Shown: in pieces, positions 1 through 64,000 of the stretch | Layout: each line of letters begins with the position of its first letter | Position numbering within the stretch: position 1 is the first letter of the stretch | DNA from: Shigella phage SSP1 | Sequence record: KY963424 | DNA: 64,000 nucleotides | Direction: 5' to 3' (one strand) | The notes under the pieces: generated by a model | What the model was told of the DNA's origin: nothing | Database searches by the model: none | Seen by the model: the letters and a program-made list of their open reading frames with translations, nothing else | Program-made: the position numbers and the translations under genes

Positions 1-2
1 TT

Positions 3-2051
3 TATGGTGTGCAGAAAATACCTGGAATACCTATTTTTGCGGATACGGAATTACATAATCCTAATATAGTTTACGTAGTATATGCTTTTGCTGAAGGAGA
101 GATAGACGGTTTTCTTGACTTTTCCTTTGGTGATAATCCTATGATTTGTATGGACTCTAATGATAGCTCTGCTAGAACCTGCTTCGGTGTTAAAAAAGTA
201 GCAGGAGACACCATGCAAAGAATAGCATCAGGAATATCTTCTAGTAGTCCTTCTGTGCATGGCCAGGAATATAAATATAACGATGGTAATGGTGATATAA
301 GGATTTGGACTTATCATGGAAAAGCCGATCAAACTGCTTCTGAAGTATTAGTAAATATAGCGAAGGAGCGTGGGTTCTATCTCCAAAGTATGAACGGTAA
401 TGGACCTGAGTACTGGGATGCTAGATATAAACTATTAGATACTGCATACGCGGTAGTACGCTTTACTATTAATGAAAATAGAACTGAGATCCCAGAAGTT
501 AGTGCTGAGATTCAGGGTAAGAAGATAAAAATCTACCATTCTGATGGTAGAGTAACTGCTAATAGTACTAGTTTAAATGGTATTTGGCAAACACTTGACT
601 ACTTAACTTCAGATAGGTATGGTGCAAACATTGCTATTGATCAGTTCCCTCTCCAACAATTGGTACAAGAAGCTGCTATCTTAGATATTATAGATGAATC
701 TTACCAGGTATCTTGGCAGCCATACTGGAGATATGTTGGGTGGACTGATCCATTAGCAGAAAATAGGCAAATAGTACAAATGAATACTATTCTAGATACA
801 TCTGAATCAGTATTTAAAAACGTGCAAGGTTTGCTAGAGTCCTACGGTGGGGCTATTAACAACTTATCTGGTCAATATAGGATTACTGTAGAAAAATATT
901 CTAATACTCCATTAGAGATTAATTTTCTGGATACTTATGGTGATTTAGAGCTATCAGATACTACTGGTAGAAATAAATTCAACTCAGTTCAAGCATCCAT
1001 CGTAGACCCAGCTCTTAGCTGGAAAACTAACTCTATTACCTTTTACAACTCTAAATATAAAGAGCAAGATAAAAATTTAGACAAAAAATTACAATTATCT
1101 TTTGCAAATATAACTAACTACTATACTGCTAGAAGTTTTGCAGACAGAGAGCTTAAAAAATCTAGGTATTCTAGAACCCTCTCATTTTCTTTACCATACC
1201 AATTCATTGGTATTGAGCCTAACGATGCTATTGCATTTACATACGACCGTTATGGATGGGATAAGAAATACTTTTTAGTAGATGAAGTCGAAAACTCTAG
1301 AGAAGGAAAGATAAATGTTACTCTACAAGAGTATGGGGAAGATGTATTTATCAACTCTGATCAAGTAGATAATAGTGGTAATGATATACCAGATATTAGT
1401 AACAATGTTCTTCCTCCTAGAGATTTTAAATATACCCCTACACCCGGTGGTTTAGTTGGTTCTATAGGAAAAAATGGTGAGCTATCTTGGCTTCCAAGTT
1501 TAACTAATAACGTAGTTTATTACTCTATCATGCATTCAGGTCATGCTGAACCCTATATCGTACAGCAACTAGAAACAAATCCCAATGAACGCATGATCCA
1601 AGAGATAATTGGAGAGCCTGCAGGTTTAGCAATATTTGAAATAAGGGCCGTGGATATAAACGGTAGAAGAAGTTCTCCAGTAACATTATCTATAGAACTT
1701 AACTCTGCTAAAAACCTAAGTGTAGTATCTAATTTTAGGGTAACTAATACGGCTTCTGGGGATGTAACTGAGTTTGTAGGCCCAGATGTAAAACTAGCTT
1801 GGGATAGGATACCAGAAGAAGATATAATAGAAAGTATATTCTATACTCTGGAGATCTATGATTCTCAGAATAGAATGCTAAGAAGTGTACGTATTGAAAA
1901 TCAGTATACTTATGACTATTTATTAATGTATAATAAGGCAGATTTTGCTCTTCATAACAGCGATGCTCTAGGAATCAATAGAAAACTATATTTTCGTATT
2001 AGAGCAGAAGGAGATGATGGAGAACAGTCTGTGGAGTGGGCATCCATTTAA
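3..2051 (+). CDS. Tail tip/baseplate protein, pb3-like, 5'-partial (reading frame is open to the window edge)
   Basis: Long ORF with no in-frame stop upstream of position 9; sits directly upstream of pb4-like and tail-fibre genes; product assigned by gene order and size only. Confidence 0.55.
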   Translation, partial: YGVQKIPGIPIFADTELHNPNIVYVVYAFAEGEIDGFLDFSFGDNPMICMDSNDSSARTCFGVKKVAGDTMQRIASGISSSSPSVHGQEYKYNDGNGDIRIWTYHGKADQTASEVLVNIAKERGFYLQSMNGNGPEYWDARYKLLDTAYAVVRFTINENRTEIPEVSAEIQGKKIKIYHSDGRVTANSTSLNGIWQTLDYLTSDRYGANIAIDQFPLQQLVQEAAILDIIDESYQVSWQPYWRYVGWTDPLAENRQIVQMNTILDTSESVFKNVQGLLESYGGAINNLSGQYRITVEKYSNTPLEINFLDTYGDLELSDTTGRNKFNSVQASIVDPALSWKTNSITFYNSKYKEQDKNLDKKLQLSFANITNYYTARSFADRELKKSRYSRTLSFSLPYQFIGIEPNDAIAFTYDRYGWDKKYFLVDEVENSREGKINVTLQEYGEDVFINSDQVDNSGNDIPDISNNVLPPRDFKYTPTPGGLVGSIGKNGELSWLPSLTNNVVYYSIMHSGHAEPYIVQQLETNPNERMIQEIIGEPAGLAIFEIRAVDINGRRSSPVTLSIELNSAKNLSVVSNFRVTNTASGDVTEFVGPDVKLAWDRIPEEDIIESIFYTLEIYDSQNRMLRSVRIENQYTYDYLLMYNKADFALHNSDALGINRKLYFRIRAEGDDGEQSVEWASI

Positions 2052-4108
2052 TGATTTCGAATAATGCACCAGCCAAAATGGTCTTAAATAGTATAATGAC
2101 TGGATATACAATGGCATATGTCCAGCACTCTATATATACTGACTATGACGTTATTGGCAGATCTTTTTGGTTAAAGACAGGAGAAAGTGTAGATAGACGT
2201 GATTATACTGGTATAGATACTTTCTTCGTAATGATTAATAATCTGACCCCTTCAACCTCTTATGAGATTCAAGGGGCTTTCTACGACTCTATTATTGATT
2301 CTGAACTGTTAGAGGCTAAGATTGGTATCAATCTCTCTAATGAGACTAACTTTAGGACAAAAGAGAAGCCAACAATTGTTGCAGCAAGATCTGAATCAGA
2401 ACCTGTGGATGTTGGGGTAGGTGCACCGATAGTTATCGTAGAAACAACTGGTGAAGCAAGCTACTGTACTATTGAGTTAAAAAGTACAGCTACTGAAGAC
2501 AGTCCTTGGACTAAGTATTACATTGGTGCTTTAGGTTCTACTATTAAATTTGGTGGAGTTCCTATCGGAGATTACAAGATCAGAATATCTGGTCAAGTAA
2601 CTATGCCTGATGGTGTTACAGTTGATTCTTCTGGGTATTATGAATTCCCTAATATTTTAACTGTAGCGTATAATTTTGTTCCTCCTACTGCACCTATCAA
2701 TATTGTTTTTAAAGCTGCACGAATTGCTGATGGTAAAGAACGCTATGATGTTAGAATTGAGTGGGATTGGGAACGCGGTGGCGGTGCTAATGTTCGTGAG
2801 TTCTTGGTTACTTATATAAACTCTGAAGAATACGGTAAGACTGGCTGGGCTAAAGCCCAAAAGATAAACGTTGGTGCTGCTAGAGCTGCAACAATTATAT
2901 CCTTTCCATGGAAAGTTGAGCATACTTTTAAGGTATCATCAATTGCCTGGGGACCAAATAAGCAGGATATAACAGAATCAGCTCCTGTAACATTTATATT
3001 GAATGAAGATACTCCTCTAGACAACAGCTTTGTCAATGAGACGGGTATTGATGTTAACTATGCCTTTATTAAAGGCAGCATGAAAGATGGAGAAATCTGG
3101 AGACAGACATTCTTAATCGATGCAGCTACTGGTGCTATTAACATCGGTCTGCTAGATGAAGAGGGAAAAGCACCTATTTCTTTTGATCCTATAAACCGTG
3201 TTGTTAACGTTGATGGTAAAGTAATTACTAGAGATATTAATGCTGCGAATTTTATCATGACTAACTTATCCGGTAAGGATAATCCAGCAATTTATACTCA
3301 AGGTAAATCTTGGGGAGATAATAACTCCGGTATTTGGATGGGCATGGATAATACCTCTGCCAAAGCTAAGTTAGACATTGGTAATGCCACACAGTGGATT
3401 CGTTATGATGGTGATGTGCTACGTATCTCTAGTGGTGTAGTAATTGGGACACCAAATGGCGATGTAGATATTGGTACTGGGATGCAGGGTAAACAAACAG
3501 TATTTGTTTATAAGTTAGCAACATCTCTACCCGCTAAACCACTAGAACAAGATTACCCGCCTCCTGGTTGGTCAAAAACTCCACCTAACCGTACAGATAT
3601 GACACAAAATATCTATGCAACTACGGGTACACTTGATCCGGTTACTAACAAACTTCTTGAAGGTACTAGCTGGTCTGATGTAGTTCAGTGGAGTGGTACT
3701 GAAGGTACTATTGGTGCAGATGGTCAAAGGGGGCCTGGCATGTATTCCTTAGGTATTCCAGGTCTTGGAGGCTGGGATGATGGACAAGCTAATGCCTTCT
3801 TCCAGAATAACTTTGGTAGTCCACCAGTTAGATATGATGTATTGACTGAGTTTAATAGTAATGCTCCGCAATCTGCATTTACTCGTCAATGGAATGGTTC
3901 CGGTTGGATTAACCCTGCAATGGTTCTTCATGGCAACATGATTGTTAATGGAACTGTGACTGCTGATAAGATTGTGGCAGGAAATGCCTTCTTATCACAA
4001 ATCGGTGTTAATATAATCTATGATAGAAATGCTGCGTTATCAGGGAACCCTGAAGCATACTATAAGATGAAGATAGACCTAAATAGTGGGTATATCCATA
4101 TAAGGTAA
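2051..4108 (+). CDS. Tail straight-fibre/baseplate protein, pb4-like (about 686 aa)
   Basis: ATG overlaps upstream stop (TAATG); size and position match T5 pb4 as recalled; a GTG/ATG at 2036 is an alternative start. Confidence 0.55.
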
Positions 4109-4112
4109 AATA

Positions 4113-4535
4113 ATGAGTACAGAAAATAGAGTAATTGATATTGTTGTTGATGAGAAAGTACCTTATGGTCTTGTCATGCAGTTTATGGATGTTGATGATA
4201 GTGTCTACCCTCCCTCTGAAATACCTGTTAACCTAACAGGTTACTCACTTCGTGGAACTATTAAAGCAAGTCTTGATGAAGATGCAGAAACTTTAGCTAC
4301 TTTTAAAACTCGTATAATCGATGCGGCTCAAGGAGCTGCTGCTATTAGCCTTAGTGTTGGAGATGTTAATAATATTGGTATTAAGGCATCCAAAGAGCGT
4401 GATAAATATAACCCAAGACAACGTTTTGCAGGCTATTACGATATTCTAATGACCCGCGATGTTATTGGTTCAGAAGTCAGTTCTTTCCGTATTATGGAAG
4501 GAAAGGTTTATGTGAGTGATGGGGTAACTCAATAA
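4113..4535 (+). CDS. Small tail protein, 140 aa, possibly collar (p132-like)
   Basis: Compact ORF between pb4-like and tail-fibre genes; same length as T5 p132 as recalled. Confidence 0.45.
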
Positions 4536-7500
4536 TGGCACTTAAAACTAAAATTATTGTACAGCAGATTCTGAACATAGATGACACTACAACTACTGCT
4601 AGTAAGTACCCTAAATATACAGTAGTTTTAGGAAATTCTATTAGCTCTATTACTGCTGGTGAATTAACTTCTGCTGTAGAAGCCTCCGCTGCTTCTGCGG
4701 CAGCAGCAAAAGGTTCTGAAATTGCTGCTAAAGATTCTGAGAATAAAGCAAAAGACTCCGAAATTATGGCGGGTATCTATGCAGATTCTTCCCAAACATC
4801 AGCTACTCAATCCGCAGCTTCAGCAGCAGAATCTGAGAAACAAGCTAGATTATCTCAGAAGAGTGCAGATGCTTCTGCTACATCAGCGGAAGAGTCTAAA
4901 GGATTTAGAGATTCTGCTGAACTAGCTGCTCAGAATGCTGAGAACAGTCGTAGACTTGCTGAACAAGCTAAGTCTGCTGCGCAAGCTGCTCAAACAGCGG
5001 CTGAAACTGCTAAGACTGGTGCTGAAACAGCAAAAGCTGGAGCAGATGCTGCTGCTACAACTGCTGGAGAACACGCTGCTGCTGCGAAACAATCAGAATT
5101 AAATGCTAAAACTTCTGAGACTAATGCTGCTAGCTCTGCTACAGAAGCGGGGGACAAAGCTATTGATGCTACTACTGAAGCAGATCGTGCTAAAGCTGAA
5201 GCAGATCGTGCAACTCAGATTGTTGATAGTAAACTTGATAAGGTAGATATTTCTGGTTTCATCAAAGTTTATAAGACTAAAGCAGAAGCCGATGCGGATG
5301 TTGGAAGTCGTGTACTAGGGGAGAAGATCCTAGTATGGAATCAAACTGATTCAAAATATGGGTGGTATAAGGTCACTGGTACTGCCGAAGCTCCTGTTCT
5401 AGAATTAGCAGAAATAGAGCAAAAGCTAGTTTCTATTAATAACGTTCGTGCAGATGACGCGGGTAACGTACAGATTACTCTTCCTGGTGGTAACCCCTCT
5501 TTATGGCTAGGTGAAGTTACTTGGTTCCCTTATGATAAAGATTCAGGTGTTGGCTATCCCGGTGTTCTGCCTGCCGATGGCCGTGAAGTCCTTCGTGTAG
5601 ACTACCCAGACACTTGGGAAGCCATCGAAGCTGGTCTAATTCCTTCTGTATCAGAAGCTGAATGGCAGGCTGGTGCAATACTCTACTTCTCCACTGGTGA
5701 TGGTTCTACAACCTTCCGTTTACCAGATATGATGCAAGGGCAGGCTTTCCGTGCACCAACTAAAGGTGAAGAAAATGCTGGTGCTATCAAAGAACAAATT
5801 CCTTATATCACCACTGTGAATGGAATTAGTCCTGCTGACGATACTGGAGCTATTAAGCTCCCTTACGTGGCGATGGTTAATGGAACTATTATACCAGATG
5901 AGAATGGAAACCTAGCACTAGGTAACGTTGTTACTAAGAATGTTTGGAATGGTACTGATGGAGAAGTTCTACTTCGTGGTGCTTTTGGTTTAGGTGGTGC
6001 TGGTATTGCGTTAAATGAACCTGATATAGTATCATTTTTTAAGGCTATGAGAGCTTTTGGCTCTGGGTATTATCGCAATGATACGGGATTTGATGGCTTG
6101 CCTGCATACGCTGCAGGTTTCTACTCCAGGGTAGCAGATACTAACTCGTTTATCTGCCCATCGTATGGTAGTGCTTCAGTATTTGTAGCTGCAATCAATG
6201 ATGCTGGTTTAGATAGTGAAAACCCTATTGTTCATACTAATATTCTTTATGGTACTGTTAATAAGCCAGATCTAAATGGTGATACTAATGGAGTTCTTAG
6301 TGTTGGTAAAGGCGGTACTGGAGCTACCACAGTTAGTGCTGCTAAGAAAGCTTTAGAAGTTGGTGGAGTTTTCTGTAATGATAGCCCAGCTGATGCTGCT
6401 TTCAACTCTCTCCAGAGCCCTGCTGGTATTCATGAGTTTAGACTAACTAATGAGGGGTTATGGGGTGTATGGAAGAAGGGGGAAGAAACGGTAGCTGCGT
6501 TGCCTATAGGCTCTGGTGGTACAGGAGCTACTGATAAAGTTGCTGCACGTGATAACTTTGAATTGGGGTATCATAATACTCCTAGATTTACTGGGGTAGA
6601 TCTATCTAATCCCGAAAGCATACCCTATAGTGGTATCCTTAATCTAAACAGGCTAAAGGAATCTGATCAAAATGTTATTACTCAGGGTAGAATCTATCAT
6701 GAGATGCAATCAGATTTGGCTAAAATTACCCTTCATATTAACAATACTTTAAATGGTGCAAACCGTTATATACAGTTTGTAGAAAATGGTGATTTAACTG
6801 GGCTACAGAATGTACATGCAGTTAACTACCTTGCAAGTGGTTATGTTACAGCCCAGGGATGGATCAAAGGCGGGGAAAAAATCTATATACAGCAAACAGG
6901 TGGGGGCAACAGGGAAATTAGTATGGCTGTACCTACTCCTAATAATGACCCTGGTGCTGGTTCTTGGGTTAACTTACTACAGGGTAACTGGTATAACGGT
7001 TACTGGCAAGTAGGTGGTATCCGTGGTAGTGGACCGGACTTAGACTGCCTCCGTATTGGAGTTAACAACTCTGGTACAGATTGGAAGGAATTCAATTTCT
7101 ACAACTCCTATGGTGGCCATATAACTGCTCCAAAAGGTTTTCGTGGTCAGTGTACTCAAGGATATTGGGGCTTAGAGTGGGATTACATGGGCGCCCCATT
7201 TCATGCAGAGTCTGTAGCAAATAATGATGGTGGTTGGTCTCCTATAGTATCGGGAGGTTCTTTATCCGCTGGTGGATATCATTTAAGAATAGGCCTTGGC
7301 TGTATCTCTAATGGTAACGCTGCATGGCCTGACGCTGCTCTTAAGTTAAATGGGGATGGCCAGTTCCACCGTTCATTCAACTTTAGAACAAACGGTAGCG
7401 TGTATACTTGGGGTAATGATCCTTGGGGAGGTAACTATGACTTTGCTATGAACCCTTCTTCAGATAGAGATATCAAAAGAGATATTAATTATGATGATGG

Positions 7501-7885
7501 GTTAGCCTCCTATGAGAATATAAAGCAATTTAAACCTACCACATTTATCTATAAACTAGATAAGTATAATCGTGTACGCCGTGGTGTTATTGCTCAAGAT
7601 CTTTATAAAATTGACCCTGAGTACGTAAAACTGGTTCCTGGTTCCCCTATCATAGAAACTCCAGAACATCATTGCTGTGACGAAAAAACTGAGAACGTAG
7701 AAAGTAAGATCATTGACTATGAGGATGATACTTTAGCTCTGGATATTAACCCGATCGCTATTGATACGGCATTAGCAGTTCGTTACTTGTCTCTAAAGTT
7801 CGAAGAGTCCCAGGAAGAACTGAAGTCCGTTAAGGCAGAACTGGCAGAGTTAAAAGCTCTAGTAGCCACTCTGGTAAATAAGTAA
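4535..7885 (+). CDS. L-shaped tail fibre protein (LtfA/pb1-like) with C-terminal intramolecular chaperone (peptidase S74) domain
   Basis: 1116 aa; Ala/Ser/Glu-rich N-terminal coiled region; repeated GGTGAT..AKKAL motifs; C-terminal DIKRDINYDD...VIAQDLYKIDPEYVKL resembles the self-cleaving chaperone domain of phage fibres and endosialidases. Confidence 0.8.
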   Translation: MALKTKIIVQQILNIDDTTTTASKYPKYTVVLGNSISSITAGELTSAVEASAASAAAAKGSEIAAKDSENKAKDSEIMAGIYADSSQTSATQSAASAAESEKQARLSQKSADASATSAEESKGFRDSAELAAQNAENSRRLAEQAKSAAQAAQTAAETAKTGAETAKAGADAAATTAGEHAAAAKQSELNAKTSETNAASSATEAGDKAIDATTEADRAKAEADRATQIVDSKLDKVDISGFIKVYKTKAEADADVGSRVLGEKILVWNQTDSKYGWYKVTGTAEAPVLELAEIEQKLVSINNVRADDAGNVQITLPGGNPSLWLGEVTWFPYDKDSGVGYPGVLPADGREVLRVDYPDTWEAIEAGLIPSVSEAEWQAGAILYFSTGDGSTTFRLPDMMQGQAFRAPTKGEENAGAIKEQIPYITTVNGISPADDTGAIKLPYVAMVNGTIIPDENGNLALGNVVTKNVWNGTDGEVLLRGAFGLGGAGIALNEPDIVSFFKAMRAFGSGYYRNDTGFDGLPAYAAGFYSRVADTNSFICPSYGSASVFVAAINDAGLDSENPIVHTNILYGTVNKPDLNGDTNGVLSVGKGGTGATTVSAAKKALEVGGVFCNDSPADAAFNSLQSPAGIHEFRLTNEGLWGVWKKGEETVAALPIGSGGTGATDKVAARDNFELGYHNTPRFTGVDLSNPESIPYSGILNLNRLKESDQNVITQGRIYHEMQSDLAKITLHINNTLNGANRYIQFVENGDLTGLQNVHAVNYLASGYVTAQGWIKGGEKIYIQQTGGGNREISMAVPTPNNDPGAGSWVNLLQGNWYNGYWQVGGIRGSGPDLDCLRIGVNNSGTDWKEFNFYNSYGGHITAPKGFRGQCTQGYWGLEWDYMGAPFHAESVANNDGGWSPIVSGGSLSAGGYHLRIGLGCISNGNAAWPDAALKLNGDGQFHRSFNFRTNGSVYTWGNDPWGGNYDFAMNPSSDRDIKRDINYDDGLASYENIKQFKPTTFIYKLDKYNRVRRGVIAQDLYKIDPEYVKLVPGSPIIETPEHHCCDEKTENVESKIIDYEDDTLALDINPIAIDTALAVRYLSLKFEESQEELKSVKAELAELKALVATLVNK

Positions 7886-7891
7886 GAGTAT

Positions 7892-7912
7892 AGGGGAGTA
7901 ATTCTCCCCTAT
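7892..7912 (+). terminator. Hairpin after first tail-fibre gene
   Basis: AGGGGAG-TAATT-CTCCCCT inverted repeat followed by ATTTACT. Confidence 0.45.
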
Positions 7913-7928
7913 TTACTAAGGAAATACT

Positions 7929-10016
7929 ATGTCACGTAATTTAATGCCTAAATCTGGCGCAATGGCGCCTTACGTAGTAGTTAACAGAGACGCTGCAGTT
8001 GCTGGTGTTTTCTCTGTCGATGGAGAGGCTGGTGCTGTTGTACTAACTTCCAAATATCTACAAATTACAAAATATACTACTGATAAAGCTGCTACTGATG
8101 CATCTATTAATAGTATTAATGAATCAATTGGTAATATTAATACTGCATTAGGTGGTATTAATACTACTTTAGGTACTAAAGCTGCTAAAGGTGCTAATAA
8201 CGATATTACAGAATTAAATGCACTGACTAAAGCTATTACTATTGCTCAGGGTGGTACTGGTGCTACTACGTTAGAGGGTGCTAAGAAGGCCTTACAAGTT
8301 GAGCGCCTTCGCCAACAGAGTAATGGAACTTTTATTGTATCTCCTAATGAGAAATATTCTTTATTTATATATGATAGTGGAGATTTTGGTCTACTTGATA
8401 ATTCTACCGCAGCAGTACAAGCATTAAAAGTTGCATTTGGTGGTACTGGAGGAACTACTCCAAAAGCAGCAAGAAAAAATCTTAATGTTCCGGTTGGCGC
8501 CTCGGCTGAAAAAATTGCTGATGGGGAAGATGTTCTAAACTATATTGCGGTTGCAGGTCAAAGTGGATACTATTCATCTGGTGAATTAATAGTTAATGGG
8601 CCTCCTAAGCAAGAAGGTTGGTGGGCCTATAACTTCCACTGTCATGGTGTGGATATTAACGGAGCTGCTCAGTATGGTACACTAAAAGCTACAGGAGCAC
8701 TTGGAAGTACTTGGATCAATATTCTAGATGGTACAGACAACTGGAGAGGATGGAAAGAGCAATTTAATACCCAGTCTATCATACAGTTTTCAAATGGGGG
8801 TACTGGTGCTACTTCTAAAGATGGTGCAAGAACTAACCTGGATATTGACAGATTCAAACAAAGTGCTACTGAGACTATGGTATATGCTCCCGGAAGTGGA
8901 TTTAGAATCACTGCTAGGCCTAATGGGGAATGGGGTACATGGAGAGATGATACCGGTACTTGGGTTCCTTTGGCTATTACAGCCGGGGGTACAGGAGCTA
9001 ATTCTGCCGACCAAGCTAGAAAAAATCTAGAGTTAACAGAGTGGAACCTCTTATCCTCTATGGATGGTAAATACCCTAATGGGTTTAATTTTGACACTCT
9101 TGCTGTAAATAGTAAGTTTACTGTTCCACCTACTGGAGGAAATATTGTTGGTACCCGACCATACCAACAAATAAACGGGTTGGAAGACGCTTGGTTTTTC
9201 CTAGAGACTCTAGTACACCCAGATCCTAACTATAGAATGCAAAGAGCCACCACGTTTACAGGAACTTGGAAAGGTTCAGTAAGCGTACGTATTATGGAGA
9301 ATGGTACTTGGGGTGTATGGCAACAAGCTCATGGGGCTTTGGGGCAATTAGTTAATGCAATCTCTAACCGAGGTGCCATTAGAGTACAGGGGGCTGCAAG
9401 TGGGGAATCTGGGTCACTAATAAGTGGTGCTATTACTGGTGGTTCATTTACTGATTGGAGATCAAGACCTACAGGAGTACTAGTAGAACATACTGGATTG
9501 GATTCTGCATCTTCTGTATTTAAAAGCGTAATGTGGGGTGTAGACTGGTTAGCCGGTATGGATGTAGTAGGCTGGAGTGCCGGCGGTGCACAGTTAAACA
9601 TGTATTGCAGGGGGGCTGAGTTTCGTTTTGATAGCGCTGGTAATGCTGTTGGTGGTAACTGGGTAAGCAGTTCTGATATTCGCATGAAAGCCAATCTTAA
9701 GGAAATTGAGAATGCTCGTGATAAGGTTAAGTCTCTAGTAGGCTATACATACTACAAGAGAAATACTCTAGCAGAAGAAAGAGATACCGTGTACAGTACT
9801 GAGGCTGGTGTTATCGCTCAAGATGTGCAATCTGTTCTCCCAGAAGCAGTGTACAAGATTGAGCCACAAAAAGAAGACAGTATGCTTGGTGTCTCCCATG
9901 CAGGTGTCAATGCTCTTCTAGTTAATGCTTTTAATGAACTTAACGAAGTTGTTGAAAAGCAGCAACAAGAGATTGATGAGCTTAAGAAACTGGTAAAACA
10001 GTTACTTGATAAATAA
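7929..10016 (+). CDS. Second tail fibre protein (LtfB-like) with C-terminal intramolecular chaperone (S74) domain
   Basis: 695 aa; four GGTGAT(T)..A(K/R)KAL/NL repeat units; C-terminal SSSDIRMKANL...VIAQDVQSVLPEAVYKI chaperone-like domain; RBS AAGGAAA upstream. Confidence 0.8.
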   Translation: MSRNLMPKSGAMAPYVVVNRDAAVAGVFSVDGEAGAVVLTSKYLQITKYTTDKAATDASINSINESIGNINTALGGINTTLGTKAAKGANNDITELNALTKAITIAQGGTGATTLEGAKKALQVERLRQQSNGTFIVSPNEKYSLFIYDSGDFGLLDNSTAAVQALKVAFGGTGGTTPKAARKNLNVPVGASAEKIADGEDVLNYIAVAGQSGYYSSGELIVNGPPKQEGWWAYNFHCHGVDINGAAQYGTLKATGALGSTWINILDGTDNWRGWKEQFNTQSIIQFSNGGTGATSKDGARTNLDIDRFKQSATETMVYAPGSGFRITARPNGEWGTWRDDTGTWVPLAITAGGTGANSADQARKNLELTEWNLLSSMDGKYPNGFNFDTLAVNSKFTVPPTGGNIVGTRPYQQINGLEDAWFFLETLVHPDPNYRMQRATTFTGTWKGSVSVRIMENGTWGVWQQAHGALGQLVNAISNRGAIRVQGAASGESGSLISGAITGGSFTDWRSRPTGVLVEHTGLDSASSVFKSVMWGVDWLAGMDVVGWSAGGAQLNMYCRGAEFRFDSAGNAVGGNWVSSSDIRMKANLKEIENARDKVKSLVGYTYYKRNTLAEERDTVYSTEAGVIAQDVQSVLPEAVYKIEPQKEDSMLGVSHAGVNALLVNAFNELNEVVEKQQQEIDELKKLVKQLLDK

Positions 10017-10020
10017 AAGA

Positions 10021-10050
10021 AAACCCCAGTGGATTGCCCACTGGGGTTTA
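10021..10050. terminator. Bidirectional intrinsic terminator between convergent late (+) and early (-) blocks
   Basis: CCCCAGTGG-ATTGC-CCACTGGGG perfect hairpin flanked by A-run upstream and T-run downstream. Confidence 0.7.
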
Positions 10051-10053
10051 TTA

Positions 10054-10320
10054 TTACCTGCTACCAGCAATAATACCTAAATTAAACACTGCTAACATAG
10101 CTCGAAGAGTAGGATCTTCTGAATTACTACATAGTTCGATAAAAGCCTCCTCATCCCAATGGATTACATTGCCTTCACGATCTACTTTGAGAACTACGTT
10201 ATTCATGTCTGGTTCTGCTACCATAACATGATGATATGTAGCGGGATGTTCAAATGATCCTACCATATTAGGATCAACAAAATTATTTACTTCCTGAACT
10301 TCCAAATCCACCTTCTCCAC
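10054..10320 (-). CDS. Hypothetical protein (88 aa)
   Basis: ORF at 3' end of the minus-strand early block; no recognisable motif. Confidence 0.4.
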   Translation of the reverse strand: MEKVDLEVQEVNNFVDPNMVGSFEHPATYHHVMVAEPDMNNVVLKVDREGNVIHWDEEAFIELCSNSEDPTLRAMLAVFNLGIIAGSR

Positions 10321-10729
10321 GATTAGTCTCCTCTAGTTCGTCAACGATTTTAAAATTATGGGTTGAGTAGTGTGGTACTATCACCAACTGACAAAGTCTT
10401 TCGAAATTTTCTAATGTTTGTATTTCAGAACCGTAGTTAAATAGATTCATCTTAATAGTTCCACGATAGTCTGAGTCAATCACTCCTGCGGTGTTTGCGA
10501 TCATCAGATGACGCTTACCTAAAGAGCTGCGAGGAACTACCAAACCGAACCAACCTCGCGGAATTTCCACCGCGACACCGGTGTCAATCATTAAGGATTT
10601 GCCTGGTGCAATAGCACGTAAATCTGCGGCAGGGTTAGTACCAAAGAACGCTCGTAAATCCATACCTGCGGCATCTTCGGAACCAATCTTAGGCATACAA
10701 TCTGGATGAGTTAATTTAATTTTAATCAT
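10283..10729 (-). CDS. dut: dUTP pyrophosphatase
   Basis: 148 aa; motifs AGMDLRA, RSSLGKRHLMIANTAGVIDSDYRG typical of trimeric dUTPases. Confidence 0.85.
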   Translation of the reverse strand: MIKIKLTHPDCMPKIGSEDAAGMDLRAFFGTNPAADLRAIAPGKSLMIDTGVAVEIPRGWFGLVVPRSSLGKRHLMIANTAGVIDSDYRGTIKMNLFNYGSEIQTLENFERLCQLVIVPHYSTHNFKIVDELEETNRGEGGFGSSGSK

Positions 10730-11601
10730 TGTTCTGCAATCTCCAAAATATCTTTTGTAAACTTATCTAATACATCTTGACCTACAGCAGCAATAGCATC
10801 TACACAGTAGGTAGGTAAATCAACCAGAATTAAGTTTCGGTAAAGCAATTCTTCCGAAGCATTTAAATTCTGTATATATTTCTGTTTTCCAGGTAGTGGA
10901 AGCTGATCAATAATATCCAGAACGTTACCAAATTCACGAATAATATTATACCCGCGTTTTGCCCCAATACCTTCAACACCACGGATATTATCCCCTAAAT
11001 CACCCATAATTGCTTTCAGAGAGATAAACTGCTCTACATCGTCAACATTATGATGCTCATACATATCACGAAGATGGTATTCGCGACGTGTTGTAAAAGA
11101 GAAGCGAGAAACTTTATCAGTTAATAAAGTATCCCAGTCACCATCAGTAGAAATCAACCAAACGTGATCATACAGATGTCCAATGAGTTTAACGATATAA
11201 GCCGCCATATCATCTGCTTCTACACCACGAATAGTGAATGTTGGGAATGTAGTTTCACATAGTTCGAAAGCATCTTTCAAATACTCGAAGAACTGCTCAT
11301 CTAACGCTTTCTCCTCTTCCGTACGCTGCGAGTATTTCTCATCTCGATTCCCTTTATACTCAGGGAGATGCTCTAAGCGGAATGCAGACTTCCCTTTATC
11401 TCCTAAAACTATTGTAGTTCTAGCGGAATAAGATTTTGCTAGAGACTGAATAGTGGAAACATAACTTGAGGCAAATGGTTTTTTACTGTTATTATGCTTG
11501 AAGCGAAAGCCTAAGTTAGTTCCATCAACAATCATTAGGTTACGACGGGAAGCCATTTCAGCTTCCTCTTCTTCAATAAATTTTCCCCAGGATTTACTCA
11601 T
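10726..11601 (-). CDS. Flap endonuclease / 5'-3' exonuclease (T5 D15-like)
   Basis: 291 aa; N-terminal MSKSWGKFIEEEE...NLMIVDGTNLGFRF and acidic metal-binding residues characteristic of FEN/5' nuclease family. Confidence 0.8.
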   Translation of the reverse strand: MSKSWGKFIEEEEAEMASRRNLMIVDGTNLGFRFKHNNSKKPFASSYVSTIQSLAKSYSARTTIVLGDKGKSAFRLEHLPEYKGNRDEKYSQRTEEEKALDEQFFEYLKDAFELCETTFPTFTIRGVEADDMAAYIVKLIGHLYDHVWLISTDGDWDTLLTDKVSRFSFTTRREYHLRDMYEHHNVDDVEQFISLKAIMGDLGDNIRGVEGIGAKRGYNIIREFGNVLDIIDQLPLPGKQKYIQNLNASEELLYRNLILVDLPTYCVDAIAAVGQDVLDKFTKDILEIAEQ

Positions 11602-12083
11602 TATTTAATTAAGTCCTCAACAGATGCATGATGTAGCCACGGCTCAAATAAACCAATTACGATTTCCATGTCTTTCTTATTTAACACCATATGGGTACGA
11701 CTCATTAAGTTGTCAACCATCGGGTCTGAGCTATCCAAAGCTATTAACCACTGTCCTCTGTCTTTCTTGAATATTAATGCAGGTTTGGAGTTCATCTGCT
11801 CACCTTCACGTGAGCACTGCTGCCACCACTTCTCTAGAGTGGATTCACCAACATTAAATAAATTACTTGATATATTATCATCTTTATACCACTTAACTTC
11901 GAAGCAGTATTTACTAATGTGTCCGCTTTGTGGTGGAAGGTAGATGTCACCCTTCAATCCGTGGCTCTGGCCAAAAGCACCAGAACCAGGAACACGTTCC
12001 CACTCAAGACCTGTACGTTCACGTAAAATATCTCTTACCTGATATTCACCACGTTTACCCTTCTCTCTACTATCTACAGCCAT
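11601..12083 (-). CDS. Hypothetical protein (160 aa, D14-like position)
   Basis: Conserved position between flap endonuclease and SbcC-like gene. Confidence 0.5.
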   Translation of the reverse strand: MAVDSREKGKRGEYQVRDILRERTGLEWERVPGSGAFGQSHGLKGDIYLPPQSGHISKYCFEVKWYKDDNISSNLFNVGESTLEKWWQQCSREGEQMNSKPALIFKKDRGQWLIALDSSDPMVDNLMSRTHMVLNKKDMEIVIGLFEPWLHHASVEDLIK

Positions 12084-12086
12084 GTT

Positions 12087-13925
12087 TTATTCTAAGTAGG
12101 AAAATCCTTCTGCATCTTTTTTGACAGTAATCTTATGGGCCAATGGATGCGTATGCCCATGAGAAACAATGATAGAATTTAGACTTTCTTCCTCATTTAA
12201 TAATTCAACAAGGGTGTCAAGTCCTTTAGTATCAATAAAGCTAATTACTTCATCAAGGAATAGAAGATTAATATTAACTTTACTAATAGATGTTAGTAGC
12301 ATTCGAATAGCTAACAGAGTTGCTAGGTTGATTCTACTTTGCTGACCAGTAGAGCAGTTCTCCATACTGGTACGGTTTCCATCATTGAAGATTACTACTT
12401 GTAATTTCGTTTCATCAAGCTCAAATCCAAGTGCGAACTTACCGCCAGTCATAATAGAAAGGTATTTATTGATAAGCTCTTCAAATACTTTCACACTATG
12501 CTCTAGTTTATACCCTACCAGATTTTTCAATGCGGCGATCAGAATATCGAGATCAGCAACAGCTTCTGATACTCCATCTAGTTTGGAAGTAATCTCAGAC
12601 ATTTCTGCCTCAGCTTTCTCAATCTGTTCTAGTTTCGCTCTATATTTTGCATTGGCTAATTCAACATTTGCATTATGCTCTTTGGCAATTGCAACCTTAG
12701 AACGTCCGTCAGCGATTTCCTGTTCTAGTTGTCGGATTTGCACCTGTAGGTTTTGCACATTGAGTTCTTCAAAAGAGGCATCACTCATTGAATTTTTGAA
12801 CTCGTCTCTAGCTGCTACTGCTTTATCCAAAGCATCCTTTGCTCTGATATACGTAGTGTACTCAAGTTGTTCTTTCTTCAGCTGTTCTAGCTTGGTTTCA
12901 AGAGATTGCTTCTCTTTGAACAGAGGATCATATTCTGTTCTAGCCATATCCATTGCTTTTTGAGCAGCAGTTATATCCAGATGAGTACCACAAGTAGGAC
13001 ATTCAGTATTTGAAGCCTCTTGCTTGAACTTCTGATAACGTTTCTTGACTTCGCCCGCACGTGAGGTCACAATTGTTAGGTCACGCGTAACACTCGAGAT
13101 CTCTTCATTTTGGTCGGTGGGCGCAGGTAAATTTTTGAAAGGCTCGAAAGATTGTTCGGCAACTTGTACAGCTTTGTCCAAATTACGCAATTTAGTAATA
13201 TTAGCCTCTTGAGACTTGGCTAATGCCGCCTTAATTTTCGATTCAGTAAGTTCTTGTGCTAAGGGTTCTTCGTCAAACTCAGGCACTTCGACTGGTTCCT
13301 GCAAAGTTCCCAGATTATTCTTTCCATTAAGGATTTTCGTAATTACAGCCATTTGGCCCTGCAAATTATTCAAGGTATTTGCTATTTCTTTACGGTCGGC
13401 CTTAATAGTTTCTGACATTTCTTTGTACTGTTCTTGATTGAACAAGTTAACAAGAAAAGCCTTACGTGTTGCATCTGTTGCTTTTAGAAAATCTAGGTTG
13501 GAACCCACTGATTGATAAATTAGTTTGGTGAATGTTTGGAAGTCACCACCCATAATCTCTTCAATCATCTTGTATGTTTGAGTTGCCGTGTGGCCACTAA
13601 TATCTTCTCCATTCTTAATAAGAGTTACTTTAGCAGTTGATTTAACTACTTTATGCAATTCATACTCATCTTCATCTTTTGAGAAGTAAGCGTGCATATC
13701 ATACTCTTTTTTCGGAGAAGACCAGGAGAACAGAGCATCCTTCTTAATACCACGTGAGTTCTTATTATAAAATAGTTCTTCAATAACAGTAGCAATAGTG
13801 GATTTTCCTAACCCATTGCCACCAATTAGTTGGGTAACTGGATTCTTATCGAAATGAATTACGATGTCCTTACCGTAAGACATAACGTTACTAAATTTTA
13901 GTGTCTTAATTGTAATCTTTGACAT
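12087..13925 (-). CDS. SbcC/Rad50-like recombination ATPase
   Basis: Walker A GGNGLGKST near N-terminus, long coiled-coil middle, C-terminal LLFLDEV signature/D-loop; start chosen at MSKITIK (ORF extends to 14006). Confidence 0.8.
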   Translation of the reverse strand: MSKITIKTLKFSNVMSYGKDIVIHFDKNPVTQLIGGNGLGKSTIATVIEELFYNKNSRGIKKDALFSWSSPKKEYDMHAYFSKDEDEYELHKVVKSTAKVTLIKNGEDISGHTATQTYKMIEEIMGGDFQTFTKLIYQSVGSNLDFLKATDATRKAFLVNLFNQEQYKEMSETIKADRKEIANTLNNLQGQMAVITKILNGKNNLGTLQEPVEVPEFDEEPLAQELTESKIKAALAKSQEANITKLRNLDKAVQVAEQSFEPFKNLPAPTDQNEEISSVTRDLTIVTSRAGEVKKRYQKFKQEASNTECPTCGTHLDITAAQKAMDMARTEYDPLFKEKQSLETKLEQLKKEQLEYTTYIRAKDALDKAVAARDEFKNSMSDASFEELNVQNLQVQIRQLEQEIADGRSKVAIAKEHNANVELANAKYRAKLEQIEKAEAEMSEITSKLDGVSEAVADLDILIAALKNLVGYKLEHSVKVFEELINKYLSIMTGGKFALGFELDETKLQVVIFNDGNRTSMENCSTGQQSRINLATLLAIRMLLTSISKVNINLLFLDEVISFIDTKGLDTLVELLNEEESLNSIIVSHGHTHPLAHKITVKKDAEGFSYLE

Positions 13926-14883
13926 ATTTCGCAGCTCTAGCCAAGATTCTATCAATGTCACCTTGAGATAGCTTCTCAACTTCACGGAAGTAAAGTTCAA
14001 GTTCACCTAACATATCAAGATCAACAAGATTTAACTTAGCGTCTTTAGTAACTCGATGATTAATCTTCTTATCTAATAAATCAGAGTCTTTGATAGACTT
14101 TAATTGAACAACGTCACCAGTAACTTCATAGACTACACGATCATAATCACTAGGTTCCATCTCTTCACCAGCTCCGATTGTTTTACGAATCAGTTGTGGT
14201 AAATCACCGAGTTCAATCCATTCTACTTTTAATGTATCGGTATCAATGATAAAGCAACCATTTGTACCTTTTGTGCGTTCTCTATGGAACGATGTAGTTA
14301 ATGGAGACCCTGGGTAGAGGAGTCTAGTAGATCCGATAGTCTGGCTATTAGTATAAGAATGTAAATCGCCAGCAATTACAGTATCATAACAGTTGTACTT
14401 AGTTAGATCAATTTCTGGTTTTACATGTGGAGGGATTTCACCACGAACATGCGTGAAACATAGTTTTGATTCAGATGGTTTCCACTTAGACTTATGGATC
14501 TCATCATACGGAACAATATCAAATTCAGGGGAACGATATGGTTTGGTAATTACTTCCCACTTCCCACTCGTTACTTTATTAATAACTCCCGCATAATGAT
14601 ATAGGCATGAAATAGTTTTAGTTAACATTTCATGATTTCCAGTAAAGATTTTGCCCGGATGGTCAAGTCTTGACATGAACTGTTCAAGCAGTTCTATTTC
14701 TTCTGACGACGGGTCGGCAACATCAAGTATATCACCACCAGCAATATGAAGATCACAGTTATGATTATGGAATATATCATTTAACCGTTCTCCTAGCATC
14801 AGGAAGCGACGCTTCTGCCATTCCTTTGGAACTTTATCTTGTCCTAGTTTGATATGATGATCAGCACTAAATAATATTCTCAT
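13906..14883 (-). CDS. SbcD/Mre11-like nuclease
   Basis: MRILFSADHH, GDILD, GNHE calcineurin-like phosphoesterase motifs. Confidence 0.8.
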   Translation of the reverse strand: MRILFSADHHIKLGQDKVPKEWQKRRFLMLGERLNDIFHNHNCDLHIAGGDILDVADPSSEEIELLEQFMSRLDHPGKIFTGNHEMLTKTISCLYHYAGVINKVTSGKWEVITKPYRSPEFDIVPYDEIHKSKWKPSESKLCFTHVRGEIPPHVKPEIDLTKYNCYDTVIAGDLHSYTNSQTIGSTRLLYPGSPLTTSFHRERTKGTNGCFIIDTDTLKVEWIELGDLPQLIRKTIGAGEEMEPSDYDRVVYEVTGDVVQLKSIKDSDLLDKKINHRVTKDAKLNLVDLDMLGELELYFREVEKLSQGDIDRILARAAKYVKDYN

Positions 14884-14888
14884 TGGTT

Positions 14889-14912
14889 AAAAAGAAAGGG
14901 GCCGAAGCCCCT
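14889..14912 (-). terminator. Intrinsic terminator (minus strand)
   Basis: AGGGGC-CGAA-GCCCCT hairpin with T-run on minus strand. Confidence 0.55.
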
Positions 14913-14919
14913 CTATTTA

Positions 14920-15693
14920 TTAGTCGTCCAGATCGCTTGCAGCTTCTGTGTCAATACCTTTCTGGGAGCCTGCATTGCTATTACCAGATTTGGCATCATC
15001 ATCTTTATTCTCACGACCCTCCATGAAGGCTTGAATTGCTTCTTTCTGCTCTTCATAGGTAGGAACCGGATAGGTTTGTTCCAGAGAAGGAACTTTTTCG
15101 AACTTAATGATGTCGCCATCTTCATCACACATAGCTTCACCGATCAGATCTACGTCTGCAGCATATTGCTTAGATTCTGCACTGTTAGGATCTTGCAGCT
15201 TAATCTGGAACTGCATAGCAGCAATCTGCTGTACATCATACTCAGTATCGAAACCTTTACCTTTTTTCTCGATAGAAATATCAATATCAAACGGAGTTGC
15301 CAGATTCAACTGCTTCATGATAGACTGGATGCCTTTCAGAATCGTAGCCTTGACTTCCATTACTTTCAGTTTGTTATCAGAACGGTCGATAACAAAAGCG
15401 ATATAGTTTTTCTTCGGTTTCAGCGGAACACGATTACCATCTTTATCCAGCTCTTTCTCGAAGAAGCCCATCTCATGAACCGGATCAGCTTTACCACGAA
15501 CAAAGCTCTCTTTGTCACGGTTAAAACGGAGGCATTCGAAAGGAGCTACGTTACCCTCTTTATTAGTCAGCCAATAGACATAACGTGGAAGAACACCAGA
15601 AACGATACGAACACGAGTGATACCGTTGTTGAACTTCAGGAATTCGATTTTATCGTTAGAACCGCCAGTAGTTTCGCCCCAAGACTTAGCCAT
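14920..15693 (-). CDS. Putative ssDNA-binding protein (acidic C-terminal tail)
   Basis: 257 aa; C-terminus DTEAASDLDD acidic tail typical of SSBs; location within replication module; assignment tentative. Confidence 0.45.
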   Translation of the reverse strand: MAKSWGETTGGSNDKIEFLKFNNGITRVRIVSGVLPRYVYWLTNKEGNVAPFECLRFNRDKESFVRGKADPVHEMGFFEKELDKDGNRVPLKPKKNYIAFVIDRSDNKLKVMEVKATILKGIQSIMKQLNLATPFDIDISIEKKGKGFDTEYDVQQIAAMQFQIKLQDPNSAESKQYAADVDLIGEAMCDEDGDIIKFEKVPSLEQTYPVPTYEEQKEAIQAFMEGRENKDDDAKSGNSNAGSQKGIDTEAASDLDD

Positions 15694-15970
15694 ATTTTAT
15701 TTCCTCTTTAAAGATTAATTTCGATTTGTTAATTGCGATTAGTGGGTTAGTGTCGATTACTAAACGTGGTATCCATACTGGAACATATTGTATGTCCAAA
15801 CTAGGATCGTTTGTAAACTTGTATTCGGCATAATTTCGTAGACTTAAAATCCCTAGATATTCTGCCAGTTGTCTATTAGACAATTTATTTGGATTATCAA
15901 CTATTGTTGATTCATTCAAAATGAATGAGGAACCGACCAATAATTGGTGAGCATCAGGCTCTGTAAGCAT
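15686..15970 (-). CDS. Hypothetical protein (94 aa)
   Basis: ORF downstream of tandem early promoters. Confidence 0.45.
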   Translation of the reverse strand: MLTEPDAHQLLVGSSFILNESTIVDNPNKLSNRQLAEYLGILSLRNYAEYKFTNDPSLDIQYVPVWIPRLVIDTNPLIAINKSKLIFKEEIKYG

Positions 15971-16077
15971 TCTTTTGAATAGCTTAATAATTAGGTCGGA
16001 ATTTCCTCTAGCTAGTAAGTATAGCTTTTCATAATCGAAGAATTTAATTTTTGTTTTCTCCTCGAATTTATGTATAT

Positions 16078-16107
16078 ATTATACTAGATTTCGAGAGAAT
16101 TTAGCAA
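16078..16107 (-). promoter_or_regulatory. T5-type early promoter (TTGCTA-18-TATAAT)
   Basis: Reverse complement reads AAAATTTTAGTTGCTAAATTCTCTCGAAATCTAGTATAAT with A-rich upstream region. Confidence 0.6.
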
Positions 16108-16178
16108 CTAAAATTTTTATTTTTCTGCTTCGGACTTTCTTATCAAACCGAAACTTTCTCTCTCAAATTTATGTATAT

Positions 16179-16207
16179 ATTATACATCATTTATGAGCTA
16201 TTGCCAA
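16179..16207 (-). promoter_or_regulatory. Second tandem early promoter (TTGGCA-17-TATAAT)
   Basis: Reverse complement TTGGCAATAGCTCATAAATGATGTATAAT followed by conserved ATACATAAATTTGAGAGAG box; overlaps stop of helicase gene. Confidence 0.5.
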
Positions 16208-17543
16208 ATGCAATTTTAGCTAATTGAACTGCTTTCTCCGGAGTCATAGTAATAGTTTTCCACCCGTTATTACGATATACTGCCATACGTCCAGAAGCCT
16301 GTCTTAGTCCAGTACCACCTTTCATAATTAGATCTACAACAATAGGATCGAGTTTACCCTTGACAATACGTTGAACACGGCCTGCAAGCTGTTCAATGAG
16401 AGATTCATTATTAATAAGACTTCCCATTATTAAACAAGACAGCTCATTAAGGGAAATACCTTCAGAGAAGATACTTTGAGCGGCTGCGAGTACACAAGGT
16501 CCACCTTTTGCTATATCTTCCTGAATTTTTAATCGATCATCTAAGTGGGTTGCCCCTATAATTTCATATGTTGTAACACCACGCTGTGCAAGAGCTTCTA
16601 GTACTGTTTGGATTAACTCTGTTCTGTCACTTACAATGAGTACTTTATGCCCCATATTCACATATAAATGTGCTAGATTTATAATAGTCTCTCGATATTC
16701 AGGATGGTTGTACACATCATTAGCACGTAATGCCCATGGCACATTCTGATTTCCTGATAACTCAACAGGCACGGAGTACCTATGGATTGTAGGTGCAATA
16801 GTATTATTAACCGGCGGGCTAAAGATCTTATATCCAAAGAAATCTTTGAACATAACTTGTAGACCATCTTTTCTTTTTAATGTTCCAGATAGCCCGATTT
16901 TATAGCGAGCACATGATATTTCTAGGAAGTTAGTGAAAGTTGTAGCCACACAATGGTGAACTTCATCAACTATAACAGTACCGAATACTTTAGAAAGATT
17001 ATTCGCATGTTTATTCACTGTTTGAATATTACTGACCACAATTGGTGGGTCAATATTGTATTTCCCGGAACCTATGATGCCTGGTTCAAACCCAAACCAT
17101 TTACGAACTTCTGCCGCCCACATTTCACGAATAGATGTGTTGGTACAAATTACCAAAGTTTTCTGGCCAAATTTATACGCAAGCGCAAGGGCTAGGATAG
17201 TTTTACCAAATCCAGGCTTACCATTAATAATACAGGTATCATCGCATTCTTCGTATATTGGAAGCTGGTCTTCTTCACGCAGCTTGAACTTAGGTTTTGG
17301 TATATCTACCGGAGCTAATGTGCGTTTATCAACTAATTCGTATTTTACTCCTTTAGCATCTAGTAAGTCTAGACGTGTAATAGGAATCCACTTAATCTCT
17401 TTGGCAACAACACCACTATTCTTATACATAATAGGGTATTTACTAGTCATTGTCTCAATGTGATAAGTGGTTTGCTTACTACAATAATCCCAAAGTTCAT
17501 CATCGGGCTTGAAATAGGCTTTATTAGATATAACAACCTTCAT
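16191..17543 (-). CDS. SF2 DNA helicase (DEAH box)
   Basis: Walker A GKPGFGKT, Walker B VIVDEVHH, C-terminal helicase domain. Confidence 0.8.
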   Translation of the reverse strand: MKVVISNKAYFKPDDELWDYCSKQTTYHIETMTSKYPIMYKNSGVVAKEIKWIPITRLDLLDAKGVKYELVDKRTLAPVDIPKPKFKLREEDQLPIYEECDDTCIINGKPGFGKTILALALAYKFGQKTLVICTNTSIREMWAAEVRKWFGFEPGIIGSGKYNIDPPIVVSNIQTVNKHANNLSKVFGTVIVDEVHHCVATTFTNFLEISCARYKIGLSGTLKRKDGLQVMFKDFFGYKIFSPPVNNTIAPTIHRYSVPVELSGNQNVPWALRANDVYNHPEYRETIINLAHLYVNMGHKVLIVSDRTELIQTVLEALAQRGVTTYEIIGATHLDDRLKIQEDIAKGGPCVLAAAQSIFSEGISLNELSCLIMGSLINNESLIEQLAGRVQRIVKGKLDPIVVDLIMKGGTGLRQASGRMAVYRNNGWKTITMTPEKAVQLAKIAFGNSS

Positions 17544-18037
17544 AATTTTATTCTAAGTCTAGGAATTTCAGGCTCCTCTTGATGGACTTGATAAATAACA
17601 GGGCTATTATTTACCAGAATATAGCTTATATAAGCTGGAACATAGGATAATACAAATGGATATGGAACCTTAGCTACATAGCATTGGTATTTTCCGTTAT
17701 AAATTCTAGCTGAATGCAAAACTTTAGAGGTGACAACATCATAGAACGTAGTTTTCTTCCAGTTAATAAGATTTCCATCAGAATCTATAAATTGGCTACG
17801 CTTTGACCCAACTAATTGAGACAACATTGATATTCTACCTCTAATAGGGTAGAGCTTGTATGGTAATTCTTTCCGTTTCTCAAATAGAATAAGCCTACGT
17901 TGAGAAAACGTGCCAGGCAACTTCCTGTTATCTAGCACATATTTATTATATCTTGTTGTAATTACGGAATAATCACCTTCTTGCTCAATTGATACAAATG
18001 CCCGTAAAGCATATACGGGCAATTTGAAATCAAGCAC
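17540..18037 (-). CDS. Hypothetical protein (165 aa)
   Basis: ORF translationally coupled between DNA polymerase and helicase. Confidence 0.5.
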   Translation of the reverse strand: MLDFKLPVYALRAFVSIEQEGDYSVITTRYNKYVLDNRKLPGTFSQRRLILFEKRKELPYKLYPIRGRISMLSQLVGSKRSQFIDSDGNLINWKKTTFYDVVTSKVLHSARIYNGKYQCYVAKVPYPFVLSYVPAYISYILVNNSPVIYQVHQEEPEIPRLRIKL

Positions 18038-20597
18038 CGAGAATCCTTCTCACGTTATCCAAATCTTTACATACAGCAATAAACTTATCATCCTTGTATT
18101 TGCTATGATCTGGATGCTCTTTATCCATTGCAGCTAGTTTCTTATACTCGAACTCTGCATCAAGTAATACACCCTTAACATAACGAGTATATTCATCATC
18201 ATCAATACAAGCGATTGATGGGTGCTGTTTCTTCATCTTACCACAAGAATAGTCACGAGAACCTCCAGCTTCAGAATCTGAATCAATACCAATCGGACAG
18301 CCAGGAATACTGATACCACGGTCTTTTTGAATATTACGAATCAGGATTTCATTGTATTGGTCGATCAAATCCTCACGAACAATAGCAACTACGGAGTCGT
18401 GAACCAGCATAACAATCTTCATCTCTTGTTCTAGGCCAAGAGAGATGATCTCATTATCTGCATCTACAGCCCCTAAAAGGAGACTATCAGAAGAAGCAGA
18501 CTGAATGATTGCGTTAAATCCAGAACGGATTTCTTCACCCTGAACACCACGGTCTTCGGAGTGGATATTATGCAGACGACGTTTACGACCAAAGTGACTA
18601 TAGATAAATCCATGATTCTTGATCTGATCGTGGCACTTATCAATCCAACGCTTAAGCTGTGGGAACTGACCGAAGTAAGTTTCAATGTACTCTTTAGCAT
18701 CTGCAACAGTACACTCTACAAACGGTTCACCTGTCTTAGCAGCCTGTTCCAGAAGAGCTTCGTTAACAGAATGAGCTACTTTAGCTGGGCCAGAACCATA
18801 CAGAATACCAAAGGTGATTGCTTTAGCTGCTTGACGCAGAGCTGGGAATAGCTTTTTAACATCACGAGGCTCGCATTGGAGTTTAAATACCATGTGTGCG
18901 ATGTTAGAGTGGAAGTCAGGGTATTTATCTGGTTCATTTCTCATGTTGATAAATACTTGTTGCATATTTCTATCGCCAGATAGAACAGCAGCATAATAAA
19001 CTTCCGCAGTTGTTAAGTCCCATGCAATTACACGGTATCCTACAGGGGCTACTACACAACCCTTGATAATGGATTCATCACGTGGTAACTGTTGCAGGTT
19101 CAGTTTACCAGAAGAACTCAGACGACCAGAAGTAGTCATATGTTCATGGAAGCCAGTACGAATGCAACCATCAGCATCAATACTCAGAAGAATTTTCTCA
19201 ACGTAAGTAGAGATCAGCTTAGTCAGCTTACGAATCTCTAGTAGAGTCTTAGCAATTGGATGCTGCGTAGACAATTCGTTCAGAGCTTCTGCATCTGTAG
19301 AGTCTGCTCCAGTATCCGTCAATTTACCTGTTGGAGTTAACCCAACATAATCAAACAGAAGAACACGGAGTTGTTTAACAGAGTTTGGGTTAAACGCTTC
19401 GTTCTGATCTTTCTCTAGCTGAACGACTTCTGGGTAAGTATACAGCTTCTCACGGGCTTTATTCAGATTATGAGTTAACTGATACTGAGCTTCTTTCAAG
19501 CGATCAATAGAAATTGGTACACCACGATCCTCAACACGCTGGAGAAATACACAACCAGGCATTAGGACATCATAATACAGGCTGCAAAGTTTTTCATTCT
19601 TCTCAATTTTTGGTAAGAAGAAGTTGTGCAAACGTAGTGTGGCATCAGTATCTTTTGCAGCGTAAGGCCACATAATATCAAACGGAATTAAATCATAGGT
19701 GAAATCTTCTTTCTTGATTTTATGTGCTTTGCAGTAATCCTCCTTGAACTTATCTAGTTCAAAGTCATAGTCACCCATATCGGTATACTTCATTGCTAGA
19801 GATTTCAAGCCATGAGTACCACGACGCTCATCTAGAACATAATGCTGCAACATTGTATCATGGAGCCTGCGTTCTTTATGTGCTTTATCAAAAGTAAGTC
19901 CCAGATGGTACTTATAAAAGTGCATATCAAACTTCAAGTTGTGAAAAACAATAGTGTGGTTTTCACTATCTAGAATTTTCTGGAGATAATATACTGCAAC
20001 CTCTGTGAGACAATCAGAATCGATATACACACCCTGATACTCTTGGTGAGACATAGAAACACCAAGCAGATAACCATCTCGACAGTATAGTGCTGAGGTT
20101 TCGGAGTCGAATGCGACAGGTCCGATAACCATATTATACACCATCTTGATATATTCTTCCGCCTCGTCAGGGTCAGTAATAGGACGGTAATCACCAGCTT
20201 TTGCAATCTTCTCACGACCATTGATAATATCGTGGATATTTTCTACTGTTGCATCGAAAACTGGTTTCATTTCAGGCTTAAAGTGTAACTGGGCTGGGCT
20301 GATACTCGCAATCCAGTTAGCATATCCATTATACTCTACACGTTTACCAGTATAGTCACCAATGCCTTTCTTACCTGCGAAATACAGGAAAGGTTCAGCA
20401 CCTACTAGTATAACAAAATCGTAATCATTCGGATCAAATGGGTTTTCTGGTGTTCCAATAGTAATGTGCTTTTTAAGCAAACGACCGGATAACTTTTCGT
20501 TACACATATGGAATACATCAACTTTCTCGCCGTATAGCTGGAAATGTTTATCGTAACGAGTGTTATTTAGAGCTTTATCAACTACTGCTATTTTCAA
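18030..20597 (-). CDS. DNA polymerase, family A, with 3'-5' exonuclease domain
   Basis: 855 aa; exo motif FDSETSALY; Pol A motif B RQAAKAITFGILYGSG; motif C VHDS. Confidence 0.9.
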   Translation of the reverse strand: MKIAVVDKALNNTRYDKHFQLYGEKVDVFHMCNEKLSGRLLKKHITIGTPENPFDPNDYDFVILVGAEPFLYFAGKKGIGDYTGKRVEYNGYANWIASISPAQLHFKPEMKPVFDATVENIHDIINGREKIAKAGDYRPITDPDEAEEYIKMVYNMVIGPVAFDSETSALYCRDGYLLGVSMSHQEYQGVYIDSDCLTEVAVYYLQKILDSENHTIVFHNLKFDMHFYKYHLGLTFDKAHKERRLHDTMLQHYVLDERRGTHGLKSLAMKYTDMGDYDFELDKFKEDYCKAHKIKKEDFTYDLIPFDIMWPYAAKDTDATLRLHNFFLPKIEKNEKLCSLYYDVLMPGCVFLQRVEDRGVPISIDRLKEAQYQLTHNLNKAREKLYTYPEVVQLEKDQNEAFNPNSVKQLRVLLFDYVGLTPTGKLTDTGADSTDAEALNELSTQHPIAKTLLEIRKLTKLISTYVEKILLSIDADGCIRTGFHEHMTTSGRLSSSGKLNLQQLPRDESIIKGCVVAPVGYRVIAWDLTTAEVYYAAVLSGDRNMQQVFINMRNEPDKYPDFHSNIAHMVFKLQCEPRDVKKLFPALRQAAKAITFGILYGSGPAKVAHSVNEALLEQAAKTGEPFVECTVADAKEYIETYFGQFPQLKRWIDKCHDQIKNHGFIYSHFGRKRRLHNIHSEDRGVQGEEIRSGFNAIIQSASSDSLLLGAVDADNEIISLGLEQEMKIVMLVHDSVVAIVREDLIDQYNEILIRNIQKDRGISIPGCPIGIDSDSEAGGSRDYSCGKMKKQHPSIACIDDDEYTRYVKGVLLDAEFEYKKLAAMDKEHPDHSKYKDDKFIAVCKDLDNVRRILGA

Positions 20598-20658
20598 ATT
20601 TAATCTCCTCTTGGTAAGTAAGTATAACTTCAGTGTTTCTTCTCTAACTTACCAATAT

Positions 20659-20688
20659 ATTATACCAAATCTTTAAGCGATTCAGCAA
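20659..20688 (-). promoter_or_regulatory. Putative early promoter inside 3' end of primase gene (TTGCTG-18-TATAAT)
   Basis: Reverse complement TTGCTGAATCGCTTAAAGATTTGGTATAAT upstream of polymerase start. Confidence 0.45.
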
Positions 20689-21550
20689 CTAAAATTTCAA
20701 TACGTTTTGCTAACATATCAATTTCATCTTTGTTTAAGTCACCTGGATCTTTGCCTTCTGGTAGAAGAAAGTTAGCAACTACAGGTGTTAAACGCGTTTT
20801 TGTACGAATTAATTTGGCCAATGCTTGTGCAGCTTTATTACCAGAAGCATCATTATCTAGTAAGATAACAACAACTTTAACACCAGCAATAATATAAGGA
20901 CTGAACTTATCTGCAATGTTATCTGGAGTGAACTGATGTGTACCAAAGCAGCAAGAAGCATAGTCTATACCATTATCCTCTAGGTTCAGCATATCAAAGA
21001 TACCTTCAACTAGGATAAGAACTGGAGTATTATATCGTACAGGGAAAATCGGTGGTGAAACTTGTTTTGGTTTTACTAAGTATTTAGGAGGGGCAGAACT
21101 GTTTATAGAACGACCCAAAAATAGGATATTGCGTCCAACAGCATCTGTGATTGGGAATACAATTCTGCCTTCCCAGTCTGCTTGGTGTTGGAAAGCAAAA
21201 TATTTCTTCAAGGTCTTAGAACTTATACCTCGGAAATCACCTTCGAAAAGGTAAGCAGATTCAGGAATTGCAAGATTCGTAGATCCATTCCTAATCTCTG
21301 AAATCTTTTTACGTACCTGCGATAGTCTTGGGGACTGTCGGTACTGAGTCTCATTAAAATAATGGTAAATGCTCGGTATACCTTTACCGAAGCCACAACT
21401 CAAGCAGTGCATAATACCTGTTTCAGGATCAATACGCAAACTTGGGTGTTTATCGTCATGATCTGGATTGAGACAACAGATGAGGATGTCCCCACCTGTG
21501 TCTTTATATTCAATGCCTTTCAGATCAAGTAGTTCTGTTATTCTACTCAT
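20660..21550 (-). CDS. DNA primase (DnaG-like zinc-binding + Toprim)
   Basis: CxxC...HCLSCGF zinc ribbon near N-terminus; Toprim-like acidic cluster VVILLDNDASG. Confidence 0.75.
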   Translation of the reverse strand: MSRITELLDLKGIEYKDTGGDILICCLNPDHDDKHPSLRIDPETGIMHCLSCGFGKGIPSIYHYFNETQYRQSPRLSQVRKKISEIRNGSTNLAIPESAYLFEGDFRGISSKTLKKYFAFQHQADWEGRIVFPITDAVGRNILFLGRSINSSAPPKYLVKPKQVSPPIFPVRYNTPVLILVEGIFDMLNLEDNGIDYASCCFGTHQFTPDNIADKFSPYIIAGVKVVVILLDNDASGNKAAQALAKLIRTKTRLTPVVANFLLPEGKDPGDLNKDEIDMLAKRIEILVAESLKDLV

Positions 21551-23019
21551 ATATCGCTGGCCTGTTCACCTGTTGAATTTTCAGCTTTGTCTTTCTTAGC
21601 ACGTTTAGGTTGAGCCGGCTTATCCTTCTCAATAGGGATAACGAACTCAGCTTCCATTTGAGATATATCTTCCATTGCTAGGTTGGTAGTGTTATCCATT
21701 CGCAGAGTTTCCCAGTTCATTTTAGGCATAAACTTCACGCTATCAGAAGAACGAGTCTTAACGAAGTCAAACATAATAGCACCTTGACCATTATCAGCTT
21801 TTGCAGCATTAAGATTAGCAGCCATGTCTGCGGAATCAAGAATCCCCTTTGACATACGTGTTCTACCATCTTGATCGATCTGGTAAGGAGCTACACCAGC
21901 CACGTTATGTTTCTGGCAGATAGATTTGAAAGACGAGCTGACAACCATCTGTTCTTTCCAGTCATACATATCAATGGTTTTAGAGTCTGGAAGTCGGGTT
22001 TGGTTAATATAGTCCAGTAAAGCTACTGTAACTTTATCACCATATCTAGCAACTAATTTATTTAGTTCTACGTCAACTGTTGTAATGGACAGTTCAGGAT
22101 CATAAACAATAATCATAGGAGTATGTAGCTCATACCCTTCTATTAGTTTACTCTCCATATCGTAGAAATCACTCATCTTAGCCATTGTGTACTGTTTAAC
22201 GAAGCTATCGAAAAGCTCTTCACCACCATTAAACATTCTAGCTCTAGTTCTGGCTAATCTCAACAGAGCTGCACCTTCTAGAGTATTATTACGCATTGCT
22301 AGTGCTGATACACCTGCTAACATGGCTAAATTACGCCTAAATACTTCATGTTCTTTCATCTCAATTGAGAAGTATGGAGCAATATCCCCATTCAAATATT
22401 GCTGAACCTGTATGTTTGAACAGATAATGGATTTACCAGTACCACGCCAACCACCAAGCAGTAACGTTTCTGTGCGAGCTAAACCAATTTGAGCGTCGAA
22501 CTCATTACAAATACCAAGAGCGATTAAGTTCAGTTTGGTATCTTCTTCTCTCTGGAAAATACGCATGTTATCTGCGTTGAATACTTTTCCAGTATTCGTT
22601 ACTTTCTCTTCTAATTTTAAGTGAAGGGAGGCAACTCGGTTGAGAATTTCTCCCTGATCCAGCATTGTTAAATCTTGAAGCACGTCTGTTTCTAGAAGCT
22701 TCAGGAATAAATCCTGTGTATATTCGGCTTCTAGGACTTCAAGTGCCTGTTCCATGCTCACTTCTGGAATTTGAGTGTTAGCTAAGACGACTAGAGCTTG
22801 AGAAAGGCGGGCGTTCCTATTAGCTTCAAGCATAAGTGCGTCAATGGACGGCATTGTGTTATATTTTTTATAATAATTCTGGACGGCTTGGTAAATTGAG
22901 GAGAAAGCGTCATTAAAATGATCTTTATGCAGTTTTGAGAATGTTTCCAATGCTATTTGCTTCTGTTCGGAAGCTAGAAGCATCTTCAACACTACAGCTT
23001 GCACGTTAAACAAGGTCAT
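21547..23019 (-). CDS. Replicative helicase, DnaB-like
   Basis: Walker A GGWRGTGKS; RecA-fold C-terminal half; start set at MTLFNV with AGGAGA RBS (ORF extends to 23070). Confidence 0.7.
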   Translation of the reverse strand: MTLFNVQAVVLKMLLASEQKQIALETFSKLHKDHFNDAFSSIYQAVQNYYKKYNTMPSIDALMLEANRNARLSQALVVLANTQIPEVSMEQALEVLEAEYTQDLFLKLLETDVLQDLTMLDQGEILNRVASLHLKLEEKVTNTGKVFNADNMRIFQREEDTKLNLIALGICNEFDAQIGLARTETLLLGGWRGTGKSIICSNIQVQQYLNGDIAPYFSIEMKEHEVFRRNLAMLAGVSALAMRNNTLEGAALLRLARTRARMFNGGEELFDSFVKQYTMAKMSDFYDMESKLIEGYELHTPMIIVYDPELSITTVDVELNKLVARYGDKVTVALLDYINQTRLPDSKTIDMYDWKEQMVVSSSFKSICQKHNVAGVAPYQIDQDGRTRMSKGILDSADMAANLNAAKADNGQGAIMFDFVKTRSSDSVKFMPKMNWETLRMDNTTNLAMEDISQMEAEFVIPIEKDKPAQPKRAKKDKAENSTGEQASDI

Positions 23020-23049
23020 TCTCCTTTGCACGCTTTCGTGCCTTCTAAA

Positions 23050-23095
23050 TGCAAAAAGGGGAAGGAGCATAGCCCCCTCCCCTTAGGTTTAATTT
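23050..23095 (-). terminator. Possible hairpin terminator
   Basis: GGGGAAGG...CCCCCTCCCC imperfect inverted repeat with T-run on minus strand. Confidence 0.35.
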
Positions 23096-23101
23096 ACCAG
23101 A

Positions 23102-23869
23102 TTATTCAGCAGCCGCAGCTTTTGCATCCAGTTTAGCACGCTTAGCGGCACCATCATAGTCCTTAGCAACCAGACCACGACGAGACAGCATAGATTTAAC
23201 ACCACGCTCAGACTTACCAGTTTTCTCAGCGATCTCAGCAACAGTCATGTTAACCAGATCCAGACCTTCTAACAGATCTTCACGAGTTTTAGCACTTGAA
23301 GTTTCCTGTACCGGCATAGCAGCGATACGACCTTCACGAAGCAGGCTCAGAGCTTTACCACGGATCTGCTTAATATTGCGGCCGAAGTGAGCAGCGATAG
23401 CTTCAATAGTAGCACCAGCAACAACCTGATTAACAAAATCAGTTTCTTCATCCGGAGTGAAGGAACGAACAGCAGCAGCTTTTTCAGTTGGCTTAACAGA
23501 AGCGGTCATTTCCAGGCTCAGAATCTTACCCTGTACCTGCTTAGCACCGAACTGACCACCAGCTACAGCAGCAGCGATTTCAGCATAGGTATACTGACCA
23601 GCATGAGCGTTCAGGAAATCAACCAGTTCAGCTTCCTGCTCAGGAGTCCACGGGGATTTCTGTACTTCGTTAGCTTTCTGTACTTCAAAACCTTCTTTAC
23701 GCAGTTTAGAGCCAACAGAGCGAGCAGTAACGTCTTTGCCAGTTTCAGCAGCCAGTTCAGTAGCGATAGCAGCTACTTGTTCTTGAGAGATTACAGCAAC
23801 ACCCAGAGCAGTGGCTTTTGCTTTCAGAGACTCGGTTACACCTTCTACGTTCCAGTTCAGTTTAGACAT
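23102..23869 (-). CDS. Ala-rich hypothetical protein with internal repeats and C-terminal HTH-like segment
   Basis: 255 aa; visibly higher GC and host-like codons (CTG, CGT, GCA) than neighbours; repeated ...EIAAAV/IEAIAAHF...; TVAEIAEKTGKSERGVKSMLSRRGL resembles an HTH. Confidence 0.6.
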   Translation of the reverse strand: MSKLNWNVEGVTESLKAKATALGVAVISQEQVAAIATELAAETGKDVTARSVGSKLRKEGFEVQKANEVQKSPWTPEQEAELVDFLNAHAGQYTYAEIAAAVAGGQFGAKQVQGKILSLEMTASVKPTEKAAAVRSFTPDEETDFVNQVVAGATIEAIAAHFGRNIKQIRGKALSLLREGRIAAMPVQETSSAKTREDLLEGLDLVNMTVAEIAEKTGKSERGVKSMLSRRGLVAKDYDGAAKRAKLDAKAAAAE

Positions 23870-24644
23870 TATTATTTTTCTCCAATAGTTCTTTAATCGA
23901 CAGGATTTCTATCCCATTCGTTTCGGCTTTCTTATAAGATGAGGAAGAACGTTTTGATTCATCCTCACAGATTAGGTATTTGACGTCTTTAGTAACGGAT
24001 TTCTTAACCGTATACCCTAGACTTTCTAAATAGTTTGTTGCATCCGTTCTATTTGCAAAATCTTGCAAAGATCCGGTAATACATACCGCGATTCCGTTTG
24101 GCTGGGCAACTAATTCATCTGTAATTATGATATTAGCTTTTGCACCTCTGATACCAGTTGAGAATTTCCACGGTAGTTCGATAACATCCTTGCCTTGTGG
24201 GGAATTTAGCCAGGCTCTATAGTTTTCTCCAGCCTTGCCGTCAGCCTTCACATCGTGGAAGCTAGTGCAATTTTGGGATAATTTCTTTGCTGCAACCTCT
24301 CCAATTAGAGGGATTCCTAAAGAACCGAGAACTGAATCAAAGTCAATGTCTCCGCGAACTTTAGTATTTAATTCGCTAATTAACTTAGCGGCAACCTTGC
24401 TACCCACGGCTCTAACCAAATCTTCTTCGGTTAGGTAAAACAGTTCTGAAATCTTCGTCAGCTCCAGCTTCTCAATAGTTTTTGGGCCAAAGCCCTTTAA
24501 CTTCATTTTTGTACAGAAGTTCTCAATTAACTTACTTGATTGCGCTGGACAGTTGGACTTATTCCGACAGAATAATTGTCCGTTGACAAGATCTAGCTTA
24601 GAACCACAAGAGGGACATTGTGTTGGAATTTCGATTTTCATCAA
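23862..24644 (-). CDS. NAD-dependent DNA ligase, C-terminal part (zinc finger/HhH/BRCT-like), subunit B
   Basis: CPSCGSKL...CRNKSNCPAQ Cys4 zinc finger, helix-hairpin-helix region, C-terminal BRCT-like fold. Confidence 0.65.
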   Translation of the reverse strand: MMKIEIPTQCPSCGSKLDLVNGQLFCRNKSNCPAQSSKLIENFCTKMKLKGFGPKTIEKLELTKISELFYLTEEDLVRAVGSKVAAKLISELNTKVRGDIDFDSVLGSLGIPLIGEVAAKKLSQNCTSFHDVKADGKAGENYRAWLNSPQGKDVIELPWKFSTGIRGAKANIIITDELVAQPNGIAVCITGSLQDFANRTDATNYLESLGYTVKKSVTKDVKYLICEDESKRSSSSYKKAETNGIEILSIKELLEKNNNV

Positions 24645-24671
24645 ATTTCTTCCTTATCAATTTATATAAAT

Positions 24672-24700
24672 ATTATAGCAAGTATTTAAGCATTTAGCAA
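24672..24700 (-). promoter_or_regulatory. T5-type early promoter in ligase inter-subunit gap (TTGCTA-17-TATAAT)
   Basis: Reverse complement AAAATTGTAGTTGCTAAATGCTTAAATACTTGCTATAAT. Confidence 0.6.
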
Positions 24701-24843
24701 CTACAATTTTAACTAACTTTGCTTACCCTCGCCATAACTTTCTATCCCTCAACTGAATGATAATAGTATATACCTAAGCGGCGAAAATGTCAATAACCAC
24801 TTTATAATTCCGATATGGTAGATGGGTAGCAAAGGGTTATGTA

Positions 24844-25815
24844 TTAATCGTATACTCGCTCTACTATGCACGGGATTACACCACCAGCACGAATTACTCG
24901 AATCTGGCAACCGATCTCTAGATCAAGAGAGTTAATATAATCAACGTTATTAAGAGTCGCTTTAACAATTGTAGCATCATCAATAATTACCGGTTCGAAA
25001 TAACCAACTGGAGTTACTTTACCAGAAGCCCCTACCTGCCACTCAACTTTAGTAAGAGTTGTAATCTCGCCTTCTTCATCCTCTTTAATAGCGAATGCTC
25101 CACGAGGGAATTTATTAGTCCAGCCTTCTCGGAAGAATTTGTTGTTGTCATTAATACGAACAACTTTACCGTCCGTCGGAATCCATTTAAAGAAGGAACG
25201 CACATTAACAACTGTTAAGAAATCTTCATTCTCTAGCCAGAGCATATCTTTTAAATATGATTCTGTAATACCTACAGATTCAGCAGAACACTGGATACCA
25301 TATGCAACGAAGATTAAACCACCTTCCCCGATACGTTGTACGAAATCATCGCTATCTTTGAGGTTAATAGCGCCAGAGGCAAAGTTACGTTTATTTTCTA
25401 CTTCTTTTGTAATTAGAACTTCACCAGTGATTTGAGTAGGTACTTTTTGGGAAATCTTTTGAGGGATATTTAGCAATCTTACGTTGCTTGTGACATCATT
25501 CCCTAGAATACCATTACCACGAGTTAGTGCTTGAACAAAATCTCCATTAATATATAACAGAGAAATCGCACAACCATCTAACTTATCAGTTTCTACCTGA
25601 CCTAATGGATTAAATGGAGGTTTATCTCCACGATTATAATAAACTTTCTGTAAAGAATACATACGATACAGATGTGGAATATCACCTTTAGGCCCGATCT
25701 CTTCTTCTAACGGAAATCTTTTAATCAGACGATCATATTCTTCGTCAGAGATTAAAGACATTCCCTGGTAATATGCTTCTTGACAACGTTTAATAAAGTC
25801 TTTTACATTAGTCAT
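24844..25815 (-). CDS. NAD-dependent DNA ligase, N-terminal adenylation/OB part, subunit A
   Basis: SDEEYDRL and KLDG (adenylation lysine motif) typical of LigA domain Ia/NTase. Confidence 0.75.
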   Translation of the reverse strand: MTNVKDFIKRCQEAYYQGMSLISDEEYDRLIKRFPLEEEIGPKGDIPHLYRMYSLQKVYYNRGDKPPFNPLGQVETDKLDGCAISLLYINGDFVQALTRGNGILGNDVTSNVRLLNIPQKISQKVPTQITGEVLITKEVENKRNFASGAINLKDSDDFVQRIGEGGLIFVAYGIQCSAESVGITESYLKDMLWLENEDFLTVVNVRSFFKWIPTDGKVVRINDNNKFFREGWTNKFPRGAFAIKEDEEGEITTLTKVEWQVGASGKVTPVGYFEPVIIDDATIVKATLNNVDYINSLDLEIGCQIRVIRAGGVIPCIVERVYD

Positions 25816-26014
25816 TCATTTCTACCTGTAGTTCTTTATTATACTGAGTAGTGAGATCGGCTAACTCTTGCGCTTCTTTCAACCACGCATCTTTGTACGC
25901 TTTATCGTTGATTCCACCAAAGTTATCTAGATAGTTATTTCTAGCAGTTGATACTAGGTTTAACTTTGCTTGAATTTTTGGAAGTGTTATGTTCATAATT
26001 GATCCTCTCATCAA
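25808..26014 (-). CDS. Hypothetical protein (68 aa)
   Basis: ORF directly downstream of an early promoter. Confidence 0.45.
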   Translation of the reverse strand: MMRGSIMNITLPKIQAKLNLVSTARNNYLDNFGGINDKAYKDAWLKEAQELADLTTQYNKELQVEMND

Positions 26015-26025
26015 TTTATATAAAT

Positions 26026-26054
26026 ATTATATAACAAAACTGAGTTGAAAGCAA
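26026..26054 (-). promoter_or_regulatory. T5-type early promoter (TTGCTT-17-TATAAT)
   Basis: Reverse complement ATTTGCTTTCAACTCAGTTTTGTTATATAAT. Confidence 0.6.
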
Positions 26055-26081
26055 ATACATTTATAAAGAAAAAGCCAAGAA

Positions 26082-26390
26082 CTAGGCATTCTTGGCTTTT
26101 AGTTCTTCAGCTCGTTTCTGTACTTCATGTAAAACCTCAGATTCGCTAAGAATCTGTGTAAACGCATAGAAAAGCTGTGATGTTGTTTCTAGGGTGTAAG
26201 GAAAAGAGAAGCCAGATTTCGTTGGAAACCATTCATCATTAATATCAAGAAGCCAGTAACGAATACCCATGTATAGATTCCCACGAAATTCAGATACTGT
26301 TAATCTTACTTGTTCTCCCTCCTTCTCCCAAAGTATGATGGACTGGTCATCAACGTGTCCTTCATAGTTTTGATTTACCTGTTCGCTCAT
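26082..26390 (-). CDS. Hypothetical protein (102 aa)
   Basis: ORF with upstream RBS. Confidence 0.5.
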   Translation of the reverse strand: MSEQVNQNYEGHVDDQSIILWEKEGEQVRLTVSEFRGNLYMGIRYWLLDINDEWFPTKSGFSFPYTLETTSQLFYAFTQILSESEVLHEVQKRAEELKAKNA

Positions 26391-26410
26391 TTACATATCC
26401 CAAATACACA

Positions 26411-26430
26411 AAAAGCCCCATATAGGGGCT
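26411..26430 (-). terminator. Intrinsic terminator (minus strand)
   Basis: AGCCCC-ATAT-AGGGGCT hairpin, T-run on minus strand. Confidence 0.6.
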
Positions 26431-26440
26431 AATTGGTTTC

Positions 26441-26737
26441 TTATCGGCCTACTGGAGAAGCACGATCTAACTCTGATTGGAGGCTAGTCACACGACGGAC
26501 TTTCTCGACAGGAATAAAACGGAAGCTATCATTAGTACGAGAGAAGACAAGGATCTCATCATCTTTCGCTTTACGAATACGTTCACGTTTAATACGCTCA
26601 GCCAGATATTTATCTTGGGCTGGATCAAATTCCATCGTACCCTGAAGGTACGTGGTTCCTTTCTGACGAAGTTTCTCGTAATGAAGATAAAACTCACCAA
26701 ATTTTTCACATTGTGCGATAATTTCAGCTTTGGTCAT
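26441..26737 (-). CDS. Hypothetical protein (98 aa)
   Basis: ORF; basic/acidic mixed small protein. Confidence 0.5.
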   Translation of the reverse strand: MTKAEIIAQCEKFGEFYLHYEKLRQKGTTYLQGTMEFDPAQDKYLAERIKRERIRKAKDDEILVFSRTNDSFRFIPVEKVRRVTSLQSELDRASPVGR

Positions 26738-26773
26738 AACTGTATTCCTTTTGTTGGTGGATTTATCTAAAAA

Positions 26774-27184
26774 TTACTTAGTGATAGCTCGGATTGCTTC
26801 TGCCAGATGAGCAGCTGCTTTACCGGTCAGTTTGTCGATAATTGCATCATCCAGAAAATCTGGTGCTAGGCCAGCATCAGAGAATGCTGAACGAAGATCG
26901 GCATGAGCTTGGGCTTTGGAAGTACGAGAACCACCAGAGGCTTTTTCTCCAGTAGATGCGCTAGATTTAGAAGCAGAGCCAGCAGCTTTCTTGATATACA
27001 AACCTGCTTTAGTCAGCTTCATACGAAAACCGTTCGGAGTTACACCATTTTCCTGGGCAATTTCGCTAACAATTTCCATGCTAACACCGGGACGTTCATC
27101 CTCTGGGAATTGCTCCATACGAGCAACGTATTCGGAAGACATTTTTTCGAACAGTTCATCAGTCCACTGAGTTGGAGTAGTCAT
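26774..27184 (-). CDS. Hypothetical protein (136 aa)
   Basis: ORF downstream of early promoter at 27242..27270. Confidence 0.5.
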   Translation of the reverse strand: MTTPTQWTDELFEKMSSEYVARMEQFPEDERPGVSMEIVSEIAQENGVTPNGFRMKLTKAGLYIKKAAGSASKSSASTGEKASGGSRTSKAQAHADLRSAFSDAGLAPDFLDDAIIDKLTGKAAAHLAEAIRAITK

Positions 27185-27241
27185 ATTTTATATTTCCTTA
27201 ATTAAGAATTAAACAGAATAGTTCTTTCAAACTATGAGAAT

Positions 27242-27270
27242 ATTATATCAAGAATTATAGAATTAAGCAA
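27242..27270 (-). promoter_or_regulatory. T5-type early promoter (TTGCTT-17-TATAAT)
   Basis: Reverse complement TTTCAGTTGCTTAATTCTATAATTCTTGATATAAT. Confidence 0.6.
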
Positions 27271-27290
27271 CTGAAATTTTTCGGTAATTG

Positions 27291-27545
27291 CTACACATCT
27301 AGTTCAACAATCTCCCAATCATCAGCCAGAGCCTCGTCTAGGGTAAGGTTTACTTGACGGATAAGCGGGGATTCCATACCGTTCTCCCACACATGTTCAG
27401 TCACTGTACCCTGCTCTACGTTAAATTCTAAAACCACTGTAAAGTGTTTATTGTTTTCCCAGCAATCTCGCTGGAGATATTTTACGTCCCCAGCTTTCAG
27501 CAAATCTGTTAGCTTACTCACGGCGTTTTCCTTTTTCTTTATCAA
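27291..27545 (-). CDS. Hypothetical protein (84 aa)
   Basis: ORF overlapping stop of upstream gene. Confidence 0.45.
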   Translation of the reverse strand: MIKKKENAVSKLTDLLKAGDVKYLQRDCWENNKHFTVVLEFNVEQGTVTEHVWENGMESPLIRQVNLTLDEALADDWEIVELDV

Positions 27546-28218
27546 GTTTCAGGGCAGCCTTAACAGCTTCGTTAATCAACGTAATAATTTCTTCACGAGT
27601 CCATTTATATCCCAGAGATTTTACGTCAACCCCTAGCTTTTCCAGGTGTTTAACAGAAGCCAGCTCGTAATTCATATAATGGACGTTCTGTTGTTTGCCT
27701 TCTGATAGAAGCCATACACGGTAGCAACCAACAGGATTATCCATTGCTTTTTTGATTTCACCGATACACTGGTATCCAGGAACCCAAACAAGCTCACCAA
27801 CTGCAAATTCTTCTGCTACAGCATCATCAGGAATAATTGGAGGATTCAATGGATCTACAATATCGTTCAAACGAAGTAAAGCACCATAGCGTTCCAAAAC
27901 TGATTTGACCATTGCTACAGAGCGATAATTACGATCAGCAATTTCTTCAAAAGAATCACCAGATAAATACTGCTCAATAACGTTAGCTAACTCAATGCCT
28001 TCAATGAGTGTGCCACGTTTCTTTTTCTTCATTTCGGCAACTTGGATCTGGCGGTCTTGCCATTCTTCAATCATCCTTTCCATAGTTGGATTGGATGATA
28101 CGCCGAGCATTTCACATGCTGCTTTCTTAGTACCACCGTTCTCCAGATGCTCTATAACTTTTTTAAAGACTTCATCCGGGATTTCATGGATATGTTTCTT
28201 TCTACGAGAACCAGCCAT
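27514..28218 (-). CDS. Putative DNA-binding protein (HTH), first gene behind PN25-like promoter
   Basis: 234 aa; GGTKKAACEMLGVSSNPTMERMIEEW helix-turn-helix-like N-terminus. Confidence 0.55.
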   Translation of the reverse strand: MAGSRRKKHIHEIPDEVFKKVIEHLENGGTKKAACEMLGVSSNPTMERMIEEWQDRQIQVAEMKKKKRGTLIEGIELANVIEQYLSGDSFEEIADRNYRSVAMVKSVLERYGALLRLNDIVDPLNPPIIPDDAVAEEFAVGELVWVPGYQCIGEIKKAMDNPVGCYRVWLLSEGKQQNVHYMNYELASVKHLEKLGVDVKSLGYKWTREEIITLINEAVKAALKLDKEKGKRRE

Positions 28219-28249
28219 ATTTAAACTCCTCTCTCAAATTTATGAATCT

Positions 28250-28278
28250 ATTATACAGAAAAATTTTCCTGAAAGCAA
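28250..28278 (-). promoter_or_regulatory. Early promoter matching T5 PN25 as recalled (TTGCTT-17-TATAAT + ATAAATTTGAGAGAGG box)
   Basis: Reverse complement reads AAAAATTTATTTGCTTTCAGGAAAATTTTTCTGTATAATAGATTCATAAATTTGAGAGAGGAG, which matches the PN25 sequence as I remember it. Confidence 0.8.
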
Positions 28279-28286
28279 ATAAATTT

Positions 28287-28529
28287 TTACGATTCCTTGA
28301 GCAAAGAAGCAAGTTCAGCATAGACTTTATCTAACTCAAAGCCGATGCGAAGAGACACGTTTGTTTTCCGTTGTTTAAGTAACCACTCGGATATGTTAGG
28401 GATGCCAGCTAATCTATGCGGTACCACCCTACATAGCTTTTCCGAAGTGTCGTAAACAGGAACTTTACGTTCTTTTACTGGGAACTTCCTTGTTTCCCAT
28501 TTTTTATTCTTCACTGTCATTTCTAGCAC
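28287..28529 (-). CDS. Hypothetical protein (80 aa)
   Basis: ORF overlapping end of 929-aa gene. Confidence 0.4.
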   Translation of the reverse strand: MLEMTVKNKKWETRKFPVKERKVPVYDTSEKLCRVVPHRLAGIPNISEWLLKQRKTNVSLRIGFELDKVYAELASLLKES

Positions 28530-31293
28530 CTAGCTCTGCCATTGCTTCATCATGCATATGTTTCTCCTCGTCAGTCATAAACTTATATGGGATTGGCATA
28601 CACTCGATTTTACAATAAGTTCTGTACCAGTCTACAATATTCTCCGTATTCATATCCTTACCAATACCCATCATACCAAGATACATTCTCGCATATTTTG
28701 GGTTAGCACTCTGACCTGTTTTAAGGAAGAAATCTTTCTTTTTACCTTTCAGAGCTTCTATGAATGGTTTGATAGTGACATTTGAACACTTCTTAATATC
28801 TTCCCAGAACATCTCGTGCATTTTATGGAAAAATGCCGCTCGATCATTCGGTTTATCCTTGATATATTGTTCAACATGCTCAACTGTTACATCTTTAATA
28901 GACTCAAGATGATAGTAGCGAACAAGAAGTAGTTTAGCTTCATACGCATCTGCATGGCGTGGAGCACAATAATCAGGAGTTGAATACAAAATAGCTTTGA
29001 TTCGCTCTTCCGTATATTCCTTCCCAGCACCTTCGATAGTTCCCCAGCTTTCACTGAAAATATCAATAGTTGCACCCTGATCAAGCAAGTAATAACGTAA
29101 AGTACTAGTATAGTTCCTAGATTCCAGCTCCCTACGACGTGCGTATAATTGCTGTGCTAACTCCAGCCAACCTTCATCAATGTTATATTGCTCAGAACCT
29201 GCGGAGAATCCACTCGTAGATTTATCAATAAAATAATAAATGTTCTGAGCGCCACGGTCGCGCCTGATTGCTTGAAAACGCATGTTTGGCGCTTGGTTGC
29301 TGGTTCTAGTAATAACGAATACGTTATCAAAATAGTTGAAGTCAACACCACTAGTTACTGATGGACTACATAATAAGCAATCAATTTGTTGGTCAATTAG
29401 CTCATTAGTTGTGTAATCCAGAATACGTCTAATATCTACATCAGACGTAGAGTTTGAGTGGATTTCCTTAACTAACGCACCCGTATTACGACGCAACGCC
29501 ATGCCCTTCTCATTCAGTTCATCTGGACCACAGTCAGATACTAGGATAGATTTCTCACCCATCTCTAGAGAAGTCTGAAGTGCAACCCAAATACTGGATT
29601 CATCAGGGAACTCATAAGCATGAGCTTTTGACAGCATTTTACGGTGGTGATTATAAAATGCAACCGGTTTATCAAAATCAATTAGAGAACCGTAGGCTTC
29701 AATAGTCTCAGCACTAATATCACCATCGGATAAGATTACAGTTTTAGCTGTCATGAGGATGTCACGTAGAACTTGAATACACTCGCGACGTTGTTTAACA
29801 ACTGGGGCGAATAATAGATCATTCATTACAGCGTCACATTCATCAATAAAGATGGTGTCTATTTGACCAATAAAACTTTTGAACTTATGCAAAGAGTGAA
29901 TAGTTGTGGACATACGATCAATAGCTCCACGTTTAAAGTTGAGCATATCTACAGACTTATCATATTGTCCTGCGCTAAATTTCTTAGCGTTTGAAGATAC
30001 CAGCGCTCTAGTATTTGTAACTGCTAAAAAGTTGCCAGGAAGAACCCCTGCGTCCAGCCATTTAGTTACTGCCGTAGTTTTACCAGTACCAAGACTTGCC
30101 TTAACAAATGTTATATGGCCCTTTGGGGGCACAATGTTAATCTTCAGGTATGGAACTTCTGGTGGAGAATCCACTTCTAATTTCTTGAGTGGAACACCCT
30201 TCAGATTTAATGGAATCTCACGTTTAGAATTATTAACAAACGCTTTGAGAGCCTGCTTACGACCGTTATTAAAGTAATCTTGAATATTACGACTGTTATC
30301 TTTAGTTGCAATATATTCAGATAAAGCGGGTTTAATCTCACGTTCTAGCCATGCGAAATCAACACCATCCTCTAATGCTCTATGGTATAGTTTGGGGATA
30401 ATACGCAAGTACACCCCATCATCAGCTTCTTCCAATTCGCTGATGGTTTCTTCTACTTTATCAGAAGCAATCTTTTTGCCTTTAATTTGATCAAGTAAAG
30501 AATAAAACTCTTCCTTAAACTCCCCTCTAGTTGTTTCATAGTCAACCAGATTATTAGGCAAATTTACCTTCGAACCTTTAACATACACCAGACGTGGCTT
30601 ACTCTCCGCTTTAAACGGATCAACAATACCATCGCTAAATAAAGGGTCGGCAAAATAGTGAAGCTGGACAGATGAATAATAAGCTAAGTCGGCAATATCA
30701 AAACCGAATTTTTGCTTACTACTATCATTGATAGACGTAAATAGGAACTTTAACTGACCTTGAGTTACCTTGACGTTAGATTCTAGCATTAAGTGCATTC
30801 GGATACCTGGTTTTAGGCCAGCCGAAGACGATGCATGAGCAATAAACCCTGCATCAAGAGGAAACATGTCCTCACTAATACTATTCAACATCTTAATAAT
30901 GTGGCGGGCCATACCTACAAGATTAAACTTGTCGTACCCACCGGTATCTATGATACCATCCACGTCCATAGCAATAATATTGCTAGGGTTGGATACATTA
31001 AAGTTACCTTTCTTACGTCGCACATTATTTTTAGGTGCAAGACATCGACCTCGTACCGCAACGATATGAGGGTCAGACGTTAAACGTCTCATAAGTGGTA
31101 ACATTTCGGCAAGGCTTTGCGGGTCATGCTCTTCTATTACATCAAATTTGAAGGGCATAGAAGCTGGTTTACCTTCTGGATGCTCTTTCGAGAATCGTTT
31201 GGCAAAGGTATAATCTTCCGCTTTGATTTCTCGCCAAATACCTGTTGCTAAATCACGAGAAAATCCGGCGTGACCTTGGAGGATAGAAAACAC
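28504..31293 (-). CDS. Putative replication-origin-binding protein / SF2 ATPase (UL9-like)
   Basis: 929 aa; Walker A VKASLGTGKTT, Walker B/DExD IFIDECD; large N-terminal domain. Confidence 0.65.
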   Translation of the reverse strand: MFSILQGHAGFSRDLATGIWREIKAEDYTFAKRFSKEHPEGKPASMPFKFDVIEEHDPQSLAEMLPLMRRLTSDPHIVAVRGRCLAPKNNVRRKKGNFNVSNPSNIIAMDVDGIIDTGGYDKFNLVGMARHIIKMLNSISEDMFPLDAGFIAHASSSAGLKPGIRMHLMLESNVKVTQGQLKFLFTSINDSSKQKFGFDIADLAYYSSVQLHYFADPLFSDGIVDPFKAESKPRLVYVKGSKVNLPNNLVDYETTRGEFKEEFYSLLDQIKGKKIASDKVEETISELEEADDGVYLRIIPKLYHRALEDGVDFAWLEREIKPALSEYIATKDNSRNIQDYFNNGRKQALKAFVNNSKREIPLNLKGVPLKKLEVDSPPEVPYLKINIVPPKGHITFVKASLGTGKTTAVTKWLDAGVLPGNFLAVTNTRALVSSNAKKFSAGQYDKSVDMLNFKRGAIDRMSTTIHSLHKFKSFIGQIDTIFIDECDAVMNDLLFAPVVKQRRECIQVLRDILMTAKTVILSDGDISAETIEAYGSLIDFDKPVAFYNHHRKMLSKAHAYEFPDESSIWVALQTSLEMGEKSILVSDCGPDELNEKGMALRRNTGALVKEIHSNSTSDVDIRRILDYTTNELIDQQIDCLLCSPSVTSGVDFNYFDNVFVITRTSNQAPNMRFQAIRRDRGAQNIYYFIDKSTSGFSAGSEQYNIDEGWLELAQQLYARRRELESRNYTSTLRYYLLDQGATIDIFSESWGTIEGAGKEYTEERIKAILYSTPDYCAPRHADAYEAKLLLVRYYHLESIKDVTVEHVEQYIKDKPNDRAAFFHKMHEMFWEDIKKCSNVTIKPFIEALKGKKKDFFLKTGQSANPKYARMYLGMMGIGKDMNTENIVDWYRTYCKIECMPIPYKFMTDEEKHMHDEAMAELGARNDSEE

Positions 31294-31790
31294 AACAATA
31301 CTCCTGTATTGATTAATCGAAATCTTTTCTTTAGGACTATTCAGAAAGAATAGAACAACTATTACTACTATTTACGTAAACATCAATTATCATCAAACAA
31401 TATGAATAAGTTATCATATCTCAGTGCTGTGCTCTCTTCGCTCATATACAGAATAGAACCTAGGTCATTGGCCGCTAAGCCGATTCTATTTGTCCTCACT
31501 ATCCTATTGGTAGGTGACTACTGTACGTGCCGCCATTCGCTGCTCTTTTCGTTCGCACCCCCATATAAAGCTCTGCCTATATAACGAGCTAAATATGCAC
31601 GGTTTGGATTTACCTTTCCGAATTCAGGGTACACAGATCACTTAATTGAAGATTAACTAATGCAATATAAACACTAGTAATAGTTAAAACAACCCTTAAT
31701 GGGGCAGCCTAACTGTTCCGTATCGCGGATTGTAAACAAGAAAAATTAGCAAAATCAATTTTTACTAATGTCTCTCAATTCAATATAAAT

Positions 31791-31819
31791 ATTATATCAA
31801 GATTTTGGGCATCCTGCAA
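31791..31819 (-). promoter_or_regulatory. Early promoter (TTGCAG-17-TATAAT)
   Basis: Reverse complement TTTTACTTGCAGGATGCCCAAAATCTTGATATAAT; followed by about 480 nt leader before the 929-aa gene. Confidence 0.5.
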
Positions 31820-31913
31820 GTAAAATTTTCCGGATGGTGCTATCATTGGTCTTGAGTACGGGTAAAACCGAGCCAAAATGACTCGGTAATCAGAGTTCAG
31901 CCAATAAAAATCA

Positions 31914-32303
31914 TTAGTCATTTAATCCCGGAACATAGATCCCAACACGGTTTAATTGTTCTTTAGCTTCTTTGAGAATATCTGGAGTGTACTCCCAAAT
32001 ATCATCTTCCACCTGTAAAAGATGGGGCGAACAACCGTCATCCGGCACACGGCATATGGCCAAACCACGTGGGTGGAACAAAGAGAAATTTAGGGCAACA
32101 ATTAAACCCATAGCAGACAATTCATTCCAATCCAATTCCCATTCCCCCGCGTAGCCGGATAGGAAAACACCAACACAGGGATCATCTATTTGCTGCTCCG
32201 GAAAAGTGAAGGAGGCTTGTCTTACCCCCAACCAACGTTGTAGCAGCTTCTCCGCACGTTTCACCAAACTAGGATCAATCTGACGCCAATATACTTGTTC
32301 CAT
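31914..32303 (-). CDS. Hypothetical protein, paralog A (129 aa)
   Basis: Shares ...GxxExxxxELxxMGLxxALNxxLF...VPGL(N/T) architecture with adjacent ORF. Confidence 0.55.
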   Translation of the reverse strand: MEQVYWRQIDPSLVKRAEKLLQRWLGVRQASFTFPEQQIDDPCVGVFLSGYAGEWELDWNELSAMGLIVALNFSLFHPRGLAICRVPDDGCSPHLLQVEDDIWEYTPDILKEAKEQLNRVGIYVPGLND

Positions 32304-32312
32304 TGTGCCCCC

Positions 32313-32741
32313 TTAGGCAGTTAAACCTGGGATCATATACCCGAAACGTCGAAGTTTCTGAATCCCCTCATTTACTTCTTCCGGTGAGTAAGACCAACCA
32401 TAACGTTCATTAACCTGAAAACCAGGAGATTCACTAGTTTTATAGTTAACAACGAGGCGATGCTTAGCAGGCATAAACAGCTTATAGTTTAACGCAAAAA
32501 CTAAGCCCATTTCATCTAACTCTTTCCAGCCGACAATCTCTTCAAGACCCTCCTCTACCTGAACAATTAAACCAATACAGGGAGCCTCATCAATATCATC
32601 TTTAAAAGCAAAGGAGATTTCGTTATTCTCACACCATATTTTCAAAGAGTTAATAGCCTCATTATACAGGCTAGCTGGGAGAGTACGCCAAAAGTTAACC
32701 AAAATTGGATTAGCTTCTTTAGAGAATACATTATTGAACAT
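32313..32741 (-). CDS. Hypothetical protein, paralog B (142 aa)
   Basis: Tandem paralog of 31914..32303. Confidence 0.55.
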   Translation of the reverse strand: MFNNVFSKEANPILVNFWRTLPASLYNEAINSLKIWCENNEISFAFKDDIDEAPCIGLIVQVEEGLEEIVGWKELDEMGLVFALNYKLFMPAKHRLVVNYKTSESPGFQVNERYGWSYSPEEVNEGIQKLRRFGYMIPGLTA

Positions 32742-32743
32742 AT

Positions 32744-33256
32744 TTACACCTTAAATTGTTGTAGGGCTTTACACATTTCAAGATCTGGACTAAATTCTAA
32801 CATATAGCTAACAGCTCTTAAATCTTGAAGATTTATCCCAGTTCTACCATTGACTATAACTGTTGGATACTGATACATCATAGCACCGGCATCATCCAGC
32901 ACACACCAATGTTTGAGCCTATGCTTTTCAACGAAGCGAAGAACAGAATTACCCCTAGATAATCCACCCCCAGTAAAATCCGTTGTACCAAGAAAACGAT
33001 CGATAAGGCCTAATCCGGTCATAATCTGAACGTTCTCCATCTCATTTCTGACAGAGAACCAAGATGATACTCCAACAATCATTATCGGAGAAGGACGAAT
33101 AAAGTCCTGAAAAGCCTTGAGAAGCGGTTTGAAAACCCAGTCACTTCCAAAGAAAATCTTTTCATCATCAGGTGCATGATGGTGGGAGATGCTCGAATTG
33201 AGCACCCCATCAATGTCTAGAAAAATAATTGGAATATTACTTATTTCCTGACACAT
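32744..33256 (-). CDS. HAD-superfamily hydrolase (putative nucleotidase/phosphatase)
   Basis: N-terminal IIFLDIDGVL HAD motif I (DxDGx). Confidence 0.6.
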   Translation of the reverse strand: MCQEISNIPIIFLDIDGVLNSSISHHHAPDDEKIFFGSDWVFKPLLKAFQDFIRPSPIMIVGVSSWFSVRNEMENVQIMTGLGLIDRFLGTTDFTGGGLSRGNSVLRFVEKHRLKHWCVLDDAGAMMYQYPTVIVNGRTGINLQDLRAVSYMLEFSPDLEMCKALQQFKV

Positions 33257-34052
33257 AAGGTCTACCCCCTAAATGAGCTTCTACACGAGCAATAAAATCA
33301 GTATCACTGAAAGCATCTACCGCACCTTTACTCCAGTAAGGGATACCGCGTTCTTCCAGCTGGTACATCTCACTACGAGTCATACCTTGATAGCTCGGTT
33401 CCGCCGCTAGTACACTATCATAGTAGTTAACAACCATAAGTTTCGCAGCAGTCAAATTAAGAACAGGAAATAATTCCCAATAGAAGTTAATTACTTGGTT
33501 AGAGCAACCAACCACAATGATCATATCTTGACTAGTAATACCATCAAAAACATTATACATTTCTGCATACGCTGGAGCATGCTCCCCAAAGAAGACTACA
33601 TTAGGTTTAACCCATTTATAATCATCTGGGTCAATAGAATTGTATCCTACATCAATAATCCGTTTATTGCTACTATTGTAGCTATCAGCTACAACAACCT
33701 CTTTTAAATATCCGTGAATGTGCAGAATGTCACTATGTGGAACGCCAGCACGCTCAATAAGGTCATCAACGTTGGTAGTCAAGTTTACTACTTGACCTGG
33801 GTATTGTTTATACCATTCACCAATACGCAAATGCGCAAGATTGGGTTCAACAGTTTTTAGCTCTTCACGACGCTTGTTGTAAAACATATGGGTTTTATGG
33901 TAAAAATTACCACGAAAGGCATGAATATTACACACTTCTTCTAGATCATAATCATCCCACAATGCTTTACCACTAGCAGTATCAGTACGAAAAGCTCGTA
34001 CACCACTTTCAACACTCAAACCTGCACCGCTAATAATAATTAACCTACGCAC
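33237..34052 (-). CDS. SIR2-family (sirtuin-like) NAD-dependent enzyme
   Basis: LIIISGAGLSVESGVRAFR Rossmann/NAD-binding sirtuin signature; 271 aa. Confidence 0.65.
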   Translation of the reverse strand: MRRLIIISGAGLSVESGVRAFRTDTASGKALWDDYDLEEVCNIHAFRGNFYHKTHMFYNKRREELKTVEPNLAHLRIGEWYKQYPGQVVNLTTNVDDLIERAGVPHSDILHIHGYLKEVVVADSYNSSNKRIIDVGYNSIDPDDYKWVKPNVVFFGEHAPAYAEMYNVFDGITSQDMIIVVGCSNQVINFYWELFPVLNLTAAKLMVVNYYDSVLAAEPSYQGMTRSEMYQLEERGIPYWSKGAVDAFSDTDFIARVEAHLGGRPYVSGNK

Positions 34053-34246
34053 TATACGATTCCTCGCTTAAATCCTTCGATAATATTTCGGAGTAAAATT
34101 GCTTCCTCCGGGCGTACCTTTTCTTGCTTAATAAGCATATCCAATCCAGCAATACAACTAGCTACACCAGCATTATAACCAGAGTTCCATTGCTCAATAA
34201 GCATGTTTTCTAGATTACTTTTTAGACTCTGATTCAAGAAGTCCAT
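34052..34246 (-). CDS. Hypothetical protein (64 aa)
   Basis: Small ORF. Confidence 0.35.
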   Translation of the reverse strand: MDFLNQSLKSNLENMLIEQWNSGYNAGVASCIAGLDMLIKQEKVRPEEAILLRNIIEGFKRGIV

Positions 34247-34418
34247 AAAGTTTCTCCTCTAGTTCCATAACACGATTTTCATAAGAAGCACGCAACTTTT
34301 CAATTGCCAGCGCACGCACTGTAACCTCATTAGAATTAATAGCTAACTGGGCCAGGTCTTCTGTTTCCATACGTCCGTTGTAAATTAAGCGATATTTAAG
34401 ATGTTTTACGTTTTTCAT
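34215..34418 (-). CDS. Hypothetical protein (67 aa)
   Basis: Small ORF. Confidence 0.35.
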   Translation of the reverse strand: MKNVKHLKYRLIYNGRMETEDLAQLAINSNEVTVRALAIEKLRASYENRVMELEEKLYGLLESESKK

Positions 34419-34427
34419 TCTTGTTCC

Positions 34428-34709
34428 TTAGTTCTGTACTGTAAACTCATTCTTATCACAGTGAGCATAATAATACCCATACATACGATAAATTTTCACA
34501 GCCTTAGTAGACCCCTTCGATTCTTCATAATCAATCCAGAGCCACTTGTCTTTACCTACATAATGTACCCGAAACTTCTTAACTTTCTTATCATTCCATG
34601 TTGCAACAACACGACGATAATCAAATCCACCCAACCAATCTAGAGCCTTACGTTCTTCACTAGGCTCTCCAAGATGGGAGACATCTACTTTAGGAAGCAA
34701 CTCGCTCAT
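34428..34709 (-). CDS. Hypothetical protein (93 aa)
   Basis: ORF downstream of early promoter at 34738..34766. Confidence 0.45.
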   Translation of the reverse strand: MSELLPKVDVSHLGEPSEERKALDWLGGFDYRRVVATWNDKKVKKFRVHYVGKDKWLWIDYEESKGSTKAVKIYRMYGYYYAHCDKNEFTVQN

Positions 34710-34737
34710 AGCTTTCTCCTCTCAAATTTATAAATCA

Positions 34738-34766
34738 ATTATACATAAATTTTTGGCTGAAAGCAA
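34738..34766 (-). promoter_or_regulatory. T5-type early promoter (TTGCTT-17-TATAAT + ATAAATTTGAGAGGAG box)
   Basis: Reverse complement TTTATTTGCTTTCAGCCAAAAATTTATGTATAATTGATTTATAAATTTGAGAGGAG. Confidence 0.65.
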
Positions 34767-34808
34767 ATAAAATAAAAGCCAGGTCGACTAGCAACCCGGC
34801 TGATTAGC

Positions 34809-36683
34809 TTATTTAGCTCGAATATCCTGATGTTTCACTCTGCCCATAACCTCGTGCTGTTTGCCGGGGTTAAATGGACGAGCACCCGGATTTCCAAGAT
34901 ACCCACAAACTCGACGAGTTACCTCAAGAGTTTCGGGGTCATGATTACCACAGATAGGGCACTTAAATCCATCTTCGGATGCTATTGTTTCACCTAAGAA
35001 TCCACATTTACCGCAAGAATCCACTGGAGTATTAATACCGAAGTAATGAACTTTACTAGCAGCATAATTAATAACCCATTCCAGTGCATCTGGGAATCGT
35101 TTCATATCTGGTAGTTCTACATAGGAAATGCACCCACCAGAAGCAATCGGAGTGAAATTAGATTCATAATCAAATTTCACGTTAGGAGCAACTTTACGTT
35201 CTACATCAAGGTGGTGAGAGTTAGTGTAGTATCCTTTGGACAGAATATCTTCATGCTCCGGGAAATATTCGCGGTCTAGACGACAAAAACGGTCACATAG
35301 GGATTCTGATGGTGTAGCATACAGGCTATAACCTAATTTAGTTTCTTCCTTCTTCTGATCGACTCTATCCCGCATGTACTGCAATACACGCTGAACAAAC
35401 TTGATGCAGGTCTCGGACATTGTGTCTACATCTTTGCCAAACATAAACTGTAGCATTTCATGGCAACCAATATACCCTAGAGATACAGAAGCACGGTTAT
35501 AGAAATGATCGAATACATACTCATCCGGCTCCAAGCGTAACCCAAAGGCTCCTGACATATAGAGGATGGGTGCAGCTTTAGCTTGAATGTATTTTAAGCG
35601 ATCAACTCTCCACTCCAATGCTTTTAACGCTGTATCCACACGTAGCTCAAGCAAATCAAAGAATAGATCAATATTTCCTTCAGCTTCGATAGCAATTCTA
35701 GGCAAGTTTACAGAAACAACACCTAAGTTATTACGACCGGCAGTTTCACCATCTTCTGTAGCAGCTAGGAATGAACGGCAGCCCATAGAAACTTTATAGT
35801 CACCAGTAACTTCCACAACCTTATCATAGCTGATATAATCTGGATACATACGTTCAGCAGTACATTTCATAGCTAACTTCTTGATGTCATAATTAACATC
35901 TCCTGGTTTCATATTTACGCCATCACGAAGTACAAATACCAGTTTCGGGAAGATAGCTGTACGTTTATTGATACCTAAACCATCCATGCGTACTTTCAGT
36001 ATTGCTTTCTGTACTAGACGTGCTTCCCAAGAAGTTCCTAGACCAAAACCAAAGGTAATAAATGGACTCTGCCCATTAGAGTTGAACATGGTATTGATTT
36101 CATATTCTAAACCCTGACAAGCGTCATAGACTTCTTTTTCAGTCATCTCCGTAGCCATTACGGATGCTTTGGCTTCATCCTTAGTCCAACGTTTTGCAAA
36201 CGCATGATTTTTGTCATAGGATTTACGAACATAAGGGGCTAATACTTCATCAAGGCGATCTACAGAAGTACCACCATACTGATGGGAGCTAACCTGAGTG
36301 ATAATCTGAGCAGTAATAGCCGCCGCAGTAGTGATAGAGTTTGGAGTGCTAATTTCAGCATTACCAACCTTCATGCCATTCTTCAACATATCTTCCAGGG
36401 CCACCAGACAACAGTTAGTCATGCCTAATGCAGCATAATCAGCATCATGGAAATGAATATCCCCAATCATATGAGCATTTCGAATCTGAATTGGCATTTC
36501 TTCTAGAATTAGATACTTACTCAACTCACCTGCAAGCATATCCCTTTGTGTAGGGAAACGTTCTGAGGGTTTATTGGCATTATTAAATAGCAGTTCTTCA
36601 TCTGCTGACCCTTCGATAATCTCTTTGCAGTTTCTAATTAACGCCTGCATTTCTTTATACTTTAGTTCTTCATTACGATTCAT
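34809..36683 (-). CDS. nrdD: Anaerobic ribonucleoside-triphosphate reductase (class III)
   Basis: 624 aa; C-terminal glycyl-radical motif RVCGYLG and Cys4 zinc site CGKCGF...CPICG. Confidence 0.9.
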   Translation of the reverse strand: MNRNEELKYKEMQALIRNCKEIIEGSADEELLFNNANKPSERFPTQRDMLAGELSKYLILEEMPIQIRNAHMIGDIHFHDADYAALGMTNCCLVALEDMLKNGMKVGNAEISTPNSITTAAAITAQIITQVSSHQYGGTSVDRLDEVLAPYVRKSYDKNHAFAKRWTKDEAKASVMATEMTEKEVYDACQGLEYEINTMFNSNGQSPFITFGFGLGTSWEARLVQKAILKVRMDGLGINKRTAIFPKLVFVLRDGVNMKPGDVNYDIKKLAMKCTAERMYPDYISYDKVVEVTGDYKVSMGCRSFLAATEDGETAGRNNLGVVSVNLPRIAIEAEGNIDLFFDLLELRVDTALKALEWRVDRLKYIQAKAAPILYMSGAFGLRLEPDEYVFDHFYNRASVSLGYIGCHEMLQFMFGKDVDTMSETCIKFVQRVLQYMRDRVDQKKEETKLGYSLYATPSESLCDRFCRLDREYFPEHEDILSKGYYTNSHHLDVERKVAPNVKFDYESNFTPIASGGCISYVELPDMKRFPDALEWVINYAASKVHYFGINTPVDSCGKCGFLGETIASEDGFKCPICGNHDPETLEVTRRVCGYLGNPGARPFNPGKQHEVMGRVKHQDIRAK

Positions 36684-36712
36684 TACACCCTCCTTCTCTA
36701 ACTAAGACTACT

Positions 36713-36741
36713 ATTATAACTCATTCGAGGGCGGATGTCAA
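36713..36741 (-). promoter_or_regulatory. Consensus sigma70-like promoter for nrdD (TTGACA-17-TATAAT)
   Basis: Reverse complement TTGACATCCGCCCTCGAATGAGTTATAAT. Confidence 0.6.
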
Positions 36742-36876
36742 TATAATTTTTCTCTTAGATATCGTATTTTGATCTGTGCTAAGAAACTTGATCAGAGTGT
36801 CAAAATTTTATTGACACCACCGTAACTTTTGTATAAGATATACACATAATTTAAGAAATTTGACAAGGAAATAAAA

Positions 36877-37368
36877 ATGAACACTGAAATAACACAAGAC
36901 CTACTAAGAACTTACTTTGACTATAAAGATGGAGAATTGTTTTACAAACCAACTTATAAAACCCCTGCAGGAAGAATATCCAAAAAAGCAGGTAAATCCG
37001 CCAGACTAACTCCGAGTAACGGGTACTATCGTATAAATGTACCAAGAATAGGTGTACAGAAAGAACATAGGATGATTTTCCTATATCATGAAGGATACCT
37101 ACCAGAAGTAGTAGATCATATTGATAGGGATAAGGAAAATAATAGGATAGAGAACCTTAGGGCATCTAATCTTCAGGACAACGCTATTAATCGCTCCATA
37201 AGTAAGAGTAACACCTCTGGCATTGTGGGTGTCCATTATGATGAATCGTATGGTAAGTGGGTTGTAACGTATAGGGGTAAGTACTTTGGAAGATTTGATA
37301 CCAAAGAAGAAGCTGCCGAAGTTAATGCTAATGTTCGTGCCCTTGATCAAACCCGTATAAATAGTTGA
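36877..37368 (+). CDS. HNH homing endonuclease with AP2 DNA-binding domain
   Basis: VDHIDRDKENNRIENLRASNLQDNAIN (HNH) followed by GVHYDESYGKWVVTYRGKYFGRFDTKEEAA (AP2-like). Confidence 0.75.
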   Translation: MNTEITQDLLRTYFDYKDGELFYKPTYKTPAGRISKKAGKSARLTPSNGYYRINVPRIGVQKEHRMIFLYHEGYLPEVVDHIDRDKENNRIENLRASNLQDNAINRSISKSNTSGIVGVHYDESYGKWVVTYRGKYFGRFDTKEEAAEVNANVRALDQTRINS

Positions 37369-37451
37369 TTATCTAGTATCACACATCTCCCGTTAAAAGC
37401 AAGCAAATTTTTTATTTAAATGCAATATCATAGGCTTATTTAAAATTGTAG

Positions 37452-37480
37452 TTGCTTTTTACTGTATATATTGGTATAAT
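37452..37480 (+). promoter_or_regulatory. T5-type early promoter (TTGCTT-17-TATAAT)
   Basis: AAAATTGTAGTTGCTTTTTACTGTATATATTGGTATAAT. Confidence 0.6.
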
Positions 37481-37553
37481 ATATTTGTAAGTTGATAAAC
37501 AAGATCTTTTTGTTGATCCTCTGTTAGCGAAGTACACTATAGGAGTGTTATTT

Positions 37554-38306
37554 ATGGGAAAAGCACGTCAAAAAAGAGAGAACCGCAATGGTTCAAGAAA
37601 GCGTGGCAACAAATATGAGAACAACGTAATTCAGGCTGATTTTTCTAATGATTACGCTAATCCAGTTGCTAAATCCCTAGTAGGTAAAAACCGCGAGCAA
37701 AAATCATATATCAATATGATCAAGAACAACACAGTGACTGTGGGTATCGGTGAGCCAGGTACTGGTAAAACCTTTATTCCGTCCGTTCTTGCAGCTCAGG
37801 AACTCGTAGACATTCACTCAGATATTGAGCAAGTGATCCTCGTACGTCCTAATGAACCTCTAGGTAAGTCTCTTGGTATGCTTCCTGGTGATCTAGCGGA
37901 AAAGCTAGAGCCTTGGTTAGAGCCAATAGCTGATGGTATGAAATGGGCCATCGGCGATCATGCGTATAAAGGATATGTCGAACGTCAGAAAATTAAATTT
38001 TTGGCTGTCGAACATGCTCGTGGCAGAACTTTCAACAACTCCTATGTAATTGTCGATGAAGCTCAGAATATTTCCGTTGAGGCAATGATTTGTCTCCTAA
38101 CTCGTGTAGGACAAGACTGCCGTTTAATTATCTGCGGAGATATAGCTCAGAAAGACATTAAAGGTGACTCAGGTCTAGCACTCCTTATGGAAGTCTATGA
38201 AAAATACGAAAATGCCCCATTCTCAATGATCGAATTGATTGATAACGTTCGTTCTGTTGAGTCTAAAGCATTCTATGATATTTTTAAAGACATGGGGAAG
38301 GTGTAA
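37554..38306 (+). CDS. phoH: PhoH-like ATPase
   Basis: Walker A GEPGTGKT, Walker B VIVDEAQN; ATG with AGGAG RBS (ORF track starts at GTG 37545). Confidence 0.8.
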   Translation: MGKARQKRENRNGSRKRGNKYENNVIQADFSNDYANPVAKSLVGKNREQKSYINMIKNNTVTVGIGEPGTGKTFIPSVLAAQELVDIHSDIEQVILVRPNEPLGKSLGMLPGDLAEKLEPWLEPIADGMKWAIGDHAYKGYVERQKIKFLAVEHARGRTFNNSYVIVDEAQNISVEAMICLLTRVGQDCRLIICGDIAQKDIKGDSGLALLMEVYEKYENAPFSMIELIDNVRSVESKAFYDIFKDMGKV

Positions 38307-38307
38307 T

Positions 38308-38550
38308 ATGGGAAACGTCGTTCATCTGAGCCGTAAAACTAAAATACATCGTACTTCACTGAGTGCTGCTAATATGATTACACGTAAGGAAGGGGAAGAA
38401 AGTCCTAAGACAACCCTAGCGTGGAAAATTGTAACCTCAAATCCAAATAAACCATTCAATTATAACGAGTTGAGCACCTCCATAGATATTCTATTAAAAG
38501 AGGCAGCTAGAGCTAAAGTAATTGAACAAGCTAAAAAGCTAGACTGGTAA
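38308..38550 (+). CDS. Hypothetical protein (80 aa)
   Basis: ATG with GGGGAAGG RBS immediately after phoH stop. Confidence 0.45.
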   Translation: MGNVVHLSRKTKIHRTSLSAANMITRKEGEESPKTTLAWKIVTSNPNKPFNYNELSTSIDILLKEAARAKVIEQAKKLDW

Positions 38551-38671
38551 TATACAGGGCCTGGGTATGAAAATACTCGGGCCTTTTCTATCAGAAAATT
38601 TTATTTGCCTAATGACCGATAATAAAGTAGAATATTCCTTAAATCCTGATAACTATAAAAAGGAAAGCCAA

Positions 38672-41002
38672 ATGAGTCATCGCATTGAAAAAGTAATTAA
38701 ACGTGACGGTACTGTAGAAGACTTTGCTCCTGAAAAAATCAATGGTTGGGCAGAGTATGGTTGCAAAACAGTTGATGTAAGTTGGTCAGCCATTACTATG
38801 GCTGCTCAAAAAACTCTGCCTAAAGGGGTTGTAGATTCCGACACTCTGATGGATGCATTAATTAAAGCTGCTGAAAGTCTTATTAAAGATAATCCAGCAT
38901 ATGATGTGCCAGCAAAGGAATTACGTCTTGCGCAAATGCGTAAACGCCTTTATGATTCTTTCGAACCACCTTCTCTACGCTTCTTCCATGATCACATGGT
39001 TAGCGTAGGTGCATGGGAAGACATGAGTGCATGGATTACCGATGAGCAATTTGAAGCTCTGAATCAGGTTATCGACCATGATCGTGACCGTCTTTTTACT
39101 AGTGGTGGGCTGAAGCAGTTCTTTGATAAGTATTCCCGTCGTAACATAGCCACTGGTGAAATCTATGAAACTCCGCAGTTTGCCTACATGGGTATGGCAA
39201 TGGCGATGTTATCTCAACCTAACTGGACAATTCTAGATGCAATCGACCTCTACAACGCAATGTCACTCCACAAAATCAACGTTCCTACGCCGCCACTGGT
39301 TGGTCTGCGCTCTAGTGACCGTGGATTTGCTAGTTGCTGCCTCGTGGATTCCACTGACACGTTGGATTCAATCGACACCGCCGAGCACATCGTCTTCAAA
39401 ATGGTCGCAGCCAGAGCGGGAATCGGGTATCATCTTGAAAGCCGATCAATTGCTGATCCGGTGCGAAATGGGGCATTCCCGCATTCCGGAAAACTGCCAT
39501 ATTATCGACACATTGACCGCTCAGTAAAGGCCAATACTCAGCAAACTCGTGGTGGTTCTGCTACAGTGTCTTATCCGTACTTCGACCCTGAAATCATTCA
39601 ATTGATGCAGGTTAAGCAGCAACGTGCTACAGATGAGAATAAAATCGATAAGATGGATTATTCTCTGAGCTTTAACAATCTTTTGTTAAAACGTTATCTT
39701 AAAAACGAAGATATTACGCTAATGTCATACTTCTATGCTCCAGAAGTTCATGAAGCGTTTTATAGTGATGACGAGGCTAAATTTGAAGAAATCTACGTGG
39801 CAGCGGAGAAACGTGTGGCATCTCTTACAAAGATCGACCACGAAGGAAAAACAGTTCCAGCAGCTCCTAAAGTCTCTGCAAAAGAAATCCTAGATACTTG
39901 GCTACGTATCCGAATGGAAACAGGACGTATGTATGCTCATCACATCGGGGAATCTAATCGTCACGGTAACTTCCTTGATCCGATCCGTATGACAAACCTT
40001 TGTGTTGAAATTACTCAGCCTACACGCCCATTCCATCATATCACGGAACTGTATAAAACAAAAGAACAACTTGATCAAATGAAGCCGGAGGATATTGGTG
40101 AAGTATCTCTGTGTAACTTAGGTGGTGTTGTACTTGGACGCATGGAATCTCTGGCCGAGTGGGAAAAAACTTGCTACATCCTCCTGAAATTCGTTGATAC
40201 AATTATTGAAATTCAGGATTATCCGTTCCCAACTATGGAATATACGGCTAAGAAACGTCGTAATGTTGGTATTGGCCTGATGAACGCAGCAGGTGCAATG
40301 GCAGCAGAAGGTCTGGCTTATGAAGGTATTGAAGCCCGTAACTGGATTCACCGTGAGGCTGAAAAACTGTCTTACTTCCTGCATAAAGCCTCTGTACGCC
40401 TAGCTAAAGAACAGGGCGCATGTGAGTGGTTTGATCGTACTAAACCATCTAAAGGAATTCTGGTAATCGACACGTACAAGAAAACTGTTGATGAACTGGT
40501 ATCCGTAGGTCTAGAAATGGATTGGGAGTCTCTACGTGCAGATATTCTGAAATATGGTATGCGTAACTCTGTTCTGACTGCTCAGATGCCGGGAGAAAGT
40601 TCTTCTGTTCTGTTAGGTGTTACTAACTCTATCGAACCACCTCGTAAGATTGTATCTATCAAGGGTAGTGCAGTTAATAAAGTAATTGCAATTGCTCCAG
40701 GTGCAACCGATTGGGAAACGTTAATGAGCTATAAACTGGCTTATGATGTAGATCGTATCGAGTGGATCAAGTGGGTAGCAACTATGCAGAAATTCTTCAG
40801 TCAGTCTATCAGTACGAATATGTACTATGACTACACCAAGTTTGAGAATGAAATCATTCCTGGCCCAGTAGTAGTTCGTGATTTCATGACTGCTGTTAAG
40901 TATGGGTGGAAAACTTGGTATTATGCTAACTTCAATACCGCAAATGGTGGAGGTGCTGGAGAAGAAGCAGCCGGTTGTGCATCCGGCGGTTGTACTATTT
41001 AA
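38672..41002 (+). CDS. nrdA: Ribonucleoside-diphosphate reductase, alpha subunit (class Ia)
   Basis: N-terminal ATP-cone (IKRDGTVEDF), catalytic core, C-terminal CxxxxC tail; start at MSHRIEK with AAAAGGAAAG RBS. Confidence 0.9.
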   Translation: MSHRIEKVIKRDGTVEDFAPEKINGWAEYGCKTVDVSWSAITMAAQKTLPKGVVDSDTLMDALIKAAESLIKDNPAYDVPAKELRLAQMRKRLYDSFEPPSLRFFHDHMVSVGAWEDMSAWITDEQFEALNQVIDHDRDRLFTSGGLKQFFDKYSRRNIATGEIYETPQFAYMGMAMAMLSQPNWTILDAIDLYNAMSLHKINVPTPPLVGLRSSDRGFASCCLVDSTDTLDSIDTAEHIVFKMVAARAGIGYHLESRSIADPVRNGAFPHSGKLPYYRHIDRSVKANTQQTRGGSATVSYPYFDPEIIQLMQVKQQRATDENKIDKMDYSLSFNNLLLKRYLKNEDITLMSYFYAPEVHEAFYSDDEAKFEEIYVAAEKRVASLTKIDHEGKTVPAAPKVSAKEILDTWLRIRMETGRMYAHHIGESNRHGNFLDPIRMTNLCVEITQPTRPFHHITELYKTKEQLDQMKPEDIGEVSLCNLGGVVLGRMESLAEWEKTCYILLKFVDTIIEIQDYPFPTMEYTAKKRRNVGIGLMNAAGAMAAEGLAYEGIEARNWIHREAEKLSYFLHKASVRLAKEQGACEWFDRTKPSKGILVIDTYKKTVDELVSVGLEMDWESLRADILKYGMRNSVLTAQMPGESSSVLLGVTNSIEPPRKIVSIKGSAVNKVIAIAPGATDWETLMSYKLAYDVDRIEWIKWVATMQKFFSQSISTNMYYDYTKFENEIIPGPVVVRDFMTAVKYGWKTWYYANFNTANGGGAGEEAAGCASGGCTI

Positions 41003-41010
41003 TAAAAACA

Positions 41011-41038
41011 AGGAGATCTTCGGGTCTCCTTTTTCTTT
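41011..41038 (+). terminator. Intrinsic terminator after nrdA
   Basis: GGAGATC-TTCG-GGTCTCC hairpin followed by TTTTTCTTT. Confidence 0.65.
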
Positions 41039-41048
41039 GAAATTTTAC

Positions 41049-41078
41049 TTGCTAATCGCTACCAGATTTGCTATAATA
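41049..41078 (+). promoter_or_regulatory. T5-type early promoter (TTGCTA-18-TATAAT)
   Basis: AAATTTTACTTGCTAATCGCTACCAGATTTGCTATAAT. Confidence 0.6.
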
Positions 41079-41108
41079 TTCCTGAAATAGTGAGAAAGAG
41101 GAAAATCA

Positions 41109-42254
41109 ATGACTACTTTACTAAACCTGAACTGGGATCATACTAACGCTGACCTTTTCCTGGGAGATTCTCTCGGTATCGCAGATTATGTACGTGTAGC
41201 ACATCCAGAACTAGAACGTCTGGCACTTCTGCAACGCTCTCAATTTTGGACTGAAACTGAAATCAGTCTGGAAGCAGATAAGAAACAATGGCCTAATCTC
41301 CCGCGTGAAATTCAGGAAATTACACTCCTGAACTTAGCATGGCAGACTCAAACAGATTCCTTTATCAGTCGTGCTCCTGAAGCAGCTATTATGCCGCTTG
41401 TAAGTCGTCCAGAATTGGAAGGTATGCTCAAGCAGTGGAGCTACTTCGAAGATCTACATAGTCGTGCTTATAGCAATATTATTCGTAATGTGCTAACTGA
41501 TCCAGCAGAATTTATTGATTCTGTAACCAAAAACCAAGAAGCATTCGCACGCATCGCTGATTCTGTTGAACTATTCGATGAACTGTACCAGTTAGGTCAG
41601 TATTTCATCGCAGTACGCGATCATCGTGGCGACAATACATATCCAGAAACTGAGTTCCCTGAAGTTAAACGTGAAACTCAGGCTAAACTATTAGACGCTT
41701 ACTTTGCGATCTATGGTCTGGAAGCAATGCAGTTTTACGCATCCTTTGCATGTACCTTTGCATTAGCAGAGAACGATATTCTGCAAGGTATTGCTAAAAA
41801 TCTGCAATTAATCGCTAAAGATGAAGCTCTGCACACTCAGATGTCCAAAGCAATCATCCAGATTATGTTCCAGCAGTTTGACAAAGACCTGGTGGATGAA
41901 GCAGTGGCTAAAGCACCAGCACAGCTCCTGAAAACTCTGAAAACTGAAATTGAATGGGGTCACTTCATTTTCAAAGGTCGTAGTCTGATTGGCTTGAATG
42001 CAGAACTTCTAGAAGAATATCTGTACTTTGTGGGGCGTAATGCATTTATGCACATCGGTGTAGAATGGCCAAGTAACCTGCCGGTAATCACCAAGAACCC
42101 TATTCCATGGATCATGAACTGGTTGGATACCACTTCTTTACAGCCTGCTCCACAAGAAATCCAGATTGGTGCAGCATATCGTGTAGGTCAGGTAACTGAG
42201 ACCTCTACTGATACTCTGAAAGATCTGGGCAATGAATTTGGAGATTTCTTATGA
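41109..42254 (+). CDS. nrdB: Ribonucleoside-diphosphate reductase, beta subunit
   Basis: 381 aa; di-iron/tyrosyl radical ferritin-like fold; follows nrdA. Confidence 0.9.
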   Translation: MTTLLNLNWDHTNADLFLGDSLGIADYVRVAHPELERLALLQRSQFWTETEISLEADKKQWPNLPREIQEITLLNLAWQTQTDSFISRAPEAAIMPLVSRPELEGMLKQWSYFEDLHSRAYSNIIRNVLTDPAEFIDSVTKNQEAFARIADSVELFDELYQLGQYFIAVRDHRGDNTYPETEFPEVKRETQAKLLDAYFAIYGLEAMQFYASFACTFALAENDILQGIAKNLQLIAKDEALHTQMSKAIIQIMFQQFDKDLVDEAVAKAPAQLLKTLKTEIEWGHFIFKGRSLIGLNAELLEEYLYFVGRNAFMHIGVEWPSNLPVITKNPIPWIMNWLDTTSLQPAPQEIQIGAAYRVGQVTETSTDTLKDLGNEFGDFL

Positions 42255-42784
42255 TAACGGCATTATATGCAGTTGGGCCGAATGGGGAGTTCGGCCTCCG
42301 AGGTAAACTCCCCTGGGGTTCCTTCAAAGAAGAACTAGATGCTTTCTACTCTCAACTGGACGTGTTGAACCCAGATAACATCATCATTGGTGCGGGCACT
42401 TATTTAGCACTTCCAGAAGTTGTTCGGCAACGTATGATTGGAGAATCTGACCTCTTTATTCGTGCGGATCGTCCTCTGCCTGATGATATTAAACATGGTA
42501 TTTACACTCCAATTTCTAAGATTGGGGATACATTACCTACGTTCTTAAAAGATCAACAGACAGTGGTTTTAGGTGGTGCAACATTACTGTACGAAATGTA
42601 TATTCATGGACATATTGAAAGTGCTTTTGTATCAACAATCTTTAGTAATCAAAAACTAGAGGCAGATGTACATCTGGATAATATGATTCTAGATTACAAC
42701 TATGAATCTACTCGTTTAGTTTACGCAACTGGCGCAAACAGTGATAACAGCCTGCGATTTGTACAGGAATTGGTTACTTATTAA
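42251..42784 (+). CDS. Dihydrofolate reductase
   Basis: MITALYAVGPNGEFG...LPW DHFR N-terminal signature; translationally coupled to nrdB and thyA. Confidence 0.85.
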   Translation: MITALYAVGPNGEFGLRGKLPWGSFKEELDAFYSQLDVLNPDNIIIGAGTYLALPEVVRQRMIGESDLFIRADRPLPDDIKHGIYTPISKIGDTLPTFLKDQQTVVLGGATLLYEMYIHGHIESAFVSTIFSNQKLEADVHLDNMILDYNYESTRLVYATGANSDNSLRFVQELVTY

Positions 42785-43623
42785 TGCAACAATATTTAAA
42801 AATTCTAACAGATGTAATTCTACTAGGTGAACCACGTAACGATCGTACAGGAACAGGCACAGTTTCAATTTTTGATTCCTATGCTAAGTTCGACCTACGT
42901 GAAGGATTCCCTGCCGTAACCACTAAACGTCTAGCTTGGAAATCGGTAGTTGGAGAACTCTTATGGTTTTTATCTGGATCTACAAATCTCCATGATCTGC
43001 GAGTATTCACATTTGGGCGTGACGAAGGACAGTGGACTATCTGGACTCCAAATTATGAAGACCAAGCCATAAGCATGGGTTATGACAGGGGTAATCTGGG
43101 GCCAGTATATGGTAAACAATGGCGCAACTTTGGTGGACGAGATCAGATCCTAGAACTCATTGAGGGTCTTAAGAATAATCCACATGGTCGTAGACACCTA
43201 GTATCTGCATGGAACGTTGCCGAACTAGATAAGATGGCACTACCACCATGTCACTATGGTTTCCAGTGTTACGTAAGTAATGATGGATACTTAGATCTTA
43301 AATGGACACAACGTTCTGTAGACTGTTTTCTAGGTCTGCCTTTTAATATTGCTAGCTATGCTTTATTAACACATATCCTGGCAAAACTGACTGGATTAAA
43401 ACCTCGTTATCTCATCTTTAGTGGTGGAGATACACATATTTACAGTGATCATATAGAGCAAGTAGAGGAGCAAATGAAACGTAAACCACGTCCTTTGCCA
43501 ACTCTAGTAATGCCAGAGTTTGTAGATCTCTATGATTTATTAGAGAATAATACTGCGGCTTGGTCCTTCCAACTTGAAGGATATGATCCACATCCCGCTC
43601 TTAAAGCTAAAATGTCCTCTTAA
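42784..43623 (+). CDS. thyA: Thymidylate synthase
   Basis: RNDRTGTGT, catalytic PPCH, and DxxxxxxNxxxY motifs. Confidence 0.9.
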   Translation: MQQYLKILTDVILLGEPRNDRTGTGTVSIFDSYAKFDLREGFPAVTTKRLAWKSVVGELLWFLSGSTNLHDLRVFTFGRDEGQWTIWTPNYEDQAISMGYDRGNLGPVYGKQWRNFGGRDQILELIEGLKNNPHGRRHLVSAWNVAELDKMALPPCHYGFQCYVSNDGYLDLKWTQRSVDCFLGLPFNIASYALLTHILAKLTGLKPRYLIFSGGDTHIYSDHIEQVEEQMKRKPRPLPTLVMPEFVDLYDLLENNTAAWSFQLEGYDPHPALKAKMSS

Positions 43624-43627
43624 CTTA

Positions 43628-43650
43628 AGTAGCCCTTCGGGGCTATTATA
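43628..43650 (+). terminator. Intrinsic terminator after thyA
   Basis: AGCCC-TTCG-GGGCT hairpin followed by ATTATATTT. Confidence 0.6.
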
Positions 43651-43693
43651 TTTGAAATTGTACTTGCTTATTAAGTACAATTTCAAATATAAT
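43651..43693 (+). promoter_or_regulatory. Early promoter embedded in a 15-17 bp perfect inverted repeat (TTGCTT-18-TATAAT)
   Basis: TTTGAAATTGTACTTGCTTATTAAGTACAATTTCAAATATAAT; the two arms are exact reverse complements flanking the -35. Confidence 0.55.
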
Positions 43694-43722
43694 ATACTCA
43701 ATAAGTACAAAAGGATAATAAA

Positions 43723-44106
43723 ATGAGTAAAGAAATTGAATTAGAACAAGCCCTTCTGAATTACTCCAATTACTTGCAGGGTGATAAAGAAACTATTACT
43801 AAGGAACAGGTATTATTAATACTAGACTCTATCACTTCTAAATTCAGGACTTTAGAAGACTACTACTCTGTAGGCAATGGAGATGAGAAGGTAGAGTTAT
43901 GTCTAAATCTCCTAGAAGATATGGGTTGGGATGAGGAAGATCAAGTAGGGTATTTAGGTATATCTACAGAAATTCTAGAAAATACAGAGCATGAAAATAT
44001 ACTTGAAGTAAAGAGCAGAAGTGCTATTCGATATAATACTTATGGTACAGGTATTACAGGAATAAAAGCATTACTTAGTATAGACATAGGATGGTTAGAT
44101 GAGTAA
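43723..44106 (+). CDS. Hypothetical protein (127 aa)
   Basis: ORF with GGATAA RBS-like sequence. Confidence 0.5.
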   Translation: MSKEIELEQALLNYSNYLQGDKETITKEQVLLILDSITSKFRTLEDYYSVGNGDEKVELCLNLLEDMGWDEEDQVGYLGISTEILENTEHENILEVKSRSAIRYNTYGTGITGIKALLSIDIGWLDE

Positions 44107-44647
44107 AAAGTTACCTAGCCAAGAAAGATTAAAAGAAATACTAATCTATGATCCAGATACTGGTATATTTACTAATAAGGTAAGTCGTGGTAGGGGAGGA
44201 AAAGCAGGTTCGCCAGCTGGATACCTAAGAAAAGATGGCTATATAACTATTAAGATAGATAAAATAGATTATTTAGCGCATAGGTTAGCCTTTCTATACA
44301 TGACAGGATCAATACCTGATTTAATAGACCACAAAAATAGAATTAGGTCAGATAATAGGTGGATAAATCTAAGAGAAGCTACAAGCCAGTCTAATAACAG
44401 AAATTGTACCGCATCGAGTAAATCTGGATATCTAGGTGTACACTGGAACAAACAACTACAGAAATGGCAAGTACAGGTGATTGATAATAATGGTAAAAAT
44501 ATTTACGGGGGTGTTTTTGATTACTTAGACCTAGAAAGTGCGGTCATAAAGGCTAATGAACTAAGAAAAACACTTCATGGTAGCGAAGCAGTTATAGAAG
44601 ATTTCTATACCAACTATTACCCACCAATAGAGGAACTTAATAAGTGA
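44099..44647 (+). CDS. HNH homing endonuclease with AP2 domain
   Basis: DHKNRIRSDNRWINLREATSQSNNRN (HNH) and GVHWNKQLQKWQVQVIDNNGKNIYGGVFD (AP2-like). Confidence 0.75.
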   Translation: MSKKLPSQERLKEILIYDPDTGIFTNKVSRGRGGKAGSPAGYLRKDGYITIKIDKIDYLAHRLAFLYMTGSIPDLIDHKNRIRSDNRWINLREATSQSNNRNCTASSKSGYLGVHWNKQLQKWQVQVIDNNGKNIYGGVFDYLDLESAVIKANELRKTLHGSEAVIEDFYTNYYPPIEELNK

Positions 44648-45120
44648 GCGTTTTCCACATTTACACAGATGGTGCTTGTAAGTCTAACCCAGGTCCAGGT
44701 GCTTGGGGTTTTATTGTTTATGATGATAACGACGATCGTTTAGGTTCTAAATCTGGTTATAATCCTAAAACTACAAATAATGAGATGGAACTCACAGCTA
44801 TTGTAGAAGCTTTACGTTGGTCTGTTAAAAAAGATAATAGACCAATTGCTATCTATACTGACTCTGCTTATTGCAAAAATGGCATGGAAAGTTGGATGTT
44901 TTCTTGGCAAAGGAAAGGCTGGAAGAAAGCAGATGGTGAAGTTCCTCTTAATCTAGAACTTTGGCAGGAAGCATTTAAATTAACACAGCAGTATATCAAC
45001 TTTCATAATACTAATCCTACCTTTATTAAGGTTAAAGGACATTCTGGTATTAGTGGTAATGAAGCTGTAGATGCATTGTGTAATACTGTTATTACTGAAG
45101 CTGAAATGGCTGAGATGTAA
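44644..45120 (+). CDS. Ribonuclease H
   Basis: IYTDGACKSNPGPGAWG...TNNEMEL...YTDS...H motifs of RNase HI. Confidence 0.8.
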   Translation: MSVFHIYTDGACKSNPGPGAWGFIVYDDNDDRLGSKSGYNPKTTNNEMELTAIVEALRWSVKKDNRPIAIYTDSAYCKNGMESWMFSWQRKGWKKADGEVPLNLELWQEAFKLTQQYINFHNTNPTFIKVKGHSGISGNEAVDALCNTVITEAEMAEM

Positions 45121-45140
45121 TAAATAAATTAAAAATTCAC

Positions 45141-45169
45141 TTGCTTAAAGCCCTCTAATTTAGTATAAT
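45141..45169 (+). promoter_or_regulatory. T5-type early promoter (TTGCTT-17-TATAAT)
   Basis: AAAAATTCACTTGCTTAAAGCCCTCTAATTTAGTATAAT. Confidence 0.65.
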
Positions 45170-45196
45170 ATTCGTATTGAAAGTGAGGAGGGCTTT

Positions 45197-45481
45197 ATGC
45201 GGATTTATAACTCAAATTCATTAGGATTTAAGCCATTGAGAAAACGTGCACAATCACCTCGTCAAATAAGAAAGGCTAATATTGGTGAGCCAGAAACACG
45301 TCTTCCACCTCCTCCAGAGCAACGTTTAGTTTATCTGGACGAAGAGTTAGCTGAACGCGAAAGAAAAGCTCAAGAAGAGATTGAGCGTAAGAAAATGTGT
45401 ACTGCTCCAGCCTACTCCAAAGGGGCTTATCAGTATATCTATACAGCCGAGGAGGCTAAAGATGCGGGGCGTAAAAAATGA
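45197..45481 (+). CDS. Hypothetical protein (94 aa)
   Basis: ORF with GAGGAGGG RBS. Confidence 0.5.
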   Translation: MRIYNSNSLGFKPLRKRAQSPRQIRKANIGEPETRLPPPPEQRLVYLDEELAERERKAQEEIERKKMCTAPAYSKGAYQYIYTAEEAKDAGRKK

Positions 45482-45927
45482 AGATTACCGAATTTAAAGG
45501 TACTTATAGTTTCTTATCTAACTTTTATTTATCACCAATTACTTTCGAATACCTAAACGAGATATGGCATGCTGATACTGTAGAACATGCTTTTCAGGCT
45601 ATGAAATCCGACCAAAAAGATGATGTAGCTCATGTACTGCGCTCCCTAAATGCAGGTGTTGCCAAACGTAGAGGACGTAAATTAACTCTGCGCTCTGACT
45701 GGGATAAGGTAAAAGATGATGTAATGCTAGAGCTTTTACGGTTAAAGTTTGCAATCCCTGATTTGAGAGACAAACTGTTAGCAACAAAAAATGCAACTTT
45801 GATCGAAGGAAATACCTGGGGAGATACATATTGGGGTGTTTGCCGAGGAATCGGGGATAATACTTTAGGAGTTCTTTTGATGCAGGTAAGGTCTGAAATT
45901 AAAAGAAGCTTACAGTTAATAAATTAA
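45478..45927 (+). CDS. NADAR-family (YbiA/DUF1768-like) protein
   Basis: 149 aa; FLSNFY...EHAFQA...KSDW...GxxxWG pattern typical of the NADAR domain. Confidence 0.6.
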   Translation: MKITEFKGTYSFLSNFYLSPITFEYLNEIWHADTVEHAFQAMKSDQKDDVAHVLRSLNAGVAKRRGRKLTLRSDWDKVKDDVMLELLRLKFAIPDLRDKLLATKNATLIEGNTWGDTYWGVCRGIGDNTLGVLLMQVRSEIKRSLQLIN

Positions 45928-45935
45928 AAATTCAT

Positions 45936-45964
45936 TTGCTAAACGCTTCAAATTCTCGTATAAT
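45936..45964 (+). promoter_or_regulatory. T5-type early promoter (TTGCTA-17-TATAAT)
   Basis: AAAAATTCATTTGCTAAACGCTTCAAATTCTCGTATAAT + CATAAATTGA box. Confidence 0.65.
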
Positions 45965-46002
45965 ATACTTCATAAATTGATAAACAAAAAGGAAAACAAA
46001 TA

Positions 46003-46518
46003 ATGGCTAAGCAGAAAAACGCAAAAACTCAAGCAGCTCCGGCAGTTAAAACTTTCCCGAAGACTGAGGCTAATCGCAAAGCTCGTCTGGAACGTCACCT
46101 GCGTAAGCATCCTACCGATGCTCAGGCTGCGCAAGCACTGAATAATCCGGCTCCGATTCGTCAGAAGCCTAAAGCTAAAAATGCCACCCGTAAATCCTAC
46201 AAAATGGTTATGTATGTAGAAAATTACGGCCACAAATCTGTCCCAGTTTCCCTGAGCTTCAACGCCGGGGCTGAATTGTTCTCTCGTAATGGCATGGCTA
46301 TGAAAGACTATGAGAAAGCAGTTAACCAAAAACGTAAACCAACGGCAGACGTACTACGTGATGCTCGTGGACAGTTTGGTTCTGTTAAGCCAAATATCTT
46401 TGGCGTAGAGTATAGTAAAGATAACGTTCGCGCTCTGTGTTACGGCGTAGGTATTAAGTTCACGGGTGATTCTGCTCGTAAATCTGCTAAACCAGCTCGT
46501 AAGCGTAAAGCGAAGTAA
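46003..46518 (+). CDS. Basic hypothetical protein (171 aa), Lys/Arg-rich termini
   Basis: Strong RBS AAAAGGAAAACAAATAATG; high-GC host-like codon usage. Confidence 0.55.
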   Translation: MAKQKNAKTQAAPAVKTFPKTEANRKARLERHLRKHPTDAQAAQALNNPAPIRQKPKAKNATRKSYKMVMYVENYGHKSVPVSLSFNAGAELFSRNGMAMKDYEKAVNQKRKPTADVLRDARGQFGSVKPNIFGVEYSKDNVRALCYGVGIKFTGDSARKSAKPARKRKAK

Positions 46519-46582
46519 TAGATAAATAGGGGCTTCTGCCCCTACAATCTACTAATTCTCTAACTAATCAAGGATATTTTTT

Positions 46583-46798
46583 ATGTTCTCTAAGAAACCA
46601 CGTTCCGTTACTGAAATCGTTGCTTCCTTTACCACTATCACTGATGAGCTTCAAGCCCGTATTGAAGCTGATCAAAAAATTGCTGCGGATATTCAGAAAC
46701 AGCAGGAAGAACTCGCTTTAAAGTTGGCTGAAACCAACAAGAGTGAAAAATCTGCCCAAACTATTATGGAAAATATCCTTAAACTGCTGGGTAAGTAA
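46583..46798 (+). CDS. Hypothetical protein (71 aa)
   Basis: ORF with AAGGA RBS. Confidence 0.45.
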   Translation: MFSKKPRSVTEIVASFTTITDELQARIEADQKIAADIQKQQEELALKLAETNKSEKSAQTIMENILKLLGK

Positions 46799-46799
46799 T

Positions 46800-47060
46800 A
46801 TGAAAGAAAATAACGCTCGTATTATGTCAGGTATGCTGCAACGCCTGTTCTACGATGGTGCAGTAAAAGCGTACAAAACTGAATTTCCAAATATCTGGAA
46901 ACTAGAGTTTCGGTCATCAGATGACCCAGATTTTTTGTACAACCAAACATTTACTTGGTATGAATATTCTGATGAGTGTGAACAGTTTAGCGAGGGCTAC
47001 TTCGTTACGCCTGGAGAGGCTCAGGCTGCTTTAGAGCATTACTGTCGAACTTGTCTTTGA
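46800..47060 (+). CDS. Hypothetical protein (86 aa)
   Basis: Start MKENNAR coupled to upstream stop. Confidence 0.45.
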   Translation: MKENNARIMSGMLQRLFYDGAVKAYKTEFPNIWKLEFRSSDDPDFLYNQTFTWYEYSDECEQFSEGYFVTPGEAQAALEHYCRTCL

Positions 47061-47065
47061 TAGGT

Positions 47066-47095
47066 AGGGGGCGAAAGCCCCTCTTATTTGGAGAA
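47066..47095 (+). terminator. Intrinsic terminator
   Basis: AGGGGGCG-AAA-GCCCCTCT hairpin followed by TATTT. Confidence 0.55.
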
Positions 47096-47098
47096 ACT

Positions 47099-47335
47099 AT
47101 GCGTAATTTTGTAGCAAAGAATGATTTTAACCGTGCTAGCACCCATAAGTCAGCTAGGGATTATACACGACTTTCTAGTCATGAGGTAATGGATACTTGT
47201 TATGAAGAGCTGGAAGGTAGCTGGAATGAGTGGCCCGACTTCTCTATGGAAGAGAACTGGGATGTCGGTGAGGATATGCTTCCTGGTTTTAAAGACCCCA
47301 AGAAGTGGGAGTCTATTAAAGAGACAGCTCTTTAA
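47099..47335 (+). CDS. Hypothetical acidic protein (78 aa)
   Basis: Start MRNFVAK after terminator. Confidence 0.4.
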   Translation: MRNFVAKNDFNRASTHKSARDYTRLSSHEVMDTCYEELEGSWNEWPDFSMEENWDVGEDMLPGFKDPKKWESIKETAL

Positions 47336-47363
47336 TAGTTTTCTACACAATAAAGGATAAGTT

Positions 47364-48065
47364 ATGAAAGTAAAACCATTTGGTATGCTAGATATTGAAT
47401 CTCTAGGAACTCCAGGAGATTGTGGTACTACTCATATCGCAATGCCTTCTTTCGCTTTTGTGGCTATGCATGGAATTGATAAAGATCCTGATCTAGTATT
47501 TGTTACTTTGGATGTACAAGATCAGCTTAATTCTGGTGCTAAAGTTACAGCATCTACTCTAGCATTCTGGATGGATCAAGCTAAAAATAGCCCGTCTGCT
47601 ATCCACATTATGGAAGCTATGAAGGAACGTAATCCAAAACTGATTGCCTTCCAAAATGGTAAACATCATTGCACTAATAAATTAGGCTCAAACTATGCTG
47701 CCTTCTCTATGGCTCAAAATATTATGGAGTTGGCTCTAGGCGAAAACGCTTTGTATTATGGCAATGGTCCAGAGTTTGATATGACTATCTACTCCGCAAA
47801 TACGTTCCATGCTGGAACCAATGGAGAGGTAGTTCCGTGGAAATTCTGGAATTTGGGCAATGTTCGATCTCTTCGTAATCTCTGGATGCAAACTGGCTAT
47901 AGTTATAAAGCTCTAGAAACCGAAGGTATTAGCTGGGCAATAGCTAAAATGGAGAAGATGGACACCATTCGTTATGGGATCTATCCGGTTAAGCACGACC
48001 CAGCATTCGATGCCCTAGTTGAGAGCTATTGTGTTGCAGCTATGATCGAAAAAATGAAAATTTGA
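47364..48065 (+). CDS. Putative DEDDh 3'-5' exonuclease
   Basis: MLDIESLG (Exo I-like D-x-E) and KHDPAFDA (Exo III H-x4-D) motifs; tentative. Confidence 0.45.
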   Translation: MKVKPFGMLDIESLGTPGDCGTTHIAMPSFAFVAMHGIDKDPDLVFVTLDVQDQLNSGAKVTASTLAFWMDQAKNSPSAIHIMEAMKERNPKLIAFQNGKHHCTNKLGSNYAAFSMAQNIMELALGENALYYGNGPEFDMTIYSANTFHAGTNGEVVPWKFWNLGNVRSLRNLWMQTGYSYKALETEGISWAIAKMEKMDTIRYGIYPVKHDPAFDALVESYCVAAMIEKMKI

Positions 48066-48066
48066 T

Positions 48067-48095
48067 TTGCTTCCGGCTCCAAAATTCTGTATAAT
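48067..48095 (+). promoter_or_regulatory. T5-type early promoter (TTGCTT-17-TATAAT)
   Basis: GATTTGCTTCCGGCTCCAAAATTCTGTATAAT + CATAAATTTGAGA box. Confidence 0.65.
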
Positions 48096-48135
48096 ATATT
48101 CATAAATTTGAGAAAACAATAAAAGGAAAACAAAT

Positions 48136-48318
48136 ATGCCAGTATCTAAAAATGTTCGTAAAAATGGTAAGAAAGCTACTCGTAATCTGGGTATCCGTCG
48201 TATGGCTGAACGTCAATCAGGTATCCAGAAAATCTTTGATCTGCTAAATCGTGCTAATCCTAAAATTGATAACAGTAACGATACTGTTCTGCGCACTCTG
48301 CTGGCAATTGGTCTGTAA
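48136..48318 (+). CDS. Hypothetical basic protein (60 aa)
   Basis: AAAGGAAAACAAATATG RBS. Confidence 0.45.
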   Translation: MPVSKNVRKNGKKATRNLGIRRMAERQSGIQKIFDLLNRANPKIDNSNDTVLRTLLAIGL

Positions 48319-48371
48319 TAGACCAACTTTAAACAAATTCAAATCTCAAACTTCATATAAGGAAACAAATA

Positions 48372-49010
48372 ATGACTACTCGTATTTCTAAAACTCGCGC
48401 TCTGGCAACTATTAAATCTCTGGAAGCTAAAATCCGTAAAGCTACTGAACAGCAGCTTCTGATCGCTGTTGGTGAAGGTAAGGATAAAAACCAGGTTGTA
48501 GTTGGCGCTGCAATCGAAGTAGCTGATCTGTCTACTCGTATTAAGGCAGATTTCCAATCTCTCCTGGATATGATGTCCCAGCGTGATCGTATCAAAGCCG
48601 CTCTGATTAAGAGCAATGCGGAAACAGTAGTTGAGATTGGTTCTCGTAAGATGACTGTTGCGGAAGCAATTGAAGCTAAGCGTTCTATGGAACTTAAAGC
48701 CCAACTGCTGGCTAATATGCGTAAGCAGTTCCATGCCGCTACGGTTAAGTTTAATACGCAGAAAGCACAGTTTGATGCTAAATATGAGCGTTTGCAGGAT
48801 AGCATGGCTACCCGCGATAAGAAAACTTCCGAAGATGAAGTTAAAATGCAGCTCAACCTGCTGGAACTCAAGAATACTCCATTCTTGATTGATCCGCTGG
48901 AACTGGAAAAGCTGATTAAGCAGCATGATGAGGAATATCAGGACTTTGCAACAAATGTTGACTTTGTTCTGTCCGAGTCTAACGCCTCTACCTTCATTGA
49001 AGTAGAGTAA
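48372..49010 (+). CDS. Hypothetical coiled-coil protein (212 aa)
   Basis: AAGGAAACAAATAATG RBS; heptad-like charged pattern. Confidence 0.55.
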   Translation: MTTRISKTRALATIKSLEAKIRKATEQQLLIAVGEGKDKNQVVVGAAIEVADLSTRIKADFQSLLDMMSQRDRIKAALIKSNAETVVEIGSRKMTVAEAIEAKRSMELKAQLLANMRKQFHAATVKFNTQKAQFDAKYERLQDSMATRDKKTSEDEVKMQLNLLELKNTPFLIDPLELEKLIKQHDEEYQDFATNVDFVLSESNASTFIEVE

Positions 49011-49393
49011 TAATTTAAAAGCTAGTAAATCGGTAGACGAAAGCCCAAGCATCTTACCTCGCAGCAGCGGTTGAAATACGAGGTTAAATAGGACCGCTGA
49101 CCATACTATAAAGTATAATCTATTGGAGATTATGTTTATTACACCAGCCTTTTAAGCTGACACGTAAGAACAAAGCGTCGTTGATATTACCGACACAACT
49201 TCAAAGATCAACATTTAAGTATGAAAGCTGAAAAGTTTAAAGAACTCAAACTTCTAAACTTCTAAAGCTAAAAGATGCAAAGTATTCGTTGATGATTCAA
49301 ACCCTAGATCAAAGGTACATGGCTCATAAGATATGGCCTGTGGCGCCTCTAGGCTGTTTATCGGTTTACTAGTTTCACAATTTAAAAATGTAT

Positions 49394-49422
49394 TTGCTAA
49401 TCTACTAAATTATATGTATAAT
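49394..49422 (+). promoter_or_regulatory. T5-type early promoter (TTGCTA-17-TATAAT)
   Basis: AAAAATGTATTTGCTAATCTACTAAATTATATGTATAAT. Confidence 0.65.
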
Positions 49423-49452
49423 ATATTTTTAAATTGATGAAACGAGGCTATT

Positions 49453-49770
49453 ATGACTTTTCATATTTTGATTGATGATGTGCGTAATCTTCACGGAATG
49501 GACATTATCATTCGAACCCCAGAAGCCGCTGTAGAGTTTCTGAATAAAACTGATACCACAGGCCATTTCGTTTATATGGATAATGACTTGGCTGTAGATG
49601 GTATGGAAGGTTATCAAATTCTTCGTTTACTCTTAGAATTTGGGCAGAGACCAAAGAAAGTGGTACTAGTAACCTCGAACCCAGTAGCTAAGCAAAATAT
49701 GCGTAATGATTTGCTTGACTTAGGGTATAAAGAAAATCCCAATCGTGTTGAATATGATTGGCAGGAGTAA
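49453..49770 (+). CDS. Small protein with receiver (CheY-like) domain-like pattern
   Basis: HILIDDV...FVYMDNDLAVDGMEGYQILRLL...VVLVTSNP resembles an orphan REC fold (acidic pocket, phospho-Asp position, T/S, hydrophobic beta strands); tentative. Confidence 0.4.
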   Translation: MTFHILIDDVRNLHGMDIIIRTPEAAVEFLNKTDTTGHFVYMDNDLAVDGMEGYQILRLLLEFGQRPKKVVLVTSNPVAKQNMRNDLLDLGYKENPNRVEYDWQE

Positions 49771-49775
49771 AAAGA

Positions 49776-50225
49776 ATGAAGGCAGCTTTGCTTTTAGTAG
49801 CTGCCCTTACCTTCAGCTTTAGTAGTCAGGCATCGCACGATGCAAAAGAAATAGATTGCATTGCTAAAAATATCTATTTCGAGAGTCGTGGTGAGGGCAT
49901 AAAGGGAATGACGGCGATTGCACATGTTACTAAAAACCGTGTAAACTCCGGTAAATTCCCAGATTCCTACTGTAAAGTAGTATATCAGTCTAACCAGTTC
50001 TCTTGGGTATCTAAGAGACCAAAAGTTGATAAAACTGATGAGGCTTGGCAAACCGCTAAGAATTTAGCTAGAGTGATATACTACGTTGATTTACCACAAG
50101 ATCCTACATATGGAGCACTATACTTCCATAGTGGTAAAGATAAACCTTACTGGACAAAGAAGTTTAAGAAAACAACTAAGATTAAGGGGCATACGTTTTA
50201 TAAACCTGTTGTCACTAAAACTTAA
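49776..50225 (+). CDS. Secreted cell-wall hydrolase, SleB-like (Hydrolase_2)
   Basis: N-terminal signal peptide MKAALLLVAALTFSFSSQA; IAKNIYFESRGEG...AIAHVTKNR core similar to SleB/CwlJ-type hydrolases. Confidence 0.55.
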   Translation: MKAALLLVAALTFSFSSQASHDAKEIDCIAKNIYFESRGEGIKGMTAIAHVTKNRVNSGKFPDSYCKVVYQSNQFSWVSKRPKVDKTDEAWQTAKNLARVIYYVDLPQDPTYGALYFHSGKDKPYWTKKFKKTTKIKGHTFYKPVVTKT

Positions 50226-50233
50226 AAATTTAC

Positions 50234-50262
50234 TTGCTTAAATACTTAAATTTCCGTATAAT
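50234..50262 (+). promoter_or_regulatory. T5-type early promoter (TTGCTT-17-TATAAT)
   Basis: AAAAATTTACTTGCTTAAATACTTAAATTTCCGTATAAT. Confidence 0.65.
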
Positions 50263-50293
50263 ACTTCCATAAATTAATGAGAGGAAGCGAAAT

Positions 50294-50464
50294 ATGAAAT
50301 CAGTTGTAATTATTGGTGTTAACACTCGCGGTATTCGTACTACGAAAACTGTTAAAACTTCTAACGTTGCTGAAATCACTACGAACCCTAAAAAGTTTGA
50401 TTTCGCCAAAGTCTCAGCAGTTATGACAGAACAATCTTTTAACCAAGCGTTAGGAATGAAATAA
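50294..50464 (+). CDS. Hypothetical small protein (56 aa)
   Basis: GAGGAAGCGAAATATG RBS; below 60-aa cut-off of ORF track; stop overlaps next start (TAATG). Confidence 0.35.
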   Translation: MKSVVIIGVNTRGIRTTKTVKTSNVAEITTNPKKFDFAKVSAVMTEQSFNQALGMK

Positions 50465-50907
50465 TGGAAGAGAATATTTTAGATGTTTTGCGTAGAGCTT
50501 TGCAGGATTCTAAGTTTAATGGTTCTGATAAAGAAGTCGCTAAAAGCTATCAGACCATAATTGGGGATCTTCAGCGTATTGATAAAGATTTCATCACTTC
50601 TGAACAATTTGTGTCTTATCTCAAAGCTCAACTAAAAAGCATTAACCAGATGAAAGCTAAACTTCATGGTCAAGATCTTGATAGTTATAGCTTGCAGTCT
50701 GCTCAGTATGAATACATTCTAAATAAGTGGTTGCAGGAGTATCTGCCCCCTCAGTTATCTGATACTGAGATTCGTAAATACTTTGCAGAATTAGTTAAGC
50801 TAAACCCTGGAATTACAAAAGGTATGCTGATGAAAGCGATTAAGGAAGAATTTCCTGGGCGTTATGATGGTGGTACTGCTGCTCAGATTGCTGGCGAATT
50901 TAATTAA
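50464..50907 (+). CDS. GatB/YqeY-domain protein
   Basis: 147 aa; LSDTEIRKYFAEL...GMLMKAIK pattern typical of YqeY/GatB C-terminal domain. Confidence 0.55.
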   Translation: MEENILDVLRRALQDSKFNGSDKEVAKSYQTIIGDLQRIDKDFITSEQFVSYLKAQLKSINQMKAKLHGQDLDSYSLQSAQYEYILNKWLQEYLPPQLSDTEIRKYFAELVKLNPGITKGMLMKAIKEEFPGRYDGGTAAQIAGEFN

Positions 50908-50915
50908 AAATTTAT

Positions 50916-50944
50916 TTGCTAAATGCCTTTAAATTCTGTATAAT
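50916..50944 (+). promoter_or_regulatory. T5-type early promoter (TTGCTA-17-TATAAT) preceding ORF-less region
   Basis: AAAAATTTATTTGCTAAATGCCTTTAAATTCTGTATAAT + CATAAATTAGGGAAC. Confidence 0.65.
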
Positions 50945-51182
50945 ATATTCATAAATTAGGGAACAGCGAGCCGATTACGCTGAACTTGTCTTAATGTAAG
51001 ATGCGTCGAGCACTAAGATTCGTTGAATAGAGTCGGTGGGTTAGTTGTAAAACTAGTACACATGGGGCGGCAATCCCGGTTAGTGGCTAGAACGTGTAAA
51101 ATGAGGCGTCTGAAACCTCTCCCCTAAACTCTTCTCTAATTTATAAATAGTGGGGTGTGGAAATCACTTATGTAGTAACACT

Positions 51183-51254
51183 GCCGTCCTAGTATAATTG
51201 GTATTATCAAGCCGTAACTGGTGGAAGATGTAGGTTCGAATCCTACGGTCGGTA
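51183..51254 (+). ncRNA. tRNA-like element (canonical T-arm, 6/7 acceptor pairs, no recognisable anticodon arm)
   Basis: GTAGG-TTCGAAT-CCTAC T-arm; 5' GCCGTCC pairs with 3' GGTCGGT except one U-U; D- and anticodon regions do not fold canonically. Confidence 0.35.
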
Positions 51255-51754
51255 AGAACTGGATAACTGATGCTTTTAACGTAAAAGCTTCCGAGGTTAG
51301 TTGCGCACTGCCTAAACCACGCGGTAGTTGGTTCCAGACTAACCAACCAGTCTGCTGAATAGTTTTATTACGATTTAACTATGTCCAGGCTAAAGAAGAA
51401 CTTTAGAAGGTATTCTAGGATAGTGAAGTTCTTCCTCCATATCGGAGTAGTTTTTCAAGCTATCCACAAAGTGGGAAATGCTGACATGAGAGATGTCACT
51501 AATGGTGCACAATAGCACAGGTAATTCGCGATAATTCCTGTTGAGTAGCAGCAAAAGGCGGGAAGTCATGACCCCAAGCCTAACCGAGTCCTCAATATAC
51601 CGCAGGACATAACCACTAAGTCACCCTGACTTAAACTGGAAAATAATAGACGTTACCGTATTTTGTCTTGAAATACTTAATGAGTGAGACTTATGACTCT
51701 CCCGGTATCGTCTGTATTTTTAAGAGTTTTTACGAGAGTTCTTAAAAATACTTA

Positions 51755-51827
51755 AACGGGGTGTAGTCTAAGGGAGAGGCAGGAGTCTTCTAAATTCCTT
51801 TATGCAGGTTCGAATCCTGTATGAGCA
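51755..51827 (+). ncRNA. tRNA-like 3' element (T-arm GCAGG-TTCGAAT-CCTGT) at end of ORF-less region
   Basis: Canonical T-loop; no complementary 5' acceptor strand found by eye. Confidence 0.3.
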
Positions 51828-52734
51828 AAAATTGATGCGTAATATCAAACGTTGGGGTATTGGTGCTGCAGTTGGTTTGGTAGGTTTAGTTCTGGCCCTT
51901 AACTCCTATACTGTTGTTCAAGACGGTACTGTTAAAACCCAGACTTTCCTGGGTAAAGTTGACCCTAGCCCAGTATTACCCGGCTTTCATATTGTAAATC
52001 CTTTTGCTTCTTTCGATACTTTTAGTACTAAAGATATTGCTCTAAAATTAGATAAACTTCAGGTTCCTAGTCAGGATAAGTTTAAATCCACTGTTGACCT
52101 GACTGTTATGTTGCAGTTTGATGGTTCTAAGGCACCGATTAACCGTATTAATGCAGGTACTCAGGATCAATCGTTAGACAAATATGTAACTGAAAAATTA
52201 CTGTCTACTATTCGTGAGTTTGGTAAATCTGTACCTAAAGCACAAGATTTGTTTGATGCTAAAATTCAGGCTCAATTGCAAACTGCAATTCAACAGGAAG
52301 TTGAAGAGTATGCACGCCCATATGGTTACACAGTTAAGCAGGTGTTCCTTCAGGATATTACTTTGCCACCGGTAATCATGGAACAGGTACAGAATACCAA
52401 AGTTCGTGAAGAGCAGGTTAATGCTGCTAAAGCTGAATTAGCTCGTGTTGAACAGGAAGCACAGCAAAAAGTTAAACAAGCAGAAGCAGATCGTGAAGCC
52501 CGCAACAACCAAGCTATTGCCAATGAACGTGACGCAGATGCTAAACTATACGCAGCTAAGAAAGAAGCTGAAGCTAACGCCGCATTACAACGTACCATTA
52601 CTCCTGAGATGATTCGCTGGAAGCAACTGGAAGTCGAAATGATTCGTGCTCAGAAATATCAAGGTGGTGTACCCCAGACTGTGGTAGGTACTGGCTACGA
52701 TGGTCAAATGATCATGGATATGCGTAATAAATAA
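51802..52734 (+). CDS. SPFH/band-7 domain membrane protein (prohibitin/HflC-like)
   Basis: N-terminal TM helix WGIGAAVGLVGLVLAL, SPFH-like core, C-terminal Ala/Glu/Gln-rich coiled coil; likely start at ATG 51835 (MRNIKRW); no clear SD. Confidence 0.65.
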   Translation: MQVRILYEQKLMRNIKRWGIGAAVGLVGLVLALNSYTVVQDGTVKTQTFLGKVDPSPVLPGFHIVNPFASFDTFSTKDIALKLDKLQVPSQDKFKSTVDLTVMLQFDGSKAPINRINAGTQDQSLDKYVTEKLLSTIREFGKSVPKAQDLFDAKIQAQLQTAIQQEVEEYARPYGYTVKQVFLQDITLPPVIMEQVQNTKVREEQVNAAKAELARVEQEAQQKVKQAEADREARNNQAIANERDADAKLYAAKKEAEANAALQRTITPEMIRWKQLEVEMIRAQKYQGGVPQTVVGTGYDGQMIMDMRNK

Positions 52735-52759
52735 TACCCGCATGTAACATCTGAAGTAA

Positions 52760-52796
52760 GCCCTGCGTTCCCTGGAGAGCGCAGGGTTTTTCTGTA
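52760..52796 (+). terminator. Intrinsic terminator after SPFH gene
   Basis: CCCTGCG...CGCAGGG hairpin followed by TTTTTCTG. Confidence 0.65.
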
Positions 52797-52812
52797 TTTA
52801 AGATAAAAGAAA

Positions 52813-52850
52813 AGCCCCTAAGTCTTTCGACTAGGGGCTTTATTGTTTGG
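52813..52850. terminator. Second hairpin, potentially bidirectional terminator
   Basis: AGCCCCTAG-TCTTTCGA-CTAGGGGCT flanked by A-run upstream and TTATTGTTT downstream. Confidence 0.55.
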
Positions 52851-53058
52851 TTCTTTAGAACCATATACTCTTATTACAGCAACCACCCATACGGGAGGCC
52901 AACCTTGACTGAAAATCTACTCTAGGGGGCAGGATAAGAGTAGGCTTAAAGGCAAACGGATTGAACGCCGGTATTTGCGTAAACATTGCTGGAGAGCAAC
53001 AACGTGCTACAGGCATTGGGCAGCACGAAACAGATTTTCTGCAACACATAATTCCTCC

Positions 53059-53475
53059 TTAGGAGTTATTACCACCATTTTGAGCTTTTGCAACTTGGCT
53101 TTGGCAGAAGCTATTAAACTTACCCATAAGTGATACAAGCTGTTTCCCATCCTCTGTCTTTGCGAAGTCTTCGAAAAGGGCTAGTACTGCCTGTCCTTCC
53201 GCAGAAACCTGCGGTTGTTGGGTTTGTTGCTGAACTTGCTGCTGCGGCACCTGTTGCTGCATTTGTTGAGGCATTTGCGACTGCCCGCTCATTTGCTGCA
53301 TCATTTGCATAGGACTCACACTTCCAGGGTTTTGCTGGAGTTGTTGCTGCATCTGTTGCGCTTCTGCTAAACGCTGTTGCAATTGTTGTAAGTAGGGGTT
53401 ATCCAGACCCGGAACGGGCTGCTGGGAGCCCATATTTTGATTAAGTCCGTTATTTACAAAACCATATTTACTCAT
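53059..53475 (-). CDS. Gln-rich low-complexity protein (138 aa)
   Basis: About 30% Gln (QQLQQRLAEAQQMQQQLQQ...QQMQQQVPQQQVQQQTQQPQ); RBS GGAGGAG upstream; second gene of minus-strand island. Confidence 0.6.
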   Translation of the reverse strand: MSKYGFVNNGLNQNMGSQQPVPGLDNPYLQQLQQRLAEAQQMQQQLQQNPGSVSPMQMMQQMSGQSQMPQQMQQQVPQQQVQQQTQQPQVSAEGQAVLALFEDFAKTEDGKQLVSLMGKFNSFCQSQVAKAQNGGNNS

Positions 53476-53496
53476 AATGGGCTCCTCCCCTTAATA

Positions 53497-54483
53497 TTAA
53501 GCCGGCAGTTTAGCCTGCAGACCAGCCAGAGTCTGAGTGATAGCACCAAGACTTAAAGCGATTTGATTAATTACCTGACCGTTAGCACCGCTACCCGCAG
53601 CGATTGCTTCACGTAGGCGACATGCGTCTAACTCATCCTGGATACGCGCAGTAGTTACACCAGCTATCGCAGTCTGAAGTTCACAGCAACATTCAGCGAT
53701 CTGACGTTCCAAAGAGTTCTGGTTAGCACACATCTGAGCCTGAACAGCGGCAAACTGGTTATTAGTTTGTAAAGTCTGCTGGAAAGCGATCTGTGCAGAA
53801 TCAAACTTATCTTGTGCACGAGCTATCTGATTAGCTGCGAAAGATTGATCAATCTGGCGAGAAAGATCGAACTGACCCTGAATAACGTTGCGAGTTTCCT
53901 GGCAGATTTGATTAGACAGATTAGCACCCGTACCATAGATCGTAGTTAGTACAGACTGAGTATCACGGCTCTGGTTTTGGGATGTCTGGCTAAAACCATT
54001 GTTAACTGCGCTTAAAACAGCTCCAGTACCCTGGTTAGCTTCTGTACGAGTAGTGTTAATAGCTGCTAGAATACTAGCGGTATCTTGGTTCTGAAGTACT
54101 GCATCAACTGCGGTACCTTCACCAACTACACCACGTCCACCGAATCCACCGAAACCACCGAATCCGCCTGTTAATAGAGCACCGATTAGGATAGCTCCGA
54201 ATAGCCCCATACCTTCACCACCGAAAGCACCTGCGTTTGCTGGGTAACCACCCAGTAGGCCAGGGAAGCCACTAGTGAATACGTTTACTGGTTCTTGCAT
54301 TTTATGTTTTCCATATTTATGACAATGTTCATCATCGTCATCTTCTTCATCGTCGTGTTCGCGATGTTTCTCTTCGTAGGCTCTGACCTTCTCCCACTTT
54401 TTCTTATCTGATTCCTCGTGACGGTGCAGTTCTGCTGCAACGCTAGCGACGGTCTCAGGACTCTTAGCTACTTCTTCTGTCAT
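53497..54483 (-). CDS. Membrane protein with acidic/His-rich N-terminus, glycine-zipper TM (GGFGGFGGFGG) and Gln/Asn/Thr-rich C-terminal domain
   Basis: Start MTEEVAK with AGGAGGTG RBS (ORF track extends to 54543); MGLFGAILIGALLTGGFGGFGGFGG hydrophobic Gly-zipper; long Q/N/A/T-rich tail. Confidence 0.6.
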   Translation of the reverse strand: MTEEVAKSPETVASVAAELHRHEESDKKKWEKVRAYEEKHREHDDEEDDDDEHCHKYGKHKMQEPVNVFTSGFPGLLGGYPANAGAFGGEGMGLFGAILIGALLTGGFGGFGGFGGRGVVGEGTAVDAVLQNQDTASILAAINTTRTEANQGTGAVLSAVNNGFSQTSQNQSRDTQSVLTTIYGTGANLSNQICQETRNVIQGQFDLSRQIDQSFAANQIARAQDKFDSAQIAFQQTLQTNNQFAAVQAQMCANQNSLERQIAECCCELQTAIAGVTTARIQDELDACRLREAIAAGSGANGQVINQIALSLGAITQTLAGLQAKLPA

Positions 54484-54545
54484 TTTTTGACACCTCCTAG
54501 TATATAGAAAATGTGTGTCTCTTTGATCACTCATCCATAACATAT

Positions 54546-54574
54546 ACTTTACACTACCCCAGCGAAAATGTCAA
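54546..54574 (-). promoter_or_regulatory. Host-like sigma70 promoter for minus-strand island (TTGACA-17-TAAAGT)
   Basis: Reverse complement CCCTTGACATTTTCGCTGGGGTAGTGTAAAGT; differs from the phage early-promoter family. Confidence 0.5.
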
Positions 54575-54690
54575 GGGGTCTTTAAAAATTGCCCCCGGAT
54601 TTTTAGTGGGGTCACAAATTTTGGTCCTCACCACTTATCTGCTACCCTTAAGTGCCCTATGATTTTCCTCTAAAAAGTTAAAAAATTTGA

Positions 54691-54719
54691 TTGCTTGAAT
54701 GCTAAATTCTCTGTATAAT
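54691..54719 (+). promoter_or_regulatory. T5-type early promoter (TTGCTT-17-TATAAT)
   Basis: AAAAAATTTGATTGCTTGAATGCTAAATTCTCTGTATAAT + CTATAAATTTGAGAGAGG. Confidence 0.65.
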
Positions 54720-54749
54720 ATATCTATAAATTTGAGAGAGGAACCAAAT

Positions 54750-55268
54750 ATGAATGTTGATGAGCTAACACAGCACCTCTTATCTAGAGGATTTGATACA
54801 GATAAATATCATTGCTGGTTAAGTCCGGAAGGGTGGCTAACTGTCCCGTTGTATGACTTCTCTGGGATGTTGAGAGGCTATCAGACGTATAATCCTTCTG
54901 CTCCAAAAGGTCATGGTAAGTGCCCCTTTGAAGCTAAATATTTTACTTATTCTACTACACAGTGTGTATGGGGACTAGAAACTCTCAATGGAGATGAAAA
55001 AGTAGTATTGATTGCTGAATCTGTATTTAAGGCAGTTGCATTACATAACGCTGGTTATCCAGCCCTGGCAATGTTGGGTTCTTCTCCAGGAAAAGCGTTA
55101 TTAAAGCAACTGAAATTATTACCTTTTAAATTGGTAGCTGTCGGGGACAACGATCCTGCTGGTGAAAAATTTGCTAGAAAATTGAACGGCTTTGTTTCTC
55201 CCGTAGATGTGGATGAGATGTCTACCGAAAACTTGAAAAATTTTCTTGCTATGAAGCTAAATTTCTAA
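54750..55268 (+). CDS. Toprim-domain protein (primase-like)
   Basis: VVLIAESVFKAVAL (Toprim Glu) and VAVGDNDPAGEKFARKL (DxD) motifs; start MNVDEL with GAGAGAGG RBS. Confidence 0.5.
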   Translation: MNVDELTQHLLSRGFDTDKYHCWLSPEGWLTVPLYDFSGMLRGYQTYNPSAPKGHGKCPFEAKYFTYSTTQCVWGLETLNGDEKVVLIAESVFKAVALHNAGYPALAMLGSSPGKALLKQLKLLPFKLVAVGDNDPAGEKFARKLNGFVSPVDVDEMSTENLKNFLAMKLNF

Positions 55269-55289
55269 TATAATATATCTTATAAATTC

Positions 55290-55378
55290 GGAAGAATAGC
55301 ATAACGGTATTGCAGCAGATTGCTAATCTGTCGGTTTGAAATATAGCCTTGTGGGTTCGATTCCCACTTCTTCCGCCA
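55290..55378 (+). tRNA. tRNA-Ser(GCT), type II
   Basis: Acceptor GGAAGAA/TTCTTCC, anticodon loop TTGCTAA, long variable arm, T-arm GTGGG-TTCGATT-CCCAC, encoded CCA. Confidence 0.8.
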
Positions 55379-55384
55379 GATTTT

Positions 55385-55462
55385 GGTTCTCAAGCTCATA
55401 TGGTATGAGCACCCGGCTCATAACCGGAAGGTACGTAGGTTCGAATCCTCGGGGAGCCACCA
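55385..55462 (+). tRNA. tRNA with CAT anticodon (Met or Ile2)
   Basis: Acceptor GGTTCTC/GGGAGCC (with G-U pairs), D-stem GCTC/GAGC, anticodon loop CTCATAA, T-loop TTCGAAT with imperfect stem, CCA encoded. Confidence 0.6.
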
Positions 55463-55480
55463 GTTAAATAGAGGTCACAA

Positions 55481-55669
55481 ATGGATCTATATATAGTTTA
55501 TGTTGTGTTTATTCAAGATAGAGAATACCCGGATGAATATAAAAAAGGATATAGGTTAGCCAGAGCTACCTCTGTAGCCCAAGCTATGGATAAAGTGGCA
55601 GATTATATGATTACGGTAGAAAACGTACACTATATCGACTACCTTGAAGCCTCAAAAGTAATTGACTAA
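55481..55669 (+). CDS. Hypothetical protein (62 aa)
   Basis: ORF immediately after tRNA; weak RBS. Confidence 0.4.
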   Translation: MDLYIVYVVFIQDREYPDEYKKGYRLARATSVAQAMDKVADYMITVENVHYIDYLEASKVID

Positions 55670-55678
55670 GGAGACTAT

Positions 55679-55864
55679 ATGTCTAAGTTTCAAGAACTCA
55701 AGCAAGAGCTAGAAGAATGTGCCTGCCCCGAATGTAGGGGAATTGGTGAAAGTTCTGATGCAGAAGCAGGAGATACTTTTTGCAATATCTGGGTTTGCTC
55801 AAATTGCAATGGTACAGGTATTAATCCTAACTGCGGTATTTCCCTAGATATTGAACGAGGATAA
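55679..55864 (+). CDS. Small Cys-rich (zinc-ribbon-like) protein (61 aa)
   Basis: CPECRG...CSNCNGTG two CxxC pairs; AGGAGACTATATG RBS. Confidence 0.45.
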   Translation: MSKFQELKQELEECACPECRGIGESSDAEAGDTFCNIWVCSNCNGTGINPNCGISLDIERG

Positions 55865-55965
55865 TACCTGTGAAACTAAAAGATTATTATATTGGTTGGT
55901 TTGTAGGATTAGTAGTAGGATTTTCACTAGGCTATAATATGTATCAACTAATAAACTGATTACAT

Positions 55966-56042
55966 GGGGGTGTAATCGAATTGGCATAGGTACTGGACTT
56001 AAAATTCAGGTTTTGTGGGTTCGAATCCCACCACCCCTACCA
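55966..56042 (+). tRNA. tRNA with anticodon TAA (Leu-type anticodon) but short variable arm
   Basis: Acceptor GGGGGTG/CACCCCT, anticodon arm CTGGA-CTTAAAA-TTCAG, T-arm GTGGG-TTCGAAT-CCCAC, CCA encoded; D-arm non-canonical. Confidence 0.55.
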
Positions 56043-56057
56043 AATTAAGGAAATAAG

Positions 56058-56225
56058 ATGTATAGACATCCACCTCCGCCAACACGTCGTTCTAGAGAAG
56101 TTATTCTCATGGAATTGACTAAAAACTTCAAGGCAACCCTTGAAGATAGAGATCTAGGCACGGATGAAGACATTGATTTTATTTGTAGACTATTAAAGAT
56201 GAAACTGGAGAAACAACATGGCTAA
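56058..56225 (+). CDS. Hypothetical small protein (55 aa)
   Basis: AAGGAAATAAGATG RBS right after tRNA; below ORF-track cut-off. Confidence 0.35.
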   Translation: MYRHPPPPTRRSREVILMELTKNFKATLEDRDLGTDEDIDFICRLLKMKLEKQHG

Positions 56226-56424
56226 TCCTGAAATTACCGCACAACGCTTCATGCTTAAAGGCATGATTGCTGAGGCAGGTATAACTCAAGAGGTTGCAGA
56301 TTTTCATAAGCAATTTCTTGATATTATAACTCTAGCTAAAGAGACTGGAGAAAAAGAGCACGGAGCAGCAATTATGGCTATATCTCTTATTAGTCTAGAC
56401 TTGGCTGAAGAATCTGGAGTTTAG
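56218..56424 (+). CDS. Hypothetical protein (68 aa)
   Basis: ORF overlapping previous stop. Confidence 0.4.
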   Translation: MANPEITAQRFMLKGMIAEAGITQEVADFHKQFLDIITLAKETGEKEHGAAIMAISLISLDLAEESGV

Positions 56425-56454
56425 CTCCTCCAAACAGAATTTTTAAAAATGTAC

Positions 56455-56484
56455 TTGCCTTTTGCTTTAAATTTCTGATATAAT
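56455..56484 (+). promoter_or_regulatory. T5-type early promoter (TTGCCT-18-TATAAT)
   Basis: AAAAATGTACTTGCCTTTTGCTTTAAATTTCTGATATAAT. Confidence 0.55.
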
Positions 56485-56514
56485 AGTTATATAAATTGAT
56501 GAAGGAGTTAACGA

Positions 56515-56790
56515 ATGCAAAATCGTGTTATAGCTGCTGGTATTGAAAGTGCAATCTGTAAATCCTGGGAAGGCTGGGAAGGTGAGATTGAATGGCTTTA
56601 TTTCTACGATGTAGAACTTCTGCCGGAAATTAAAGCTAAATGTGTTGAAGCTGGCATGGCTCCAGATGCAAAAGCTGATATTGATATTTCAATGTCTGAA
56701 CTTAAAGGTCGTGTAATCACTGTTAGTGATGAGGGTGAAGAAGTTTTTGAACTTCCGTTCTCCTTAACTGTCACTCCTAAGTTCGACTAG
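56515..56790 (+). CDS. Hypothetical acidic protein (91 aa)
   Basis: GAAGGAG RBS. Confidence 0.45.
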   Translation: MQNRVIAAGIESAICKSWEGWEGEIEWLYFYDVELLPEIKAKCVEAGMAPDAKADIDISMSELKGRVITVSDEGEEVFELPFSLTVTPKFD

Positions 56791-56826
56791 CTAATACAGC
56801 ATTGGGCAAGTTCTTTAAAATTTGAC

Positions 56827-56855
56827 TTGCTCAGTGCCTTAAAACTTGATATAAT
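56827..56855 (+). promoter_or_regulatory. T5-type early promoter (TTGCTC-17-TATAAT) upstream of tRNA-Tyr
   Basis: AAAATTTGACTTGCTCAGTGCCTTAAAACTTGATATAAT. Confidence 0.6.
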
Positions 56856-56979
56856 AGTTATCTAATTTGGAAACATATCTGAATGAGAAGTAATTAAGCG
56901 AGTTGCTTTGAGGGGTAAAGTCAGGAAATCCTGAAATATTCCACCTTGAGTTTAACCGACTTACTTTTCATTCAAATAT

Positions 56980-57060
56980 GAGGGATTGGCTCAGTGGCGA
57001 CGGCGCCTGGCTGTAGACCGGGTATATCACGCGGAGGTTCGAGTCCTCCATCCCTCACCA
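56980..57060 (+). tRNA. tRNA-Tyr(GTA)
   Basis: Acceptor GAGGGAT/ATCCCTC perfect, anticodon arm CCTGG-CTGTAGA-CCGGG, extended variable region, T-arm GGAGG-TTCGAGT-CCTCC, CCA encoded. Confidence 0.7.
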
Positions 57061-57078
57061 AATTACTAAGGAAGTAAT

Positions 57079-57624
57079 ATGCACAATAAGTTAATAAATG
57101 AGCTTCAAAAAAGACAAATAATAACAAAAACTAAGGAGTTTGATATAACTCCAGATTTAATAGTTGAATGTTCAAAAGTTTACTTAGAATTAAGTAACAC
57201 AAAAGCTAAGAAAGTCTCTTTAGGGGATCTTAGATATAACGTTAAACTATTGTGCTTATCATTAATTAAATTTAAACAGGAAAATAAACTTGCTATAAAA
57301 GAAGGCTTCATATATTTTATAGCAAATAAGGCCTGGCCCAATTATTTTAAGATTGGTATGTCAGCTAACCCAAAGAAACGCTTAGCGAACTATCAAACAT
57401 ATAGCCCCTTTAGGGATTATACAATGCTACACTGGTCTTTCTGGTTTGATAGAAAGGAAGGTGAAAAGTTTGTCCATAGTCTCTATCATGATAGAGATCA
57501 TGAATGGGTTAAGTTGCCTCAAAGAAAACTAAATAAAATATTTGAACAAATTAATAAACTTTCTGGTTTGGAACATTTAGTACAGAAAGTTAATAGAGAA
57601 ATAGTTAATGCACCTATCGTCTAA
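57079..57624 (+). CDS. T5orf172/GIY-YIG-like domain protein (mobile-element-type)
   Basis: GFIYFIANKAWPNYFKIGMSANPKKRLANYQTYSP resembles the T5orf172 (GIY-YIG-related) signature; AT-rich codon usage; stop overlaps tRNA-Glu 5' end. Confidence 0.55.
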   Translation: MHNKLINELQKRQIITKTKEFDITPDLIVECSKVYLELSNTKAKKVSLGDLRYNVKLLCLSLIKFKQENKLAIKEGFIYFIANKAWPNYFKIGMSANPKKRLANYQTYSPFRDYTMLHWSFWFDRKEGEKFVHSLYHDRDHEWVKLPQRKLNKIFEQINKLSGLEHLVQKVNREIVNAPIV

Positions 57625-57684
57625 TGGTTAGGACATCAGGATTTCAATCTGAGAATCGGAGTTCAATTCTCCGTGGGTGTACCA
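57610..57684 (+). tRNA. tRNA-Glu(TTC)
   Basis: Acceptor GCACCTA/TGGGTGT (two G-U), D-stem GTC/GAC, anticodon arm TCAGG-ATTTCAA-TCTGA, T-arm CGGAG-TTCAATT-CTCCG, CCA encoded. Confidence 0.75.
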
Positions 57685-57692
57685 GTTTCTGC

Positions 57693-57769
57693 ATTCCTAG
57701 AGTGTTACTGGACAGCATGTCGGTCTCCAAAACCGTACGGTCTAGGTTCGAGTCCTAGTAGGTTTGCCA
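57693..57769 (+). tRNA. tRNA-Trp(CCA)-like (acceptor stem with two U-U mismatches)
   Basis: Anticodon arm CGGT-CTCCAAA-ACCG, D-stem GTGT/GCAT, T-arm CTAGG-TTCGAGT-CCTAG, CCA encoded; acceptor ATTCCTA/TAGGTTT pairs only 5 of 7. Confidence 0.5.
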
Positions 57770-57775
57770 AAATTT

Positions 57776-57850
57776 GCACCTTTAGCTGAGATGGATTAGC
57801 GCTTGCCTGAAGAGCTTGAGAGGTTCGTTCGATACGAACAGGGTGCACCA
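57776..57850 (+). tRNA. tRNA-Phe(GAA)-like
   Basis: Acceptor GCACCTT/AGGGTGC, D-stem GCTG/TAGC, anticodon loop CTGAAGA (stem has two U-U), T-arm GTTCG-TTCGATA-CGAAC, CCA encoded. Confidence 0.6.
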
Positions 57851-57852
57851 AT

Positions 57853-58140
57853 TTGAATGAGCTGCTGATGCATCCTGAAAACTTCTTTATTTACTGCGCG
57901 GATAAGTCGCTGAAACGTAGAATTAACAAAGTCTATCATTATCGTGCTAGTCAACAGCCTTATGTATATGCTTTTGACGGTGATCACATTCCACTAGAAC
58001 AATTATCTTGTGATTACATGATATTGAAGAACTTTGACGAGACGAAGATCTCAAGCGTTCATAATCGACAGAATCCATTAACGTGGAAATATAAGAAGAA
58101 AAAGAAAGGCATCAAATTCTTAAAAAATGTAGTTGCTTAG
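57853..58140 (+). CDS. Hypothetical protein (95 aa)
   Basis: ORF following tRNA block; 3' end overlaps a promoter; weak evidence. Confidence 0.35.
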   Translation: MNELLMHPENFFIYCADKSLKRRINKVYHYRASQQPYVYAFDGDHIPLEQLSCDYMILKNFDETKISSVHNRQNPLTWKYKKKKKGIKFLKNVVA

Positions 58141-58161
58141 TTTCCAAAAGTTCTGTATAAT
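58133..58161 (+). promoter_or_regulatory. T5-type early promoter (TTGCTT-17-TATAAT)
   Basis: AAAAATGTAGTTGCTTAGTTTCCAAAAGTTCTGTATAAT + ACATAAATTGAACTGGAG. Confidence 0.6.
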
Positions 58162-58190
58162 AATTACATAAATTGAACTGGAGAAGCAAC

Positions 58191-58415
58191 ATGACAGAAC
58201 AAGAATTGAATGAACGTAAGCTGGTAATGCTTCGCTTACTAAATATTTTCTCTGGTATGGACGGTGGAATTGACTTTGTTCATCTACGTTCTTTCGTAGA
58301 AGAAGCCGAAGGCGAATCTATCACTAAAATCCTTAAACACATGGGATTACTTTTAGATGCTGCTAATGTGGCTACTGAATATAAACTAGAAGATCTACCG
58401 AAGCGTGTTAAATGA
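58191..58415 (+). CDS. Hypothetical protein (74 aa)
   Basis: Start MTEQEL with GGAGAAGCAACATG RBS. Confidence 0.45.
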   Translation: MTEQELNERKLVMLRLLNIFSGMDGGIDFVHLRSFVEEAEGESITKILKHMGLLLDAANVATEYKLEDLPKRVK

Positions 58416-58603
58416 GAAAGTTAGTTAAATTTAAGTGTTGTGGTTCTGAACATATTTTCACACATCTTCGTGAATTTAAAATGTGTGATTGTGGTAAATC
58501 AGGCTATGACTCAGGAGATGGGTTCTACACCCGTACTCTAGGGAACTTCAATGATCTAGAATTTGAAGATCTCGAAAAACAAGATAAATCGACCGTTGGC
58601 TGA
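58412..58603 (+). CDS. Small Cys-containing protein (63 aa)
   Basis: Translationally coupled; CCGSEH...CDCGKSG; stop overlaps tRNA-Cys 5' end. Confidence 0.4.
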   Translation: MRKLVKFKCCGSEHIFTHLREFKMCDCGKSGYDSGDGFYTRTLGNFNDLEFEDLEKQDKSTVG

Positions 58604-58665
58604 ATGGCTTAGGCGAAGGATTGCAAATCCTTTTTATGTGAGTTCAAATCTCATGCGGTCGTCCA
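58590..58665 (+). tRNA. tRNA-Cys(GCA)
   Basis: Acceptor CGACCGT/GCGGTCG, anticodon arm AAGGA-TTGCAAA-TCCTT, T-arm GTGAG-TTCAAAT-CTCAT, CCA encoded. Confidence 0.75.
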
Positions 58666-58667
58666 AT

Positions 58668-58808
58668 TTGCTGAAAGAATTGTTAAATCAATTCAGGCAC
58701 GCGTAGGAACACTGTCTCCGCAATTGAAAGATGAGGCACGGTTTGGAGAGGTATGCCGCTACACGCTACGGTGCTAACTCCGTCTAGGTGAAAATCCTAG
58801 TCAGCAAT
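58668..58808 (+). ncRNA. 141-nt tRNA-like structured RNA (perfect 7-bp terminal stem, T-arm-positioned hairpin, long insertion)
   Basis: 5' TTGCTGA pairs perfectly with 3' TCAGCAA; hairpin CTAGG-TGAAAAT-CCTAG immediately precedes the 3' strand; no ORF. Confidence 0.35.
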
Positions 58809-58817
58809 ATAAATTTA

Positions 58818-58900
58818 GGGTCGTTAGCCAAGCGGTTTGGCGGTGGACTGTTAATCCATGTCGAAAGACAACGTAGGTTCGAATCCTACACGGCCCGCCA
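58818..58900 (+). tRNA. tRNA with Asn-type anticodon arm (GTT) but extended 13-nt variable arm
   Basis: Acceptor GGGTCGT/ACGGCCC, D-stem GCC/GGC, anticodon arm GTGGA-CTGTTAA-TCCAT (close to the E. coli tRNA-Asn arm as recalled), variable GTCGAAAGACAAC, T-arm GTAGG-TTCGAAT-CCTAC, CCA encoded. Confidence 0.6.
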
Positions 58901-59002
58901 AATTCTGTGTAGAGTTAAGTAAACCGGTAGCCAACCAGCTATCATTGCTGATATCGAATTCAGCCACAGATACCATTTTCATTAATAACTGAGGAAACAA
59001 GC

Positions 59003-59188
59003 ATGTCCAAGAATGTAATTGCACAGTTAGAAGTTCATCGTGATAGCACTATCAACAATATTGAAGTTGAGAAGAAATACATAGAAGAACTTAAACACGA
59101 TATACTAGTAAGTCTCAATCGTCTTAATGTACGAAAAGAGTTTCTTAAAGAACTTAATGCAGCTATTGAAAAACTCAAAGCTGAGTAA
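59003..59188 (+). CDS. Hypothetical coiled-coil protein (61 aa)
   Basis: GAGGAAACAAGCATG RBS. Confidence 0.45.
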   Translation: MSKNVIAQLEVHRDSTINNIEVEKKYIEELKHDILVSLNRLNVRKEFLKELNAAIEKLKAE

Positions 59189-59195
59189 ATGAATT

Positions 59196-59777
59196 ATGCA
59201 CGGAATATTTTTACCTATTCCTATGTTTGATGAATATCTGGTAAGTCTAGATGGGTTAGTGTTCAGTATTAAATCAAATAAAATACTAACCCCAATAACT
59301 AGTAATTATGGATATGTATCTGTACGCCTACATCATAACGGTAGGCAAAGAAATACTGGTATACATAGAATCATAGCATGTGCCTTTAAAAGGTTACCTA
59401 GTTTAGACTCTGTACTAGAGGTTGATCATATTGATACAGATATCACCTATTGGGGATTAAATAATCTACAAGTCCTTACTAAAGAACAGCATTTAGAAAA
59501 AACCCTGAAAGATAAGGGCTATAATAAACTAATACATAATAAACAGTGTAGTATATGTGGTGAACCTATATCACTGAAAGCAGATAAGTGTCAAAAATGC
59601 TCATCACATAAACTGAAAGATCCATCTATTACTAAAGAAATAATAGAATCTACTGTAAAAGAGTTAGGATGGTCTGGTGCTGGAAGAAGATTATCTTATT
59701 CTGATAACGGGTTAAGAAAACGTTATAAAGCATTAGGTGGTGATCCAAAAGAATTAAAAAAGTTAAAGGTACTATAG
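59196..59777 (+). CDS. HNH homing endonuclease (NUMOD4-like N-terminus + HNH)
   Basis: IHRIIACAF...EVDHIDTDITYWGLNNLQVLTKEQHLEKT HNH core; paralog of 62914..63474 with shared C-terminal SGAGRRLSYSDNGLRKRYKALGG; stop overlaps tRNA-Asp. Confidence 0.7.
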   Translation: MHGIFLPIPMFDEYLVSLDGLVFSIKSNKILTPITSNYGYVSVRLHHNGRQRNTGIHRIIACAFKRLPSLDSVLEVDHIDTDITYWGLNNLQVLTKEQHLEKTLKDKGYNKLIHNKQCSICGEPISLKADKCQKCSSHKLKDPSITKEIIESTVKELGWSGAGRRLSYSDNGLRKRYKALGGDPKELKKLKVL

Positions 59778-59842
59778 TCTAACGGTTAGGATACTCCCCT
59801 GTCACGGGAGAGGTAGGGTTTCGATTACCCTTAGTACCGCCA
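59768..59842 (+). tRNA. tRNA-Asp(GTC)
   Basis: Acceptor GGTACTA/TAGTACC perfect, anticodon arm CTCCC-CTGTCAC-GGGAG, T-arm AGGGT-TTCGATT-ACCCT, CCA encoded. Confidence 0.8.
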
Positions 59843-59868
59843 AACTAAACTAGCACGAGAAATATGCT

Positions 59869-60216
59869 ATGATTAATGCTAAAGAAGAATTGTTACTTGC
59901 CCTAAAGAATATTAATTCTGAAGTTAAGTGTATTAAGATAGAATTCGGTTATTATGGGGACAAAGAAGTTTGGGTATTACCCATAGGTTATACAGAAAAA
60001 GATATTGAAGATTTTCTAAATAATCTAGACTTTAAATATGATTCTGGTTTCGGTGGACAATTGCTTTATGGTAACGTATGGTTTACTGATGGAACTTGGT
60101 TAGAACGTGGTGAATATGATGGTTCTGAATGGTGGGAATATAAGACTACACCGGCAATCCCAGAAGAATGCCGAACAATTAATGGTGAAGTAGATAATAC
60201 TTTACGGTTAAACTAA
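59869..60216 (+). CDS. Hypothetical protein (115 aa)
   Basis: ORF with Trp/Gly-rich C-terminus. Confidence 0.5.
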   Translation: MINAKEELLLALKNINSEVKCIKIEFGYYGDKEVWVLPIGYTEKDIEDFLNNLDFKYDSGFGGQLLYGNVWFTDGTWLERGEYDGSEWWEYKTTPAIPEECRTINGEVDNTLRLN

Positions 60217-60220
60217 TAAA

Positions 60221-60329
60221 ATTTCAGTGCAGAACACGGAGCTAGCAATTCGGAAGTGCTGACTCATGATAAGCTGCCTATGTACTTGCTAAGCGGTCGT
60301 GTCCAAGACTCGGACTCTTGCACTGAAAA
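60221..60329 (+). ncRNA. Structured RNA candidate closed by about 11-bp terminal stem
   Basis: TTTCAGTGCAG (60222-60232) is complementary to CTTGCACTGAAA (60317-60328); internal hairpin GTCC-AAGACTC-GGAC; no ORF. Confidence 0.35.
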
Positions 60330-60338
60330 CAATCAAAC

Positions 60339-60459
60339 ATTCTAGCGTGGTTGATGGAGAAACCAGCTTGGCGAGGGCAGAAGCTCGTTCGATTCGAGTG
60401 AAAGAATGGTTCTCGTAAGTCCGCACAAGTGATAACAGGTTCGAGTCCTGTCTAGAATG
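60339..60459 (+). ncRNA. 121-nt tRNA-like RNA (perfect acceptor stem + canonical T-arm, oversized body)
   Basis: 5' ATTCTAG pairs with 3' CTAGAAT; T-arm ACAGG-TTCGAGT-CCTGT; second internal T-arm-like hairpin GCTCG-TTCGATT-CGAGT; no CCA encoded. Confidence 0.4.
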
Positions 60460-60469
60460 ACACTATAAA

Positions 60470-60592
60470 GTTTACTTATTATGTAGGTTCCGATAGATCG
60501 GCGGGTCTATTCTGGCATTTAAGAGAGGTCTCGCAAACTTCTTTGTCAGCCGTGGGGTTCATAGCCTCCAGGTGGCCTACACAATAAGTAAA
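60470..60592 (+). ncRNA. Structured RNA candidate closed by 14-bp terminal stem
   Basis: ACTTATTATGTAGG (60474-60487) pairs with CCTACACAATAAGT (60576-60589) with one mismatch; internal palindromes; no ORF. Confidence 0.35.
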
Positions 60593-60608
60593 TTTATTAA
60601 AAATTCAT

Positions 60609-60638
60609 TTGCTATTCTGCTTTATTATCTGTATAATA
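60609..60638 (+). promoter_or_regulatory. T5-type early promoter (TTGCTA-18-TATAAT)
   Basis: AAAAATTCATTTGCTATTCTGCTTTATTATCTGTATAAT. Confidence 0.6.
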
Positions 60639-60669
60639 TATTTTATAAAGTGAAGAGAAGGAAAGCTAA

Positions 60670-60867
60670 ATGAAGAAAGTTTTATTACTATCTGTATTCC
60701 TACTTACTGGTTGTTTTAAATTTGACTCAACCATTAATAAAGAGTATGAATTTGCTAAAAATTTCTGTGGCGGAGAGAGTAATATAAAGAATTTCTACAT
60801 ATATAGTACAATTCCTAGTACCGTTTATTGTGTAGACGGACGAATTATTAATATTCCTCCACAATAA
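60670..60867 (+). CDS. Small lipoprotein (65 aa)
   Basis: MKKVLLLSVFLLTGC lipoprotein signal peptide with lipobox LTGC; GAGAAGGAAAGCTAAATG RBS. Confidence 0.55.
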   Translation: MKKVLLLSVFLLTGCFKFDSTINKEYEFAKNFCGGESNIKNFYIYSTIPSTVYCVDGRIINIPPQ

Positions 60868-60876
60868 AAGAATTAA

Positions 60877-60952
60877 CAGTGCGTAGCGCAGTTGGTAGCG
60901 TGGGAGCCTTGGATGCTTCGGGTCGCAGGTTCGAGTCCTGCCGCACTGACCA
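60877..60952 (+). tRNA. tRNA-Pro(TGG)
   Basis: Acceptor CAGTGCG/CGCACTG perfect, D-stem GCGC/GCGT, anticodon arm GGAGC-CTTGGAT-GCTTC, T-arm GCAGG-TTCGAGT-CCTGC, CCA encoded. Confidence 0.8.
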
Positions 60953-60958
60953 AACAAT

Positions 60959-61036
60959 TGCGGGTTAGATCTCTGGTAGAGATCACTAGTCTCATAAGCT
61001 AGAAAGAGGTAGGTTCGATTCCTGCACCCGCTTCCA
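60959..61036 (+). tRNA. tRNA with CAT anticodon (second Met/Ile2-type), unpaired 1-72
   Basis: D-stem GATC/GATC, anticodon arm CTAGT-CTCATAA-GCTAG, T-arm GTAGG-TTCGATT-CCTGC, CCA encoded; acceptor TGCGGGT/ACCCGCT with T-T at 1-72. Confidence 0.6.
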
Positions 61037-61056
61037 TTTTAATAGAGGATTTCGAA

Positions 61057-61224
61057 ATGAAAGTATTTCGATTAGTAGTAAGTGACAAACGTTCAGGTAA
61101 AAATACCTCAAAATCCTTACTCGCTCATTATGGTAAAAATTGGGATGAAGTAATGTCAGAGTTTAATACTAATCACCCTTACTTGAAAGTTCACTCTATT
61201 AAAGAAGTATATAATGGTTACTAA
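61057..61224 (+). CDS. Hypothetical small protein (55 aa)
   Basis: TAGAGGATTTCGAAATG RBS; below ORF-track cut-off. Confidence 0.35.
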   Translation: MKVFRLVVSDKRSGKNTSKSLLAHYGKNWDEVMSEFNTNHPYLKVHSIKEVYNGY

Positions 61225-61225
61225 T

Positions 61226-61304
61226 AGATCGCTAGCTCAATAGGTTTAGTAGCATCCGACTTTTAATCGGAAGGTTCTGGGTTCGAGTCCCAGGCGATCT
61301 ACCA
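61226..61304 (+). tRNA. tRNA-Lys(TTT)
   Basis: Acceptor AGATCGC/GCGATCT perfect, anticodon arm TCCGA-CTTTTAA-TCGGA, T-arm CTGGG-TTCGAGT-CCCAG, CCA encoded. Confidence 0.8.
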
Positions 61305-61323
61305 ATTTCAAGAAAAATGTACT

Positions 61324-61351
61324 TGCTTGATGCTTAATTTCTTGTTATAAT
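61324..61351 (+). promoter_or_regulatory. T5-type early promoter (TTGCTT-16-TATAAT)
   Basis: AAAAATGTACTTGCTTGATGCTTAATTTCTTGTTATAAT + ATATAAATTGATGGGGAG. Confidence 0.55.
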
Positions 61352-61589
61352 ATTTATATAAATTGATGGGGAGAAATCCTCATCATAGTTCACTAAGGTA
61401 TTAGCTCGACCTAGGACTGGCTGCCAAAAAGCACGATCCCTACGATTCGGGAGAAGTTCTAGATTAGTCCACTAGATTCAGTGGCAACTGAGTAGTGTAT
61501 CGGGTTTGCGAGATGACGCGGTTCCTTCCGCTTGAAGCGAAGGTGCTGTAGTTACGCCGAGCTAATAGCCTTAGTAAACTAAAGAATTT

Positions 61590-61663
61590 GGGGATATAGT
61601 TTAATGGTAGAACATCTGCTTTGCACGCAGAAGACGAGGGTTCAACTCCCTCTTTCTCCACCA
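61590..61663 (+). tRNA. tRNA-Ala(TGC)
   Basis: Acceptor GGGGATA/TTTCTCC (one mismatch), anticodon arm TCTGC-TTTGCAC-GCAGA, T-arm GAGGG-TTCAACT-CCCTC, CCA encoded. Confidence 0.7.
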
Positions 61664-61668
61664 AATTT

Positions 61669-61753
61669 GGGGCTATGCTGGAACTGGTAGACAATACGGC
61701 CTTAGATTCCGTAGCTTAAATGCGTGGGAGTTCGAGTCTCCCTAGCCCCACCA
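61669..61753 (+). tRNA. tRNA-Leu(TAG), type II
   Basis: Acceptor GGGGCTA/TAGCCCC perfect, D-loop with GGTAGAC, anticodon loop CTTAGAT, 13-nt variable arm, T-arm GGGAG-TTCGAGT-CTCCC, CCA encoded. Confidence 0.75.
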
Positions 61754-61865
61754 AATTTGATGGTCAGAGTAAAATAAACCTACTATCTCGGTTGAGCTGT
61801 TTTAATGGGTTCGAATCCCAGCGAGGCGTAACTGCCTGGTGTGATAGAGGCATCATCTTATTATT

Positions 61866-61956
61866 GGAAGAGCAAATCGAATTGGCGACGAAAACCGCTT
61901 GGAAAGTGGCTGACTGGTAAAACGGCTTGAGAGTTCAAATCTCTCCTCTTCCGCCA
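61866..61956 (+). tRNA. tRNA-Ser(GGA), type II
   Basis: Acceptor GGAAGAG/CTCTTCC perfect, anticodon loop TTGGAAA, long variable arm, T-arm GAGAG-TTCAAAT-CTCTC, CCA encoded; D region irregular. Confidence 0.6.
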
Positions 61957-61978
61957 AACAATTTATATGGTAGGTCAA

Positions 61979-62073
61979 TCCAACGGCTGGCGCTGGACTC
62001 CGACTTGAAATCGGTTGATCGTAGTGATACGGTGTAAGGGTTCGATCCCCTTACCTACCTCCAAATCTTGAAG
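61979..62073 (+). tRNA. tRNA-Ser(TGA), type II
   Basis: Acceptor GGTAGGT/ACCTACC perfect, anticodon arm CCGA-CTTGAAA-TCGG, long variable arm, T-arm AAGGG-TTCGATC-CCCTT, CCA encoded. Confidence 0.7.
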
Positions 62074-62439
62074 TATGCCGGAATCGGTAGACGGGGCTGC
62101 CTAAAAGGTTTATAGGGAACATCCACTCCCTGCAATATACCTCATAAAGCGGCTGAGATAAATGGTCTATCTCGTGAAGGTTCAAGTCCTTCTACTTCTT
62201 GATATATCAATGGCTCAAAGTGTAACGGTGCTATTTGATGCGCTTGGAAAGACTTCCCCGACATGCGTTCGGGAGTAAGCTACTAAGGCTAGAGTAGAAG
62301 AGTTTCGGAGAGCCGCCACAATTGAAAATTCGTACTCGTCTTGAGCTGCGTGCAATAGGAGATAACTTGATTAGTATTCTAGAACATGCTAATTGAGGAA
62401 GGTTTCGCTAACCCTGCGAGTTTTCAATTGTGGCTATAT
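62074..62439 (+). ncRNA. ORF-less segment with degenerate tRNA-like pieces and a 14-bp long-range stem
   Basis: T-arm GAAGG-TTCAAGT-CCTTC without matching acceptor; ...GAGAGCC-G-CCA 3'-end-like motif at 62308-62318; GCCACAATTGAAAA (62314-62327) is the exact reverse complement of TTTTCAATTGTGGC (62431-62444). Confidence 0.3.
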
Positions 62440-62516
62440 CATAATTGGTTAATGATCCTGATTGTGAATCAGGCCTATGTGGATTCGAATTCCACTAGCC
62501 ACCCCAAATTAACTTA
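62440..62516 (+). tRNA. tRNA-His(GTG)
   Basis: Acceptor GTGGCTA/TAGCCAC perfect, D-stem TCAT/ATGA, anticodon arm CCTGA-TTGTGAA-TCAGG, T-arm GTGGA-TTCGAAT-TCCAC, CCA encoded. Confidence 0.8.
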
Positions 62517-62531
62517 AATAGGAAATAAAAT

Positions 62532-62732
62532 ATGGCTGATTTCTGCAAACAATGCTCCATTGATATGTGGGGCAGAGATACTGGTGATCTTTCTGGTTTG
62601 ATTACAGAAGCTGAAGTTAAAGAAGGCTACGGTGCTGTTGTGATTTGCGAAGGATGCGGAGTTATTCGAGTAGATCATGAAGGCAAACGTTTAGAAGATC
62701 CAGAACCAATCGCCACGGTTCCTGTAGAATAA
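62532..62732 (+). CDS. Small zinc-ribbon-like protein (66 aa)
   Basis: CKQC...CEGC two CxxC pairs; AATAGGAAATAAAATATG RBS. Confidence 0.45.
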   Translation: MADFCKQCSIDMWGRDTGDLSGLITEAEVKEGYGAVVICEGCGVIRVDHEGKRLEDPEPIATVPVE

Positions 62733-62739
62733 AAATTAT

Positions 62740-62815
62740 TGGGATGTAGATCAATTGGCAGATCGTCGGCCTCTGACTCCGAAGGTTCCACGTTCGATCC
62801 GTGGCATCCCAGCCA
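62740..62815 (+). tRNA. tRNA-Gln(CTG)
   Basis: Acceptor TGGGATG/CATCCCA perfect, D-stem GATC/GATC, anticodon loop CTCTGAC, T-arm CCACG-TTCGATC-CGTGG, CCA encoded. Confidence 0.7.
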
Positions 62816-62821
62816 AATAAT

Positions 62822-62897
62822 TGGAGAGTAGTGTAACGGTTAGCACAACGGCCTTTGACTCCGTTAATGGTAGGTTCGATTCCTCCTTCTCCAGCCA
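62822..62897 (+). tRNA. tRNA-Gln(TTG)
   Basis: Acceptor TGGAGAG/TTCTCCA, D-stem GTG/CAC, anticodon loop CTTTGAC, T-loop TTCGATT, CCA encoded; near-duplicate of the CTG isoacceptor. Confidence 0.7.
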
Positions 62898-62913
62898 AAA
62901 TAAATAAAGTATT

Positions 62914-63474
62914 ATGAAAATAATTCCTGAATTTCCAAACTATAGTATAACTGAGGATGGTAAGGTATGGTCTAAAAATATTAATGCATTTTTATCTCCA
63001 TATGTTAATAACTCAGGATACCCATGCTATAAACTCCACAAGAATGGTATTCAGTACACACAGTCTATCCATAGATTACTTGCTAGAGTGTATAAGGGTT
63101 TACCTTCACTAGACTCTGAACTAGAGGTAGATCATAAAGATACCGATCCTTCTAATTATAGTTTAGATAATATACAAGTTCTAAGTAAAGAAGAACACTT
63201 GAAGAAAACCCTTCAAGATAGGAAACAGTTGCCTTATAATACTATTTGCCCACTTTGCTCAGGCTACAAAGATCCTGGTGCTTCTAAGTGTAAGAAATGT
63301 TCTTCTTTATCACAAGTAAAAGATAAATCTGTTACCGTAGAACAGATCGAATACTGGGTTAAAAACTATTCTTGGGTAAGAGCTGGAAAGGAATTAGGTT
63401 ATTCAGATAGTGGATTACGTAAACGTTATAAAGCTCTTACTGGTAAAGACCCTAAACAAATAAAATGCGGTTAG
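62914..63474 (+). CDS. HNH homing endonuclease (NUMOD4-like N-terminus + HNH)
   Basis: EFPNYSITEDGKVWS; IHRLLARVY...EVDHKDTDPSNYSLDNIQVLSKEEHLKKT; paralog of 59196..59777; stop overlaps tRNA-Gly. Confidence 0.7.
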   Translation: MKIIPEFPNYSITEDGKVWSKNINAFLSPYVNNSGYPCYKLHKNGIQYTQSIHRLLARVYKGLPSLDSELEVDHKDTDPSNYSLDNIQVLSKEEHLKKTLQDRKQLPYNTICPLCSGYKDPGASKCKKCSSLSQVKDKSVTVEQIEYWVKNYSWVRAGKELGYSDSGLRKRYKALTGKDPKQIKCG

Positions 63475-63538
63475 CCTCATGGTGGGGACTTAGTCTTCCA
63501 AACTAATGGAGAGGGTTCGATTCCCTCTAGCCGCTCCA
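63467..63538 (+). tRNA. tRNA-Gly(TCC)
   Basis: Acceptor GCGGTTA/TAGCCGC, anticodon arm TTAGT-CTTCCAA-ACTAA, T-arm GAGGG-TTCGATT-CCCTC, CCA encoded; short D-arm. Confidence 0.7.
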
Positions 63539-63554
63539 ACTTTAAGGAAACGTT

Positions 63555-63776
63555 ATGCACGTTTTTGAATTTCGTAATAAAAGTACCGATAAACGAGTTA
63601 TTGTTATTGGAGAAACATACCGAGCATACGAACAAACTGACGGCTCTGTTATCCTGAATGACGAGAAAGGAGGTTTTAGCTTTTATCCCAAAGAAACTTA
63701 CGAAGAATTTCGTACAAAGTTTCTTCTACCAGACTGGCTAGAAGTAGCGCAGCAACGAGAACCCGAAGATGGCTGA
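63555..63776 (+). CDS. Hypothetical protein (73 aa)
   Basis: AAGGAAACGTTATG RBS. Confidence 0.45.
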   Translation: MHVFEFRNKSTDKRVIVIGETYRAYEQTDGSVILNDEKGGFSFYPKETYEEFRTKFLLPDWLEVAQQREPEDG

Positions 63777-63933
63777 TAATCTGAAAGTCAAGATCGATAA
63801 ACAAAAGAAACGTGTAGAAGTAGAGATTGGTGAAGAACGTGTAGCCTTCACCTTTGAATTTCTACAACAAATGGCAATGACAGTCATGACTGACAAGTCC
63901 CCTGTTATTGAAAAAGAAATCCCGTTGAAATAA
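63769..63933 (+). CDS. Hypothetical small protein (54 aa)
   Basis: ATG overlapping previous stop; below ORF-track cut-off. Confidence 0.3.
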   Translation: MADNLKVKIDKQKKRVEVEIGEERVAFTFEFLQQMAMTVMTDKSPVIEKEIPLK

Positions 63934-63941
63934 CGGGTTCT

Positions 63942-64000
63942 GCTGGGTTGGCAGAATGGTTGAATGCACCTGATTTGTAATCAGGAGGAGTAATCCCGTT
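63942..64000 (+). tRNA. tRNA, 3'-truncated by window edge (anticodon loop TTTGTAA, Thr-type TGT)
   Basis: D-arm GCA-GAATGGTTGAA-TGC and anticodon arm CCTGA-TTTGTAA-TCAGG visible; T-arm lies beyond window. Confidence 0.4.

What the first reader, a model, noticed from the sequence alone, without database searches (positions are those of the whole stretch)
49453..50225. Receiver-domain-like small protein followed by a secreted SleB-type cell-wall hydrolase
The 105-aa product resembles a stand-alone response-regulator receiver domain (acidic N-terminal strand, YMDNDL, LVTSNP). The next gene encodes a signal-peptide-bearing SleB/CwlJ-like peptidoglycan hydrolase. Neither is an expected early phage function; the hydrolase could act at entry or on neighbouring cells, and an orphan REC domain could act as a phosphate sink on host two-component signalling.
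Basis: inference. Interest (0 to 1): 0.4.

Follow-up and report, generated by a model that had tools for sequence, protein, structure and literature searches.

The report
T5-phage cREC protein plus exported SleB-like hydrolase
Two small, conserved early genes of a T5-like phage encode a stripped-down receiver-fold protein of the already named but untested 'cREC' family and a secreted SleB-type cell-wall enzyme; both were identified correctly, but they are known, unlinked accessory genes, not a device that hijacks host signalling.

Summary
Window 49453-49770 encodes a 105-aa protein and 49776-50225 a 149-aa protein. They are packed 5 nt apart behind one sigma-70-like promoter.

The window is a T5-like phage (Tequintavirus). 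The genes correspond to T5.084 and T5.083 and recur in more than 440 phage records.

Gene 2 is a SleB/Hydrolase_2 catalytic domain with the ESRGE motif, a cleavable-looking signal peptide and a conserved Cys pair. It lies about 22 kb from T5's holin-endolysin cassette.

The adjacency is confined to one subfamily. It is broken in phage My1 and absent from all 19 non-Demerecviridae cREC loci examined. One of those loci places cREC inside a kinase/RNA-ligase/phosphoesterase cassette. Others place it beside Acb1 or near Tad3.

Best reading: two independent accessory genes. One is a cytoplasmic Asp-based phosphoesterase for cyclic-phosphate RNA ends or nucleotide signals. The other is a periplasmic auxiliary muralytic enzyme. 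The 'phosphate sink' and 'entry' ideas are not supported. Both families are already described; their biochemistry is untested.

The parts
49394..49422 (+). Sigma-70-type promoter (TTGCTA, 17 nt spacer, TATAAT) driving the two-gene unit
   Evidence: The consensus scan scores it 10 of 12. The syntenic position in T5 carries an annotated promoter upstream of T5.084.
49453..49770 (+). cREC-family gene (105 aa, T5.084 orthologue): a cytoplasmic, minimal receiver-fold protein. Key residues are D8 D9 R11 D17 R21 D43 N44 D45 T74 N76 Y92.
49763..49767 (+). Shine-Dalgarno AGGAG of the hydrolase gene, lying inside the last codons of the cREC gene
   Evidence: Read directly from the sequence. It lies 8 nt before ATG 49776. 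The stop-to-start gap is 5 nt.
49776..49832 (+). Predicted Sec signal peptide of the hydrolase (residues 1-19, MKAALLLVAALTFSFSSQA, with cleavage after SQA)
   Evidence: The best 10-residue Kyte-Doolittle score is 2.69. Of 76 homologues, 74 have an N-terminal hydrophobic segment and only 1 is lipobox-like. The cleavage site is inferred from the -3/-1 rule and was not tested with a dedicated predictor.
49833..50225 (+). Mature SleB/Hydrolase_2 catalytic domain (T5.083 orthologue). It has the ESRGE motif (E36, E40) and conserved C28/C66. The coordinates include the stop codon.
   Evidence: Pfam PF07486 at E 3.4e-25. Foldseek matches 4f55/4fet. phmmer aligns YFESRGE with SleB's YGESRGE. Invariant columns are listed. 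dN/dS is 0.05-0.14.
50234..50262 (+). Next promoter (TTGCTT, 17 nt spacer, TATAAT) for the DUF7616/YqeY-like genes. It marks the downstream edge of the unit.
   Evidence: Read from the sequence. It corresponds by synteny to T5 'promoter P-D/E 33'. It falls below the scan threshold, and no terminator was found between the units.

Best explanation
This is a compact early transcription unit of a T5-like phage. It carries two unrelated, individually conserved accessory genes whose products act in different compartments.

Gene 1 (T5.084 type) is a cytoplasmic member of the cREC family. It has a receiver fold reduced to five strands and three helices. It keeps the acidic pocket of receivers (D8/D9, D43, T74). 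It adds a second Asp two residues after the central one (D43-x-D45), two invariant arginines (R11, R21) and N76. It has lost the receiver lysine and the kinase-docking helix.

I infer that gene 1 is an aspartate-based phosphoesterase, working much like a HAD-type enzyme built on a receiver scaffold. Its likely job is to open cyclic phosphates. The candidate substrates are 2',3'-cyclic ends on tRNA/RNA cut by host anticodon nucleases, or ADP-ribose-derived and other cyclic nucleotide immune signals. That would make it part of the phage's counter-defence and RNA-maintenance gene set, which sits next to the tRNA cluster.

Gene 2 (T5.083 type) is exported by Sec, loses its signal peptide and probably forms a C28-C66 disulfide in the periplasm. 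Using the SleB-type catalytic glutamate (E36), it cleaves glycan strands as a lytic transglycosylase. It most likely serves as an auxiliary wall-weakening enzyme beside the canonical holin / L-Ala-D-Glu peptidase / spanin cassette, which is encoded about 22 kb away.

Shown here: gene boundaries, family membership, folds, conserved residues, purifying selection, and the lack of conserved linkage. Inferred: substrates, catalysis, export and disulfide formation, and the biological roles.
For: Identity and family:
- The window is 99.7% identical to a Tequintavirus genome, and 445 phage records share the block.
- The T5 orthologues are T5.084 and T5.083, with annotated promoters on both sides.
- Pfam cREC_REC hits at 3.8e-15 and Hydrolase_2 at 3.4e-25.

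cREC structure and residues:
- hhalign against CheY maps D8/D9 to D12/D13, D43 to D57, D45 to N59 and T74 to T87. It shows a 12-residue deletion where alpha1 lies.
- Across 146 representatives at 50% identity or less, these positions are 88% or more conserved: D8, D9, R11, D17, R21, D43, D45, G53, P67, N76, P77 and Y92. Position 74 is always T or S. The position matching the receiver lysine varies.

cREC context elsewhere:
- In locus L040 the genes for cREC, an AAA_33 kinase, T4-type RNA ligase 1 and a calcineurin-like phosphoesterase overlap in a row, with Tad3 two genes upstream.
- An RNA ligase lies 2.4 kb from cREC in L047.
- Acb1 lies 72 bp upstream in L049.
- The family's describers report the same associations (RNA ligases, Nudix, sirtuin, 2H, NADAR) and none with histidine kinases (PMC7824862, PMC9503650).

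cREC context in this window:
- A NADAR gene (45478-45927), an Rv2179c-like exoribonuclease, RNase H, a YqeY-like gene and 18 tRNA genes surround it.

Hydrolase:
- It matches the SleB catalytic domain at TM 0.71-0.79.
- The ESRGE motif aligns with SleB's.
- E36, E40 and C66 are invariant and C28 nearly so across 30 homologues, and 74 of 76 homologues have an N-terminal hydrophobic segment.
- T5's lys/holin genes (T5.040/041) and spanin genes (T5.044/045) lie at 19.9-23.2 kb, against 42.3 kb for T5.083.

Independence of the two genes:
- They are adjacent, or separated only by a small insert or one extra gene, in all 29 Markadamsvirinae loci examined.
- In My1, cREC sits 2.8 kb and five genes away from the hydrolase.
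- No SleB homologue lies within 6 kb in the 13 non-Demerecviridae viral loci plus the phi-Grn1 GenBank locus. None was recorded in 6 further metagenomic loci.
Against: - No cREC protein has been characterised biochemically (PMC9503650 says so explicitly), so the enzymatic claim rests on residues and gene context.
- No RNA ligase, polynucleotide kinase, Acb1 or Tad3 homologue was found in this 64-kb window. An RNA-repair role here would have to rely on host enzymes or on genes outside the window.
- The T5 clade has N44 and A47 where most of the family has H44 and G47. If His44 is catalytic, this clade may be less active or may differ in substrate.
- Most non-T5 neighbourhoods are uninformative strings of small unknown genes. 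Context support comes from about 3 of 19 loci.
- For the hydrolase, an active exported muralytic enzyme made early should risk premature lysis, and no control mechanism is evident.
- Spore SleB recognises muramic-delta-lactam, which enteric peptidoglycan lacks, so substrate specificity must differ.
- The signal-peptide cleavage site was judged by eye, not by a dedicated predictor.
Confidence: 0.6

Rival explanations
1. First reader's model. The orphan receiver domain drains phosphoryl groups from host histidine kinases or phosphotransfer proteins and so blunts host two-component signalling.
For: The receiver-like fold is real. The acidic pocket residues that accept phosphate in receivers are retained: D8/D9, D43 and T74. 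Single-domain receivers acting as phosphate sinks are known in bacteria (own knowledge).
Against: - The canonical Response_reg model is not met (12.5 bits against 30.2).
- Helix alpha1 is absent. From established knowledge of HK-RR complexes, it is the main kinase-docking and specificity surface.
- The conserved receiver lysine is missing family-wide.
- Extra invariant R11, R21, D45 and N76 point to a different ligand.
- No histidine-kinase domain was recorded among Pfam-annotated genes in any related locus examined or reported in the family survey (PMC7824862, PMC9503650).
- The family is spread over phages of very different hosts. That fits poorly with kinase-specific mimicry.
Confidence: 0.05
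2. The cREC protein is not an enzyme. It is a small binder (sponge or sensor) of a phosphorylated or cyclic nucleotide, or a phospho-accepting switch fed by small-molecule donors.
For: It is about 100 aa and stand-alone in the top 120 of 3708 relatives, the size range of known phage nucleotide sponges (own knowledge). It lies next to Acb1 or near Tad3 in two loci. The conserved Asp/Arg residues could bind a ligand rather than catalyse a reaction.
Against: The D-x-D arrangement plus T/S and an acidic pair is the layout used for catalysis in receivers and HAD enzymes (own knowledge). In L040 the gene overlaps with kinase, ligase and phosphoesterase genes, which suggests an enzymatic step in a pathway. 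The family's describers argue for catalysis (PMC7824862).
Confidence: 0.12
3. The two genes form a functional pair. For example, the receiver-like protein controls or times the hydrolase.
For: They share a promoter, have a 5-nt gap and the second gene's ribosome-binding site lies inside the first gene. They are adjacent or near-adjacent throughout Markadamsvirinae.
Against: - The products are predicted to sit in different compartments, cytoplasm and periplasm.
- Linkage is broken in My1 and interrupted in NR01 and KKP_3711.
- No SleB homologue lies near cREC in 19 non-Demerecviridae loci.
- SleB-type homologues occur widely without cREC.
Confidence: 0.03
4. The SleB-like protein is a true, required endolysin of the Sec-exported type. 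It accumulates in the periplasm and is unleashed when the holin collapses the membrane potential.
For: It hits PHROG 'endolysin' families. There is a precedent for signal-peptide endolysins held inactive until depolarisation (Lys44; PMC6116005). It is conserved in more than 440 genomes and under purifying selection.
Against: T5 already has a complete holin/endolysin/spanin set elsewhere. The gene is not next to any holin. Authors who noted the 'second endolysin far from the holin' could not assign it a role (PMC11180984). Whether it is essential is unknown.
Confidence: 0.15
5. The hydrolase acts at DNA entry or on neighbouring cells from outside.
For: It has a muralytic fold.
Against: It is encoded on DNA that must already be inside the cell and is targeted to the producer's own periplasm. 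T5 entry muralysis is assigned to the tape-measure protein pb2 (PMC6116005). The outer membrane shields neighbouring Gram-negative cells from added enzyme (own knowledge).
Confidence: 0.03

Closest known systems
cREC (cyclic-phosphate processing Receiver) family, Pfam PF20274, defined in silico by Iyer, Anantharaman, Krishnan, Burroughs and Aravind 2021 (PMC7824862) and revisited in PMC9503650
   Same: The HMM match is well above threshold. It is a small stand-alone phage protein with a receiver-like fold and conserved aspartates. No histidine kinase is present. An NADAR gene and RNA-processing genes lie nearby. Some public records already name the identical protein this way.
   Different: In T5-like phages it has no adjacent RNA ligase, Nudix, sirtuin or 2H partner. 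This clade has N44/A47 where the family majority has H44/G47. The family's activity is itself unproven.
Canonical response-regulator receiver domain (CheY-like, PF00072)
   Different: It fails the Pfam threshold. It lacks alpha1, alpha5 and the conserved Lys. It has additional invariant Arg/Asp/Asn residues. It has no kinase partner.
HAD-superfamily phosphatases (functional analogy only)
   Same: There is an Asp-x-Asp pair at the end of a central strand, a Thr/Ser on a neighbouring strand, an acidic metal-binding pair and a basic residue. This is the chemistry I infer for cREC.
   Different: The motif order and strand placement differ: D-x-D sits on strand 3 here, not strand 1. There is no cap domain. 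No sequence or structural hit to HAD ranked above the receiver hits. The resemblance is recalled from knowledge and was not tested.
Bacillus SleB spore cortex-lytic transglycosylase, catalytic domain (PDB 4F55, 4FET)
   Same: It shares 28-31% identity, the same fold and an identical ESRGE catalytic motif.
   Different: It has no N-terminal peptidoglycan-binding domain and fails the TIGR02869 equivalog cut-off (50 bits against 236). It carries a Sec signal and a Cys pair that the spore enzyme lacks. Its substrate cannot be muramic-lactam cortex in an enteric host.
Sec-exported endolysins such as Lys44 of oenophage fOg44 (PMC6116005)
   Same: Both are muralytic enzymes with a cleavable-type signal peptide, made well before lysis.
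   Different: They have different folds and hosts. The protein here coexists with a canonical cytoplasmic endolysin plus holin. PMF-dependent control has not been shown.

Membership tests
cREC (PF20274) | Match to the family profile above the curated threshold | tested here: met
   56.8 bits against a cut-off of 27, E 3.8e-15, covering profile positions 2-86 of 88.
cREC (PF20274) | Receiver-like alpha/beta fold | tested here: met
cREC (PF20274) | Conserved active-site aspartates shared with receivers | tested here: met
   D8, D9, D43 and D45 are present. Each is conserved in at least 144 of the 146 family representatives (D9 in all 146).
cREC (PF20274) | Never associated with histidine kinases; linked to RNA-repair or NAD/ADP-ribose-processing genes | tested here: inconclusive
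   No kinase domain was recorded among Pfam-annotated genes in the window or related loci. There is an RNA-ligase cassette in L040, an RNA ligase in L047, Acb1 in L049 and NADAR 3.5 kb away in the window. No ligase, kinase or Nudix partner lies in this window, and most loci were uninformative.
cREC (PF20274) | Cyclic-phosphate phosphodiesterase activity | not testable with these tools
   The activity is predicted only. The family is stated to be experimentally uncharacterised (PMC9503650).
Canonical response-regulator receiver (PF00072) | Match to the family profile above threshold | tested here: not met
   12.5 bits against a cut-off of 30.2, E 0.17.
Canonical response-regulator receiver (PF00072) | Full (beta-alpha)5 architecture including alpha1 and alpha5 | tested here: not met
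   The model has five strands but only three helices (23-32, 53-62, 77-90). The CheY alignment shows a 12-residue gap at alpha1.
Canonical response-regulator receiver (PF00072) | Conserved quintet Asp-Asp, Asp, Thr/Ser, Lys | tested here: not met
   The first four are present. The lysine position is variable (K 29, T 24, V 22 of 146).
Canonical response-regulator receiver (PF00072) | Cognate histidine kinase or phosphotransfer partner | tested here: not met
   None was found in the ORFs scanned in the window (43.7-63.5 kb) or in the related loci examined. Host kinases cannot be excluded computationally.
SleB/CwlJ cell-wall hydrolase domain (PF07486) | Profile match, fold and catalytic glutamate motif | tested here: met
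   89 bits against a cut-off of 27. Foldseek matches 4f55/4fet. ESRGE aligns with SleB's, with E36 and E40 invariant. That the first Glu is the catalytic residue is recalled from the SleB structure papers, not tested here.
Spore cortex-lytic enzyme SleB proper (TIGR02869 equivalog) | Full-length equivalence, including the N-terminal peptidoglycan-binding domain | tested here: not met
   50.4 bits against a cut-off of 236.5, and only the C-terminal catalytic part aligns. The N-terminus here is just a signal peptide.
Phage endolysin (functional class) | Muralytic enzyme encoded with, or dependent on, a holin/spanin lysis cassette and required for lysis | tested here: inconclusive
   The muralytic domain is present and PHROG endolysin families are hit. 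The gene lies about 22 kb from T5 lys/holin/spanin and has its own export signal. Whether lysis requires it was not tested.

The most novel reading that the evidence does not exclude
The T5.084-type cREC protein is a stand-alone anti-defence enzyme of a model phage. It destroys a cyclic-phosphate-bearing immune molecule or repair intermediate, for example 2',3'-cyclic-phosphate tRNA ends left by anticodon nucleases, ADP-ribose cyclic phosphate, or cyclic (oligo)nucleotide signals. It would do this using a receiver fold converted into a hydrolase. That would be the first demonstrated catalytic, non-signalling use of the receiver scaffold in a virus.
Probability: 0.3. Interest if true: 0.65.

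Novelty: already known. Interest (0 to 1): 0.25.

Why it matters
The finding is mostly a correct re-identification of two annotated gene families, so its discovery value is low. What remains is practical. cREC is a widespread family: 3708 relatives at E<=1e-5 at the 90%-identity cluster level. It is entirely uncharacterised and is predicted to act on cyclic phosphates. Its T5 orthologue sits in a genetically tractable model phage that is already used to study tRNA-targeting defences. A T5.084 knockout and a simple enzyme panel would test the published prediction directly. The exported SleB-like enzyme raises a small, concrete question about why T5-like phages keep a second, holin-independent muralytic enzyme.

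Tried and rejected
- A diverse 60-sequence cREC alignment could not seed a collection scan because it had no conserved 7-10-residue stretch. A narrower 12-sequence alignment worked.
- Neighbourhood Pfam scans of six non-T5 viral loci gave an informative result in only one, L040.
- Six metagenomic contigs gave two informative contexts, L047 and L049.
- Literature searches for T5.083/T5.084 found nothing relevant. The proteomic papers on T5-like phages were too shallow to say whether the hydrolase is in virions.
- The SleB structure paper could not be opened, so the identity of the catalytic Glu rests on memory.
- The afdb50 structural library was unavailable.
- I rejected the idea of a functional cREC-SleB pair after the linkage test.
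- I rejected a lipoprotein or SAR reading of the hydrolase N-terminus. There is no lipobox, the core is strongly hydrophobic, and an SQA|S site follows it.
Full report
**What is there**

The region holds two tightly packed genes on the + strand.
- ORF A runs 49453-49770 (ATG start, 105 aa, GAGG 5 nt upstream).
- ORF B is listed from TTG 49758. It almost certainly starts at ATG 49776, with AGGAG 8 nt upstream inside the last codons of ORF A. That gives the 149 aa annotated in public records of the same gene.
- A sigma-70-type promoter (TTGCTA, 17 nt, TATAAT; 10 of 12 matches) lies at 49394-49422.
- A second promoter (TTGCTT, 17 nt, TATAAT) lies at 50234-50262, just after ORF B. No terminator-like site lies in between.

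**Where the window comes from**

- The block is 99.7% identical to Salmonella phage vB_SalS_ABTNLsp4. 445 phage records share it, nearly all T5-like (Demerecviridae, Markadamsvirinae) phages of Salmonella and Escherichia.
- In T5 itself the two genes are T5.084 ('hypothetical protein, similar to KVP40.0304') and T5.083 ('endolysin'). Annotated promoters lie upstream of T5.084 and downstream of T5.083.
- The unit sits at the border between the nucleotide-metabolism/RNase H block and the tRNA cluster. The window has 18 tRNA genes from 55.3 kb onward.
- Both genes evolve under purifying selection against diverged T5-like phages. dN/dS is 0.08-0.17 for ORF A and 0.05-0.14 for ORF B.

**ORF A is a cREC protein, not a canonical receiver**

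- Pfam assigns it to PF20274 cREC_REC (56.8 bits, cut-off 27, E 3.8e-15). The ordinary Response_reg model scores 12.5 bits against a cut-off of 30.2.
- PHROGs places it in phrog_1479, of unknown function.
- The model is a reduced receiver. It has strands at 4-7, 18-20, 39-42, 69-72 and 100-102, and helices at 23-32, 53-62 and 77-90. The first and last helices of the (beta-alpha)5 fold are missing.
It opens a 12-residue gap exactly where CheY alpha1 lies.

**Family-wide conservation**

- An exhaustive HMMER search of 1.84 billion representatives found 232 relatives at E<=0.001, nearly all stand-alone proteins of about 100 aa.
- In an alignment of 146 of them, these positions are conserved in 88-100% of sequences: D8, D9, R11, D17, R21, D43, D45, L46, G47, G53, P67, N76, P77, L87 and Y92. 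Position 74 is always T or S.
- Position 44 is H in 100 sequences and N in 40. The T5 clade has N44, and A47 in place of G47.
- The position matching the receiver lysine is variable.
- So the family keeps four of the five receiver quintet residues, drops the lysine, and adds two arginines, a second Asp two residues after the central Asp, and an Asn.
- I read this, by inference from receiver and HAD chemistry, as an Asp-nucleophile plus Asp-acid/base phosphoesterase pocket rather than a signalling switch.

**What is published on cREC**

- The family was defined purely by comparative genomics. It is described as a divergent receiver never found with histidine kinases. It is linked to NAD+/ADP-ribose-processing enzymes and RNA ligases, and is predicted to open 2',3'-cyclic or ADP-ribose 1''-2'' cyclic phosphates (PMC7824862).
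- A later survey states that cREC 'remains experimentally uncharacterized'. It lists contexts with sirtuin, 2H, Nudix, tRNA ligase, kinase and calcineurin-like phosphoesterase genes (PMC9503650).
- UniRef and some GenBank records already call the identical protein 'cyclic-phosphate processing receiver domain-containing protein'.

**My own context tests**

- A profile search of the 5.8-billion-protein set found 3708 relatives at E<=1e-5. The best 120 all have PF20274 as their only domain.
- Among 13 non-Demerecviridae viral loci, one GenBank jumbo-phage locus and 6 metagenomic contigs, most neighbourhoods are runs of small unknown genes.
- L040 has overlapping genes for cREC, an AAA_33 P-loop kinase, T4-type RNA ligase 1 and a calcineurin-like phosphoesterase. 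A Tad3 Thoeris inhibitor lies two genes upstream.
- L047 has an RNA ligase 2.4 kb away.
- L049 has the anti-CBASS nuclease Acb1 72 bp upstream.
- No histidine-kinase domain was recorded in any Pfam annotation.
- In this window the neighbours include RNase H, a NADAR protein (45478-45927), an Rv2179c-like 3'-5' exoribonuclease, a YqeY-like protein and the tRNA cluster.
- No homologue of the L040/L047 ligases, the kinase, Acb1 or Tad3 is present in the 64 kb.
- The published prediction is therefore reproduced in part. For T5-like phages the protein is an orphan without an obvious partner.

**ORF B is an exported SleB-type muralytic enzyme**

- Pfam Hydrolase_2 scores 89 bits (E 3.4e-25). The spore-SleB equivalog TIGR02869 is far below its cut-off (50 against 236 bits), and only the catalytic part aligns.
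- The model (pLDDT 91.2) matches the catalytic domains of B. cereus and B. anthracis SleB, at Foldseek E 2e-5 to 7e-5, TM 0.71-0.79 and 28-31% identity.
- The YFESRGE segment aligns with SleB's YGESRGE.
- Across 30 homologues down to 32% identity, E36, E40 and C66 are invariant and C28 nearly so. The spore enzyme has no cysteines at those positions. This fits a periplasmic disulfide, which is an inference.
- The N-terminus (MK, then AALLLVAALTFSF, then SSQA|S) has the n/h/c layout of a Sec signal peptide. 74 of 76 homologues have such a segment and only one is lipobox-like.
- ORF A has no hydrophobic segment, so the two products should act in different compartments.

**Relation to lysis and entry**

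- T5's endolysin (lys, T5.040), holin (T5.041) and spanins (T5.044/045) lie at 19.9-23.2 kb, about 22 kb from T5.083 at 42.3 kb.
- Others have already listed the SleB-like gene among early-region lysis genes (PMC3326045). It has also been noted as a second 'endolysin far from the holin' of unknown role (PMC11180984).
- Peptidoglycan cleavage at T5 entry is attributed to the tape-measure protein (PMC6116005).
- The same review documents a Sec-exported endolysin (Lys44) that accumulates outside the membrane and stays inactive until the holin collapses the membrane potential. That is the nearest working precedent.
- I therefore favour an auxiliary periplasmic wall-weakening role. I regard entry or action on neighbouring cells as unlikely.

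**Are the two genes a system?**

- With HMMs built here, cREC and the SleB-like gene are adjacent in 27 of the 29 Markadamsvirinae loci examined. In the other two they are separated only by a roughly 470-bp insert (L026) or by one extra 85-aa gene (KKP_3711).
- In Pectobacterium phage My1 (another Demerecviridae subfamily), cREC sits between RNase H and the DUF7022 gene, 2.8 kb and five genes from the hydrolase.
- None of 13 unrelated viral loci, nor the phi-Grn1 GenBank locus, has a SleB homologue within 6 kb. None was recorded in the 6 metagenomic loci.
- The pairing is inherited synteny, not a conserved functional linkage.

**Verdict**

- The functional interpretation is not supported. This covers the phosphate sink on two-component systems, the entry/neighbour hydrolase, and the 'unexpected early function'.
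- Both proteins are 99-100% identical to proteins in many published phages, and their families are already named. The finding is therefore already known at the annotation level.
- What remains open is biochemical. No cREC protein has been assayed, and the role of a second, exported muralytic enzyme in T5-like phages is unknown.

Noticed in passing
window 51759-51822: The tRNA-Arg(UCU) gene found in T5, oldekolle and ABTNLsp4 is truncated here. The 3' acceptor strand (CACCTCGGCCA) and the following spacer are replaced. ARAGORN does not call it, Rfam scores it 28.4 bits (just under 29), and the SPFH/Band-7 ORF (51802-52734) begins inside the remnant.
   Followed up: partly
window 51183-51254: A tRNA-like element (Rfam tRNA, 35.5 bits) lies inside the region equivalent to T5 'rnaX' (a stable RNA of unknown function). 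It sits downstream of a strong promoter at 50916-50944. ARAGORN does not call it.
   Followed up: no
window 45478-45927: A NADAR-domain gene (E 6e-22) is a variable insert between the T5.090-like gene and the DUF7022 gene. It is present in this window and four other T5-like loci (L008, L009, L016, L019) but absent from T5, oldekolle and ABTNLsp4. In phage My1 the cREC gene occupies this same RNase H-DUF7022 slot.
   Followed up: partly
L040 4828-8187: A metagenomic viral contig carries Tad3 (Thoeris inhibitor), one unknown ORF, then overlapping genes for cREC, an AAA_33 kinase, T4 RNA ligase 1 and a calcineurin-like phosphoesterase. This is a compact RNA-repair cassette next to an anti-defence gene.
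   Followed up: partly
L049 4438-5300: The anti-CBASS nuclease Acb1 lies 72 bp upstream of a cREC gene. It is on a contig that also carries TerC/TerD/TelA-type genes.
   Followed up: no
L033 6303-6662 and L035 6317-6871: In two unrelated viral contigs, the gene immediately downstream of cREC (overlapping it in L035) encodes a protein with a ribosomal L7/L12 C-terminal-like segment.
   Followed up: no
window 47364-48065, 48372-49010, 50464-50907: Public annotations of these neighbours look unreliable. 'Metallopeptidase/exonuclease' matches an Rv2179c-like 3'-5' exoribonuclease domain. 'Tail fiber protein' (212 aa, in the early region) has no Pfam hit. 'tRNA amidotransferase' is only a weak YqeY-like match (25.4 bits, below the cut-off of 27).
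   Followed up: partly
window 44099-44647, 59196-59777, 62914-63474: Free-standing HNH homing-endonuclease genes are scattered through the early and tRNA region. A relative (P0111, 273 aa) even has an HNH domain fused in front of a cREC domain, which probably reflects an endonuclease insertion.
   Followed up: no

What the first reader, a model, noticed from the sequence alone, without database searches (positions are those of the whole stretch)
50945..51834. About 850 nt ORF-less region behind a strong early promoter, with tRNA-like T-arms but no canonical tRNA
A consensus T5-type promoter (50916..50944) fires into about 850 nt where neither strand has an ORF over 60 aa with a ribosome-binding site (longest candidate: a 44-aa basic peptide from 51381, no SD). 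The region contains two hairpins with textbook T-loops (GTAGG-TTCGAAT-CCTAC at 51230 and GCAGG-TTCGAAT-CCTGT at 51806), a 9-bp inverted repeat AAGAAGAACTT/AAGTTCTTC (51384..51436) and other stems. The first T-arm sits in a 72-nt unit with a 6/7-bp acceptor stem but no foldable anticodon arm. In a densely coded phage genome this is conspicuous: it could be a large stable ncRNA, a cluster of degenerate tRNAs, or a long structured leader for the SPFH gene.
Basis: seen in the sequence. Interest (0 to 1): 0.7.

Follow-up and report, generated by a model that had tools for sequence, protein, structure and literature searches.

The report
Large structured phage RNA (T5 RNAX)
The gene-free stretch is the gene for a roughly 800-base folded non-coding RNA, listed in phage T5 as "RNAX, function unknown", which all T5-like phages keep, which carries a tRNA look-alike and two self-complementary loops that suggest the RNA pairs with copies of itself, and which is followed here by a real arginine tRNA gene whose end has been deleted.

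Summary
In detail: a consensus early promoter (50916-50944) is followed by about 850 nt with no conserved ORF and two T-arm hairpins. The region is already annotated in phage T5 and DT571/2 as rnaX, "stable RNA with unknown functions", followed by tRNA-Arg(UCU). The second T-arm belongs to that genuine tRNA-Arg. In this genome a 79-bp deletion removes its 3' acceptor strand, the SPFH gene's ribosome-binding site and that gene's first codons. RNAX homologues of 0.65-1.3 kb occur across Demerecviridae infecting Escherichia, Salmonella, Klebsiella, Yersinia, Citrobacter and Pectobacterium. None matches an Rfam family apart from the embedded tRNA-like unit. The structure is modular and supported by covariation. 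In the 148-nt core, 89% of cells pair against 34-42% in slid controls, and 22 pairs change on both sides against 3-7. The tRNA-like cloverleaf has no anticodon loop, sits on a 12-bp leader-trailer helix, and is replaced by a plain hairpin in some lineages. One apical loop switches between different palindromes (UCGCGA, CGCGCG, CUCGAG, CCGCGG, GUGCGCAC, GUGCAC). A second loop carries a near-invariant GUCAUGAC. This is the signature used to infer intermolecular kissing loops in OLE and GOLLD. RNAX is absent from the viable T5 st0 deletion mutant. Its function remains unknown.

The parts
50916..50944 (+). Early sigma-70 promoter (-35 TTGCTA, 17-nt spacer, -10 TATAAT); equivalent of T5 'promoter P 16-17'
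   Evidence: 10/12 match; T5 annotation; collinearity
50951..51756 (+). RNAX non-coding RNA. The start is inferred 7 nt after the -10 hexamer. The T5 annotation starts at the equivalent of 50958. The 3' end is taken as the base before tRNA-Arg, as in the T5 annotation.
   Evidence: misc_RNA rnaX, 'stable RNA with unknown functions', 719 nt in T5 and 636 nt in DT571/2; homologues
50951..50963 (+). P1 helix, 5' strand (AUAAAUUAGGGAA)
   Evidence: Pairs with 51132-51144. The duplex forms in all lineages that have the 5' domain. T5-type variants delete the enclosed domain but keep the helix as a hairpin.
50964..51131 (+). 5' domain, dispensable. It includes the hairpin CAGCG/CGCUG (50964-50982) and the box UGAAUAGAGUCGGUGGGUU (51024-51042).
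   Evidence: Absent in T5 and the ~647-nt variants; replaced by an HNH endonuclease ORF in MET_P1-88, L033 and CitS1. The hairpin covaries in My1 (CAGCA/UGCUG).
51132..51144 (+). P1 helix, 3' strand (UUCUCUAAUUUAU)
51147..51294 (+). Conserved core module: GUGGGG box, leader-trailer helix, tRNA-like cloverleaf and hairpin
   Evidence: Covariance model R1 gives 167.8 bits and one strong copy per genome. Covariation test.
51163..51176 (+). Leader strand of the 12-bp helix that extends the acceptor-like stem (AUCA-C-UUAU-G-UAGU)
   Evidence: Pairs with 51258-51271. Helix 1: 99.1% of cells paired, 7 of 12 pairs changed on both sides. Conserved C.C and G.G 1x1 mismatches.
51183..51254 (+). tRNA-like cloverleaf without an anticodon loop: acceptor-like stem with a conserved U.U mismatch, D-arm with GG, canonical T-arm, and a variable hairpin in place of the anticodon arm
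   Evidence: Rfam tRNA 35.5 bits. ARAGORN gives no call here and Ser(act), Ser(cga) or SeC(tca) in relatives. T-stem covariation. Replaced by a different hairpin in GSW6, L012, L036 and L037.
51258..51271 (+). Trailer strand of the leader-trailer helix (ACUG-G-AUAA-C-UGAU)
51272..51288 (+). Hairpin GCUUUUA-ACG-UAAAAGC
   Evidence: Covaries as GCUUC/GAAGC, GCUUAU/AUAAGC and GGUUC/GAACC
51314..51321 (+). AAACCACG box, one of three CCAC boxes. Its partner among the GUGG boxes is unresolved.
   Evidence: All CCAC boxes become CCGU and all GUGG boxes become ACGG in My1. alifold pairs 51150-53 with 51317-20.
51323..51461 (+).
   Evidence: Not alignable outside Tequintavirus. Hairpins appear in the MFE and centroid folds.
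51517..51541 (+). Hairpin A: stem ACAGG/CCUGU with a 15-nt A/U-rich loop carrying the self-complementary UCGCGA (51526-51531)
   Evidence: The palindrome differs between lineages while self-complementarity is kept, and the stems all differ
51557..51580 (+). Hairpin B: covarying stem presenting the near-invariant palindrome GUCAUGAC (51565-51572)
51619..51631 (+). Conserved hairpin AGUCA-CCC-UGACU, followed by the AAACUGGAA box (51633-51641)
51648..51713 (+). Three-way junction: outer stem AGACG/CGUCU enclosing two hairpins, one with the (G/A)CUUAAU loop
   Evidence: The same architecture refolds from unrelated sequences in each lineage, for example CUGACGG/CCGUCGG, CAGUAG/CUACUG, GACAG/CUGUC and UGACUAG/CUAGUCA
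51714..51751 (+). Terminal hairpin GUAUUUUUAAGAG...UCUUAAAAAUAC. It marks the 3' edge of the conserved unit in all lineages.
   Evidence: present in My1
51757..51820 (+). Truncated tRNA-Arg(UCU): the first 64 of 75 nt. The 3' acceptor strand, discriminator base and CCA are missing.
   Evidence: Rfam 28.4 bits, model positions 8-63 only. No ARAGORN call. Intact in relatives. Alignment.
51820..51821 (.). Junction of a 79-bp deletion (CCUGU|AUGAGC) relative to all relatives
   Evidence: Only the source contig itself (L013/L086) shares it; 65 other loci have the intact sequence.
51802..52734 (+). SPFH-family membrane protein gene (T5.080 homologue). It has lost its own ribosome-binding site and first ~11 codons. 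The frame now opens at an AUG inside the tRNA T-arm (51802) or at 51835.

Best explanation
The region is the gene for RNAX, a non-coding RNA of about 806 nt. It is made from a strong early host-type promoter and is conserved throughout the T5-like phage family (Demerecviridae) at 0.65-1.3 kb.

Shown here:
- No coding frame is conserved.
- The RNA is built of modules whose helices are kept by compensatory changes. These are a P1 helix that pairs the 5' end with 51132-51144 and closes a dispensable 5' domain; a core in which a 12-bp leader-trailer helix carries an anticodon-less tRNA-like cloverleaf; and a 3' domain with two apical palindromic loops, a three-way junction and a terminal hairpin.
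- The second 'T-arm' is a genuine tRNA-Arg(UCU) gene lying directly after RNAX. In this genome it is truncated by a 79-bp deletion that also removes the start of the SPFH gene.

Inferred:
- In relatives, RNase P cleavage at the 5' end of tRNA-Arg releases the RNAX 3' end. This is how T5 annotates it.
- The two self-complementary loops make symmetric kissing contacts between RNAX molecules, giving a dimer or higher oligomer as in OLE, ROOL and GOLLD.
- The tRNA-like elbow is a peripheral module that may engage tRNA-binding factors.

The biological role is unknown, and RNAX is not needed for growth in the laboratory.
For: Identity: T5 (AY543070) and DT571/2 annotate the collinear stretch as misc_RNA rnaX, 'stable RNA with unknown functions', followed by tRNA-Arg.

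Conservation: 577 and 524 phage records hold homologues, reaching Pectobacterium phage My1 in another subfamily.

Non-coding: no ORF is shared, and the 44-aa ORF is broken in T5 and L016 and absent outside Tequintavirus.

Core structure: 41 pairs, 89.4% of cells paired against 34-42% when partners are slid. 22 pairs change on both sides against 3-7. Covariation score 0.335 against 0.055-0.088. 0 of 500 shuffles reach these values. RNAalifold independently recovers the same helices, as does the single-sequence fold.

Domain-swap evidence: T5-type variants delete 50964-51131 but keep P1 as a hairpin. The tRNA-like module is replaced by another hairpin closed by covarying pairs. The three-way junction keeps its architecture with unrelated sequences.

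Palindromic loops: UCGCGA, CGCGCG, CUCGAG, CCGCGG, GUGCGCAC and GUGCAC sit in the apical loop of hairpins whose stems all differ. Shuffle probability per loop is 0.07-0.29, product 6.6e-7. Each palindrome occurs once per RNA in 10 of the 11 RNAs checked (My1 has a second GUGCAC inside a three-way-junction hairpin), 39-45 nt before GUCAUGAC. The same reasoning was used for OLE L9.3 and GOLLD L21a.

tRNA-Arg: intact in relatives by ARAGORN and truncated here.
Against: No expression data were available here. 'Stable RNA' rests on a GenBank note for which I found no accessible paper.

The thermodynamic z-score of the window's RNA is modest at -1.9.

Sequence-based alignments fall out of register in the variable helices, so RNAalifold finds little in the 3' domain. 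A covariance model built from close relatives barely detects distant ones. Support for the 3' domain is therefore lineage by lineage, not a single formal test.

One lineage (L034) keeps only CGCG in loop A, and My1 has GUCAUGC in loop B.

Oligomerisation is inferred from sequence only.

The partners of the GUGG and CCAC boxes are unresolved.

RNAX lies within the 8.5-kb deletion of the viable T5 st0 mutant, so any function is accessory.
Confidence: 0.85

Rival explanations
1. The embedded tRNA-like cloverleaf is mainly an RNase P (and 3'-processing) signal, as mascRNA is in MALAT1. RNAX would then be a precursor cut into a ~230-nt 5' piece, a ~72-nt tRNA-like RNA and a ~500-nt 3' piece, and those pieces would be the functional species. 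This is compatible with RNAX being non-coding. It competes only with the view that the tRNA-like unit is a structural module.
For: The T-arm, the D-loop GG and the acceptor-like stem are conserved with covariation. An extended acceptor stem formed by leader-trailer pairing promotes RNase P processing of mascRNA (PMC8457004). T5 records annotate several other short stable RNAs in the tRNA region.
Against: T5 and DT571/2 annotate RNAX as one RNA spanning the tRNA-like unit. Four lineages replace the cloverleaf with a non-tRNA hairpin while keeping the flanking helix. There is no CCA or discriminator context, and the 12-bp helix leaves no single-stranded leader.
Confidence: 0.2
2. The stretch is decayed tRNA-cluster DNA: one pseudo-tRNA, one damaged tRNA and spacer sequence, transcribed but without a function of its own.
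For: It lies at the edge of the phage tRNA island. Annotators label the cloverleaf tRNA-OTHER or pseudo. The whole region is dispensable in T5 st0. It is a hot spot for endonuclease gene insertions.
Against: Blocks of near-invariant sequence and many compensatory pair changes persist across subfamilies whose RNAX units are only ~52-70% identical to the window's. Neutral spacer would not keep helices while changing both strands, nor keep self-complementarity of a loop while changing its sequence.
Confidence: 0.04
3. It is a cis-acting structured leader that controls expression of the downstream SPFH gene or of the tRNA operon.
For: It is co-oriented with and upstream of tRNA-Arg and the SPFH gene. 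No terminator-like site lies on the + strand before 52758. In this genome the deletion fuses it to the SPFH frame.
Against: The downstream neighbour differs between lineages: tRNA-Arg; inserted ORFs then tRNA-Arg; a 108-aa ORF in Klebsiella phages; My1_076 in My1. The conserved unit always ends at the same terminal hairpin. A size of 0.65-1.3 kb with internal domains is far beyond known leaders.
Confidence: 0.05
4. The palindromes in loops A and B act at the DNA level, as protein-binding or restriction-type sites, or as binding sites for a dimeric protein on the RNA, rather than as RNA-RNA kissing contacts.
For: GUCAUGAC is nearly invariant, as a protein site would be. 6-8-nt palindromes are typical of dimeric DNA-binding proteins. 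No physical data exist.
Against: Loop A has a different palindrome in each lineage, so no single sequence-specific protein site is conserved; only self-complementarity is. Both palindromes sit in apical loops of hairpins whose stems covary at the RNA level. 6-mer palindromes are slightly under-represented in this genome, 0.0128 against 0.0156 expected.
Confidence: 0.15
5. The region encodes one or more small proteins, for example the 44-aa basic peptide from 51381.
For: ORFs of 44-60 aa exist, and some annotators have called such ORFs.
Against: None is conserved. The 44-aa ORF is 13 aa in T5 and 22 aa in L016, and its start motif is absent in 29 of 55 homologues. There is no Shine-Dalgarno sequence. 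The annotated ORFs overlap covarying RNA helices or the tRNA-like unit and differ between records.
Confidence: 0.02

Closest known systems
T5 rnaX ('RNAX, stable RNA with unknown functions'; GenBank AY543070 / NC_005859, also DT571/2 NC_047749)
   Same: Direct orthologue. It has the same promoter (P 16-17), the same flanking genes (T5.081 upstream; tRNA-Arg and T5.080 downstream), and 92-98% identity over the shared parts.
   Different: The window's copy keeps a ~165-nt 5' domain that T5 lacks (806 nt against 719 nt). The window's downstream tRNA-Arg is truncated. The annotation gives no structure, family or function.
ROOL and GOLLD RNAs (large ornate RNAs of phages and prophages)
   Same: Several hundred nucleotides long, with many junctions. 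Encoded by phages next to tRNA islands. GOLLD can carry tRNAs in its linker. Function unknown. Homo-oligomers held by kissing loops, some with palindromic loops that covary between palindromes (PMC5737381; bioRxiv 10.1101/2024.12.08.627333).
   Different: No match to either Rfam model even at E up to 10, so there is no detectable homology. Hosts are Enterobacterales and the phages are virulent siphoviruses. Oligomerisation of RNAX is inferred, not observed.
HIV-1 dimerisation initiation site (DIS) kissing hairpin
   Same: An apical loop with a 6-nt G/C-rich self-complementary sequence flanked by unpaired purines. The natural DIS variants GCGCGC and GUGCAC (from my own knowledge) resemble the palindromes seen here, and GUGCAC is identical to one of them.
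   Different: Unrelated RNA and biology. RNAX has two such loops 39-45 nt apart, which could allow chains, rings or cages rather than a simple dimer.
mascRNA / MALAT1 tRNA-like element
   Same: A tRNA-like cloverleaf embedded in a long non-coding RNA, with its acceptor stem extended by leader-trailer pairing (PMC8457004).
   Different: mascRNA lies at the 3' end and serves RNase P-dependent 3'-end formation. The RNAX cloverleaf is internal and is absent in some lineages. Cleavage has not been tested.
Bacterial Y RNA-like YrlA and tmRNA (RNAs with tRNA-like domains)
   Same: They combine a tRNA-elbow mimic with non-tRNA domains.
   Different: No Rfam match. No Ro-binding stem, no tag reading frame, and no free acceptor end with CCA.

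Membership tests
tRNA (Rfam RF00005), unit 51183-51254 | Score at or above the family's gathering threshold | tested here: met
   35.5 bits against 29. The score comes from the acceptor, D and T arms only.
tRNA (Rfam RF00005), unit 51183-51254 | Anticodon arm: 5-bp stem with a 7-nt loop and a readable anticodon that is consistent among orthologues | tested here: not met
   The arm is left unaligned by cmscan. It is a 3-4-bp stem with a 4-6-nt loop here, a 5+4-bp extended hairpin in Klebsiella phages, 6 bp in Yersinia and 5 bp with a 3-nt loop in My1. ARAGORN gives no call or Ser(act), Ser(cga) or SeC(tca).
tRNA (Rfam RF00005), unit 51183-51254 | Free acceptor end (7-bp stem, discriminator base, CCA or a site for CCA addition) | tested here: not met
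   6 of 7 pairs with a conserved U.U mismatch. The stem continues into a 12-bp leader-trailer helix, and no CCA is present.
tRNA (Rfam RF00005), unit 51183-51254 | T-arm and D-loop elements that form the tRNA elbow (GTTCGAAT loop, D-loop GG) | tested here: met
   5-bp T stem with compensatory changes (UA/CG at one pair, AU/GC at another). The T-loop and GG are conserved.
tRNA-Arg(UCU) gene, 51757-51820 | Complete cloverleaf including the 3' acceptor strand | tested here: not met
   Rfam match covers model positions 8-63 only, 28.4 bits, below the 29-bit threshold. No ARAGORN call. The sequence after CCTGT is ATGAGCA instead of CACCTCGGCCA. Relatives have the complete 75-nt gene.
T5 RNAX (annotated stable RNA) | Orthology: same promoter, same neighbours, collinear sequence | tested here: met
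T5 RNAX (annotated stable RNA) | Accumulates as a stable RNA in infected cells | not testable with these tools
   Rests on the GenBank note only. No paper was found.
ROOL (Rfam) / GOLLD (Rfam) | Match to the family covariance model | tested here: not met
   No hit at E up to 10 in the window or at E up to 5 in four divergent homologues.
ROOL / GOLLD kind (large ornate phage RNAs) | Large, multi-junction, covariation-supported structure, encoded by phages next to tRNA genes | tested here: met
   0.65-1.3 kb. Covariation. It sits at the edge of the tRNA island.
ROOL / GOLLD kind (large ornate phage RNAs) | RNA-only homo-oligomer | not testable with these tools
   Indirect support only: palindromic loops that covary between palindromes, the criterion used by Kretsch et al..
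YrlA / tmRNA | Match to the family model, and the defining extra domain (Ro-binding helix, or tag ORF with a tRNA-like domain formed by the two ends) | tested here: not met
   No Rfam match. ARAGORN finds no tmRNA.

The most novel reading that the evidence does not exclude
RNAX may be a third, unrelated class of phage 'ornate' RNA, after GOLLD and ROOL, that self-assembles without protein. It would do so through two symmetric kissing loops, a variable DIS-like palindrome and GUCAUGAC, set 39-45 nt apart. It would display or enclose a tRNA-shaped module and act on tRNA-related host or phage factors during early infection. Because it is encoded by the classical, genetically tractable coliphage T5 and is dispensable (deleted in st0), it would give a system in which the function of such RNA assemblies can be tested directly in E. 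coli.
Probability: 0.4. Interest if true: 0.85.

Novelty: new member of a known kind. Interest (0 to 1): 0.62.

Why it matters
Large, elaborately folded bacterial and phage RNAs are rare. The functions of GOLLD and ROOL are still unknown, although they form striking RNA-only cages. Those RNAs come mostly from metagenomes and from hosts that are hard to manipulate.

RNAX has been an unexplained 'stable RNA' line in the T5 GenBank record. This analysis shows four things:
- It is conserved across the whole family.
- It is absent from Rfam.
- It has an ornate structure supported by covariation, including a tRNA mimic.
- It carries the same sequence signature of intermolecular kissing loops that was validated by cryo-EM for OLE and GOLLD.

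If this holds, T5 and E. coli offer deletion mutants, defined early transcription, known tRNA-targeting defence systems and easy biochemistry for asking what such RNAs do.

There are also practical consequences for annotation. Pipelines label the cloverleaf inconsistently as tRNA-Ser, tRNA-Sec, tRNA-Leu, tRNA-OTHER or a pseudogene, and they call spurious small ORFs across RNAX.

Tried and rejected
1. Rfam scans of the window and of four divergent homologues found only tRNA hits, so membership of GOLLD, ROOL, OLE, YrlA, tmRNA, RNase P or intron families is rejected.

2. An all-against-all column covariation scan on a global MAFFT alignment of 55 units was too noisy, because the variable regions are misaligned.

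3. RNAalifold on the window-projected 31-sequence alignment recovered P1, the core and several hairpins but not the variable helices.

4. RNAalifold on the official 3'-domain alignment A4 recovered only invariant hairpins, because lineage-specific helices fall out of register.

5. Covariance model R2 (loops A and B, built from close relatives) was too sequence-specific to align Klebsiella, Yersinia or My1 copies (10-17 bits), so no formal pair count was made for those hairpins. I relied on per-lineage folds instead.

6. An IMG/VR scan with a degenerate terminal-hairpin pattern returned mostly chance matches and only one genome (L084, DU_PP_V) not already in the set. The metagenome scan added 12 close relatives.

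7. Literature searches for RNAX, T5 stable RNAs or T5 ncRNAs found no paper on this RNA.

8. Small-protein coding was rejected.

9. I could not decide which GUGG box pairs with which CCAC box. All of them change together in My1.
Full report
**Observation check**

- The promoter-like site TTGCTA-17-TATAAT lies at 50916-50944 with 10 of 12 consensus positions.
- Between the stop codon of the upstream gene (50907) and the SPFH reading frame there are only short mechanical ORFs: 34, 45, 44 and 25 aa on the + strand, and 60, 59 and 26 aa on the - strand.
- The two T-arm hairpins are at 51230-51246 and 51804-51820.
- ARAGORN finds 18 tRNA genes downstream in the window but none in this region.
- Rfam's tRNA model matches 51183-51254 at 35.5 bits (threshold 29) with the anticodon arm skipped. 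It matches 51764-51820 at 28.4 bits over model positions 8-63 only.

The description is therefore accurate.

**Identity of the region**

The window is from a Tequintavirus (T5-like phage). 437 phage records match the region at high identity. In the T5 record AY543070 the collinear stretch is annotated, in order, as:
- 'promoter P 16-17';
- misc_RNA rnaX, 'RNAX, stable RNA with unknown functions', 719 nt;
- tRNA-Arg;
- T5.080, a membrane protein.

DT571/2 carries the same annotation with a 636-nt RNAX. Other annotators label the internal cloverleaf tRNA-OTHER, pseudo, tRNA-Ser(CGA), tRNA-Sec or tRNA-Leu, and the second unit tRNA-Arg(TCT).

By analogy with T5 early promoters such as PN25 (my own knowledge), transcription should start at the A seven bases after the -10 hexamer, at 50951. 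The T5 annotation starts RNAX at the equivalent of 50958.

**The second T-arm is a truncated tRNA-Arg**

Alignment with relatives shows that the window lacks 79 bp present in all of them. The missing piece holds:
- the 3' acceptor strand, discriminator base and CCA of tRNA-Arg (CACCTCGGCCA);
- the intergenic ribosome-binding site;
- the ATG and first ~11 codons of the SPFH gene.

The junction is CCTGT|ATGAGC at 51820/51821. ARAGORN finds an intact tRNA-Arg(tct) in every relative tested, and none in the window.

Among all loci held, only the two fragments of the window's own source contig (IMGVR_UViG_2974603513_000001) share the junction. 65 other loci have the intact sequence.

The deletion leaves the SPFH frame open back to an ATG inside the tRNA T-arm (51802), with a second in-frame ATG at 51835. 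I could not test whether this is a real variant or an assembly error.

**RNAX is conserved across the family and does not code for protein**

Distant searches find homologues in 577 and 524 records. These include Epseptimavirus phages of Salmonella, Escherichia, Citrobacter and Yersinia, and Klebsiella Sugarlandvirus phages. They also include Pectobacterium phages My1 and DU_PP_V of the subfamily Mccorquodalevirinae.

I extracted the unit from the -10 hexamer to a conserved terminal hairpin and obtained 55 distinct sequences:

| Lineage | Unit length (nt) |
|---|---|
| This window | 809 |
| T5 | 729 |
| Short Tequintavirus variants | ~647 |
| Epseptimavirus | 780-1140 |
| Yersinia phiR2-01 | 1042 |
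| Pectobacterium My1 | 947 |
| Klebsiella phages | 1250-1300 |

No ORF is shared among them. The only long ORFs are lineage-specific insertions of 147-160 aa, and the one I scanned, the 160-aa ORF, is an HNH endonuclease.

Rfam has no family for this RNA. Scans at E up to 10 (window) and up to 5 (relatives) return only the tRNA hit.

**Structure of the core**

A block from 51147 to 51294 is nearly invariant in places (UAGUGGGGUG..GAA...ACUUAUG, GGAUAACUG). The 'invariant' strands pair with each other.
- AUCA-C-UUAU-G-UAGU (51163-51176) pairs with ACUG-G-AUAA-C-UGAU (51258-51271).
- This gives a 12-bp helix with conserved C.C and G.G mismatches.
- The helix continues, through an internal loop, into the acceptor-like stem of the cloverleaf.

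On an 18-sequence alignment (A3), a 41-pair structure gave these results:

| Measure | Structure | Partners slid 1-3 columns |
|---|---|---|
| Cells paired | 89.4% | 34-42% |
| Pairs changed on both sides | 22 | 3-7 |
| Covariation score | 0.335 | 0.055-0.088 |

None of 500 shuffles reached the observed values for these three measures. RNAalifold recovers the same helices unaided, as do the MFE and centroid folds of the window sequence alone.

A covariance model of this core finds one strong copy per genome: 167.8 bits here and 113 bits in My1. Its other hits are weak (36 bits or less), mostly ordinary tRNAs matched over the cloverleaf part, and three full-length matches centre on or near tRNA-Arg loci.

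**The tRNA-like unit is not a tRNA**

It keeps a T-arm with compensatory changes, a D-loop GG and an acceptor-like stem. That stem has a U.U mismatch, which is also present in My1 although neighbouring pairs have changed.

Where the anticodon arm should be there is a variable hairpin:
- 3-4 bp with a 4-6-nt loop here;
- an extended 5+4-bp arm in Klebsiella phages;
- 6 bp in Yersinia;
- 5 bp with a 3-nt loop in My1.

In GSW6, PMBT22, L036 and L037 the whole cloverleaf is replaced by another hairpin closed by CCAGA/UCUGG, while the flanking helix is kept. It is therefore a peripheral, exchangeable module that preserves the tRNA elbow, not a decoding tRNA.

**Other domains**

- **P1 and the 5' domain.** The first 13 nt of the transcript (50951-50963) pair with 51132-51144 to form P1. 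This duplex forms in every lineage that has the enclosed 5' domain. T5-type variants have lost that whole domain (50964-51131) yet keep P1 as a simple hairpin. In three lineages an HNH endonuclease gene replaces the domain.
- **3' domain.** Single-sequence folds of each lineage give the same three-way junction at the position of 51648-51713, built from unrelated sequences. Outer stems include AGACG/CGUCU, CUGACGG/CCGUCGG, CAGUAG/CUACUG, GACAG/CUGUC and UGACUAG/CUAGUCA.
- **Terminal hairpin.** The hairpin at 51714-51751 is almost invariant and always marks the end of the conserved unit, whatever follows it.
- **GUGG and CCAC boxes.** Three GUGG boxes and three CCAC boxes all change together to ACGG and CCGU in My1. 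This indicates long-range pairings that I could not assign.

**Self-complementary loops**

*Hairpin A* (51517-51541) has a 15-nt A/U-rich apical loop containing UCGCGA. At the same place other lineages have different stems and a different palindrome:

| Lineage | Palindrome in loop A |
|---|---|
| This window, Tequintavirus, most Epseptimavirus | UCGCGA |
| T5 | CGCGCG |
| L037 | CUCGAG |
| Klebsiella phages | (U)CCGCGG(A) |
| Yersinia phiR2-01, Salmonella 1-23, CitS1 | GUGCGCAC |
| My1, DU_PP_V | GUGCAC |
| L034 (exception) | CGCG only |

The chance that a shuffled loop holds a 6-nt palindrome is 0.07-0.29 per loop. The product over the seven lineages is 6.6e-7. 6-mer palindromes are not enriched in this genome.

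*Hairpin B* (51557-51580) presents GUCAUGAC, an 8-nt palindrome. It is invariant except in My1. It sits on a stem whose lower part covaries: GGC/GCC, GGU/ACC, GAC/GUC, GUGAC/GUCAC and AAAC/GUUU.

Each loop-A palindrome occurs once per RNA in 10 of the 11 RNAs checked, 39-45 nt before loop B. My1 has a second GUGCAC inside a three-way-junction hairpin. Adjacent bases of one loop cannot pair with each other. The simplest explanation is therefore pairing between two RNAX molecules.

Kretsch et al. used this argument (GGCC switching to GAUC or AGCU) to support the symmetric kissing loops they saw by cryo-EM in OLE and GOLLD.

**How it most likely works**

Shown here:
- a strong early promoter;
- a conserved, non-coding, modular and heavily base-paired RNA;
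- a tRNA-elbow mimic on a long helix;
- two loops selected for self-complementarity;
- a genuine tRNA immediately downstream in relatives.

Inferred:
- RNase P cleavage of the downstream tRNA-Arg sets the 3' end, as the T5 annotation implies.
- The terminal hairpin protects that end.
- RNAX molecules join through loops A and B into dimers or larger symmetric assemblies.
- The tRNA-like module is displayed and may bind tRNA-recognising factors.

Speculative: the upstream gene has a weak YqeY-like (GatB C-terminal, tRNA-binding type) match at 25.4 bits against a 27-bit cut-off. Its product could be a partner.

The T5 st0 mutant is viable. Its annotated deletion joins a remnant of the T5.081 homologue to the region next to tRNA-Asp, and RNAX motifs are absent from the 14 kb around the junction. 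RNAX is therefore dispensable in the laboratory, as accessory or counter-defence functions usually are.

**Comparison and novelty**

The RNA is already known as an annotation line (rnaX). I found no publication, Rfam family, structure or function for it.

In kind it resembles GOLLD and ROOL. All are large ornate RNAs of phages, lie beside tRNA islands, sometimes carry tRNAs, and have palindromic kissing loops. RNAX fails their covariance models, so it is not a member of either family.

I rate it a new member of a known kind. Interest is moderate to high because it would bring this class of RNA into the T5/E. coli model system. The main limit is that expression, ends and oligomerisation all remain untested.

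Noticed in passing
window 51757-51846: A 79-bp deletion relative to all relatives removes the 3' end of tRNA-Arg(UCU), the SPFH gene's ribosome-binding site and its first ~11 codons. The SPFH frame is fused in phase to an ATG inside the tRNA T-arm (MQVRILYEQKLMRN... instead of MFATKNTKELTYEQKLMRN...). Only the source contig shares the junction.
   Followed up: partly
window 55385-55459: Rfam finds a tRNA here (40.3 bits, CAU anticodon region) directly after tRNA-Ser. ARAGORN does not report it. It has several non-canonical pairs in the acceptor and T stems.
   Followed up: no
L007 1252-1734; also L033, L181 (CitS1); L017/L023: RNAX is a hot spot for gene insertions. In some Epseptimaviruses an HNH_3 endonuclease ORF (160 aa) replaces the 5' domain. 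Two Tequintavirus variants hold a 147-aa ORF. In several phages ~530 nt with one or more ORFs of unknown family sit between the RNAX terminal hairpin and tRNA-Arg.
   Followed up: partly
window 50464-50907: The gene just upstream of RNAX (T5.081 homologue, often annotated 'tRNA amidotransferase') has a weak YqeY/GatB-type match (25.4 bits, cut-off 27). A tRNA-binding type of domain next to an RNA with a tRNA-like module is a possible functional link.
   Followed up: no
window 45922-45978, 48053-48108, 50222-50276, 60593-60642 (+) and 16121-16065 (-): The ~55-nt promoter region of RNAX, including the first transcribed bases CATAAATTA, recurs at 80-90% identity at several places. This looks like a family of T5 early promoters with a shared initial transcribed sequence. 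The P1 5' strand of RNAX is therefore partly a generic promoter element, and the specific partner is the 3' strand.
   Followed up: no
L186 (T5 st0, AY692264) 30209-33086 of the record: The T5 records annotate six further small 'misc_RNA' species among the tRNA genes (RNAI, RNAIII, RNAIV, RNA1, RNA2, RNA2H), also without function. The equivalents in this window (beyond 55 kb) were not examined.
   Followed up: no
L008 3803-3955, L010 4286-4438, L084 221-365: The core covariance model, including its leader-trailer helix, gives weak full-length matches (31-36 bits): around the genuine tRNA-Arg of the Klebsiella phages (L008, L010) and at one locus of DU_PP_V (L084) that I did not check. This hints that tRNA-Arg may also be flanked by paired leader and trailer sequences.
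   Followed up: no
window 52758-52789: A strong terminator-like hairpin (13 pairs, followed by a U run) follows the SPFH gene. It matches the position of T5's annotated 'efficient bidirectional rho-independent terminator'. It is the first terminator-like site on the + strand downstream of the RNAX promoter.
   Followed up: no
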